A stretch of 60,703 nt of DNA, counting the filler, from Catajapyx aquilonaris (Eukaryota): NCBI GenBank assembly GCA_000934665.2. It is 2 parts of 2 records of this genome, joined end to end, with 100 filler letters (N's around TTAATTAATTAA, not from the genome) between each part and the next. Parts side by side here need not be neighbours in the genome. Positions count along the whole stretch, not along the records: positions 30,415 to 60,703 come from KZ539189.1; 1 more part is not named here. One strand, written 5' to 3'. Shown here in pieces: positions 1-60,703 of this stretch. The translations under genes were made by a program, and so were the position numbers. The notes under the pieces were generated by a model, which worked only from the letters and a program-made list of their open reading frames with translations, made no database searches and was not told the DNA's origin. Position 1 is the first letter of the stretch. Every line of letters begins with the position of its first letter.

Positions 1-69
1 TAGTTCATATGTTGGGTTAGCTTGCATCTCCCTTCATCGCTGACTACCCCTCATAGGGAAATGTCGTGA

Positions 70-100
<31 letters not shown>

Positions 101-101
101 G
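70..101. repeat. (TTG)n microsatellite directly upstream of a splice acceptor
   Basis: About 10 TTG units ending at the CAG acceptor of the nAChR-like gene 1 last exon. The repeat is not expanded at the paralogous acceptor (2461-2475). Confidence 0.9.
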
Positions 102-104
102 CAG

Positions 105-263
105 CAGGCTCACAGCAACAATCCTGAATCAGATGGAGGGTTATTAGACGCGTCTTCCGGCTTGCCAAAAGGGTCGTGGGATTGGTTGGTGCTTCTCTTC
201 GACAGGCTCGCATTTCTTTTGTACCTCGTTGTATTTATTGCGTTTATAATGGCTCTCTTGTGA
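105..263 (+). CDS. Last (TM4) exon of divergent nAChR-like Cys-loop subunit gene 1; the rest of the gene lies upstream of the window
   Basis: After a CAGCAG acceptor it encodes ...SWDWLVLLFDRLAFLLYLVVFIAFIMALL* (W..DR TM4 signature). It is 156/159 nt identical to the last exon of gene 2. AATAAA at 415-420. Confidence 0.85.
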   Translation, partial: QAHSNNPESDGGLLDASSGLPKGSWDWLVLLFDRLAFLLYLVVFIAFIMALL

Positions 264-880
264 GCGACTCGGGGAGTCTGCATTGCCATTTCTAAATATT
301 TAATGCACATTATTTTGCTAGCTCCTGTGCAGTATAAATATTGTTCGATGATCTCTAGTGTAATGTGCAATCTGTGTAAGTTTATGTACTGTATGACTAT
401 TGCTTGCTGAAAGCAATAAACTGATAAATAACTGCCTTGTTGGAGAAAAATTCATTGTCGCCCCAAGTGATGGTGAACAGGCTGCTCATTCACATGCAAC
501 ATTTCAGATATAGCAAATTACATGAGGACTAGGGCACTGATAAAGTGCAGGAATTAACTAACCGGGTTTCAAATTGGAACTATGCATCATCATCATATCA
601 TCATTATTATATGACGAGTGTTCTGTTCTTATTAGCGAATACTATACTGCGATTGTCTTGTTTCTAGAAAAATTTATTCATTCAGATGAGATTAGATTAC
701 TCAACCAGAGCAGAGGATCAGTTGGCAGAGAGGGAGGGAGACATGTGATAAGCCCAGCTAGGAAGTTATGCGGGGTGTCATCAGGAATTAATTTCATTTC
801 CATGGCCTACATGTTGCATTTGATCGGTTTGCATGTAGCCTACACTTTGTACTACTTGTGCACATAAGAGCTCTCCTGCC

Positions 881-2634
881 ATGGATTGGCCTGCGAAGAG
901 GACGTGGCTCTTCCTCTACCTTTGTCTTCATATTTCCTTCAGGGAAGCTTTAGGTAAGTTCAGCAGATCTCTGTGGCATATTCACTTTCAAGTGTTTCGT
1001 TGCGTTCAGGAGTCGCCGCGAATCCTAAAGAAGCAAATTACGACTGCATCAAGAATCTCCGAGCAGACATTTTCTCTGGATACGACAAAAATGCAAGGCC
1101 TGTCAAAACACACAATACTACGACCATCGTTTACGCTATGTTAAATCCGACGTACTTCTACATAGTGGGTCATTTAATATTGCTATTTGACGAAGGTAAC
1201 GCGTCATATTCATATCATAACTGTTACGCATATTCCTTCTCAGGATGAAGTTAAGAACATGCTAACAATTCATGGGTGGTACGAATTGGTAAGAAATTAT
1301 CACCTTATCAGCAAAAAGAATTATAGCCTGCACTAACTTTCTGTTATATACTGCAGGACTGGAGAGATGAACACCTCCAGTGGACACGAGGAAGTTACTG
1401 CAATCTAACATCTGTTCACGTTGCAATCGACGAATTGTGGGTACCTGACGTCACGGTGCACAATAAGTAAATGCTCGCTTTTTGTTGTTTCCTTTTGTTG
1501 CAATGCACACACAATTTTGTGAATATTTTACAGTGCAGATCTCAGCGACATAGACCACTTTAAATCTGCGGGAGCAACAGTGACCCCGGAAGGTTGGGTG
1601 TTTTGGGACCCTGGTACAAAATTTCAAACTTGGTGCCAGATTGACCTGCGACAATGGCCATACGACACCCAACAGTGCAACATAAGTGTAGGTTCCTGGT
1701 CGAATTTTGGAGAAGACCTGGACCTGAAGGGATGGGTGCGAAACGGAACGGTCAACATGTATTATTTGAACAAATATCCAAGTAGAGAATGGGATGTTTC
1801 ATCATTCGAAGGTTACTCGATGCGATGGGGAGACGATACGTTTTTCTATCCTTATGTGTGGTACGAGTTGAAAATCATGAGAAGATCCGAAAGCTACTCA
1901 GCTTCTGTCACTGTTCCTGCTTTAAGTGAGTAGGACAAGTTAATAAATATTATCATCCCGCTTAATTAACCTCCCTGCATTTGACCTCCTAGTTATTGTA
2001 TTGTTGAACCTGGCCACGTTTTGGTTTCATCCAACATCGCCCGAGAGACTGTACGTCAGCTTGGCAAACGCAATCATCGCATCTTTGTTCCTCCAATACC
2101 TTGGAAGTCTCATCCCCAGCAACGGATCTTACGCTCCTCTCATAGGTAGAGTATATCCTCATTTTAGGAATATTGTGAAGTGCAACCTTGAATGTCAGAA
2201 ATATTACATTTACATGCCATATTCCTCTTTTCCGCAGTGCTGTTCTTTCGAGACTCTCTGGTAATGATCGGAATATCTATCGCGATGACAATAGTATTTC
2301 GTCGCCTTCTGAGCATCCAACGGACAAGTCCTATTCCTTTGCCATTATTTGTCACCAATCTGGTCGACGGATGGTTCGGAAAAATACTCTGCCTCAGGGG
2401 CACGGAGGTAAAGCACGTTCGTTGCAACCGATATGAGCAATTGATTGTAATCATTTTCGTCTTACTTTGTTGCAGCAGGCTCACAGCAACAATCCTGAAT
2501 CAGATGGAGGGTTATTAGACGCGTCTTCCGGCTTGCCAAAAGGGTCGTGGGATTGGTTGGTGCTTCTCTTCGACAGGCTCGCATTTATTTTGTACCTCGT
2601 TGTATTTGCTGCGTTTATAATGGCTCTCTTGTGA
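881..2634 (+). CDS. Divergent nicotinic acetylcholine receptor-like subunit, non-alpha type, about 418 aa, 8 exons
   Basis: GT-AG exons 881-953, 1010-1164, 1244-1288, 1357-1466, 1534-1925, 1993-2145, 2238-2407 and 2476-2634 join in frame (1257 nt). Contains a signal peptide, YDKNARPV, LWVPDV, the Cys-loop CQIDLRQWPYDTQQC, loop B GSW and four TM segments. There is no vicinal CC in loop C. The 45-nt and 110-nt exons typical of nAChR genes are present. Confidence 0.92.
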
Positions 2635-4850
2635 GCAATTCTGGGAGTCCGCAATTGTCATTGCTTTGGTTCTTCCCTGTAAATACTTATATTAATGAGA
2701 ATTATTTTGCTTCCTCCTCCATGCAGTAGAAAATACTGCATGTTTTCAATAATCGCCACTCTGCTACGTGCAAACTACGCTGAAAGTAATAAATGACTCT
2801 CTTGTAGAAAGAAGAAACATTTATCGCCATAATTATGTGCACGAAATGGCGAAAGAGAGAGCATGAAATTATTTGATTTATAAAAGGCAGAGACATTTTA
2901 AAATAATTTTTCCTAGGTATATAAATGCGCCTCAGTAATACACATCAGTTCGACAAACTGTACATGTGTGTCTTACACCATGAGACGTACCGTGAGAGCA
3001 ATGGTTTTTGCCTCCATGGCGCAACATGCCTATAAAGGAGATATATATGCTGCTGCACTTCCTAAGTGCCAACAGCTGAATTTATTAAGGTTAACTGCAA
3101 AATATTAAGCCAAAAGTAGGATAGTTTACACTACACTAATGAAGCCATATGCTATGTGTGGTTGGTGGTCTCATGTTATTGTCGAGTTGAAAGTTCTGCC
3201 TTATCACCGACTGTACCCCTACTATTCATGATTGAAGAGTGTACAATCGCAGTGTACTATTTTTGACAAGCATGTCATTTTTGCAGGAAGAATATGATGA
3301 ACCGTGATGCTGAGACATTGGCTAATTTATTTTGTCTTAATTGTGTCTGGGTCGGCTTGGCCAGAAACATTCTTTTGAGACTGTTTGTACAGTTCTGTAT
3401 GCAGTACAGTATCTATTGCGTATATGTGACCACTTCCGAACTGACATCTCTATTCGCACTTCCCGTTGGTCAATAAAAAAGGGTCGTAGATCACACATGA
3501 GAAATACTTCGACCTTGTGTGCCGATTACAGGCACAATCAGGTCACCTCGGGCATTGGCGAAATGCAAAACTCGAAGCTACGAAGCCCTTATCTCCTCTG
3601 CGACGATACACGAGCACACATGCACTTGGGAAATGGCTATTAGATGCAAATAAAGAGTAGGACACAAAAATTTCTGTCCCAAATTTTTGAAATTTGGGAC
3701 AGAAGCTGCGCGTTTTTCTTTGCAGTGTCCTTTTACCCTTATTTACTATGGAGCTCTGTTGATTGATGCGCACAATAAGCTACTTCATCGCCTCAATATA
3801 GGTTCGTTAACAGTGTCAAGCGTGAATGGACGGACCTCCCCTTCTCAACTGACCATCATTGACATTGCTTCTTCTCTTCGCGATGCCTGCTTACCCTCCA
3901 CTTCATGCCTTCAGTTTTAGTCGCAAAAAAAGAGGACCGGACTATTTTGGAAGATGTGTCACATTCTCGGCCCCCCTTCCTCTTCCCCTTGCTACCCTCT
4001 GTCTTTAACCTCCTCGAACGTCCAAACACAAAAAAATAGTGTCTTCCTCCAGGAAAACCACGGAATATTAGGCTGTATAGAATTATTCCATCTTATACTT
4101 CATGTACAGTACAGACAATACAAGGGCAAATCAATAAGTAACGCACAATAATTTTTTTCGAGCCAAGATTAATGTCAATAACAAATGTTTTTTTTAGGTG
4201 ACAGCAAGGGAAAATCTTTTGGCTATTTTTCAACATATGAATATCGCACAAGGAAAATCCCAAAAGTGTTTGCTATGTCTCTCAAATTTTAGCATATTTT
4301 TATATTTACTAATTACAACTAGTTATGTTAAGACGTTTATAGACTATACAGAATTGGAAGTAATTAATTACTGTAGGAAGATCCCGCATTTTCTTTCTTC
4401 TGTCACTCAAGTTTTAATATGCTTAATATTTTATGGATTTAACTAGGCCAGGTTATTCCCTGTGAAGATGTGAATATCATACATCATTCATGTTCCCTTA
4501 ATTTGCAGTCGTACAACCGGGGCTAAATCCAAGACCGTCATTGCCAACTTCACAATGTGACATAAGGTGGCACAGGACCTATTTATCTGAGGTGGTTGAA
4601 ACAAAGTTATTTCTAATCGACTGGGATTTTTTTTCTATCTCTTTCTGTGGGAGAGGGCACGGAAGACATAGTTTGGTAGGCGGGAGCCAATGCCCGTGTC
4701 GACGAATTGAAAGTGGCCTGTAGGTTTGGCACAAGTCCATCGTCGACAAAGGGAGGATGGTATGGGGAGGTAGGAGGGGAGGGTTGGGTCAAAAGTGGGT
4801 CTGCTCAAGCAAAGAGAAGACTATATCACTTGAAAGACCACGGCGAAAGG

Positions 4851-7800
4851 ATGAGGGTCTTGACACTTCTCATCTTGCTCGTCGCCTTGGCAGGTAAGAC
4901 CACTTTCGTTCAAAAAAAATCGCGATCCGAGTCATATTGTACAACAATAACAAATCAAATTTGTCTAAAATTGGAGCTGGTGTCAATGTGACATTGGGAA
5001 GGTTCTGAAATAACCCGAGACTTCGCCACTTTTATTTTGCCATCGCCCTTCAGGAGGCAGTGGTTGTAAAAGTAGATCGTTGGCACCACACCTCGACTGT
5101 TTACAAAAACCGTGGCGGCAAAGTGTACTTATGATTCCTTTGGGAAGCATCTCTTTCTTCCCCCAGCAGCAGGGTACAGGCTGCTATAAATAAAAAAGGG
5201 GGGTCTAATGGAATGGAATTACAATAGGTTTGTTGCTCTTTGGTTCGCAGCCAACGGAAGCGCAGCGGAAGGTCAGAGGGCATCCAAATTGAGGGAACTG
5301 ATATTGAGAGGATACGACCACTATGTCCGACCAGTTAGAAACCCAAACGCGGCAGTGCAAGTCGCACTGCAGCTTAATGTCCTCAGAGCTGAACTGGTAA
5401 GTCTCGCTTGTATTTTCAAGAGGTGAGATCCTAAATCGGAAATCTTCTGGTTGAAGTGAAAATTTGGCTCCAATAAAAAAATAACACAGAGTTTTTATAA
5501 ATATATTGCTAGTAGGATAGAAAGAAAAATCCATAGAATTTGTGTTCGATGAATCGAACGAATTATTATTATCATTAGTCTGTACTTATTATTAGCGACC
5601 AAACATTACGTTCATTTCCGAATGAAAAAAAAGTGTAATTGAATTATCAAACATTGACGTTCGATACTTACACAAAAATATAGGCTGCTTAATTCTGTCC
5701 TACAGAAAATCTGTGGTGGCGGCATAAAATATCAATATTATCTCCAAATTAATATTTGTACGTGTTAATATAATTATCTGTTTTCAAGAAAGCACTGCAG
5801 CATCAATTTTTGTCAATAGTGCAAAAAGAGAGAAGAAGTGTCGGTGAAAATCTTCTCTGGTTTTGCCTCATTTATTTTGAAATGTTAAGGACGCCCGTAC
5901 AGTGCAAGCTGAATGACTGTACTGTTGCCAGAAAGAGCAGAAAAAACTGTCGCGCAAATCAATCTCTTGCGGCTTGTCTTGCGGGGAATTCTTGAAAGTA
6001 TTCCTGCAGAGTGAAAAAGACAATGCAAGGGCAGAACATTCGTATGATACCTTTTTTAAAAAAAATTACTCAGATGATAAGAGAACGTATTGTCATCATC
6101 ATAACACCGTTTAAAAATTTAACTGGGTTTTCTCATCATTCGTGTTTCCTAAAATATATCACAGCATAATCAATGCTTTAATTGACATCTAATTTCTCCT
6201 GATTACTTCGATATAATTTGTATTCTTTTTATTTTTATTATTGTATTACTGTATTACAGGATGATGCCACAAATGTTCTTCATAGCAACACCTGGATAAA
6301 GATGGTAAAAATGAATATATGTGCAAAAATAATTTTCAATGACCTTTGATGTCCTTTGCTCATGTTATCAATGTTTCAGGGTTGGAAAGATGAGTTTCTT
6401 CGCTGGGACACAACAGAATTCAAGGACATAAAAATGCTTTCCATCAGTTCTGACCTCGTGTGGATCCCAGATATCACTGTCTTCAATAGGTCGGGCAATA
6501 AAACTTCTCTGCTCTGATTCGTGCATAATAATCTGCTCATCGTATTGTAAAAATAATTTCAGTGCCAAAGACGTGTTGAGCGTACCCACAATGAAGAGCA
6601 ATGTGGTCATCTTCTCCAACGGAGAGGTCCTTTGGGTGCCTCCCTTCTCCACGTCCACATTCTGCGATGCCGACTTCACTTCCTGGCCTTTCGACTCTCA
6701 ATCATGCCAGGTCAAAATGGGATCATGGACTTTCGACGAGGGAAAAATCAATCTGAACATCTCAGGTGGCGATGTGAGTTTTTAGAAATTAAATTATACT
6801 AAATAATCTGCATATTTTGGTAATGTTGATTCGCTACAGTTGGTAGGTGAGGTCAACCACGTCAGCCTAAACTGGGAGGTGAAAAATGTGACAGCGAAGA
6901 AAAACTCTGTCAAATATCCCTGCTGTGTTGAGCGTTACCAGGACATCACCTTCACTATCAAACTACGACGTATCTTTGTCTTCGATCGTCTCCTGGCCAC
7001 TCTTCCAGCAATTGGCACGTATTACATTCGTCATTGGAAAAAAAATATGTTACATCTCCATATAGATTCAACTAATGCAATCCTTTTCATTTAGCCGTGT
7101 GTATGCTGACACTGACCCTCTTCTGGGTACCACCCGGATCTATCCAAAAGACAATCATTGGCGGGATTAACCTAATAATCGTCGTGATGGTCCTCCTGAC
7201 CATGAGATTCATCATCCCCAAAACTGGTCAAAGCGTCCCACGTATCAGTAAGTGTCTGAATCACCGTTTGTTTGACCCATATGTATATATCTGACCTCTT
7301 TTTTTCAGTCATCTTCTACTCGGTGACCCTCTTCCTGGTCGTGGTTTCATTGGTGGTGTCGGTGGTGGTGACCAACATGGCTTCGAGGCAAAGGGATGTT
7401 CCTCCAGGATGGAAGAAGATGACCACCGGATTCTGGGGGAAATTGTACTGCTTGACTCAGAAGAGCAAGAAAGTAATTTGGCTGTACAGTGTGACGTCTT
7501 ACCTTTACCTCGCATGAGCTTAACTGACGCAATTTTATTGCGCATTGAGGCAGCCAAAGTTTCGATCCTACTCTTGAAAGTATCGCAATAAAATTGCGCA
7601 GTGTTTAGGACAAACGTGGGACGAAACAAAATCTGAAAGAAATTAATATCTATAAATAAGTCAAACTCGTACAATTAATTATGACTTGTTCAGAAACTAA
7701 CCTTCGATTTCTGTCCCTGTCTGACCTATAACATGGCCTCACATTAACAAACTAATACACTTCATGATCTTCTACAACTCATTATTTAATTTTTCTGTCT

Positions 7801-7962
7801 GATGTTAAGGGTGACGAATCAAGCGCCGAAGACGACCCCTGCAAGAACAAGCCAGCCTTGACTACAGAGCAAGAGTGGAACTTGGTTTCCAAGGCAGTAG
7901 ACAGACTCTTCTTCTACATATTCCTCATTCTCATCCTGATCCTGCTGGGTCTCTATCTGTAA
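4851..7962 (+). CDS. Divergent nicotinic acetylcholine receptor-like subunit, alpha type, about 399 aa, 9 exons
   Basis: Exons 4851-4893, 5251-5396, 6260-6304, 6380-6489, 6563-6773, 6840-7014 (GC donor), 7095-7247, 7309-7472 and 7810-7962 join in frame (1200 nt). Contains the signal peptide MRVLTLLILLVALA, YDHYVRPV, VWIPDI, the Cys-loop CDADFTSWPFDSQSC, GSWTF, loop C YPCCVERY, and TM4 EWNLVSKAVDRLFF. The TM3-TM4 loop is short. Confidence 0.92.
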
Positions 7963-8649
7963 GATAGAGGCAGCATAACCTATGATATAATATGCAATTT
8001 TTTAACACGAGATCATTATGATCATCTAGCCCAATAAGCGACAAATCCTGAGGAATTTGGTGGATGACATGGAGAGTTAATCATTGTTCTAACCTTGGTA
8101 TTTTAGCCTCTGCTCCAAACTTTGCATTGCTGTGTATGTTCAAAAAAAAATGGCCTGCAATCAATTGTCTATTTTTATATGCCTTCTTGCATTGCCATGT
8201 AAATGTACTGCAGTTCAAATAAAATGTTTATTGATGTGCTCGTGCAAATACGTCTGTGTAAATGTCTTATTACCAAGTGCGGTTGCTGCAATTATGGTAT
8301 TGAGGTCATTCTTCAATTGCTTAATTGGAGAGGCTGAAGTATCCACACAGCTAATTATTTTGTTACACAATTCTTTAGGATTAATGCTCTTCCTTCCTCA
8401 TTCTCCATCACTCTGGCAGCAGCTTTATCAGGTCATTGTGGTGCAACATAACGAAAATCTCGCGGTCACCGGATGTCAGATTGGCAGCACAAGGAAGGAT
8501 ATCCTTGTCTGCAGCTCAAAGTTTCCTTACGCTGACCGCAAGCAAGTTTGATAAACTCGGAGCACTGACTTCATAAAGAGTCAAGCTCCAGAACATAGTG
8601 GTAGTCGCTACATGTTGTTCCGTCATCACGGGCACACCTCTATAGAAAA

Positions 8650-9278
8650 ATGATCACTTTGGCCCTACTAATTGCAGTCATTGTCACTGTCGGTAAGTCT
8701 CGTTTTGGACAAAATATTTGTCGTTGTTCTATAGTCCATTAATAGTGGAGCAAATATGTGACCCTCAGATGCAACAAACAGCAGCACATTAGATCCTGAG
8801 CAGTTGTACGTGAAGGTCGGAAGCACTGTGCCATTGCACTGCTCCTTGGACCGAGACGAGGCTGACACCGGTCATATCGTTTGGTACCACGGGGACTCCC
8901 GGATAGGCAACGCTTCAGATGAACGGATCACTGCTGAATATGGGGCTGAGCATAACAGAACGGTGCTGACCAGCGTCTTGCGGATCAGTCGCGTAAGGCC
9001 CAGTGACTCCGGAAACTACACCTGCTCACTAAGTAGCAACAGCAGCACCATGGCCAGCTTCGTCCTTCATGTCTTGACAGGTCAGTTGACAACAAGTCTA
9101 CTGACACCTGATCTGTACATTAATGGTGCTTATTTTTTTCATCCTTCCAGGAGAAAGCCCTGCTGTCGTGCATCATTCAAATCATACTCTTGTCAGCATC
9201 TCGTCGACTGTACATCACAATCTGCATACTCTGTTTGCATGTAGTATTGGATTATTAATTATTATGTTGATTTTGTGA
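8650..9278 (+). CDS. Single-Ig-domain cell-surface protein, Dpr-like (second Ig domain only), probably GPI-anchored, about 160 aa
   Basis: Exons 8650-8692 (signal MITLALLIAVIVTV), 8769-9080 (LYVKVGSTVPLHC..IVWYH..LRISRVRPSDSGNYTC..LHVLT) and 9151-9278 (GESPAVV...hydrophobic tail FACSIGLLIIMLIL*) join in frame (483 nt). Confidence 0.85.
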
Positions 9279-10226
9279 CAATTCTAAATGATAACCTGGA
9301 TAAATAGAAATTGTTTATTAATTATTCCTGCATTTATGGCCCAATAAGGGCCAAAGTTCAAGGTGGCTTGAAAACTTAGCATGTATTGTTAGTAGACTTA
9401 TATGGCTCTGTCAAACAAAATGTAACGCTACTTTTGGGTGGTCCCTTCAAGAGTGTTATATCGAGGTTTTACTGTATTTAAATATTAGTGTTGATTGCTT
9501 AAAAACTAATATGCTACTGTATAATGGACTTTATTGGCCTTAGTTGTGTTGATCCACTCAGGCATAATTATATGCAGAGAAAATGCATGAATTTGAAAAC
9601 ACCAGCAATGCAGGAACTGTCATTACTCATTGTTAGTGTGGCATGTAAATGATGTCATTAGACTGTATGTCATTCACCCGGGATGACTATATACCCATGT
9701 TGGAAGTCATGCACTGTGCTATGTGCCTCAACTGAAGTGTCCTGGCATTTAAGTTAGAAAGTTTTCATCCTCAGCTCATTACTACTACAGTACAAAGCAA
9801 TGTCCAATGCTTGCTTTTAGAGCAATTAAAAATACTGGACCGATTCATTCACTCTCTGAATAATTGTAATAAATTTCAGCACTTAAGCCATTGTGAGTAA
9901 CCTATTGTGACCAATAAGCACCCAAGGTCAATATATTGTTCAACTTAATTGATTTCAGGCTAGGTTTTCTAGTAACGCTTCAAACAATGTGCCTGTATCT
10001 CTGTGGCTTCAGCCACCGGATGTAAAGTTGGGCAAGGCACAGCGATTGCTGATAACTTAATCCACCACAACACTCATCATTGTCGAACAAATCAAGTGTT
10101 GCTGGGGATTGGAAAATCCTTGGAAGGCCAATGTTACTTATGTGCAGTGGAGGTCTGGCTAGGGTGAAGGTAACTTAGCCGTGTATGCTTCATAGTTACA
10201 GCAGTTTGGTCCACCTTCAGGAGAAA

Positions 10227-11757
10227 ATGACAAAACTGGCAGGCACAATGATGATGGGCTGGATGCTGCTCATCCTCCTCATTGTCCGCACTGGTAAGCT
10301 ACAGGCTGGAAACTATTGTAAATACACTGTACTCCCAATTATCCAGGCTATTAAAATGACTGCACGGGTGTTGCCGGATAATTGGAAAACACTAATAATA
10401 ATTGGGAAATGGTCCTAGACATCGTCAAAAATGAGCTATGCACAGGTTATTAATGTACTGATGCAGAAAGTGTAGGCTATGCTTCTTGGTTAAATCAAAA
10501 TAATAAAACTTACCATAGATTTTTTATTTTGGCTGCTAGAAAACGTTGGTCTTCATAGGTGAGACATTTTGACAGTGGGTCGAATTTTCGTCCCACTGCT
10601 AGATACTAAGTTAGCAGTAACTAGCAGTGGGACGAAAATTCCACCCTTGTCAAAATGTCTCACCAACCAACTTTTTCTTGAAACCATCAAAATAATCGAC
10701 ACATTTTTTTCGGACTTTCATTTTAAATTTCATTTTTTGGCGATGCACAGATAATCCACAACACGGACAATCCTCACCCGGACAATCGGGAGTACAGTGT
10801 ATCATGTACGTAGTTGTTACCCCTTCCATACATCACTATGAATTTAGACCCACTTGTATGGACCCAAATGAATGGGAACTAATTACAACACATAATTAGA
10901 TATTTTCTCATTGTTTGTATCAATACAACCAGCCCTCATTCAGAATTACGTACTAAAAGCTGCTAAAAGTTGTTTTACATTATGGTCCAGACGTATGCTC
11001 AAGACACATTCCCAATAACATGCAGTGTACACTAATCAATAAATCATAATACCGAGATGCAAGTCGAAGTAGTAGCTAAGCCATCCGGAGCACATCTCGA
11101 GTGTGCCTGACCTCTTTTACACTCTTAAACCGGAAAACTCTAAATCTTTCAATCACATTTTTACATAAAATATTATTTTAGATGTAATATTCGAAGCCAG
11201 ATGGTGCTATCGATAGTGGCATTATCAATGGTTGCAACAATGGATAAGGAGGATCAAGTACTGCTGGCTCTGGATCAACTTAGAATGCTAATGAAGTTAA
11301 TTAAAAAGTGTCTTGGAATGATCCATTGGTGTGCTATTGACGGGCAGATGCAAGTACTACTATCGTGGGCACTCCCAACATGTACGTGAAGGCCAGAAGC
11401 CCTGTGACCATGAACTGCATAGTGAAACGAGACACAGGCTACATTGGCCACATCTTCTGGTACCATGGGGACACCAGAGTAGATACCACTCCAGGGGTAG
11501 AAACCCTGGTGAATCTACTCTGATAAGTCGCTTGCGTATCACTGCCAGTCTGCAGATTACACCTGCATACCAAGCACTGATGAACCAGCCACTGTGACAC
11601 TATATGTCCTCACTGGTCGGTCTGGCGGAATTTGCAAACCAGAATTTGCCTGATGTATTAGTTTTATTTCCCTTTTCAGGAGAAGCCCCAGCTGTCATCA
11701 ACAATGGAAATCATACAGAGCAGCAATAGTTTGTCAGCACACAATCTGCACACATAA
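10227..11757 (+). pseudogene. Frameshifted tandem paralog of the single-Ig Dpr-like gene
   Basis: Signal exon 10227-10293. The Ig exon 11348-11615 (MYVKARSPVTMNC..HIFWYHGD / STLISRLRI / DYTCIPS..VTLYVLT) is spread over three frames with a stop. The last exon from 11680 (GEAPAVI) has a premature stop and is cut by a SINE. Confidence 0.8.
10325..10799. mobile_element. Tc1/mariner-superfamily MITE containing a nested inverted repeat
   Basis: TIR CACTGTACTCCCAATTATCC / GGACAATCGGGAGTACAGTG flanked by TA. Internal inverted repeat at about 10558-10665. Confidence 0.75.
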
Positions 11758-12026
11758 AATTTCATACCCCGTTATCAGCCATCGGCTCTTTAGGTGGGAA
11801 GTTTGTTTTGCCCGGAACTCTTTGCTTTTTCATTTTACTGTGCTCTTTGGGATAGGATAGGGAGCGGCTGTGGCCTATTAATTACGGAAGAAACTCCGGA
11901 ATTTCCCTGGAAGGACTGTGGGAAACCACAGAAAACCACGGTCAGAGTTGCCGGCCCCGGGATTTGATCCCAGGACCTCCGGATTAGCAGTCGGACACCA
12001 TATCCCCTCCTCCAAACTGCTTCGGC
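11758..12026 (-). mobile_element. tRNA-derived SINE, family A
   Basis: Reverse complement of the copies at about 40815 and 55630. tRNA-like head (GACTGCTAATC, B-box-like motif) and shared core GTGGTTTTCTGTGGTTTCCCAC. Confidence 0.8.
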
Positions 12027-12895
12027 ATAACATGAAGAAATGGTCAGAGCTACATAAGCTGGAGACATTTTAGGCCTGCATACGATGTCCAAATCGGTTC
12101 CACAGTACTAGAGAAAGGTCTTATCACTGCAATGCCAACACAAATGATCAAAATCACTCTTATATTGCACTTATCGCAAGCATGTAACTTTTATTATAAA
12201 TTGGCATGATACTAGTTGCACATGTAACAACATTAACAGTACCGTATGTTGTTTAACAGGCCAGTGGTCTGAAATATTATGTCTTGTTGCAAAAGTAATA
12301 TTATTTTTGTTGTCAATATAAAGTCGTGACTTTATATTGACAACAAAAATGTGAACATAATAAAAACATGCTCTGCAATTCTTGGAGTACTGAAATAATC
12401 CACGTGGGATAAGGGACTTGAAAATGTTTACACACATGATCACAAAATGAATGCAAAATTTTCTTCAGAGATTAAAATGCTGTGACTGTTCTATCAGGAC
12501 AAGTAAGTGGAAGACCTTTGGAAGGAGACCCAAATATTATAGTACGTAACTTACATACAAAGGTAGAAATGCAATGCATCGTGTTCTGGTCATGATAAAT
12601 GAAAACAAAAACAACTCTAAATCAGAAAAAAAGTCAGTTCCTGACAAATGCCAGAAGAATTCTCACAGATTGCAATATACTGCATATAAATTAACCTACT
12701 GCATATTTTTTTGAAGCTACTGTTAAAAGGAGAGAGTCAGAAAAAAAACAATAACTATCATAGCATAATAAGAAGTACCGAACAAAAATTGAGTAAAATT
12801 AACAATTTTCTTAGGCTTGTTTTTGTAATGCTGTGGGACAAAATAATAAAAACACAGAATTGCTCTCATGAGAAATGGAACCACAAAATTACATC

Positions 12896-15800
12896 TTAGG
12901 CATAGTAACCTGGAGAGAGCATCATATCAGCCAGCACTTCCAGCTGATCCTCTGAAAACTTCTTCTTGTGCTCCTGCCAGTTGTCTTGATGAGTATGCCG
13001 AAACTCATTCAGGGTTTTTGTGATGGAAGGCTGCAGAGAGAGAATCACTGCGGTTAAACATCTCAAATTTATTTTATTTTATTTTCTACATCCCACATGT
13101 CTTATCATTTTGCTGACTGCTTTACTGAGAAAATTAAATACCTGGCAAGGCAATGTATGTGGAAAATATTTCACAGATAAAAGTCACAATAACTGTCAAA
13201 AACACCCAAGCCTGCATAAATATTACCATTTTAAATATTGAAACAGTAATATACCACCTTGCCAACTGGCTACTATTGTACTATAGCAGTGGGCTGAAGC
13301 TGGTGACAATAACAAGCCACTGTAACACCTACCAGAATGGGTTCTGGATCATGCAGATGGTCACCCAAGACCATTATAATTTCAGGTACAATGTCAGGTA
13401 CACTGTAAGGGTGTGCATTCACAACAGCACAGAGGCCCAGGATGCCCGAGTGCCTCCGGATCACAGCCTCTGAGTTGAGCTTCCCATGCATCAGAGGCAC
13501 CGAAGCTCTCTCCCTGAAGGTGGTCTAATTAATGTGCACAAAACACGTTTCATTATTCAGACATCAGCATGCTTTGCAAATGAAACTTTTCACAAAATTC
13601 GATGTAGCAAGTAATCAATATTAATCTTCTCTGATGAACCTTGTCTAACATTAGAGTGAACCACTGCAATGTCAATGCATGAGCCAAGATGCGTAAAACC
13701 ACACTGTAAATGTAACATGGATCATGTGACATGAAAAATGTCCTTCGCATACCAATAAATCCTGGGAGATGGGAATGAACTTGCAGTGCAGCATTCCGGA
13801 GAGGACACGTTCAGCCTTGTTGCGAACTTCCAAGCTCGGGTCACCCAGCAACTCAAGAACTACTGTCTTCACAGAGGTCATCCATTCCTCCCGGCTTGGC
13901 AACAGGCATAAATTTTTGAAAACCATGACCTCCATGTACTCCAGGATAGAAGCCCGGCAATGCCATGAGGGGCTTGCTGCCACCTACGTTTCATCAGCAA
14001 TTTACTTTCAAGCAGTTCAAGAAACACGTCAACTCACTTACCTCCTTGACAACCCCTAGGACATTGCCCACTTGTTCGGGAAGCAGCCGTGCTTGTGCCA
14101 AGCAAGAAATTGCAGAAGAGCAAATATCGCCCACCTCTGGATCAGTCTCATGATTTTCTAACCCACAGAGTATGGGGAGGAAGCTCCAGAAGTAAGGTTT
14201 GGCACCTTGGTACGCTTGCTGAAAACTATCTGCGATCCACTTGCCCACTGCGGCAAAATGGGTTGTGAGTTTCGTTCCTGAAAAAAGTTGCTATTTTTCT
14301 TACCTGTTTTCAGAAGAAGAAGGGCTGACTTTCTCTCCCCTTCATAACGAGGTGATGTCTTCCCTTCTGGCACACATGTAGAATTACTGTCTGATGAGGA
14401 GCATTCCGATGAAGGAAAAGCTCCACCTGATTCTATTAACACAGCCAGTTGAGGGAACAAGGCTTCTGCCAGTGCAGCTCCATGTGGGCCTCGACTTGCT
14501 TGTCCATGAGCATATGTAACATCATACATAAAAATGTTTGCCAGCACATTGCTAATCCCCAGTCTCGCATTCTGAAACGGGTGTGCCAGGTGGGGGCGCA
14601 AGTGGTTGAGGAGGCGCCCAAGAAGCTTTTCCACACGCCACATTTGCATATTGAGTGCCACTTGCAGCATATACAAACGACTAAGAAAAAAAGTACACGT
14701 GAAGAATAAGCAACAATAAGTAGGCCAACGATATGAACCATTGCAACAAACCTGGCCTCCACAAAAGCTCCCTCTTTTCCTGTGAACAGTTCTTCCATCA
14801 ACAGCTCCAGAAACCAGTAAATGCGGTTTGGATCTCTTGAAATCTGTCATCAATTGGTTCACATTTAGCACTAACAACTTGAAACAATAACATGGTGTAA
14901 CATTCGTATGTTTCTATGTCAGGAAAAACTTTTACAAAAGTAATTATTTTTTTATCATAGCAATAATGCTCTCAACACATGTTATGAGGGCGAATATTGT
15001 CAATTGCAAAATCAAACATGAGCCATTCCCTTTCTCCATAAATAAACAAAAATTAAAATTCCACGTGGTTGACTACAACACTCACAGAGACTTTGCCACA
15101 GCAACTTCCCCAGTCACATATTGTTTCAGTGGTGACATTTGCCATGGCCACCTGGATGATGGGGACGAGGATGCGCCACATCTCTTCCACTTTTTCATAC
15201 GGCCAGTGTTTGGACCCCCGAATCAATCCAGACAGAATCTCGGCTGCACATCTCTGGCTGCTCTCTGACTGATCAGCAACAAGCCGCTCCAAGTGAGGAA
15301 CAAACTTATCAAGAAAGGAGTTGCCAAAGTTTCGAAACAATCCCTGTAATAATAATAATAATCAGTAAAGGATCATTTGTGACACATGAACATAAGCAGT
15401 AAAACTACCTTGAACATCACAAACCGTCCATCATCAAACTTGTCTTTTCCCTTCTCCTCTTCAAGTGATAAGAAAGTTATCAATTGATCCACATTTGACT
15501 GATCAGTAAAGAAGTTTTGTATCTCCCTCTCAGCAGGTGACATTTCATCTGCTGTCCTGTCCAGTTTGGGTTGGTCCCCAGATGGAGCATAAATCCCCAG
15601 ATATCTGTTTCGGAGAAAATCAACAAAATAATGGCCAGCATAAGGGTTAACCAGTAGTCCTGGGCCTGACTCAGAATGAACAAATCGAAGGGCATAGACT
15701 GCAAAAGGATGGAATCAGAGACACGTCCCACACATTTTACTAAATATTCGTATAATAATGTTGGAATCGTGAAATTGTGAACTTATCTCTGGATCAAATC

Positions 15801-18800
15801 AAGATGCAATCACTTGTGAGTTACCAACAGAAGACAAAAAATTGACAATGTCCAGATCAAAAATAACTGGTACATTGTTTATGCATAATTTTTATTGAGG
15901 GCCATCCTTTCTCAGGTATGATGCGTACTTGCATCTTGACTCAAATACTTGATCCATCTGTATCTACATCCATTTGTCTCTTTCTTTCTATTGCAGCCTG
16001 TATACTGTACCTTAGCTTTTTTAAAAAAAAATCAGACTTAAGCATTTTTGATAACCTATTGTCTTCAACAGCTATTCTCACCGTGGCCAAGTATAATATC
16101 CATAGTGGCCCTTGTACAAGTAGAGAGGTGAATCCCAATCCTTCGGTGACCTGGGGAACCTCTTTTCGTCATATTGAAGCCATTCATTGTCAGGACGAAG
16201 CCCTGGATTTGGATGAGCGTTTGAAGAATCTCCTGACACATTCATGGTATGTGGATCCACCATCTTTTTTGAATGCGGGCGTTTCAGTTGCATGAGGACG
16301 AGTGAAAATCCATGGGTGGACATCTGGAATATAACAAGGTCTCAGGCACATGTTCAACTGCTACGACAATAGCATCTCACCTTGCGGATGGCAATATCAT
16401 TATGAATCAGTCCTTGCAAAAAAACCTGAACTGTTCCAGGAGGAAAGTGGTAGTCAGATCGGATCAAGAGAGACAGGAGAGAATATGCAGAACTTTCATA
16501 ACACCGGTGCCTGCGGAAAAAAAGACGTCCGTGTGTTAAGGAATATTACACTGATCAAACTAGAGGAGAGAAACATGAAGGTCATATTCTTCTTGAATGC
16601 AGACCCAGCCAATGTGATGTACTGCAATAATTTTACCAGCCAGATTTATCCAGTGTTAAGAAGTAGATCGGAAAGGATATGGTCCAGACCCATATGTAAT
16701 CTCTAATCAAGATTATTTTTGTCAACTATTGTTTGTTTTAAACTCCCAATAGTACAAACTCACAGTTCTCCAGAGTTGATTGCATCAGTCAAGTTCCTCA
16801 CGAGGGATTCATAAGCACTGATGTTCCTTTTACCATTCTCCTGCAGCTTACTCTTGCCGTCAGCCACTTGCTCTTCAGAAGGGTACAGCACATCAGAAAT
16901 AGTAGCCAAGAGCTTTTTGGCGGCTGAACTAGTCGCCTCCGACATCTGCATGGAAGATTATATTTCATAGTCAGCAAGTACTTCACTCACAGTCAGTGAT
17001 AAGTCATACCCGGATTTCAATGTTGAACGTATCCCAATAATCGGAAATGTCTACAATGGCATCTGCAAGCAGATGCACAATAGAGGGCTTCTCTGTGGGA
17101 GGTGAGGAAAGCAACGCAGGCCACAAGATGCTCAAATCTTGCCAGTTTCGGCAAACCAACATGGAATCTGGATCCTTGCCAATGGCAACAAACATTGCTC
17201 CCTGAAGAAAATAAAACATGATGCCACTGTGCAATGGAAGGTAATTCATAACACACGCACCTTGAGCTCTTCATGTGTGTGAGATGGATCACGAAGGAAA
17301 TGGACAATTCGTGGCACCATGGTACGGTATGAGTAAGGGTACCTGCTGAAGCATTCTTGAAGAACTTTCTGGGCATGGGATCGGATCTGAAATTGGGAGC
17401 ACATGAGCATCGTCCATCGAGGCAAATCAACTGGGCTACCAAACCTGTGAATAGCGGGAGGTGGCTAAATCCAATAGGGAGTTCATGGTTGACAAATGTG
17501 ACTCAGTGAAAGAGTTCGCAGCTGCCTCAAACAGGCGGGTCTCATGCTGGATATGAACCCGTTTGATTAGCAAGGCACGGCTGTGCTTCTTTTGTCTGAC
17601 CAGTTCATTTCCCAGGGCACGCTTCATACCGTAATAATAATGTTGGAGTGCATCGAAGTCCTCTTCGGTTAGGCCAGACAAGCGATACAAGACACTAGCA
17701 TAAATCTGAAACAAATCATTACTACTGGTGCACTAGAATCCCAGAAACAATATATGCTCACTTTCAGTACAAGGTTCAGAGACTTGGTGTCATCCTGAGC
17801 ATGAAGCAACATTTGCTTTTGCAGACGCTGCATCAGATAGAGAATCTCTTGGCGAACATTCTTACCAGATGATGTGGTCAGCTTAGTGTTATTACATTGG
17901 ATGCAAAGCTTAATGTTGTAAGGGTTCTGAACACAACTGTCAACTACTGCTTCCAGTGGGTCATCCTCTACCCAAAAGGGCAGCAGAGAACTGCAGCCAG
18001 TTATGAACTGCATTATTATTTTCAAGCTTTGCTGTAACTCTTTGCAGGTCAGGAAAGTGGAACCTTCTTCTGCATCAGTTATGTGTTTCTCAATGCGTTT
18101 CATTTCAGGTTCCAAGTAACGGTGAAGAAGATCCTGGCAGAGTTTAATTTCCTGCTCTGATGGCACGTGCCAGTCAATGTGAAGACGCTCGATATCACCA
18201 GTCCTTCCCCAGTCCTAGAAGCAAATCAAAGGGTTCATCCTGGTTGGGACAATAAGGGACAGTCAGTTACCTTCACATAATCATACTCCTCAGGTTTTCT
18301 ATCAAAGCCCTCAGGAAGACTTCGGTATTCATTGGGAATGATTCTACTTAAGCTCTTCAGGACATTTTCAAGGATGTCTGCAGCAACCTTGGATCCATCC
18401 ATGGAGGTCAAATGGAGCACTTTGTCCAGTACTTGCTTAATCAATGCTTCATAAGGGAGTAGGAAATTTCCTGAACAATGCACAATCTGTATGACAAATA
18501 AAAATTAGTATGTACATCCTTTTTGCAATACTTCCCAGTATAAATGTTACCTCATATGTCAACTGCAGCTTAAATAGTAACTCAGGATCTAGGTTCTCTT
18601 CTTTCACAGCATAATCATTGTCAAGCAGTCCCAAAATTGTGCTGCATGCTGAGGGAAGCAAAACCTTCAGGGAGATCTCAGGTCGCACCTGAAATGATTA
18701 TTATTCATCTGCAGTACCACTCAAAGGTGTTACGTCGTCAATGGCAGTGTTTGGAAAGTATTCACCTACCCTAGCTAAAGCGTAGCATAAGTTTGCCACA

Positions 18801-21800
18801 ATCTTTCCTGCCACTTTTGTCTCCAAAATTCGACCGGATATAAATCCCTGAACCTTATCAAGGGCAACCTGATAGGTATGGATAGAGACATGTATTAAGA
18901 GACTGCTGCATAAAATTTTGGTCATGCGCAAAAAGTATGCGGAAAACACTGGTAATGTAATATGCCATCATTTGTGAAAAAACACGCTAAATTGACATAC
19001 TGTGGCACACAATGCCTAGATTACTTGTACAGTACTCTGAAGATAAGGTCATTAGGGTCTCACTCACTTGAAATACTGGAAGAGAAGCTTGAGACAACAT
19101 AGTGAAAAATGACAAAGCAATGCCATTATTCATCGCATATTCCTCTGAAGTAGGTTCATCCCTGGCTGACATGGACTCCAACAAGATCCTGCTCTCCACC
19201 AATGCAAATGTCTGATCCAGAAATCGCAACACAAACTCCTTGAAACCTGCAGTTGACTCATACGTAGCTCTTTCATAATCATTAGTGGCTGGAAAAGTGG
19301 GACATAAGCAGAAAGCAAGAGCAATGCAGTTGGGCCTTACCCTTGTCAGCCAAAGCAGAGCAATCCACGATAGGAACTAAGGAGAGAGAAACTATTATAA
19401 ATTGACACACGGCAATGCATCTTGATGTGTCGTTGGGGTTGATCCCTGGCAGGATCGCCATCAAAAGGGGCATCAGGTGGGAGGGACCTTCAGGATACGT
19501 CCAGTTTTCTGTTTCATCCACCGCTACCACAGAGCAATTTAGTGGTGGATCTACGGCTCCTCCACTGACCATTGCTCGCAAAATGAATGTAGCACATTCA
19601 ATTGCTGCAGTTAGGCGATGAGGTTCATTCACCATATCCAATGCCAAATGCAACCTATGATGAGAGAGAAAAACTTGCACAACTCCGCAGGAAGAAATAC
19701 TCTTGAGGCGTTCATTTTGTACCTGTCCAACACTGGTGGTATGATCAGGCTTGGTCGCAGACAAGCCAAGTTTCCTAAAGCCACAGCTGGACCAAGAGGA
19801 CCCAACTGAGAAAACATCGCAGAGAGAACCAAGGGCTTCAAACTCATAACGAATCTAGTGACATCACTATCCGTCAATGGAGTGGCATGTAGACGAACAT
19901 CCCAGGAAGGCTTTCTGTAGCGCTCACTACAAATTCAAATATGATTAGTAGCCTCTTCTCTCAGTCTTGAGAAATTGCTCATGCATATTTATTGCGAGGT
20001 ACATGTGACATAATAGTAATATCATCTGCAGTTTGAATGTACAGGCCTGTAATTTGCACCTAAGCTTTAGGTCACTGGATTTTCACGAATTTAACAATGA
20101 TACATTCACCTCTACTAATGGCAATCCATCTGCAATACTGAATTGGCATGACTTTGACTTACAGTCCAACTTTTACAAAAAGAAGTGCCCTCCCATGCCC
20201 TCCTTCTCTAAGCACTCAACGTGGTGTTTTTGTGCAACTGCGGCTAATATGTACTGTTATGTTACACATGTTTTTAAGGGATCTTATTTAAACGAGTTTA
20301 TGCAGTAATGCCTCATTCTGTTTCAGTCATTTTTACAGACTTACTCGTGCAAACGGTCCACAAAGCAAACAGTAAGGTTTGCCAGGAACTGCTGCAGTTT
20401 CTTGCACCAGGAGCCGTAATTCGCTGGATGAAAGTATGTTTCCAACGTTGCCAACATCTTCTCCAAAAAATCCTGGCTGCGACTGCCATTTCCCTATTGA
20501 GAAGTACTCCGATATTATATTAAACCTCTTTCACTGGTTTACATACTTCAATAGGACTATTATGATGTGATTATTGAGGGAAATGTAATACCAGCTGCAG
20601 AGCCTTTGCATTACCCTTTTCGTCCTCTCGAGTCACTTACAGCAACTGGCACGCCATCAACATACAATATTTACATTATAATATTGCTAAAAGCTGAGTC
20701 TACAGTATACCTCAAGATTTTGCTTCTTTTATATGTACAACTCAATTACAACCTGCATGTTTAATCTAAGCTATGTAAGAATTTATTTATGCTTACCAAA
20801 GTGTGAACTATAAAGGTGGTAACCATACCGGAGCTCGCTTGATGTGCTATTTTAGAGTGTGATTTGTAGGCAACTGGGAGTCCCATTGCATTCAAAAAGT
20901 ATGAATACATCCTGGGAAAGTAAGGCTCCCAGTCCACTGCATCTGGGTTCTCGCTAACCAGATGAGACAACAGAGAGAAGAAATTTACTTCCCAACTTGG
21001 AGCGTTATGGCAACTTTCCCACAAGTTCTGCAGATCTGGAAGCCACAACTTGAAAGCATCTGGGTGGTGGGTGGGCAGAAACAACACCATGTAGTAAACC
21101 GCTTGGGCCATAACTGTACTGAAAGGGCACAACAAGGGACGCCATTCCTCCATCATCTCCTTTGTTGAATCCTTTGGGAAGTACCTGCAAAACAGGAAAA
21201 ATTTTAACTGCCACCCACGTTTTACTTTGACTGGTGCAATGGATCCTTGGACAATTTCCTTTTAGAAAATTGTTAGGCACCCCTGGGATCCACTGAACTC
21301 AAATGCACGTTGGACCAATGTGTTTCACAAGCAATTATGCCACTTATGCCATTGATGTCCCACCCCCCACCAACACTAATGACCTTTGTGGTTAACAAGG
21401 TGGTCAATTATCTGGCAGGACTTACATTCGGCACGCCCTGATTGCATTTCCCAATGTTTCAACGACCTCCCTGAAAAATTAGGACAAATAGTAGTAACAA
21501 TAACATAGAACTGCAATGAATCAATCTGTTCCAACTCACGGTTGGGTCAAAAACATCCCGTTACGGCTCTCTTTATCATAAGTGCACTTCTTGAAAAGAA
21601 GATACAGAGGTCGCCAAGGGAGCTCCAGATCTTCTGGAGTGAGGAGCTCAGTCTTTCTAAAAGCGAAGAAAAGATTATAACAATAAACACAATCATTAAC
21701 TTTTCTGGCAGTAGCAACAAACACACAAGTCAAAAAAGAAAAGGCAGCACAGACATGAACTTGAGGAATAATGCAATAAAAAAACAAGCTCTACATGTCT

Positions 21801-22169
21801 CCTAATGAAACTGTCCATGTTGATAATGCACATCAGCGGGGAGACGGAGTGGCGCCGCGGTAACGCGCGCGCCCACGGAAGTTAAGGTCCCGCGTTCAAT
21901 CCCCACCCGGGGTTCCCACCTTCTTTCGTGCAGAGTTGGGCCATCTCTGGCTTCGTTTCGGGTGGCAATTTCCGATAGACTAAGCCACCCGGGGGAGTTC
22001 ACAAAATGACGATTAGAGACATTGCACTTGCACTTTGCACATCCCCTCCCACCCACCCTTGGAGTACACTAATAAGATTCTATCTTAACTCGCTCCAACG
22101 AAAAAACCCCAATGGTGGTAATCCACCCCCCCAAAGGAGTACGTAACTCCCCCCGTGGGGTAATGCAAA

Positions 22170-22206
<37 letters not shown>

Positions 22207-25200
22207 CACATCAGCATTGAAAAACTGATGACAATTACTCTCTTTTTATGGTTACAAGTGCGTAATAATACCCTTCCATGGCAGCCGTTCAAAAGGACTA
22301 CATAATCCATGCCTCCTGCATACTACGAATGATGCAGAATATTCATTGCAACCTATTCCTATTACAGACGGCTGCTGGCTATCAAGCAGCAAAGACGTGC
22401 CTGTTTGGGCTCCCAACATACGTTCGATTTGTACCTGCCAAGGTCGGCCCGGCTACGCATTACTTGCGCCGTTCGATCAGCAATGGACACAGTGACTCTG
22501 CCGGCGATCCGTGCCTTGATGGATACCTTCACGGTGAAATTTCTGACCAAAGTGGACTCGGCCTTGCTGAGTCTCCGTGCCACAATGGAGGAGTCACATC
22601 GGCAAGTGCTGGAGCAGTTGGAGGACCAAAGGGAGGTGACAAGAACCTAACGAGCAGAAAACGATGACATGTGGGAGGAGAACCTACTTCTCAAAGACAG
22701 GAAGGAAGCTCTCAAAAATCAGTCTCGCAGGAACAAGATTATCCTGTATGGTGTGGAAGAGCACGAGGGTGAAACCTGGTCCAACGCCGAAGCTCATCTT
22801 CTCAAGGTAATCACCGAATTCCGGCTCCACAATGCGCCCAGTCAAATCGAGCTGCAGCGTGTGCATCGCCTGGGATTTCGCCAACAAGGTCAGAGTTGCC
22901 CTATAATAGCAGAGTGTTCGCATTACAAAGATAAGGACGAGATCATTGCCAACACGAAGAACTTACGGAACTCCATACCGAGTCTGTCCGAGGACTATTC
23001 AGCAGCAACATGTGCACGGAGGAGGCAGCTGATACCATTCAAGAAGGAGGCGAAGTCCAAGGGCAACAAGGCAAAAATATGGCTGGACAAACTCATTGTC
23101 AACAGGATCCAATTCGAACTGACACAAGATGGGAGGGTTCTCTCGGACAGCAGGTGCTATGATGACCGCAACCGAGGCTACCCTGCGGACAAGTTCTCTG
23201 GCAAACGACCTATGCTTTCACCGGCTGATGCACCTACTACTGCGAAGAAGCCAAATGCAACCAATACCAGCCCTCTACAACAAGAGGTTGATGACGACTC
23301 TTTTGCTGCCACAACAGAAGATGGTACAGTGCAAATTGATTCAGGGTATAGTGCGCCAACTACTGCTGCTACAAAGGAGCAGTCCTCATCTGTTGAGGCT
23401 GCGGAAAAGTTGAGCAAGTTCATACGTGTGTAGTGGGAGGGTGGTGTGCCTCGGTTGAATTTCAGCAATTAATATACCAACCTAAGTCATACTTTGCCGC
23501 CCACCACAACAAATTTTACGCTGACTTGTTGGAACATTGCTGGCACGCCAATCACAGACAGAGCTCAGGAAATTCTAAGCCCCCCTGTTAACTGTAGTGT
23601 TGGGCCTACTAGAAACATGGTGTACGCACACTTTGACAATCCCTGCCCTTGAGAGCCAGTACATGCTCTTACAGAGTCCGGCAATTAGACACTGCAAGGT
23701 GGGTAGTCCGGCCGGCAGCCTGGCATTAATCATTGACAAGTCTTGGACAGTAAATTTACTAAAAAGATCTCTCTGGTATATAGAGGTCAAATTATACCAC
23801 AAACACGTATCCTTTGCAGTAGTTTTAAGATATTGTGCTCCAAGTGAAAATTTTGAAGAAATGACTGTTGAGTTGAATAATGTGATAACTGACATATTAT
23901 ACGAGGTAGGCGCCAAAAGTTTCCGACCTGACTATGTTCCAGGGGTGATGGAAATAAAACAAATATAGTGTCAGGTAGTCCCAACTATGAGCGGAGGAAT
24001 GTACAAGTTTCACCCGGCAACGTCAGTCAGTCCCTAAGAAAAGTCAACTTTAGTCAGACAAGTTGCAACATGGTGAAAATAGAGTATCCAGAGTGATCAA
24101 GTTCCTCACCAAGGAAGGCCTTACTACCATGTCTACTGAACAGGGCTTGGATGATGGGTATGGTGAAGCTTCCTCTTCAAATTCCACCATGAAGAAATGG
24201 GCTAAGTAGTTTCATTTGGGTCTAGAGAGCATCTAAGGTGCGCTATGCAACTTTCAGTCCGGGGAGGTGCTGACAGCAGAGACCATCATTCTCTCCTGTG
24301 GAGGAGTTGGTGCTGCAAGCAGGCCCTTGGAGGTGGAGGAACTCTTGGGAAGGTTGGGGGTTTTCAGACACCACCATTCCTCTCATTCTTCATGAACACC
24401 TTCACATGAAAAAGGTCAGCACAAGATGGGTGCCCCGACTTCTGTCCGCAATTCAAAAGCAAAAATGCGTAACCTGTTGCGAAATGTTTTCGGACTTTCG
24501 CCGTGGCAAACAGAAAGAAGTACTGGAGTCCATCGTCACAGGAGATGAAACTATGTTCCTGTGCTATGATCCTCTATCAAAAAGAGAATTAAGGGAATGG
24601 CGTAGGGCAGGCGGAAAGTGGCTGAGTGACCCGGTCGACCAAGAAGACCATGGTGACGATTCTTTAGAATTCCCAAGGAATCTTACTGATAGACTTCAAG
24701 GATTAAAACATGATTGTCTACGCCCTACAGGGAGTCCTACTCTGGCCTGCTGCACAAGTTTCGTGACGCCATGAAGAAGAAGAGATGCGGGAAGCTGAGC
24801 TGGGGTGTTCTCCAACTTCAGGATAATGCACCAGCTTGTAGGACAATGTTTCCAAGGCTACTGTGTGGAACTGTGGCTTTGAAGAGCTTGAGCACCCACC
24901 CTACTGGCCTCTAGTGACTATTACCTGTTATCCAAACTCAAAAAAGAACTTCAAGGTACGGTTAAAAAGTGATGAAGAGGTGTAAGAGGCAGTATATTAG
25001 CATATTGTAGACAAAACTTTGGACTATATTTCCAGAGGTATTGAAATGATAATTATGAGCTATGAGAAGTGCATTGGTGTACAAGGAAACTATATTGAAA
25101 AATGACACTGTCGTTTTATTTCCATCACCCTTGGAACATAGCCAGGCAGGAAACTTTTGGCGCCTACCTCGTACGATACAGGTGAACCAGTGATACTGAT

Positions 25201-26499
25201 GGGTGACTTTAATGCCCGTCGAGGTAACTCCTACGCCCAAGCTGAACCCTGGCCATTATGTTCCCCTCAGATTCTTGTTCGGACCTCCAAGGACAAAATC
25301 CTGAATCGTAGGGACAAACTACTTCGGAATCTTATGAAGGACCTATCGATTACGATACTCAACGGACCTTCAAGGTCAGACGAGGGTGAATATACTCTTG
25401 TGTCGCATCAGGGCTGCTCAGCGATCGATGTAGTAGGAGTTTCCAATCAAGTTTACCAATGGGTGATGGATTTTGCTGTTCTCAATCAGTGTGAGTTCAT
25501 GGTAATATGACCTACTATATAAGGTAACATTAACCCTACGATGACTACGGACATCATATGATGTCCTGCTGGTTTTTGAACTGGGAGCGCTTGAGTTTAC
25601 ACAAAAATGGCGCAGTTTGAGGCTCAAACTACTCCTACCACCCCTGTGGAAGGGGGTTCAACTACCATGGCATATGCTAATCAGTTTTTCCGCCTCCCAG
25701 CGGGAGCTAAACATACCCCCTCCCGCCTGAAAGTTTTTGACAACATGCAGCGTCTGGACTCGTACTCAAAGTAGTGTTTTAGTAGTATTATGTAACCATA
25801 GTAACAATTTTATAGTGACTTTAAAAATTTAAATAAATTTAATCACATTTCAAGTTAATTGCACTTTAATTTGTTTTTCTGGAACACCCTGTAGATGAAT
25901 TGTTTCGGCATTTTACATTTAGAAGGACCACCACGAGTTGAAACGATAAGTATTGGAGCATATTGTTTTTCATTAATATTACTCCTAGAATTTTTTTTCC
26001 AAAAGAGACTTAAACGGCCAAAAAAATTCAGGCATGAAAGGGTTAATTAATTTTGCTAAGCATTAGATTTGTATTATAGAATGGGCATAAATATCACTCA
26101 CTTGAGCAAAATGTCAAGAGTCTCAGCAAATGTTGACATCAAGGAGGGCTCTAAGTCTTTGAGGGTGCAGAGGTGATACATAAGCTGAACAAGAGCAACG
26201 TGGTCCTCTTTAGAGAAGCTGAACCCATACTGATGCACGTATCTGCAAGGAATAAATACGCAATACTGTAATAGCAGCAATGTAAAGCTTCAGAAAGCAT
26301 ACTCTTGGAGCTGGACGGTCCATATGAGAGCTCCAGGCTTCAGCTCGGACAGCAGGACAGCCCGTCCCAGGTTGGCCTTAATTTCTTGGAATGTATTTCG
26401 TGCTTCTGATTCCAGCTTATCCTGGCCATCCAGAAAGTACGGCAGGAATTGGTTGTACACCAACGGCCTTTGGTTCCCAGCCGAAGCGACGGACGACAT
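12896..26499 (-). CDS. PSME4: Proteasome activator complex subunit 4 (PA200/Blm10), multi-exon
   Basis: Starts MSSVASAGNQRPLVYNQFLPY (ATG at 26499). Exon translations include LELPWRPLY, EEWRPLLCPF, LPGINPND, GYYTWP, SQRCAAEILSGLIRGSKHW and RRHSGILGLCAVVNAHPY. The C-terminus is EFRHTHQDNWQEHKKKFSEDQLEVLADMMLSPGYYA* with the YYA HbYX motif. Not every internal exon boundary was resolved. Confidence 0.95.
21838..22200 (+). mobile_element. tRNA-derived SINE, family B
   Basis: tRNA-like head (TGGCGCCGCGGTAACG...GTTCAATCC), (TAA)n tail and a 15-bp TSD ATAATGCACATCAGC on both sides. Confidence 0.8.
22483..25650 (+). mobile_element. Decayed non-LTR retrotransposon (LINE): ORF1 plus the endonuclease part of ORF2, antisense within a PSME4 intron
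   Basis: ORF1 has a coiled coil and L1/Tnp22-type motifs (RRNKIILYGVEE, RVHRLG, PIIAE, LSEDYS), with a frameshift near 22650. ORF2 APE motifs WNIAG (about 23529), VILMGDFNAR and SAIDVV are split by a mariner. No RT domain is visible. Confidence 0.8.
23902..25171 (+). mobile_element. Full-length but decayed mariner transposon (about 1270 bp) nested in the LINE
   Basis: Long TIRs CGAGGTAGGCGCCAAAAGTTTCC.../...GGAAACTTTTGGCGCCTACCTCG with a TA TSD. Transposase motifs WVPRLL, IVTGDET and LQDNAP are present with stops and frameshifts. Confidence 0.92.
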
Positions 26500-26734
26500 C
26501 GTTGAGCCAGGTGGCTGGAGGATCTGGATTAGAAAGCGAGTGAGAAAGAATGTTAAAAACACAATTCGTTCTGCTATGAAACAGAGAGCTCCAAAAAAGC
26601 TCCATCATCAGCACATGTGCCCAACCTTTTCCCCTTCCCAGGCCCACACTGCTTATATTGTTGTGGGTGCCCTCAAGTCTATTGATCCAGAGCTGAATAT
26701 TATGAAAAGGTAATTAAACTGCCGATATAATTAC

Positions 26735-26820
26735 CTGGGCACTTTTTCCGCCGATTTCGGCCTCACCACGACCACGAGGCGAGACGAAAATGCGGCGCCA
26801 AGATGGCCACCGGAAGCTGA
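26735..26820 (-). promoter_or_regulatory. Probable PSME4 non-coding first exon and housekeeping-type promoter
   Basis: Minus-strand donor CAG|GTAAT near 26734 and acceptor near 26524. CpG-rich patch with a YY1-like AAGATGGC and an ETS-like CCGGAAG. Confidence 0.5.
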
Positions 26821-27671
26821 AGACAAAAAGTAGTGGTGCCATATGAACGTAGAAATTTAACGGATTTATATTTTTTTAAACGTATGAATGCATTTCGATT
26901 GCAGAGTTTCATTTTTTAAATGTGCCAATAAAATATATCCGTTAATATATTGTCTGTGGGAAAAATCCGTTTTTGGTTTTTGGCGCAAAAAATGTCGGTT
27001 TTTGAAATTATATTTAAAATTTGGCTCATTTTATGCTGGATTGTGAGTGCAAATGGGCATGTCGAACACTGCATGTGTATGAGGACATCAACAGAGCATT
27101 CTCCAATAATGATGCCTTATTGCGACCTGGAATCTTACACTACATATAAAAGGGAAAGTCTGTCTGTATTACCGGGTCCTGGATTGGGCTTTCCTCCCCC
27201 ATTTCATCTCGTGCAGAGTTGGGTCGTCTCTGGCTCCATCTTGGGTGGAACCTCCCCTAGACTAATGGTCCAGCACTTGCACCTCTCCTCCTGGCCAGCC
27301 ACCCTGCCCTGAACCATATGGAACGGGAACTTTGCGTGAACATTGTCACAAGTGTGCCGAGGAGACTGGCCGCTTTCATCTATTCTGCCGGAGACATTGC
27401 ATAGCATATTGAAAACTCAAATTGACAACAGACCAGATCTCTAGACTACGAATAAGAACTAGGATCACTACCCCTTCTTCTGATGCCGTTTCACAATTGA
27501 ACAGATTCCACTTAATTAACCCAAATACAAGGGAAGTAGTGTCTTGCTGGTGGGACCAAAAAAAAACAATATTTCACCCTTGTATGGAAGATTCTGCTAT
27601 ATGTCCAGGTTAGACAGGTTTTACCAAGGATGAACTGGTTATTCTCACAGGAACTGATGCTTCTATTGTAC

Positions 27672-28110
27672 TCATTCGAGCAAAATACTTAAAGAGTCTC
27701 AGAAAATGTTGATATCAAGAACGCAGCTCTCAAACTTCGAGAGTGAATAGGTGGTACATAAGCTCAACATGTGCCATGTGGTCCTCTCGGAGAAGCTGGA
27801 CCATACTGTTTCATGTATCTGCAAGGAGCAAGAATATATTGTAACAGCAAGAAAGCCATAAAACTCCAGATAGCATAATCTTGGAGCTGGACGGCCCATG
27901 TGAGAGCTCCAGGCTGCAGCTCGGACAGTAGAACAGCTTGTCCCAGGTTGGCTTCAATTCTTGTGAATGTACTGTATTTTGTGCTTCTGATTCCAGCTCA
28001 TTCTGGTCATCTTGAAAATATGGTAGGAATTTTGGTTGTACACCAATGGCCTTTGGGTCCTGTTTCCAGCCAAGGTGACTGACGACATTGTTGATAGAAG
28101 TAGCTGGAGG
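27672..28110 (-). pseudogene. Decayed genomic duplicate of the first two PSME4 coding exons and their intron
   Basis: Colinear similarity to about 26095-26520 (TCTTGGAGCTGGACGG, GAGAGCTCCAGGCT.CAGCTCGGACAG, TGGTTGTACACCAA, GACGACAT) with many indels. Confidence 0.85.
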
Positions 28111-29258
28111 TGAGCAAGTTTTTAAATGCTTTCCCTGTCACTAAACTTTACTCCAAAATGAAACATCATCCTTCCGCACATGATTCTGCCCAAATCGCAG
28201 TGTGCTGAAAAAGTAGGAAGGAAGGAATAAAGGTACAGTCTACTAATAAAATTACATTAATCCTGCACCCAGCGCAAAGATAAAGCATTATTGTAATACC
28301 ATCTGATTCTTGCAGGTGATGAATGAGCACCTTGTTAATTCAAGTGACATGAATATTGTGAAATGCATGCAGGATTGGAAAATGCATGCGCATGCTTCAG
28401 ACATCTTTGCCTGGTACTAAAAATTTGCTCTACACAAGTTCCTAAGCACCATTAATGGAGCTTCGTGCCTCAAATTTTAATGTGCTGTAATTTCTAATGC
28501 AGTCAATTATCTGGCAAAACGATACATCAATACATATTAGTAATATTACACATTTTTTTACAATTAATCAGAGAGAAATAAGATCACGCTGGTAAAGTGG
28601 TAATACAAGTGTAGCAACCGAGTCATATGGAATGGTTCCTATTATGTATCTGTTCCGCATCTTGTTCCTGAGTTGTTTGGAATGGAATCAGTTGATTGAC
28701 TGTCCTGCAAGCAGACCTTTACACCTCTAGTGGGAAAATATTATAGACCTCAGAGTTGAAACGTGACCTTCATTGAGTAGGCCTATAGCCATGTTGGATT
28801 AGGGTTGAAATTGTGCAGTCTTTGGCTGGACATGAACCAGTCCTTTCCAGCATCGGTTGCTTCACAATAGTAAATTAATTAATAGTATCAGTGTATTACA
28901 CAGTGCAAGTAGTGGTCCACTCCCATTTGGCAGCTGTTGATAAACTTGTTGAATTAAATCCTGAGGCAGGACTGTAACGGCAACTAAATAATGATGATAT
29001 GTCAGGGTATTACTCAGCATTCCAGGAAAAGCAGTTTTCATATTCAGTGTCCTTAGGATCAAAAAGGATGAAAGTTGCATTTTGGAGTCACTTGTATTAT
29101 TGTGGGTTTTTATGTACAATGTATCTATTAAAATGCTTGCGGACTATGTATTGTATAAGCACTTGCACCTGTGTCCCCTCCCAAATCCGCCCATCCTTAC
29201 CCTACATCCTTAATGTCCTTGCATGGAGTCTGAAGAAAAATTGGAAAACCATTCAAAT

Positions 29259-29610
29259 ATAATAATAATAATAATAATGCAAGGGTAATATGTGCTTTCG
29301 CCCCCACCTGGGGGCATATCGCACGAACCTTTATTTGAGGATGGTACATTTGGAGCCTATTCATTTGAAATGCCCGGGCCCACGGGCAGGATGACAGAAG
29401 GGGATGTGCAAGGTGCAGTGCAATGCCTTAAACATGGCCATTTTTAGTGAACTCCCCCGTAGTCTGTGGAAATACCACCCGAGACAAAGCCAGAGGTGAC
29501 CATGAACTCTGCACGAGATGAAGGGGGTGTCCCCGGGCTGGGATCGAACCAGGCTGGGACCTTAACATCCGTGGGCGCATACGTTACCGCAGCACCACTT
29601 CACCTCCCCT
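29259..29610 (-). mobile_element. tRNA-derived SINE, family B, nested in an older SINE remnant
   Basis: The head is the reverse complement of the 21838 copy. 14-bp TSD AAAACCATTCAAAT, with a tandem-repeat tail. Confidence 0.75.
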
Positions 29611-30221
29611 AAAACCATTCAAATGGTGGTAATCCACCCCCCTAAAAGGGCTTCGTTCCCTCCAATGGAGTAAACAATAAATAAACAAACAAACAAACAA
29701 ATAAATAAATAAATATTAATTAATAAAGGTGACCATCAAGAATTTACACCTGAGTTTTTTTTTTTTTTTCATGACAGGAAATAAACGCAGAACTTTGAAA
29801 AAAAATCCACAAAACCTTTTTAAAATTTGTACTCGAATAAGAATTTTTTCAATTTCTGTCATTTTCCTCCCATAATAATCACCCAACAATTCACGTATTG
29901 TCAACAGCGCATAGTTTGAGAACGGAGGCTCCTACAGAGATCCGGTTTGGACCGGCCGCTTTGTCAAAGAGGCTGGTCCAAACCGAATCCCTGCATGTTC
30001 GTGACAAAAAAATAAAAATAAATAAAGTACAATGACATCACACGTCTGGCGAAGCAGTCATGCCTAAATGTGACATGCATTAATGTAAGCCACTAAAGTG
30101 CAGCAGTACGGCTGAACAGAGTGATGAGGTGTCTGATGATGAATGATGTGATGATTTTGTAACACTAAATATGCCTATAATTCAGAAAAAAAAGTTTGTT
30201 AATGTTCATAACATATGTATA

Positions 30222-30582
30222 CAGGGTGAATACTGTAACTTTGGCAAAAATCACAGGGTGGGTAGTGTGGACCAAGACAAGTATTTTTGACATAGAAACC
30301 CATGTCCGGAAATGNNNNNNNNNNNNNNNNNNNNNNNNNNNNNNNNNNNNNNNNNNNNTTAATTAATTAANNNNNNNNNNNNNNNNNNNNNNNNNNNNNN
30401 NNNNNNNNNNNNNNCGCACTCACTCACTCGATTTGTAAACAGTGGCAACAATGGAAGCACTCTCCATGTGCTGATGTTTGAATTGGCCCGCCGGACGGGG
30501 TTGCCAGGGAACGGGCTACAATATAAGCAGCTTAGGCCGAATTTGTCAATAACTAAAACGACAAAAAAGTTTGATCACCCTG
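30222..30582. mobile_element. Tc1/mariner-type MITE ends flanking an assembly gap
   Basis: TA-CAGGGTGA ... TCACCCTG-TA. 30415-30582 nearly matches the right arm of the element at 47084-47448. The two ends may belong to different copies. Confidence 0.6.
30315..30414. other. Assembly gap with an artificial TTAATTAATTAA spacer
   Basis: 44 N + TTAATTAATTAA + 44 N gives exactly 100 bp. Confidence 0.9.
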
Positions 30583-30769
30583 TATATACTGAGGGAGGGG
30601 AGATATAAATTCTTTTCCGTGCCACAATTTCACCCCGTCGTTTGGGTGAGAATGGGCCACCCTATTTAAATGCTTGAAATAAATAGGAAACGAGTCATGG
30701 GTACACTGTCCATAAAAATGAGCATCTTTAATATGCGAAGAAATTATTTTTGAAACATGGTGCAATTAG

Positions 30770-32280
30770 TGTAGGTGACGAGGCGAGATTGTGCCACTGT
30801 TTTTTCCAGTTTCCCCCGATTATTTCCATGATTTTCATGTGTGACAGTGATGGGAAGGTAGACGTGGAGAAGATCTGTCAGAAGCTTTGGCAGAAATCAT
30901 GGCTAACATGCTGCGATGAAAAAAGAGTAGATAATTGGATGTGAGCAAAGGGATCAGACGAGGATTACTGCAGCTAGCGCCACGGCGACGAAAGAGAACA
31001 CTGAACCTGATCGAAATGGAGCGTCAACTGGAGAATAAAATCGGATGGCTTATGTCCGCGAATGTCAAACTGGGTGGAGGAAGGAAAAAATTAATATTAA
31101 TGCATTTTTTCATAATTTTGAGCCAGTGACTTGGACAGATCTTGCGCGTCATCATAAACCATGTGTTTTATCAAGATGAATGAATTCAAGGGTGTCCTTG
31201 AAGTGCTTTTAAACATAACGTGATTCATAACTGGGCATTTTTATTGACGACTTGCCTCATGCTGAGGAAGAAACAGCCTTTGTTCTCCACGACCCATTTA
31301 AAGCAGTCCATCCCTAATATTACCTTCAGTCTTACCAGTAATACTGTCAAACTGGGTGAGATGGTGCCACATTTTGAGGTTTTTCTTATGAGCAAACCAG
31401 AATAATTGATCTATTGGAACGAAATTTATATGCAGCATTATTTCTGCATCAACTGCAATGTCACTTAAAACCACCCACACACCACCCATAATACCACTGA
31501 AAAATAATTGGGCAGAGTAGCCGACTCATGGTATGTTCCCACGAAGTGGCTAAATAATTATGCATTATGTTCCCTCCCCAAAAATCCCTATCCCTACCCT
31601 ACATCCTTGACTCCTTGCACCGGTGAATGAAGTTAATATATGAAAATGGAGTGAAATGGTGGTATTCCACCCCCCTAAAAAGGCTCAGCCTTATCACGGG
31701 GTAACGTAAAAATAAAAAAATAAAAAAAGAATAATAATTATGCATGTGATTAGGAAGGGACTGTATTAAATGTGTCGTGGAGAACAAAGACGGTTTCTTC
31801 CCCATCATGAGGCAATTCGTCAATAAAAATGCCAAGTTATGAATCCAGCGATGCTTACAAGCACTTCAAGGACACCTCCTTCCCTTCCTTCACCTTGATA
31901 AAACACACTGTTTATAGTCACATGCATGATCTGTCCAAGTCACTGGCTCAAAATTATGAAAAAATGCAATTGCATAAATTTTTCCCTTCGAAAAAGGCAG
32001 CCGTACGTGGGCCATCCGATTTTTATTTGTCAGTACCTCTGTCGCAGTCGGTTCGATCAGGTTTGATGTTCTCTTTCGTCGCTGCGACTATATAGTGGAG
32101 CTGGTTGCAGCATTATTTTTGTTACATCCAATTATCTACTCTTTTTTTCATCTCAGAATGTTGAACTTGAATTTCCCCAAAGCCTCCCACCGATCTTCTT
32201 CAGGTAAACTCCTCTCATTACTGTCACACAAGAAAATCAGTGAAATAATGGAAAAAACAGTGGCACAATCTCTCCTTGTC
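30770..32280. repeat. Long diverged inverted repeat (foldback-like)
   Basis: The arm at about 30770-31310 is the reverse complement of about 31755-32280 (GAGATTGTGCCACTGTTTTTTCC versus GGAAAAAACAGTGGCACAATCTC; GGTGTCCTTGAAGTGC versus GCACTTCAAGGACACC). Confidence 0.75.
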
Positions 32281-32559
32281 AAGTCCCCCTTTTTCATTCA
32301 TTGGGTCATAGCTCAAAAACAAATGCAGATTTAAAAACCGTCAACTCGTATTTACTACCTTCATTAATGCGGTTATCAAAATATTAACTTACCTGGTAAC
32401 GAGAAGCAACCAACGACTCACGGCAACCAACACTATACCGCCAAGTGCAAAACTTGACAAAAATCTAAATTTCAACAATAATTTATTTGACGAGCCTTAT
32501 GGCAACAAATTGCGAATTCTCTTCGTGATTGTCAACCTTGTACATTTATCAATGTAATG

Positions 32560-32800
32560 GAATATGCTTAATTTCGCTAGTTTATGCCTGCTGCCAGTAG
32601 GGTGCGTTGTGATCCCAAAAAACGCGCTGGCACAATCTCTCCCCACATGGCACAATCTCCCCCCGTTTGAAGGTATGTTATTGCTTGTCGTACAGCTCGT
32701 TCATCAAAAACCTTATTCAGCATTTGGTGGGTGGCAGCCAAAGTTTTGTTGAGCTTGAAGCAAAATTTGATGCAAGTCCTTTGCTCCTTAACATCAACAA
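32560..32800 (-). mobile_element. Mariner transposase N-terminal remnant
   Basis: KEQRTCIKFCFKLNKTLAATHQMLNKVF resembles the mariner N-terminal HTH region. Confidence 0.7.
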
Positions 32801-33224
32801 TTTCGAAATATCGCAGAAACACAAAAACACTGTAAAGAAAACTGTCAAAACTCTGAAACATGTGCACCTGAAGATACTATTTTTCAGACTAATAGCTGAA
32901 GGGTGCACCTAGCACCCCCTAGAGTCACAAGTTCGTACCTCTACTGGTTTTCACGGTATATCAAAATTCTCGTAAAATTTGGGTAGCACCTCATATAGAT
33001 GAATTTTTAAAACGAGCGCAAACGATTGCGCATCCACACTCCTGCAAGTACATTGTTCCGACAACAGAGTTGCCACACTTACTCCTCAGGAGCCAAATTC
33101 ACATGGGGTAGCCTCTAAGGTTCGTTCCAGAGCCTTGGCAAAGTTGCAAAAGTCGGCCATATGGTTACCCCCTCAAGTTTAGTGTGCGAGCTGTGTTGCG
33201 CACTTGGTTGTGTCGATTAAAATA

Positions 33225-34092
33225 CAGTAAAACCCCTGTTGTTGGACACCCCTACATGTTGGACACCCCTGTGTGTTGGACATTTTTGGTGGAACCATGG
33301 AAAAGCCTATCCATTTGTATGGGCACATTAGCTCTTAAGTTGGGCACCCCTCTATCCTGGAAGTTGGATGCTTTTTGTCACCTAAGTTGGACAGGTACAC
33401 AGTGAATAGGATCAAAAATCTCCATCCAGCGTTCCAGCCTGCTGATTTTTCAGGCCATTTGAAGTTTTTGCCCTTTCTGAGGACTATCAATGCGAGTTAG
33501 CCACTGCAAGTGACATGATCAGCTATGATAACATCTTAACAACCGAAGATGGATGTGATGGGAATCTAGACGAAGTGTTAAAGCAAGTGATGCAAGAATC
33601 AGAAAGTGAGTCAGACAGTGAAGTGAGTGAGACCGAGGCAAGTGGTTGTGACGATGGGCCGCTTTCCCACAAGGATGCTGTATAGTAGAGGGCATTAAGC
33701 AATTGGAGCGATATGCCTTGGCCTCCCACCCAAAAGTGATGGACACCATTTATGCAGCCCGAAAACTCATCGAAACTGAACTCATGGTGTCTACGGTGGC
33801 CAAACTGAAACAGTCCAGGCTGACTGATTTCTTTTGTAAAAAGTGGGGGTCCATATCGCAGAATTATGTAACGCTGTACTGTACTGTACTTTAGTCCCAT
33901 ATGTTCTCTACGGATAATACTGTACATATATGTACTGTACACTACGTACTGTAAAATTTTTTATGAAGGTGTTTTTATCATGGGCATGCATGACCGTACC
34001 CTGTACAGTACCTATCTCTCTAAGTTGGACACCCCTCTATGTTGGACATTTTTTGTGGAACCGTGAGTGTCCAACTTAGAGGGGTTTTACTG
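33225..34092 (+). mobile_element. Pogo/Tigger-like internally deleted DNA transposon
   Basis: TA-CAGTAAAACCCCT...AGGGGTTTTACTG-TA with subterminal GTTGGACA repeats. An acidic tract and KLKQSRLTDFF resemble a Tigger transposase C-terminus. Confidence 0.8.
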
Positions 34093-34384
34093 TATTCATC
34101 TATGCGTATAGAGAAACAAGTGTAACCTTTATCCAGTGTTCATTGTGACATAATTGTAAATAGTGTTACCGTACTGCCTTAGCACTTAAAGCTGGTGTAG
34201 TCGATGTTGACCAGTTTTTAGAAATTCATGATCTGGTGGCTATACCGCCATGCACGTCTAAATGAGGTATGAAAGGCTACAATTTCTCACATTATTTTAG
34301 TACGGGACCAAAAGCATTCCATATTATTCCACGACCTCGGATCAAAATCATAGAAATCTACCTGGAGGTAGATTTCCATGATTT

Positions 34385-34729
34385 TTAACATGTAAGATTA
34401 TGTGCAATCTTTGTACAGTACCGTATTACCTCACATAAAGTGGCATGCTGGTATAACCTGTGGGGTGGCCGGCATGCCGCAATAACTGCTCAGTTATTGC
34501 GGCATGCCGGCCACCCCACAGGTTATACCAGCATGCCGCTTTAAGTGAGGTAATACGTATTCTTTATTTTTGAGGGTATCCCAGAATACCGAATGTACCA
34601 ATTATTCAGATTTTTTGTGCTATATGTGGCAAGCTTAAATTCTGTGACATAATCTTGTACGCTGTAAAGGGACAGTCTCCCGCCCATACGGCCTTGGGCC
34701 CAGGGTGAGGTAATAAAACTATTATTAAA

Positions 34730-34816
<87 letters not shown>

Positions 34817-34860
34817 GTGAGGTAATACGGTACAAAGATTGCACATTATTTTGCATGTTA
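34385..34860. mobile_element. Palindromic MITE interrupted by a short retroposed fragment with an (ATT)n tail
   Basis: Near-perfect hairpin at about 34420-34557. The insert 34558-34814 is flanked by the 15-bp duplication AAGTGAGGTAATACG. Outer arms are TGTGCAATCTTTGTAC / GTACAAAGATTGCACA. Confidence 0.7.
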
Positions 34861-35546
34861 CCTGATGTGAATTTTAGCAACCACAAAAATTCTTGCATTT
34901 TCGCAATGATTCTTCAAGTCTTAATGTACTAATGTTTAAATCTTACTGACATTGAATTGTTAGTTTAGGGTATCAGGAAAAAACAACCAACTAATGTAAA
35001 TAGCTGGAATTACTCTGACAATGTGAATGGTGAGACTGATGTCTTACATGGCCAGAATCATGGACCAGGGAGTGATGTGAATACGACACAAAGTGCAATC
35101 TGTACCAGGAAGACAGGCTAATGTGAGTTAATATTTAGACCAGCTCTTATAATAACTCATTTTAGCTCAAGAGGCAATTTGTACTAGTCAAACCAGTACA
35201 GTACAGTCATGAATACAGCAGCATCATTTTACTAATGCATTACATGTTAAATTTCAGCTGCTACTTCTGCTTCAGTTGGATCTCAAATTCTTACTTCTGT
35301 CAACTTCCAAAGCAATATATTGGGATGAGTCAATGGCTGTGGACCAAATCAAAATTAATCAGAAGAGTACTTTTGGACTGAGGAAGTGTTAGTAAAGGCA
35401 GAAAATGTGGATAATTCTGAAAACAAGGTGAGGAAAAAGGTCACGCAGGCTTTCATGGGCTGGTCCTTGTCTCTGAAATTCACCTATTAGGTCTGGCCAC
35501 CCTGACCTTGGCCCGAGCGGGACTCTGCAAGTGACATTGGACACAG

Positions 35547-35727
35547 GCTTATGCTGCCATCAGATGTAAGAAGACAGTAACTCAAAAACTAGTAAAGGTG
35601 AAAGTCGCAGCACCCCCTGCACTAATCCCCTCTGAGTCAGGGGGGATTAGTGCAAGGCATGCATGTGACTTTCACCCTCATTAGTTTTTGAGTTAAGGTC
35701 TTCTTACGTCTGACGGCAGTATAGGCT
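35547..35727. mobile_element. Small palindromic MITE
   Basis: GCTTATGCTGCCATCAGATGTAAGAAGAC ... GTCTTCTTACGTCTGACGGCAGTATAGGC, with an inner hairpin. Confidence 0.65.
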
Positions 35728-35906
35728 TAATACCAATATTTAAGTGGCAGACAAGTGTGTCCACCTGCTGAACTACCATTCTCATGTTTTGTTTCTGCCA
35801 AAAACTGCATCACAGTTCTATCATATTGAATGTCCTTTGTAGCTATGAAAAGACAATGTGAGGGATCACATGCTAGATGGTGCTCCCATTCTAAAAAATT
35901 TGGTTT

Positions 35907-38366
35907 TGTAGTGTCCAGGCAACTGGCTGTTGATGGTTGCCTGGTCACTGCATTATTGATGTTGTTGACTTGTTGGGTAGTTCGATACTGGCCGTTCTCC
36001 TGATCGGACACTGTGTAGTTGTTGTCCTGAATACAGTTCCAAACTGGTTCTTATACCCTTCCCCGTGTGTTATTCTGTGGTGTGTCTGACGTACTCATCG
36101 TGGGGCACTACAAATTGGTGTCAGAAATTGGGATAGCGAAACCGCCGGTTCGGAAGTTGCGAGGAAGATGGCATTCCTCGATCAGCTGAGAGCCATTCTT
36201 GGGGAAGAGAGGTGCGGCAAAGCTGAAGAGAGCTGTGGAGCCAGCCAAGTACATTGGAAGGATGTATTGGTGGAAGGACTGAGGCGCAGGATGGAGGCCA
36301 GCAGGGAGGAGAGAACTCCGGGTAGGTGGCAGGGAAGCAACGGGGGTCGAGTTGGAGACTACCAGGCGTTGCGAGGTGACCACCTGCCCGATGGAAGAGC
36401 ATCCATGGAGGAGAAACTCCGGAGAAATATGCGAGGCGAGTTCGTGATGCGGATGCAGATGGCCGAGGAGGCTGATCGTCAGAGCCACGACGAGGGGCTG
36501 CAGGCCTGGGAAGACGAGTTGTCGCGCAAGTACTTGGAAGCAAGGAAGGCGATGTTTGCGAGAGTTGCTGTGTTCCAAACAAACCGGAAAGAGCCAATGG
36601 AGCTAACTGTGGAGCCAACAATGAGGGACAAGGTGACGTTGCCACAAGACAGCGAAGGAGGCGGCGAGTCGACGTTGCCAGACAACGGCAGAAGGGAGCT
36701 GTCGAGATGGGACACTGGGACGTCCGAGTGTGGGGCCAGCCAGGACAGAGCTGCTGAGTTGGAGCTGCCGATGTCTGGCTGGGAAGGAGTTGACAGCGGG
36801 GGGAAGGTGACCTCTACTGTTGAAGTGACCAGCTGCAGGGGTTTCCAAGAGATGGGAAACCCCAGGAAGATTCCTGACATGGTCATCCCGGGATTACGTT
36901 TACCATTCGTTTCCGGGGTGGACTTGCTGCAGGGGAATCGTGCTGGAGAAGAAAGGCTACATAGCTGCATCGTCGTGATGGAGGGCAAGGAGGGGCCCAG
37001 GTGCGATGGTACTGTATCGCAGCCAGCGACGGAGCAGCCAGAAGGTGACTATGGAGAGACCAGGGGTGTGACCAGGCAGGACATCGAGGCGGAGATGGAG
37101 CTGGCGATGCCGAGCCTGAAAGAAGGCTGTACCGTCGCAGCCAAAGAGATGGCCAGGTGCGACATGGGGATGCTGCACCTAGTGACAGAGCAGCCAAAGC
37201 GTGAAGCTGGGGAGCCCAAGAGTGAGGACAAGGAGGACATCGCAGCGAAGATTGAGCTGCCGGTGTCAACCAGGAAAGAAAGCTGCACTTTCCCGTCAGA
37301 GGGTAAAGACGAGGCCCTGGTGCGAGGAATGTTTGCCGCACCTGTGGTGATGGTGATGCTGATGCTGATGGTGCTGGTGATGTATTCGTCAAGATGCTGC
37401 AGAGAACCAGATATCATGCAGGTCCAGGTGCCAGCGACGAGAGATCTGGAAACCGGCGAGAATACCTTGAGGCCAAGGAAGAAACGACCGAAGGCAGATG
37501 ATCCCGTGACTTTGCTGTTGCCAACGCAGGCTGATGAGGGTGAAGATGAAGAGGCTACTGCGAAACAGAAGAGGAAGGCGAATGTCCGGTGCCGGGAAGA
37601 GGATGCCGAAGCGTTGTACCATCCAGTTGGGGGGCAAGAAGATGCTGGGGGGATTCGAGAGGAGAGCCTACTGGAGAAGCACTGTGCCCACCAGGCTGAG
37701 GAGAAGAGTCTGGAGAACGAGAATGACCCAGAGATTGGTGAGCAAGCAGATGCAGATGTTTATCATGAAGAGACTGGTGGTCAACCTGATGCTGAGCGTG
37801 AGAAGTCTGGTGGTGATGCTGGTAGTCATGCAGATGCTGGTGGTCATGCAGATGCTGGTGACCCAGAGAAGCCCGTAGAAGACGAGCTGTGGGACGACAC
37901 AACGGAATGTGACCTTGGGAAGCTCCTGAAGGAAGTTGCAGAGGGTGACAAGGATGAAGCTGCAGAGTTCACAAGTGGAGAAGCAGCAGCATCAGATGCA
38001 GAAGATCGTGTGCAACTGGAGCAAGAAAGAAACTCCAGCTGGAGAGGGCCAGTCTGGAGGACCTGGAGAAAGAAGAAGAAAAAGAAAAATGGGGTCCAGG
38101 CTGGAGGAAGAGGATTGTTGGAACGAGATAGTTCTAGTTCCATTTCTAAGGGGGGAAGAATGTAGTGTCCAGGCAACTGGCTGTTGATGGTTGCCTGGTC
38201 ACTGCATTATTGATGTTGTTGACTTGTTGGGTAGTTCGATACTGGCCGTTCTCCTGATCGGACACTGTGTAGTTGTTGTCCTGAATACAGTTCCAAACTG
38301 GTTCTTATACCCTTCCCCGTGTGTTATTCTGTGGTGTCTCTGACGTACTCATCGTGGGGCACTACA
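35907..38366 (+). mobile_element. Young non-autonomous LTR retrotransposon with Gypsy-like cis signals, 2460 bp
   Basis: 206-bp LTRs at 35907-36112 and 38161-38366 (TG...CA, one mismatch) and a 4-bp TSD GTTT. PBS TGGTGTCAGAA.TTGGGAT resembles the tRNA-Leu type. PPT AAGGGGGGAAGAA abuts the 3' LTR. Confidence 0.95.
36168..38165 (+). CDS. Uninterrupted 665-aa ORF of the LTR element, unknown function
   Basis: Fills almost the whole internal region and stops in the first bases of the 3' LTR. Acidic and low-complexity, with an internal repeat of about 52 aa, one hydrophobic segment and basic NLS-like clusters. No CCHC, DTG-in-protease context, YxDD or DDE motif was recognised. Confidence 0.7.
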   Translation: MAFLDQLRAILGEERCGKAEESCGASQVHWKDVLVEGLRRRMEASREERTPGRWQGSNGGRVGDYQALRGDHLPDGRASMEEKLRRNMRGEFVMRMQMAEEADRQSHDEGLQAWEDELSRKYLEARKAMFARVAVFQTNRKEPMELTVEPTMRDKVTLPQDSEGGGESTLPDNGRRELSRWDTGTSECGASQDRAAELELPMSGWEGVDSGGKVTSTVEVTSCRGFQEMGNPRKIPDMVIPGLRLPFVSGVDLLQGNRAGEERLHSCIVVMEGKEGPRCDGTVSQPATEQPEGDYGETRGVTRQDIEAEMELAMPSLKEGCTVAAKEMARCDMGMLHLVTEQPKREAGEPKSEDKEDIAAKIELPVSTRKESCTFPSEGKDEALVRGMFAAPVVMVMLMLMVLVMYSSRCCREPDIMQVQVPATRDLETGENTLRPRKKRPKADDPVTLLLPTQADEGEDEEATAKQKRKANVRCREEDAEALYHPVGGQEDAGGIREESLLEKHCAHQAEEKSLENENDPEIGEQADADVYHEETGGQPDAEREKSGGDAGSHADAGGHADAGDPEKPVEDELWDDTTECDLGKLLKEVAEGDKDEAAEFTSGEAAASDAEDRVQLEQERNSSWRGPVWRTWRKKKKKKNGVQAGGRGLLERDSSSSISKGGRM

Positions 38367-38670
38367 GTTTGAAATTTACATGTCTTTTGCTAATACCCAC
38401 AGCATATTTGGAATTGATTTATGACTAACTCAAAGCTTGACTTGCTAAAGTGCCAAATCCTTCCTTCCAGTCCATTAAATTTCTGAATTTGAAAGGTGTT
38501 GCTCTTTTTCTTTTGCAGAGGAGGTGGAATCTAGAAATGAAGGAAGAGACTGACATAAATATTGATGAAATTTCCTGCCTCAAAAATGATGGCATAGATG
38601 CAGAAGATAGCACTGTGGCTAAAGCAGGTATGATTATGGTACACATGTCTATAAATGAATGGCTCAGAAG

Positions 38671-38730
38671 CTATATCCTCCTGAGACCTGATGTCCAATA
38701 TATTGGACATCAGGTCTCAGGAGGATATAG
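38671..38730. repeat. Perfect 60-bp palindrome with no spacer
   Basis: CTATATCCTCCTGAGACCTGATGTCCAATA followed immediately by its exact reverse complement. Confidence 0.95.
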
Positions 38731-40037
38731 ATAATAATCAGTGATAAGATGTAGACAAAATGGCATTAAATCTATTGGATTAAAGTGGATGTTACAACCT
38801 TGTAAATTCGCTGAGAGTATATTTTTAGGACTCTAATTGTGTACATAGCTTATCCCTTAGTTTTTTACAGGAGTCATATTATAATGGTCATATCTTTGCA
38901 GATGGACAGTATGCCTCCACATCAGTTTTCGAGGAGCCAAGCACAAGTCTAACAAGGCGTAAATGCTCTGCTGTAAGTATAACCTGGTTAAACCTACAAG
39001 TGGAGGCAATCATAATTTCAAATTCCCGATGAGTTTATTGTGGCATGGAACATGTTGGGGGAAACCTGTCAATTCAGGAATCAGAATGTAAAGGTCAAGT
39101 AGCGTTTTTTGTATAAAAAAATATTGGATGGTGCAAAAGATGCTGTGATGGCGAAATGTTTTGGTTTAAATCTTACGAACATGTTATGTTTAGAAAGGGA
39201 GGATTTTTAACTAGTGATTAAAAGTGGTATTAAGTGACAGTTGTTGTTGACCACTTGGCATTCTTTTCAAGCTCCTTCATACATGTAAGTGGAGGATGAT
39301 AGCCAGGACGTGCCTGATGCAAGTGACTCAGAAGATGAATATATGCCTCATTACCACTGCAAAATTGAGAAGGGGAAGAGAACCAATAGGAGGAATAAGG
39401 TTATGTTTTTCCAAGTCATCCCGGATGCATGGAAAGGTGATTGGATTTCCGCTGAACATTCATGAACATGATGTGTGCGTAGTACATGATGGTGGATGAT
39501 TATTCCTTGCACACTGGTTAAAAAACAAGTCATGTCATTGCAAAAGAAAGAGATTTTGCAAATTTCGTTGCATTTTGTTAGCTTTAAAATATGTCACTCT
39601 CAGTGGTTATTGAATGTATGAGATGTTAATTTTAGGCCAAACTGAACTCCCCATTCAGGGTATGAATTGCAAGGATGTTCCTATTGGAATACTTCTGTAG
39701 CACCTTGTAAAAATTTGCGGCACATGTTAACCTTTCTCTACCATGGGCATTACTGGATTTCCTAACCATGAAATATTAAACATTGCCTAGAGGTCAGAAA
39801 TTATATGGATGAATAAAACTATTTTTAAAGCCAGCCTCATGATATTTCATGAACAAATTAATTATTTTAAAGCCCACACTTGCACTACTCCCAGAGTCTA
39901 CCTGAGTCTCAAAGTATTCGTCCAGTTGATCTTCAGACACAATCAGTGGTATTAAGTGACAGTTGTTGTTGACCACTTGGCATTCTTTTCAGGCTCCTTC
40001 ATACATGGATGGAGGAGGAATCATGTCCATTCATTAA

Positions 40038-40398
40038 ATTTTTATTTATTTTATTTTTATTTATTTTACCCCGTGATGTCCCTTATGGGAGCTATAGGGG
40101 GGTGGCATACCACCATCAGTTTTCTGTATATATTTTCACTTCATTCACCGGTGCAAGGAAACAGGGACAATGGGAAAGGATAGGGATTTTTGGGGAGGGA
40201 ACATGGGTGCAAGGTGCAATGTCGTAGCTAATGGGTCATGTGCTGTTCCCCAGGAGGTAAGGTTGCCAGACACCTCCTTGGTGCAGGTCAGAGACCCTCC
40301 TGACGCAGGTGAAAGGAAAGTTCCCCAGGCGGGGATCGAACCTGGGGCCTTTCACTCAGCAAGCCGTGACGTTACCATCACGGCCACCACACCTCCCC
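40038..40398 (-). mobile_element. tRNA-derived SINE related to family B
   Basis: Minus-strand head GGGGAGGTGTGGTGGCCGTGATGGTAACG...GGTTCGATCCC, an A-rich tail, and an approximate TSD CCATTCA(T/C)TAAA. Confidence 0.65.
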
Positions 40399-40400
40399 CC

Positions 40401-42444
40401 ATTCACTAAATGCACGCATACGAGCTTGATGGCTGCATATCATCAGATATCATTGAACTTAGGGAGCATTCTGTTTGCTTTTGTGTGCTGATTGTGTGCT
40501 ACTGCAATCAACTGATTGATGCATTTAAAAGGAGCGTGGAAAGAGGGGGAGTCGTTTGAATGATAAGAACCCATCAAACGAGAGCGAATGCCAGCAAAGG
40601 CTGGACATTCTCAAATACTACAGGACGTGTCTGTAAGATGCCAACAAAATTCGTCCTAACGACGGCAATGTTGTAGCATTTACTTTGGGATGCAATCTGC
40701 TTCCCTCTCTCTCAGGACACCGGAAACAGCACATGAAGCAATTAAACCATCAGGAAATAATTTGAAGGCAATGAATGAAGAACATCATCTTATAGCTTCA
40801 ATTTGTCATTGTACCGCAGCAGGTTGGTGTAGGGGTTAAGGAGCCAGACTGCTAATCGGGAGGTCCTGGGATCAAATCCCGGGGCCGGCAACTCTGACCG
40901 TGGTTTTCTGTGGTTTCCCACGGTCCCTCCAGGAAAATTCCGGAGTTGTTTCCGTAATTAACAGGCCACAGCCGCTTCCTTCCATCCCTATCCCTTCCCA
41001 AAAAGCGAAGCAAAAAGTAAAAAGCAAAGAGTTCCTGACAAAAAAATTGGGATGAACTCCCCCCCCTAAGAGAGCCAATGGCTCTATCACGGGGTAAATT
41101 ATAAGTAAATTATAAGTAAATAAACTTGTCATTGTACTAAGCTATGTCGCTTGAACGATTTTGCAATGTGACAAAAATGTCAGTACAGCTGCAAAGGAAG
41201 ATTCCGGAAAGATGCGGTAGTGATCATGGTTTCGGACTACCGTAGTTCCAATGCGGAAAAAAAACGACTGTCTCAATGCAAGAGTCAAATATCTCTTCCA
41301 GTTCTTATTTACAATATTACATTGCGAAGATCCATGCCCAAAAAATGAAGGCAACGATCAACAGAAAAACAATATTCCTCCCCCTGCATCATCTCTTCTA
41401 TCTTACCTCCTACCCTCGTTGACTTTTTTTTGTGTTTTTTATATACTAAAGAATGTCGCTTGCCTCAAGCTCTTGACAGTGTGTTGTGCGATGGTGAAAA
41501 GTGGTTTGCAGATTAGGAGGAAGTCTAGTTAGTGTTGGCTGATCCGTCCTCTGCAAAGGGTAATAATAATTGACACAAAATACACCGAAATGTTGTGTCC
41601 TTTTGATTTCTAATAGTCACCAAAAAAACTATTATCTCTCACTTAAATCATGAACAGAAACAATGCCAAGTTTACACGATTCATTGTCATGGACATTCAA
41701 TCTAATTCTTCTGGGTTTAGAACTCAGCAGAGGCAGGGACGTATTGGGATATGGTGCAATATGCAGGCAACTCCTTTTAAGCATATATCAACGGTGCAGA
41801 GCATGAAGAAACCTTGCAGGAATTACAGGACAATGACGAGTCAACAAGGGTGGGAGGTAAGATAGAAGAGATGATGCAGGGGGAGGAATATTGTTGTAAC
41901 TGTTGATCGTTCCCTTCATTTTTTGTGCATGGATCTTCGCAATGTAATATTGTAAATAATAAGAACTGGAAGAGATATTTGACTCTTGCATTGCGACAGT
42001 CGTTTTTTTCAGCATTGGAACTACGGTAGTCCGAAACCATGATCACTACCGCATCTTTCCGGAATCTTCCTTTGCAGCTGTACTGACATTTTTGTCACAT
42101 TGCAAAATCGTTCAAGCGACATAGCTTAGTACAATGAGAAATTGAAGCTATAAAATGATGTTCTTCATTTATTGCCTTCAACTTATTTCCTGATGGCTTA
42201 ATTGCTTCATGTGCTGTTTCCGGTGTCCCGAGAGAGAGGGAAGCAGATTGCATCCCATAGTAAATGCTATAACATTGCCGTTGTTAGCACGAATTTTGTT
42301 GACATCTTACAGACATTTGTATTTGAGAGTGTCCAGCCTTTTCTGGCATTGGCTCCTGTTTGATGGGTTCTTATCATTCAAACGACTCCCCCCTCCCCCT
42401 CTTCCCACGCAGCCATCAAGCTCGTATGCGCGCATTTAGTGAAT
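40401..42444. repeat. Large, highly similar inverted repeat with arms of about 600-700 bp (foldback/long-TIR element)
   Basis: About 40401-41423 (excluding a SINE) is the reverse complement of about 41835-42444. Stretches over 100 bp are essentially identical (41130-41250 versus 42015-42135). Confidence 0.85.
40815..41125 (+). mobile_element. tRNA-derived SINE, family A, inserted in the left arm of the inverted repeat
   Basis: 12-bp TSD TTGTCATTGTAC. The right arm shows the empty site. Confidence 0.85.
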
Positions 42445-43443
42445 GGACATGATTGTTATTTTTCCCCAGTCAAAGTCAAAAAATGTGCTTTACTACCGGG
42501 TACGCAAGGTCAGTCCAACGACCCCCTGGTTCCGTAGTCCCCCAACCTCCCCTCCTCCACTGTTGCCGCTGACTCGGCTCTGACATCATGCCGCGTGGGT
42601 TGCTTAGGATAGCCAGGATAAGGCTCGTTTGGCTGCCACTGCGGGGGGTATGAAACTTTTTGACGTATATAGTACATGATGGTGCATGATTGTTCCTGCT
42701 CTATGCCTGTAATTTCTGAACATGTGATTTATGTAGTTATGTTGTCATTTGTGGAATAATATCACCTTTTTCTTGCAAGAATGCTGTGCAGTACATCCGC
42801 CTGAAGCGAGTACTCGGAACTACTGACAATGAGGACTGCGGGACATTTAATTTGCCCATAGGAAAAACTGCGAAACGGAGCAGGAAGAAATCCAAGTCTG
42901 CTACTCAAGTCAAGTCAAACAGAGCAATATAATTGTTAATGTGGCAACAACATCACAAAACGATCCACCTCAGGTTGAAGCCTTACTCATGCGACCTCTG
43001 CGATACGGCATTTCTCTCAGGGACCAGAATGGAGGATCACAGAAGGTCCCACACAGGAGAGAAGCCTTTCCAGTGCAATGTGTTACAAAAATACTATTCA
43101 TCTTGCGCAATTGCTCACCACATGACAATTCACTTGGAAAATCTTCGTTGCAATCTTTCTCAGAAAATTTTCCCTTTCAGATATAAACTGGTTCAGCATA
43201 AAATTTGTGCTGAACCAGTTCATATCTGAAAGGGAAAATTTCTGGTGTTTCTGGTGTTTCTATTTAATAGAAACACTTGGTGTGAAATGCATTTTGTGTT
43301 CATTCCAATAATGTACAGATTGAAGTGCTCTACTGAAAAAATTAAAAAAGGAAACTTGGGATAATTACTCAAAGATTCATTTTGGGGCAAACTTTATTTT
43401 TGAGTTTCCCAGGGCCCCCCATCCCAAACCCTCCAATAAAGCC

Positions 43444-44373
43444 TCACAGAGTACTGGTTTCACCCTCTACCTGACCACGTTCTTCTTCTGCCGGGTTGCT
43501 GGCCTCCTCAGGCAGACCCTCATGGTCTTCTTTTGGTTGCGCAATACTAATCTGGTCCGGAAGTAAGGATTTTGGTCCTTGCTTCCCCGTGGGGTCAGAG
43601 GGAAGCATGATGCGCACCCTGATCCCCAGCACCCCCTGGCGCAGCAGGACATGTCTGGTGGCGGAGTCCACGTAGTCCAAGACGGGCTCACCGGAGGAGA
43701 TCATGAGTCCGTCATGGAACTTCATGGACTTGGCCCGCTGGCCCCTGAGCTTCCCGGACACGATGACCTCGCAGCCCCTGGCCCCGCTCTCCATCACGAA
43801 GCGGAGGACTCCGTAGCAGGCCCTCCTGACGGCCAGACCTCCGACCAGCTTGTATCGGAGGGACTCTGCCTGTGCGATGGCGCAGAGGCCCCTGACGGCC
43901 ACCTTCTCTGCGTACAGCTCGATGGCCCCTTCCGGGAAGTGGAACCTCTTCTGCACCACAGCAGTCAGCTCCCGGATCCTCCTCCCCTTCTCTCCCAACA
44001 CGCTCTGCGTCCTGGTGGCCATGACCTCTGTGCGGGTCGGGGTCACCCTCACCTCCACCCCAGAGTAGCCGTCCTCCGCCAGCTCACGGGTCAGGAACTC
44101 ATTCAGCTCCGCCCTGAACACGCCGTCTTGGACGAACTGGAATGATATTACAGCAATGGAAAGGTTGGGCATTGCAACAGGATGATTGCCATGGAATTTG
44201 TGCATGACAACTGGTTGCAATGGACAAACGAACACACAGGATGGTTTCATGCAAGAGGGGCACTTCAGCTAATGTTCCTCTCAGTATCTTCCCGTATCCC
44301 TTCCCCTGAGCCCCATCCTCACCTGCTTCTTCTTGTTGACTGGGTGGGAAGCCCTTCCTGCCAGGCTGGACAT
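43444..44373 (-). CDS. RpS3: 40S ribosomal protein S3 (uS3), divergent paralog, about 247 aa, 2 coding exons
   Basis: Exon 1 is 44373-44323 ([23 protein letters not shown]). Exon 2 is 44136-43444 ([30 protein letters not shown]...[15 protein letters not shown]...[13 protein letters not shown]). A minus-strand AATAAA lies at about 43393-43398. Confidence 0.9.
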
Positions 44374-45509
44374 GATGACCTCCTCACAAGGATGGCGCAC
44401 GGGAAAAGAGAAAGATGAGGGACGCGGACAACAAGAGACAAAGCCCGATGAGAAACGACCGTTACAAGAAACAGAATGTGCACACTTGGCAACTGTGGTC
44501 AGGCCACGTGGGCAAAAATTAATCCCGGTTTATGAAATTAGTTATTTTATTATTAATTTGACGTCAAAAGAAGCTATGTAAATGTCACAAATGCGATTAA
44601 TGTGCCGTCAGACCTCAAATTATGTTGCGTTTTTTGTCAAGTCGTCGCATTTATAGCTTTAAAAGCGAATTTACCAGTAGGCTACTCGTCATTATGAGGC
44701 AATAACAATCACGGCATTTTCTCAAGATGGAGTTGCCAGCGATGACCAGGTACATTCTCCTGGTCATCTCGTACGATCGTTACAGGATACATTCAATTCA
44801 AACCCCGAAAACGAGCGCAAAAAACGAGCATTTTCGCGAAATGCTCTTCTCAAACCATCCATTTCACGAAATGCTCATTTTACATAGGGCAGACCCCGAA
44901 ATTCTGTCATTATTATAGTCCTGTTTTAATAGTTTTAATAATAGTCCTGTTTTAATGTTAATAGTCCTGTGTTTTGGGGTTTTTTTTTGCCGAGGTCACT
45001 TCAAACATTTGAGAATGTTACTGTGCATATCAGGGCATTAGATTTGAGCCAGTTTCACCAAATTTTGTACCAGTAACATCAATTTGGTTCAATGATATTT
45101 CATTGCATTTCAGGTGGTTTTGACCGTCAATTTTTTAAAATAATACAATAAAAACCCGCCCACACTCTTTGTCAAATTCAGTTTCTTCGTATCAATACGT
45201 ATGGTATACATTCAGGAGGTTTGTAATTGAATGCATAATAAACTGGGCAACAAAAAAAAAAAAATTGTCGCATGAGATTTTACAACTGATTCTAAGTTTT
45301 TATTCAACGCTAATTTCAAATCTGAAATCGGTTTTCCTCTACATGCTCTACTCATGCAATTTGAAACTTGTGATTTTCGCAACAACAAAAAAGTACACCC
45401 ATTGCTATTTACTCTGGGGATAGAATTAGACTTATAGAGATACCATATCAAGCTCGGCTTGATGAAACAGTTCGTGAAGGCATTAAGTACTGTTGGTGAA
45501 TGTTTTCAA

Positions 45510-46300
45510 GCATCACAATATGCATTACAGTTTGAAAAAAGTACCATAAAAATATCGAAAAAGAATGTCCCAATTTAAAAACCCTATAAGTCGAAAACTT
45601 GTAGACATATCTAAATGATTTAAGTTTTGAAATGTTAAGAAATGTCTGCAGTTTTGGTCTCACCTTAGTTTGCTTCGATATGAGCTTCATTTGTCGCTCG
45701 AGAAATAAAATAACAGACTGTATTCGGTCTCGAGCCAAACCCGATCAATCATATCTGGAGTTACCGTTGCGATCCTAATCCTAACCCCGTATGGAAGATG
45801 ACTGGTCTTTTACACGACAAACATTGCTTTTGATGATTACATGAAAAGTTGCCTCAAACAAACAAACCTGCCGTAGGAAAGTTTCATTTGTTCAGCCTCC
45901 CAGTGTGCGAAGTCTTTAATGAGAATTTTCGCCATGCCTATCCCCTCCAGAAGCCCAGATCTTACTCAAATGGACATTTTTGTGGAGATACATGTATGGT
46001 GAAAAGAATCTGTATCTCCATCACCTACGGGAAAAGATTGCAACGGTAACGCCAGACATGATATATCTGAGTTGGTAAGGCGCGACACCAATTACCATAT
46101 TTACATTTGCAGAGCGACAAATGAAGCTCATATCGAAACAAACTATAGGGTGAGACCAAAACATTAGACATTTCTTGACATTTCAAAACTTAAATCATGA
46201 AGATGTCTATAATTTTTGAGTTATAGGATTTTAAAATTGGGACATTCTTTTTCGATTTTTTTAAAACTTTTTTCAAACTTTAATGCATATTGTGATGCAC
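45510..46300 (+). mobile_element. Tc1/mariner-superfamily remnant with long inverted ends
   Basis: About 45510-45670 is the reverse complement of about 46140-46300. The internal CCCTCCAGAAGCCCAGATCTTACT encodes PSRSPDLT. A related fragment lies at about 59985-60090. Confidence 0.65.
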
Positions 46301-47083
46301 CTGCGACTTTTTGTGAATAAAAAATTAATATATCTTTACCAAGACGGTTGTTAAGACTAATTTTAAGACTGTACCGGTGTATGACTATAAATTCTTCAGA
46401 GAGACCATGTCGCCAAAATGTCGTAAAATCTAAAATTTTGAATTGTAGAGAATCTAGAGCTTACAGAGAAAAACTTACATCAGATTCGAATTCAGCATGC
46501 ACTCAAATTAGGTAAGAACAAAGTGCTAGTATCAATGACACAAAATATTTGTTGCCCAGTGTAATCAATCCAGACAGAAAATAATTATACAGACACAATA
46601 GTGTTACTGCCTGATTAAGGAGAAATTCGCCCTTAACTACTGTCATGAGGTGCTTTTTGACTCCAAGCTTACGGGAATTACAGTAACTTGACAATTATTG
46701 TCACGTTGCTGATTAATTACATGCCAAATGCCTATCTTTACCTAAGTTATGTGTCAATGTCTTTGAAAATGGGGGGGGGGGGAGATTCATGGCCCTCAAA
46801 AACAGCCATAATCACGGTGGGGTGCATCATTCTGGGGTCAAAAAAGACCCATGACACTAGTTACGTTTGGATTCCTCATTACTCTTGCATTCTTGTCTTC
46901 AAAAAAATTAGCCTCTTCTATATAATATTTCATTCATAAGATCATTGCATTGTTTTTTTCTTGACATATTTGAGCAGTTTTTGTAAGGCAATATGTTGCA
47001 AATTAGAGGCTATCGGCTATAGCTATAACTAAATTTGTACAGATGTAGCTATATAGATTTGTACAGATTTATAGATTTATATA

Positions 47084-47448
47084 CAGGGTGATCAAACTTT
47101 TTTGTCGTTTTAGTTATTGACAAATTCAGCGTAAGCTGCTTATATTGTAGACCGTTACCTGGCAACCCCGTCCGGTGGGCCAATTCAAACATCGGCCCAT
47201 GGAGAGCGCTTCCATTGTTGCCACTGTTTACAAATCGAGTGAGTGACGCGGACGACCCAGCGACAGGTCTCTTCTGCCTGCGCACTCACTCACTCGATTT
47301 GTAAACAGTGGCAACAATGGAAGCGCTCTCCATGGGCCGATGTTTGAATTGGCCCACCGGACGGGGTTGCCAGGTAACGCACTACAACATAAGCAGCTTA
47401 GGCTGAATCTGTCAATAACTAAAACGACAAAAAAGTTTGATCACCCTG
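47084..47448. mobile_element. Palindromic Tc1/mariner-type MITE
   Basis: TA-CAGGGTGATCAAAC...GTTTGATCACCCTG-TA with near-perfect arms of about 165 bp. Confidence 0.9.
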
Positions 47449-48202
47449 TATAGATTTATACAGATGTAGATATAGCTATGGCTATTAACTAAATTTGTAC
47501 AGATGTTCCAACTATTTAGTTGGAACAAATGTACAAATTTAGTTGCAACAACTGTATTATTTAGTTCCCATCACTAAACAATGCAAATAAAGGCATTTAG
47601 TACATGCAAGAGCTCATAACTTAGCTCTTGCAAGTAACTAAATAGTCAGTTGTCTTGTCTCTATAGCAACTAAAGTTCCTATTACAGCAACTAATTTTTA
47701 ATAGCTGCAACTAATTTTTTTTTCAGTGATTACCACCTGTAACTGTTTTCGTTTTCAAATGAAAATGGTGGGACACTGGTCAAAAATGGGGCCGGGGGGG
47801 GGGGGGGTATGATTAGGTATCGTTCATCTTTTGTTTCTCTCCCCCCTTCTCGCCGGTGATTTTTGCGTCATCTCATCATCTGCATCCCTCGACAAATGTA
47901 CATCGATAGAGCTTCAAAACGAGGTAAAAGTCATCTTTGTAACTTTTCCAGTTTTCGAATAAAACACGCGAAAATGAACCGCTTTTCGCAGGGGGGCTAT
48001 TATTCTGTCCAACCCCTTTATTTGGCTCGGGTGATTTATTGCCAGACTTTACCTATGGAATTTGCGCTATTGTGCGTGGCCAAAAATGGGATGAAGGTAG
48101 GTTGTTTCCTTGTTGACATTCTAATGTTTTGAAGCAGAGAAGGGTGGCATATAATGTAGCTGCGAAAATCTATGTCGTTGCGTATGCAGGCTATTAAATG
48201 AA

Positions 48203-49086
48203 GCGCTTAGAACAAAAGTGGCCCAAGTCTAAAAATGCCATTTTCGAGATAGGACTGCCATCACATTCAGAGAACTACTCCAAGTTGGTAAAAAAAATTG
48301 TATAAATCCTAAGTTGGATATTTTGGCAGTAAATGACATAATGTCATTTATGCTCCAAGGAGAGTTGCCTACCCCTTGGATCAATCCTGGTGTAAGTCCC
48401 ATACCAGCTGTTAAAGATGGCCGATGAAGATCTAAGAGATATTTCTGGGGGCATCTCTGCAGACAAATATTGTTGTGTATGACAAATAATAAGTGTGTGG
48501 CTGTCAGTTTTGCCATATTTAAAATTATATAATTTTTTTAAAATTTTTTAATTTTTGCTGAAAATTTCCTTCTCTTAAATTTTTTATTGAAATTAATTGT
48601 TACTGAAATTATTTTTGTTAAAATTGAGGAATGATCAAAGAAAATTTTATATATACGGTACAAATTAATCCGGATATAACAGTCTCGGCTATAACAGACT
48701 TTCGGTTATAACACCTCGAAAGGCCGGTTCCGGCGTACTTCTATCATATATGGTTTTTTAAATCAGATATAAGAGACCTTGGCTATAACAAGAGTCTGTT
48801 ATATCCTGATTCAACTCTATTACACCCAGTCAAAATGGTGTAAGTCCATTATTTTTGTAGGATATGGTGTAAGTCACATACAGTATGATTTTTTTAGTCA
48901 ATAAATCGAATTTTTTGTGACAGTAGCAATAATACATCTAAGAAAGACTGCCCTGTAATGATTGCCAAGGTGACATATTATGGATACGGCCAGATGATTT
49001 CCCTTTTTTCTAGGACCTTCCAAACTTGCAGGTGAATTATCCCAACTTGAGTTTTTTTGGACTTGGGCCACTTTTGTTCTAAGCGC
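48203..49086. mobile_element. Non-autonomous TIR DNA transposon with a nested MITE
   Basis: TIR GCGCTTAGAACAAAAGTGGCCCAAGTC / GACTTGGGCCACTTTTGTTCTAAGCGC. It is absent from the paralogous site near 55190. Confidence 0.8.
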
Positions 49087-49612
49087 CTAGTGTTATTCAC
49101 AACAGTTCTGTCCACACACGACACACCGTGACTTTTCGCTGTATCGTAGTGAAGACTTTACATTTCCGTAGCATCGTATATAATTATGCCCTAATAATTA
49201 ATACGTACATTATTTTGCTCTAGACCCTGAGAATTCGGAATGATCCTATGTAGGCCAAGGTCAGTGCACCCTGATTAATGCATGTTTAATAATTTTTGAC
49301 GATTAACGACACGACTTGCGGAAGATAGCCTATGGTCTGACCCGACACCTGAGATCACACCAGAAGATTTTTCTGTGAACACTTATAGCCTTGCTTATAG
49401 CCCTATGCATTTCAAAAGCACACTTCCCGAGGTTGTTAAATAATAAATTGCTACAAGCTCGCCAAAGAATCACGCAGGTAACATGAAAAAACTGGGATTT
49501 ACAAGGTAGAATTTTTGTCAATCAGAAATTAATATATTTCCTTTCAGTACAGCAATCTCAGCATCCATTATTCTCTCAATGATACAGGCAATCAATTACC
49601 ATATGAAATGTT

Positions 49613-50296
49613 CTAATAACAACACTTGCACATCTGGAAAAAAAAAGTAGTGTAGTGTGGGCTTCTTTCGCCGATCCTCTTGGTCCCCACAATAATATCG
49701 TCCTCTGGATAAATAAGCCCCGCCATCTCCGGTCCAATATGCGACGACCCTAAACCCCGTCCTCAACGTCTGTCAGGGGAGGAGTCAAATCGGTTGTGTA
49801 GACTACCCGAATAATTTTATTCTGGCGAACTACTTTGCTTGACGATTGTTCAGGGATGCTCCTAACTTGCGGCTGTGACAAAGACAAGAACCTAAATCAC
49901 TTTCCATCCGGATAAAATCGCGCTAGTCCCTGTCATCCATGCACACGACCCACACCCAGATGGGACACCCCATAACTGACTTCAGTGACTTGCACACATT
50001 CACCCAAGCATTCAAGTCCATACTGTCCACTCCCCCGCCCTCTCCCGCTACGAAACAACTACCTGCGGCTAGATTATCCTAGAACCCTAGATAGTACTTA
50101 CTTTTGTGAGGGAGACTCCAAATGAGACAGCTGCCAGGAGGACCAATGCTCCTCCTCCGAAGACGAAATACCTTCCCATTTTCTGCTCGTGTTCCAGGTA
50201 ATGACGGGGAATGTCATGCTCTATTAGTGCCCCCGATGCAATAAGTACGATGCCACAAAAGAGGAGCAGAAATGCCAGGGGGAGATACAGTTCCAT
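49613..50296 (-). CDS. Two-transmembrane microprotein, copy A (about 71 aa)
   Basis: Exon 50296-50102 encodes MELYLPLAFLLLFCGIVLIASGALIEHDIPRHYLEHEQKMGRYFVFGGGALVLLAAVSFGVSLTK, followed by a GTAAGT donor. A putative exon 49633-49613 after TTTTTTTTCCAG adds MCKCCY*. The paralog is at about 57 kb. Confidence 0.65.
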
Positions 50297-51271
50297 TTTA
50301 GTATGTGTACGTAGCCTACTACTTGGTACAGCAAAGGTTGACCAGGCCCGGTACACTCTGTGGTTTGGAGACGCTTATTGGCTCTGTCCTCTTCCAAGTC
50401 CAACAGTGATATGTGTGGGCAGAAGGTGATGGCGCGCCATCACCTTCTGCGTGCTTCTTATTGGCCAGCCGTTTGTATAACAATATGATGCGGCTGTCGA
50501 AGGGTCATTCTTTTTGCTTACAGTTGCCAAGGCCAGCATGCTGCGTTTGGAGGAATCAGATTTATCGCGCCTAGAAAACGGCATGATATTAATTTAATTC
50601 GTAGAGTATTTATTAATATCTATGATTAGGAATTTTTAAAAGTAAATGCGACTTGAGAGAAAGTGTAACTGAAAATAATATATGGCATCCTTAAATCTCG
50701 ATGAAAAGGTTGATTTCCTCTGCAGAAAATAGTATAGGTATACGAAGAGTTTCTGGGTAATCGTTGTCATCTAAGATTTGTTGCTTCGTATGCTACTGTC
50801 AACCAACCCTGATGTTGTGGGCTGTGATAGGGGTTTTCGGGAATACACCTCAGTCTACCTCCTTGTCACCTCACAGGTCACACTGAATCTGCATTGCTGC
50901 AAAAACAGTCGTCGCACATATCTACTATCGTAATTGTTCAGGGCCCAGCTTCATCATGCCCTGAAATTGTACGGTGTGATCCAGCTGAACTGTCCATAGC
51001 TGTTAGCATTTTTTTAAACTTCTTGTTCTTAAGGAATTACTTCGGATAAGTAACACGAAAGAGTTATTCAAATAATAGCTGCTAATTGGATGATCCACCC
51101 AAGGCCTGAATATACTGCAGCGAATAAATTTGCGATTGGTAAAAGTTACATTGAAGGAATTGGTATCGAACCGTAATGATTGAATTCATTTTGTTGCAGG
51201 CTACACCGTCTGAAGGTAGGCTATGCATAAGACACAATATTGGCAGCTAGTATTACCGGCAAAAGTAACTA

Positions 51272-51450
51272 CAGTAAAACTTCCATAAGTCGAATCTCCA
51301 TGGGACCAGGAAAAAACTTCGAGTTATAGAAATTCGAGTTAGGGAAGTTTATTTCCTATTATTTTACATTGTGACCAACCAAGCTCATCATTTTCTTCGA
51401 CTTATAGAGAACTTCGTCTTAGGGAAGTTCGACTTATAGAAGTTTTACTG
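51272..51450. mobile_element. Tigger/pogo-like MITE
   Basis: TA-CAGTAAAACTTC.ATAAGTCGAA ... TTCGACTTATAGAAGTTTTACTG-TA. Confidence 0.8.
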
Positions 51451-52428
51451 TAGTTCCTAGGTAAAATAATGTAGAATAGAGATTTCTTTATTTGCTTGTT
51501 GCCATGATGTTTCGGCGGATTACTAATATGTAAAGGGTGGCATGACATGGTGAACGTCTCTTGTTCCGTAGCCTCATTCACGGGCCATTGAATTCCGTTT
51601 ATGACAGTGGCTCTACTATACCCAAAAAAGTAGTCTATACGCTGAGTTTAGTAGTTTCTCGGAGTCTGGTTTTGCCTGAGTGTGCCAGAGTTACGACGGA
51701 AGTGTTCACGGAGTTTCTCGAGTGTGCAACACCTAGATATACACATAATGACGATTTCACGTAGGCGTACTATCGTAAGAGAACACCCTTCTTTCTGAAT
51801 GGTTTAGTTACGTATGGATGCACCTGCTGCTAAGTGCAAATCTCTTTATGGGAATGAATGAAAGATGTGAAATGTCAAGTGGCACATCCCACGAGGCTTC
51901 TTGAAGCACGCGCAGTTTTTTTAAAGCACATGCAGTAATGCAGAGGAATTCAGCGTGGTATGCTGTTCTTATATAACAAAATAATGTGTCCAAAGTTCGG
52001 ACTTGTTGGATTTCTTCCGTACGTGGGTCAAGAGCAGTGCCCCTGGCGCAGAATGGGGCTGATAAGCCTTGATAATAATAATGCAGATGCAAGCAAATAG
52101 CTCAACCATGTACGACGTGTTGTTGACTTGCAGGCGTCCGGCAGAAGCGATTTTGTCCCGACTGATTGACCTGAGAACACAGCATCAGTCAACGAGGCAT
52201 GTTGTGAATCCTTGAACCAGTTGGTCCAGTTCAAGGGCAAACCTCATGATGTTTGCATGTTGTTGTTTTTTAAGTTGGATGGGGGGGNNGGGGGGGGGCT
52301 TCTCGCTCGCAAACTAAGGATACACCGGAATACTGCATGTCTATATTGATATTCCCATTAGTTAAGTTCGGACTGATTAGGGGGCACGGCAGTTCCCCCG
52401 CCCAGTATCATCTTTCTTGGGATTGTTA

Positions 52429-53017
52429 CGACGCGGGGCCTTTGGAAAGTCTTTGCACCTTTTTTTGCCACAAATACAGGTCGCATGCAGGTCGGGAGAT
52501 AGGCACACATCGATAGAACCTTTCCTGGAGCCTAATGCGCTGGTGTCATGGTGTGCCAACCTCTCCAGACCCTCCAGGAACCACCTTTCGGTGGTTCGGT
52601 GCCCCCACTCCCGGACAACTGTTTGCAGTCAACATCAATGTCCTCGAAATGATGTCCACGAAGGGTTTTTTTTTTTCATGGATTTGAACAGGTGAAAGTC
52701 ACCGGGGGCCAGGCCGGGGGAGAATGGCGGGTGTGGAAGCTCTCAAAGTTGTTCCCATTAAAAAGAAACTTCGCAGACACCATTTCGAGGCCATTGTTGA
52801 CAGTTGTTTACTATGAGCAGTTGTCCGGGTGTTGGTGGGCCGCACCACGAAAAAGTGGTTCCTGCTGGAGGGCCTGGAGAGGTTCCACACCATGACACCA
52901 TAGTGCATTCGGCTCCAGGAAGTTTCTATCAGTAATGTGTGCCTATCTGCCGACCTGCATGGGCCCTGTATTTGTGGCAAAAAAAAAGAAGTGTAAAGAC
53001 TTTCCTAACGCCCATCG
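52429..53017 (-). mobile_element. Mariner-derived foldback element
   Basis: Inverted arms of about 200 bp flanked by TA. The centre on the minus strand encodes LPHPPFSPGLAPGDFHLF (mariner YSPDLAPSD motif). It is absent from duplication unit B. Confidence 0.75.
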
Positions 53018-53354
53018 TATTAGACCATTCTCATGGGACAAGTCTCATGATCGAATCAAGTTCCGATTGTGTTGATCGGTTCCAGTTGATTCATCAATCA
53101 ATAACAATGAATGACGTAATCAGCAGTGCATGAACTGATCACGAGACTTCACGCTCTATCAGAGGGCATCACCATTCGCAGCTCGAAAATGAGGAATAAT
53201 ATAGTCGGCATAATCCGAGAATTTCGCCAATTAATTTTCATTCATATACAATCTAATGTTGCGTCACGTCACGTGGAGATGAATAGGTGATCACTGGAAC
53301 TATGACTGGAATCTACCAATAAATAGCTGCTCCGACGCTGGCACTCTCAACGTA

Positions 53355-53420
53355 TCCGGTATGGTCTAGTGGTTAGGATATTTCACCCGGGAGGCTCGGG
53401 TTCGGTTCCCGGTACCGGAA
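53355..53420 (+). pseudogene. tRNA-Glu(TTC) pseudogene
   Basis: TCCGGTA/TACCGGA acceptor stem, D arm TGGTCTAGTGGTTAGGA, TTTCAC loop and GGTTCG T arm. About 6 nt of the 5' anticodon stem are missing (66 nt total) and there is no oligo-T terminator. Confidence 0.8.
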
Positions 53421-53972
53421 CTCCCCCCCCCCCTACTCCTGTGAGAATTACGACTTCTCTTAGAATACTTACAACTGACATGATTTTTGCATGGACACGC
53501 AAATCAAAAAGTGTCACTGTGTTTTTGCCCCAGTGCCAGTAGGTGCATCTTCTGTACATTAACATACGACAGGCATAACCAGGCATGTGATAAAATTGTC
53601 CATAAGAAAATTTACAGATAGTCCGTGATAGGTTGCTACACTCGTAGGAGATCCTCTTCCTGTTTTAATTCGCTTGCTGTTCAGATGATGGATTTTGATT
53701 GTGGGAGGAACCTGGAGAATCGCGAGAAACCATTGTGAACACAAAGAAAAGCCCGTCAAAACTATTTCCCAATGGAATATCCTATGCTCGGCTCGGAGAT
53801 CGACCTCGGTACCTCAGGGATGGAAGCCATGGCAAGAACCACGATACCCCACACAAGAAAAATTATTATCGAGAAATTATTATCGTCATTTTTGAAACAT
53901 GTCTGGATTTTTCGCGATGTCATAGAGACACGTCTCATAATGTCCCATTGGCAGCATAAAACGTCTATATGG

Positions 53973-54430
53973 CAGTGGTTCTTAACCTTTTCGTACCTCC
54001 GCACCCTCTATACCAGGGGTGATTGATTAAGTTCATAGTTAGACTAAGTCCAGAGGTGCACCTTGCTCGCACCCCCTGGGGGTGCAGGCACCCTAGCAGT
54101 GGCGGATCCAGAAATTTTTTCTCGAGGGGGGGTACAAGGGAACTTCTCTGGGGAGAGGGGGGTGCAGGGTCCGCCGCAGGCGAGAATTTTTCCGGTTCAT
54201 GGTCACAACCCTTCCTCGCGACCCCAATTTTGGGGTCGCAACCGCAAAACGGAAAAGAACCCATAGAACAGTGCAATTTTGCACTGTTCTAGAAAGTTTT
54301 TGCGAGTTNNNNNNNNNNNNNNNNNNNNNNNNNNNNNNNNNNNNNNGGGGGGGGGGGGGGCACGTGCCCCGTGCCCCCGCCCCCCCTAAATTCGCCACTG
54401 CACCCCCAGGTTAACCCCTAAGAACCGCTG
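53973..54430. mobile_element. hAT-like MITE with a second nested hAT-like MITE (54097-54400); contains an N gap
   Basis: Outer ends CAGTGGTTCTTA...TAAGAACCGCTG and inner ends CAGTGGCG...CGCCACTG, each with an approximate 8-bp flanking duplication. Confidence 0.6.
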
Positions 54431-55629
54431 GTCTATGGTTTAGTTAATAATTATATTTTCCTTTTTCTTCTGGGACACCCACATGTTTGATATCACCTGT
54501 CGTGTCCGGTATCGACAGGTTTGTTATTGAAAAAAACAAACTGCAATGGCCAATTGGCCATGACATCATGTTTCGATTTATTTGCTGAATTAACTTATGT
54601 GCGATTCACATTATAGTTATTCACCCTGTCATATTTCTCCACTAAAAGTTGGTCATTATCAAAACCAGGTTATCTTCTTCTGGTCGAACACTTCAAAAGA
54701 CAGGAATTTCAGATTTAGCGAGTAATTATTATTTCACGGCCCAGGTGACCTTTCCCAATGGAAGGTGGACCCGATGTGAAAATGTTCCATAGGCTCTACA
54801 ATGAAAATAGGAATTTAGCGTTGAGTTGATGCCTGTAACAAAAAAATTAGCACACATTAAGATAGACAGTCATTATAGATGACCTACTCTAACGACCTTG
54901 CAAGTGCTTCTTATTCTTTGTTTCTCTTTGGAAGACAATGAGTTATCCTACCAGAGACTCGTCGTAACTGATACTCAGTCATACTGTACATTTTGGCCCG
55001 GGTTACTTATTGTCTACTTTACTTCTGTACTCTGCGTTATTGTGCCCGGCTAAAAACGGAATGAAGGTTTGTTGACTTGATTGTTGACGTTCTGATGTTT
55101 CAGAGCATCAACGTTCACACAGTTTAGGGCCTGGCATTATTATGCTGCGAAATCTCCTTCGTTGCGTAATTTATGCAGGTCATTAAATGCTGTTCAGTGT
55201 TCACAACGGATGCTCTGTCCACACGCCATGATTTCTCTCCATTGAATGGTGGAGCAGATCTTACATTTCCGTCACATCGTATAGATGCACTTGTTAAGTA
55301 CACTTCCACCCCCTGAAGATGAAAGATATATTGTGTGCCAGAAACAAAGCTTAGAAATGGCACATGTCTCGGGTTTCATTGTCAAAGGGCATGCAGGCAC
55401 TTTTTTAACGCCATAATGATGCCGTAATGAGAAGGCAATAACACACTATTTACGTACCATTTTGGTGCATGTCAATGCCAGTGCACCCGATGCATTACTC
55501 TGTACAAAGACGCTTTGTTTCTAAAAATCCACATTAAATCAAAGAATTGCGTCGTGCATGTCATTGACTTGTGACAGGCGCCCGCGAGATCTGACACTGA
55601 GAACACAACAGCAGATTTTGTTTACAAGT

Positions 55630-55911
55630 ACCGAAGCAGGTTGGCATAGTGGATAAGGCGTCCGACTGCTAATCGGGAGGTCCTGGGTTCGAATTCCGGG
55701 GCCGGCAACTCTGACCGCGGTTTTCTGTGGTTTCCCACGGTCCTTCCAGGAAAATTCCGGAGTTGCTTCCGTAAATAGGCCACAGCCGCTTCCTTCCGTC
55801 CCTATCCTGTCCCAAAAAGCGCAGTAAAATGAAAGCAAAGAGTTCCAGGCAAAACAAAACTTCCCCCCTAAAGAGCCGATAGGCTGATAACGGGGTATGA
55901 ATTATTATTAT
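55630..55911 (+). mobile_element. tRNA-derived SINE, family A
   Basis: Head TGGCATAGTGGATAAGGCGTCCGACTGCTAATCGG...GGGTTCGAATTCC and a 15-bp TSD ATTTTGTTTACAAGT. Confidence 0.88.
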
Positions 55912-56140
55912 ATTTTGTTTACAAGTCCCACTGCGAACATGATTTTATCCATTCAAAAGCACGCTTCCTGAGGTTGTGAAATTGCTACAAGATTGCAAGG
56001 AAACAGAGAGGTCACATGAATAAACTGGGGATTTACACGGTAAATTTTTGTTCAATTATAAATATACAATATTTAATTTTCTTGGCAGTACAATAACAAT
56101 CTTAGCATCCACCATCTTCTCAATGATACAGGCGATCAAT

Positions 56141-57004
56141 TCATATCAAATTCATATGGAATGTTCTAATCATAACACTTGTATATATCTGTAAAAAGAG
56201 TAGCTTATAGGGTGGGCTTCTTTCGCCGGTCCTCTTGGTCCCCACAATCATATGGTCCTCTGGATAAGTAAACCCCGCCATCTCCGGTCCAATATACGAC
56301 GACCCTAAACCTCGTCCTCAAGTAGGCCTACGTATGTCAGGGGGGGAGGAGGAGGCAAATCGTTTGTGTAGACTACCCGAATAATTTTATTCTGGCGAAC
56401 TCCTGTGCTTGACGATTGTTCAGGGATGCTCCTAACTTGCGGCTGTGACAAAGACAAGAAGCTCAATCACTTTCCATCCGGATAAAGTCGCGCTAGTCCC
56501 TCTCATCCGTGCACACGACCCACACCCAGATGGGACACCCCATAACTGACCAAGGGGGTAATCACTCGACTGAAAAGTGTGCACTGGAGTACCAAATTCA
56601 AGGAGTACCACGGAGTAATAAAGAGTGAGGTGCCTGAGGAGTACCAGGGAGTACCACTCCCAGGTGTACACCGGAGTACCGAAGTGATTACCCACTTGTA
56701 ACTGACTTTCACACATTCAGCACCCGAGCATTCAAGTCCAGACTGTGCACTCCCCCTCGGCTACGAAACAACTACCTGTGGCTAGATTACCATAGAATAA
56801 GATAGTACTTACTATGAGGGAGACTGTAAAAGCGACCCCTGCCATGAGCATCAAACCTCCTCCGACGAAGACGCAATACACTCCAAAATTCTTCTCATGG
56901 TCCACGTAATGACGAGGAATGTTGTGCTCTATTACCGCTGCGGCCCCAAAAAGTAAGATGCCGCTAAAGAAGAGAACTGATGCTAGTTGGCCCGACAATC
57001 CCAT
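56141..57004 (-). CDS. Two-transmembrane microprotein, copy B
   Basis: Exon 57004-56813 encodes MGLSGQLASVLFFSGILLFGAAAVIEHNIPRHYVDHEKNFGVYCVFVGGGLMLMAGVAFTVSLI, with the same GTAAGT donor as copy A. The homologous acceptor at 56188 gives IYTSVMIRTFHMNLI*. Without splicing the ORF ends at 56732. Confidence 0.62.
56551..56698. mobile_element. hAT-type MITE (148 bp) in the intron of copy B
   Basis: TIR CAAG.GGGTAATCACT / AGTGATTACCCACTTG, 8-bp TSD TAACTGAC and internal GGAGTACC repeats. Copy A has a single TAACTGAC (empty site) at about 49973-49980. Confidence 0.85.
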
Positions 57005-57738
57005 TATAGCCTGTTTTGTATAGTACGGCAAGTCTCTGGAAGCCCCTGGATCTGTCCCGTTCTGAGTCCAACAGAAAAGTGTGGGCGGACTACCCCCCCT
57101 CGTGGTGTGTACACCTTCTGGCCGCCTCTTATTGGCCAATGAATACAGAACAACTCGTCATGAAGGCGGGCTTCATTCAAAGTATCATCATTTTTTTTAA
57201 GGCTGCCAAGGCTAGCATATACTGCGTGTTTGGAGGAAAGGTTACCATATGAATGGAAAGAAAACTATGGAATGAATATTGTTTATTTTAAAAACTTGTT
57301 TTATTTGACATGCATATTCATGATGATGATGAATATTCTGTTGCTCTCCGGAAATTAAGGCCCCCACCAGAGACTTGTAGGCTACCAGGTACAACGTCCA
57401 ATTACAGCTGACTATGGTCACATTGTCTTCTTTAGGGCTTTAGGATTTAAATTTGAGTTATGGTTCCTATAGTTACATGTGGAATAGTGGTTTGTTTACT
57501 TTCTTGTTACTATTGTGATGTATAGCCGATAACTTACATGCAAAGAGTAGCATGTCGCAGTGAACGTCTTCTGTTCAATTGCGTCATTCACAAGACATTG
57601 AATCCTTTTGGGCCAGCCGATATAGACACACCGAGGGGTTGCACAATTCCCAAAAAAGTGCATACGGAGTTTCAGAGTTTGTCTGATTTTGCCGAAGATT
57701 TACGGAGTTTGGCGGAGTTCTCGAGGTTGCAACCCCTA

Positions 57739-57763
57739 TACACACACACACACACACATGAAC

Positions 57764-57852
<89 letters not shown>
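57739..57852. repeat. Compound microsatellite (CA)n-(GA)n-(GAC)n
   Basis: Directly visible. It is expanded relative to the paralogous site near 51740. Confidence 0.95.
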
Positions 57853-58641
57853 TTTCTCGCGCTGACATATCGAACACTCTAATTTTGGAATTGTTAGTGA
57901 CATCACATCGCATAGGTGTTAAGTGAAAATACATTATTTCTTTGCGGTTGAGTGAAAGACATGTAATTTGGAACAATACAACTTAGAAATGGCACATGCC
58001 CTGAGGTTACTTGGAGCACGCGCCTTCGCCTTTTTTCTTTAAACACCGTAATGTACCGGAATTCAGTGTGGCGTGATGCTGGTCTCGTGTAACAAAATAT
58101 GTTGCCAAAGTTCAGACTGGAATATTCTTCCGTGTAGGTCAAGATTAGTGTCATTGACGCAGAGTGGGACTGATAAGCCTTGGTAATAATGATGCGGAAT
58201 AGTTGAACCATGAGTGCCGTTGACTTGTAGGCGTCTGGCAGATAATGATTATATTTTGTCCCTGCTGATTTGACACCTGAAAACACAGTCATCGTTGTCA
58301 ACGAGGCTTGTTGTGAATTCTTGAACCAGTTCAAGGACACGCTTTTGCGTATTTTGAAAGCTGGGCGAGGAAGAAGGGGTGTCGCTCGTAAACTAAGTGT
58401 AACCTGAATACTGCTGCATGTTTATTGATATATTTAGTTAAGTTCGGATTGATATTACCTTCTTAACATTATGCCATTCACACGGTGCAAAGTCTCGTGA
58501 TAGGATCAGGTTCCGATTGTGTTCTTCATTGGTTCCAGTTGTTGATTGTTGATCCAGCAATCAATAACAATGAATGACGCAATCCGATAATATACCGTCG
58601 CCTACCCAGTCTATAGTACCGGTATATTCTCTGTTGATATA

Positions 58642-59076
58642 CAGGGTGTTCATGAAAAACACCGACAAACTCATACCAGTGGCAAATGGTAACGTGAGGG
58701 TCATTTTATGTAGAGGAGTCATTATGTCTACACCGCCTCATTACGGAGATAATTGACTCGTTGCTTATTAGCGACTTTTGCCTAATCGCTCCTTCTGACT
58801 TTTTAATAGAATTTACAGGTATAACTAGCCATAGAGGCCTTACCACCTGTGGGCAACAAACCAACAAAGTCCGGCCCCCAGACCTTCCAGACCCTTCTGA
58901 CTGGGGAAAGGTTCGTTGGGTGGCCTAACTTCCAGTATATTTTATACTACCTGTTTGAAGGCAACTTTCACGGTAATGAGGCGGCCCAGGAATAATCACT
59001 CATCTACATAATGTGATCGTCTGGTCACTAGGTCGGGGGTGATATAGGTTTGTCGGTGTTTTTCATGAACACCCTG
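58642..59076. mobile_element. Tc1/mariner-type MITE
   Basis: TA-CAGGGTGTTCATGAAAAACACCGACAAAC ... GTTTGTCGGTGTTTTTCATGAACACCCTG-TA. Confidence 0.88.
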
Positions 59077-60703
59077 TATAGATACATTGAGAGGGTCCAC
59101 CCGATAGTCGCAACTTCTAGTTTAGCTTTAGCGTATATTTTTCCTCTGGTCAAATATTGTTTAATGTAGTCTACCTGTGGAATTCGAGTTACAGTGTTAT
59201 CTTTTAAAACTGGAATGAAGGTTTGTTGACTTCCTTGTCGCCATGCTGATGTTGCGGAGGGTTACCCATCAGAATATGGCGGCAAGCTTCTAGTAACCTC
59301 TTCTGCTGCGTTGCATAATCCTCGTAGGCCTGGCCATTCACAGAAGCTGATTTGGACACACCGCGTTTTCTCGCACTGCATGCTTGTATAAAAACACCCT
59401 TCGTTCGGCACGATTCATGACGTCAAAACGTAGTAGGTGCTTTTGTATCGGGCAAATCCCGAGTAGTTAGTTATTCACTTTGGGTCATCCGGTGAACTGT
59501 CAAATAATGTCCATGTGGTAGTCCATATAGCTAGTCCGAACAAGGACAGCTTTAGGGGCAATTAACAACACATTGCTTACTGATCTTTAAACTTTCGGAC
59601 TAAAGTTGATTCGTTGAACGCACATTTAACAAACTGAACATTTTAAAATGTCCATGAATAGCACAATTTTGTTCCACTGCATAAAGCAATAATTTTCAAA
59701 ATCCTCATTTTTGAACTTCATGTGGCTGAATGTATTGAATTCGGCACATATACTCACCACGATAGATAATTTCTGTGCAATTTTTGCAGTCAGATCTTCA
59801 ACTCGTATCTTGTCAGACTCCTTCTCCTGCAACTTGATGTGGATTGGAGGATAACATTACTACGGAAAGAAGATTTGAGCAGGTATTTGTTAGCTGAATA
59901 CATTTCATGTATGGTAACGATATGAAATACATGCTAAATATAAATATAATTTCGAACGACAAATGGAGTTCATATCGTAACAAACTTAAGTGAGACCAAA
60001 ACTTAAAGTAATCATTAGGAATGTCTACATTAAGTTTTCGAGTTATAGGCTGCACTACAGAGTGCTTTAAAATTTGGACATTCTTTTTCGACGACCGTGT
60101 ACCTTTTAAATTTAAATCTAGCCTCACAAGCGATAAGAATCTACACTTTGGTGAAGAAATTTTGAATAATCGTCAACGCTCGCGAGTGGCAGATCCTGAG
60201 CCCGTTTTATCCAGGTTCTTGGCAACCCTCGGAACCTCTCCATTACAAAGAATTCCAGCCCGGCAAAGTTTATACATATAATATATTTCCCACACATAGA
60301 CATAGGTACGGGTTGTGTATGCCTATGTATATTTTTACACAAAGTAGGGTAGTTATTAGCTTCACAACGCAACAGTTGGCACGCCTGCAAATCAGGAGAA
60401 ATTTCGCAAAGGAACAGCCTGGGAACAGCAGAGTAATGATTAAATTAGATTTTTTACATCAGAATTTTGGGCAATCAGAAATATACTGTACATGTATAGC
60501 TCCACAGTACCACAGCAATCTTAGTATACACAGTAGATCAATATTGTAACATATAACATACAAAGTTAAGGCGTTATGTGATATCAATTCAAATTAACCC
60601 TAACCGAATATTATACACCGACGTCTAACCAATAATGTGATGTTAATTATTCCATAGCTATACCTAAGAGCAAAGTTAGTACAGGCTATTGCTGTCTCTC
60701 TGG

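Follow-up and report, generated by a model that had tools for sequence, protein, structure and literature searches.

Non-autonomous LTR elements of the TRIM and LARD types carry cis signals only, and their interior is described as non-coding. The element analyzed here is like them in its non-autonomy and unlike them in a 2-kb frame that is held open across subfamilies. Its closest precedent is mouse IAP 1delta1 which, in the accessible portions of the reports, is also non-autonomous and internally deleted with one in-frame gag-pol fusion frame, and whose translation product was reported to aid retrotransposition in cis (PMC6466679, PMC7411935). In the same portions, IAP is placed among class II endogenous retroviruses, and its deletion is a single one of 1.9 kb (PMC6466679, PMC7411935), whereas the present family belongs to Ty3/gypsy. 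The present family differs further in having lost the capsid core, the zinc knuckle and all enzymes, and in a frame that is shuffled among subfamilies with a dN/dS of about 1.

Two other kinds of element also come close. The gag-only plant elements RLG_Quinta (PMC11302176) and TR-GAG have LTRs, PBS and PPT in common with an autonomous partner, an intact frame without RT or integrase, and recombination between lineages, as here; they keep a clear Gag that is thought to be supplied to particles, whereas the present family is without a capsid core. Non-autonomous Athila elements, again from a source available in part, are Ty3/gypsy elements with intact frames and recombination between distant families, as here, but their frames are under strong purifying selection and the present one, its first codons apart, is not (PMC2410132). 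Non-autonomous LTR elements with an intact frame are therefore already known. In a search of the main texts of mostly open-access literature, we found no description of an LTR family with an open yet neutrally drifting frame, and the combination of an open frame, no capsid core and drift was not found described.

We analyzed a 60,703-nt stretch of DNA from an animal, Catajapyx aquilonaris (assembly GCA_000934665.2), hereafter the window, in which N at ~30315-30414 join two contigs, C2600 and C2601 (128 N in the whole window). The element at 35907-38366, hereafter the window copy, is young and belongs to a non-autonomous LTR family of Ty3/gypsy. Its two LTRs are identical at 205 of 206 positions, with the sole mismatch at 36084, and every item of the cis set listed in the preliminary description (these LTRs, the GTTT duplication, a tRNA-Leu-type PBS and a PPT) was present in the sequence. 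The class assignment follows from the TG...CA LTR ends, the duplication, the PBS and the PPT, from the absence of RT and integrase, and from cis signals and remnants in common with an autonomous PR-RT-RH-IN element. The PBS complements the 3' end of tRNA-Leu(CAG) as encoded in the same genome; the pattern of that tRNA end had 11 genome matches, and a tRNA-Leu(CAG) gene was found in 2 of the 4 loci scanned. The motif AATACA, at LTR position 124, may serve as a poly(A) signal.

Table 1. Features of the window copy. Coordinates are positions in the window.
Feature	Coordinates	Strand	Basis or remark
Left target-site duplication, GTTT	35903..35906	.	Right copy at 38367-38370
5' LTR, 206 bp, TGTAGT...ACTACA	35907..36112	+	LTR comparison
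PBS, tRNA-Leu(CAG)	36116..36134	+	Exact over 11 nt, imperfect beyond in the window copy
Stop-free frame, 665 codons, Gag start codon to Pol stop codon	36168..38165	+	Translation, partner comparison; ATG at 36168, TAG at 38163-38165
Remnant of the Gag N-terminus, aa 1-109, with start helix and a coiled-coil-like repeat but without capsid core or zinc knuckle	36168..36494	+	L068 Gag alignment
Decayed retroviral-type aspartic protease, aa 164-259	36657..36944	+	DTG kept; alignment to autonomous proteases
Duplicated unit, copy 1	37019..37132	+	37053-37128 is an extra copy of protease N-half DNA
Duplicated unit, copy 2	37175..37288	+	37216-37284 is an extra copy of protease N-half DNA
Hydrophobic segment, TGGTGA-type microsatellite read as Met/Val/Leu	37326..37385	+	Missing in stop-free L039
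12-nt perfect palindrome (38033-38044) in predicted hairpin	38033..38059	+	Family-conserved; overlaps basic C-terminal motif
pol 3' end	38110..38165	+	Polypurine tract at 38148-38160; stop codon within LTR start
3' LTR, 206 bp	38161..38366	+	LTR comparison

As had been described, a stop-free ORF of about 2 kb (665 aa) runs from past the PBS into the 3' LTR, where it terminates after 5 nt, its TAG being supplied by the opening bases of the LTR. Stops number 36 and 22 in the remaining two plus-strand frames, and none of 1000 shuffles had a stop-free stretch above 230 codons, so that the frame is far longer than chance would give. The hydrophobic segment, the basic clusters and the duplicated unit reported earlier are likewise all there. 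Pfam returned no family for the window frame, for its protease part or for three stop-free relatives. At E<=0.001 the frame matched nothing among near-length proteins or among 1.84 billion representative proteins, and it had no match among solved structures; the Atlas comparison of the whole protein gave low scores only (0.75-0.78). Because the Gag of an autonomous element from the same genome (L068) was also without a protein database match, these blank searches are no proof of novelty.

We then compared the frame with autonomous elements of the same genome. Residues 1-109 aligned with the N-terminus of L068 Gag at 30% identity (E 9e-7), and the start codon lies at the same place behind the PBS as the autonomous Gag start. 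Residues 154-259 matched the protease of L062 at 47% identity (E 4e-18) with the DTG motif preserved; relative to the autonomous proteases this remnant has three gaps, two of 4 residues and one shorter, and the Atlas comparison assigned it to retroviral proteases (0.91-0.94). The N-half of the protease recurs at the DNA level at ORF nt 886-961 (E 5e-13) and 1049-1117 (E 6e-6). The final 17 codons match the pol end, and the stop falls inside the LTR as in the autonomous elements. One frame thus fuses the gag start to pol sequence through an internal deletion. The ORF had been called "non-gag/pol", which the Gag N-terminus, the protease and the pol end contradict. The reported absence of RT, integrase and zinc knuckle was correct, that of a protease was not, and the other option offered at the time, a drifted gag/pol remnant kept open for translation, is supported.

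Compared with the autonomous elements, the window frame contained no RT, RNase H, integrase, capsid core or zinc knuckle, and it left the capsid/zinc-knuckle part of L062 and L068 Gag unmatched. For aa ~385-640 we looked for an origin in the genome and in nine loci that are autonomous or carry RT; the matches were confined to members of the family and to further non-autonomous relatives (L060, L070, L072). Derivation from an internally deleted gag-pol, which the preliminary description had set against its own interpretation, is therefore found, but not in the form of an end-to-end alignment, as aa ~385-640 are unmatched in the autonomous loci. Predicted folds were of low confidence both for the protease remnant (pLDDT 37.7) and for the positive control, L062 (pLDDT 30.8). 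A decayed element of 2.8 kb, L060 (G000:C3059), retains capsid-like and protease-like Gag-Pro sequence, followed by window-family blocks and the 3' palindrome; it is possibly an intermediate.

A search pattern combining the LTR end with the PBS had 51 sites in the genome, against 0 for a control pattern. Autonomous tRNA-Leu-primed Ty3/gypsy elements (L061, L062, L064, L068, L084 and L087) resemble the window element in LTR ends, PBS, PPT, 4-bp duplication, Gag start, protease and pol end, and unlike it they encode a zinc-knuckle Gag and PR-RT-RH-IN. Both L062 and L068 contain a gag and a pol frame, and their Pol runs protease, RT, RNase H, integrase; L061, related to L068, has decayed. All three have LTR ends, PBS, PPT and 4-bp duplications in common with the window family. 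An autonomous Gypsy partner with the same LTR and PBS had been anticipated. The PBS and the LTR ends agreed, but over its whole length the window LTR was only 51-58% identical to the autonomous LTRs. One copy, L033, joins a family interior to an LTR that is 83-85% identical to the autonomous L068/L064 type, as would be expected from co-packaging and template switching. From this partner-type LTR and from the many insertions with distinct duplications, we infer that the family was mobilised in trans by the partner.

A DNA search of the genome gave at least 83 family matches, from 40 of the 119 candidates scored, and the family's LTR types were 65-98% identical to the LTR of the window copy. Thirteen elements had both LTRs, with L083 (rearranged LTRs) and L037, L040 and L044 (an end missing or not located) excluded from the counts. 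A 4-bp duplication was present in 10 of the 13; L038 had none, and the L032 pair has one in common. This pair (L032:600-5633, G000:C1644) consists of two family elements lying tail to tail, 24 nt apart, each with two different LTR types and flanked together by one ATAT duplication; it is either a dimer integrated as a unit, an inversion or a misassembly.

Out of the 13 two-LTR copies, 4 had no stop between the Gag ATG and a point at most 12 nt from the 3' LTR, namely the window copy, L038 (659 aa), L039 (821 aa) and L041 (624 aa). The other nine were interrupted, including L035, in which an otherwise open frame is split by a single later insertion. The L035 insertion, 1,358 nt with inverted ends at element position ~753-2110, is probably a DNA transposon. 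Frames were open in 4 of the 6 copies with 0-1 LTR differences (5 of 6 counting L035) and in none of the 5 with more (Fisher p 0.06 or 0.015), so the breaks look like post-insertion decay. The exception is L036, which has identical LTRs yet carries a private 28-nt frameshift. The open frames belong to different, diverged and shuffled subfamilies and are mosaics in which blocks have been duplicated, lost or reordered, so that domain order and content differ among open copies. These observations support the earlier claim that the family is non-autonomous, was mobile recently and maintains an open frame. The pattern that was to speak against that claim, most copies broken and dN/dS near 1, was nevertheless largely what we observed, on both counts.

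We also noted a small separate family (L056, L063, L065, L067, L069, L070 and L072) with the same PBS and PPT, related blocks, an interior of ~620-700 nt and no single open frame.

To assess selection on the frame, we tallied the observed synonymous, non-synonymous and stop changes and set them against a random placement of the same base changes, a simple count in which the compared pairs were not independent and codons within 6 nt of a gap were left out. Ten pairs gave dN/dS values of 0.54-1.55 and no stops. Distinct variants pooled between stop-free frames gave 0.84 (474 codons), 1.07 (562 codons) and 1.05 (503 codons), and all variant classes within subfamilies gave 0.84-0.89. At similar distance, the control pair L068 versus L062 had values of 0.16 (pol) and 0.18 (Gag core), although L068 Gag against its decayed close copies also gave 0.82-1.12. 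With 0.84-1.07 against 0.16-0.18, the strong purifying selection of Gag-only elements was not found in this frame. The retained Gag part is unalignable between autonomous families and so may evolve fast anyway. Because some pairs fall below 1 (0.54 and 0.63, with 0.41 in the L035 group), there may be weak protein selection. The preliminary description had proposed ORF preservation and dN/dS as checks; 4 of 13 copies were open, and dN/dS was about 1.

The third check it had proposed, in-frame indel bias, came out positive. Interior indels with both states present in at least 2 insertions were in frame in 6 of 6 cases (a hand tally), while private indels, some of whose frameshifts may be assembly errors, comprised 29 frameshifting and 11 in-frame events (one ambiguous). 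The difference between shared and private indels had a p value of 0.001, or 0.006 when a shared 2-nt difference in the last six codons was counted; indels with each state seen once and an 83-nt event near the L032 junction were excluded from the tally. Variants private to other copies included 7 stops against 18.5 expected (p 0.002). Homologous blocks (66-92% identity), internal duplications included, lay mostly in phase 0 with short compensated shifts. At the level of the copies compared, then, transposing lineages avoid stops and frameshifts, not amino-acid change.

The explanation that we favor, and hold to be rather probable, is that the family is a gag-pol deletion derivative that is mobilised in trans and selected for cis translation of its own RNA. 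The copies themselves document its origin, its shuffling, its near-neutral amino-acid drift and the selection against stops and frameshifts in transposing lineages; the thing selected would be translation of the RNA nearly to the 3' LTR, not the protein. Autonomous tRNA-Leu-primed elements of the same genome would mobilise the family, an internal gag-pol deletion would have created the frame, and duplication and template switching would have reshuffled it. An early stop in the 2-kb interior would leave a long 3' UTR; translation almost to the 3' LTR would keep the 3' untranslated part at ~150 nt, versus up to 2 kb, and would shield the element RNA from nonsense-mediated decay (NMD). In Drosophila, long 3' UTRs mark direct NMD targets, and copia itself is not a direct target, according to the part of the report available (PMC3962487). 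Translated RNA would also stay in the translating pool that fills particles. For Ty1, the accessible part of one source proposes that translating and packaged RNA form one pool and that the RNA may require some minimal translation to be stable (PMC3945221). A further cis-acting contact, with helper Gag, may come from the short conserved N-terminal helix of Gag. Indirectly, private frameshifts and in-frame shared interior indels agree with a cis action of translation or its product on mobilisation, in which the family may work like IAP 1delta1. Against this explanation count the frameshift in L036 and the short PBS-sharing relatives with two LTRs and no single open frame (L056, L063, L065, L067 and L069), though the interior of these is only ~620-700 nt.

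A more specific version, which we regard as doubtful, is a "ribosome runway". Here a nascent Gag helix of ~15 residues would hook helper Gag, and the 2 kb of shuffled neutral codons would serve only to keep the ribosome on the RNA to the 3' LTR, tethering the hook to its own RNA and shielding that RNA from decay.

The main rival, compatible with selection for translation but in our judgment doubtful, is a cis-acting adaptor of the IAP 1delta1 type. In it, helper Gag would be bound by the Gag helix at the N-terminus of the nascent chain and RNA by the basic C-terminal tract, with a drifting linker between the two; the ribosome would have to reach the basic tail, and so the frame would have to stay open. 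The start helix is retained in all family copies and in the autonomous Gags. The first 20 codons gave a dN/dS of 0.23 (8 synonymous, 5 non-synonymous, p 0.008, uncorrected for seven regions tested), and aa 1-160 gave 0.59-0.64 with the window copy as reference, but the first 200 codons gave 0.85 and 0.98 with L041 and L038 as references, and apparent purifying selection is limited to the first 14-20 codons. The W-R/K-rich basic motif occurs in 5 of 5 stop-free frames, and the IAP 1delta1 fusion protein works in cis, as stated in the portions of the reports available (PMC6466679, PMC7411935). Against an adaptor, the capsid core and zinc knuckle are absent, the C-terminal 50 codons gave 1.26, and the frame varies among copies beyond the A-rich run, so that the exact C-terminus is free. 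Moreover, at its core the basic motif coincides with a DNA palindrome that 19 of the 24 copies with a located 3' LTR carry unaltered (hairpin z -2.6), and changes inside it are non-synonymous, which speaks for an RNA signal. Five autonomous loci were without the palindrome near their 3' ends. Together these data suggest that the palindrome and its hairpin may be a candidate RNA signal.

That no selection acts on the frame, which would be open through youth, descent from a coding gene and T-poor sequence, agrees with the dN/dS of about 1, with the nine interrupted copies and with the fact that the window copy was chosen for being open. Yet the stop-free frames differ by 13-34% in aligned blocks and are shuffled wholesale, and they are still open and in phase. 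Four spanning pairs had 0 stops versus ~22 expected, and the broken copy L033 had 0 stop substitutions relative to the window frame versus 6.5 expected. The other frames of stop-free copies are full of stops (18-43), and shared indels are in frame. We consider this reading very improbable and already largely refuted.

More improbable still is the proposal, made in the preliminary description, of a new membrane-anchored or nuclear accessory protein with its own function. The hydrophobic segment is present in 4 of the 5 stop-free frames, the frame has no database homologue, and aa ~385-640 are without a match in the autonomous loci. The segment, however, derives from a microsatellite, is absent from L039 and gave a dN/dS of 1.22; a repeat resembling the same microsatellite lies at 37815-37860, where the frame reads it as Asp/Ala/Gly. 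Just before the segment, the window copy and L038 differ by a compensated 20-nt frameshift, the region downstream gave 1.87, and domain order and content vary among open copies. A conserved membrane segment under protein-level selection was thus not found, and the window element is most probably not a new accessory gene. Least credible of all, judging from the copies, is that the element provides its helper with a working protease or a poisoned Gag/protease, for although the D-T/S-G motif of an active retropepsin is there as DTG in the window copy, L031, L032b, L034 and L038 and the Atlas scores point to retroviral proteases, a full-length domain with a hydrophobic strand before the motif is not kept family-wide: the protease is truncated or lost in 4 of the 5 stop-free frames, has gaps, has lost the hydrophobic residues before DTG, has no Pfam match and gave a dN/dS of 0.74-0.78, not different from 1.

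The family separates the keeping of a frame from the conservation of a protein, which are usually coupled. If translation itself is selected, it offers a natural experiment on how the RNA of an LTR element survives surveillance and enters the particles of another element, a question that has so far rested on IAP 1delta1 and Ty1. Annotators, too, should take note: when a young transposon contains a long, intact frame without homologues, that frame is not necessarily a new gene, and an origin that escapes protein databases is visible in the element's own genome.

Several minor observations were made along the way. Odd LTR/PBS junctions occurred at L044:640-960, L073, L057, L060 and L076, in the form of copies arranged head to head or inverted, of LTR-end/PBS repeats in short tandem arrays, and of a tandem element with a common LTR. 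In the window, ~150 nt past the element, the stretch 38520-38628 (+) has a polypyrimidine-AG ahead and a GT behind and is a probable host exon, so the element may sit in sense orientation in an intron or 5' region. Elsewhere in the window we found exons of a PSME4/PA200-like gene at 14158-21261 (-), with a Pfam match for 17669-18214, and an immunoglobulin-domain exon at 8762-9244 (+). An intronless ribosomal protein S3 frame at 43444-44268 (-), with Pfam Ribosomal_S3_C and KH_2, is possibly a retrocopy. Long inverted-repeat elements of MITE or DNA-transposon type, some of them nested, lie at 40545-42392, 47053-47479, 31080-31989, 45510-46298 and 52460-52985.
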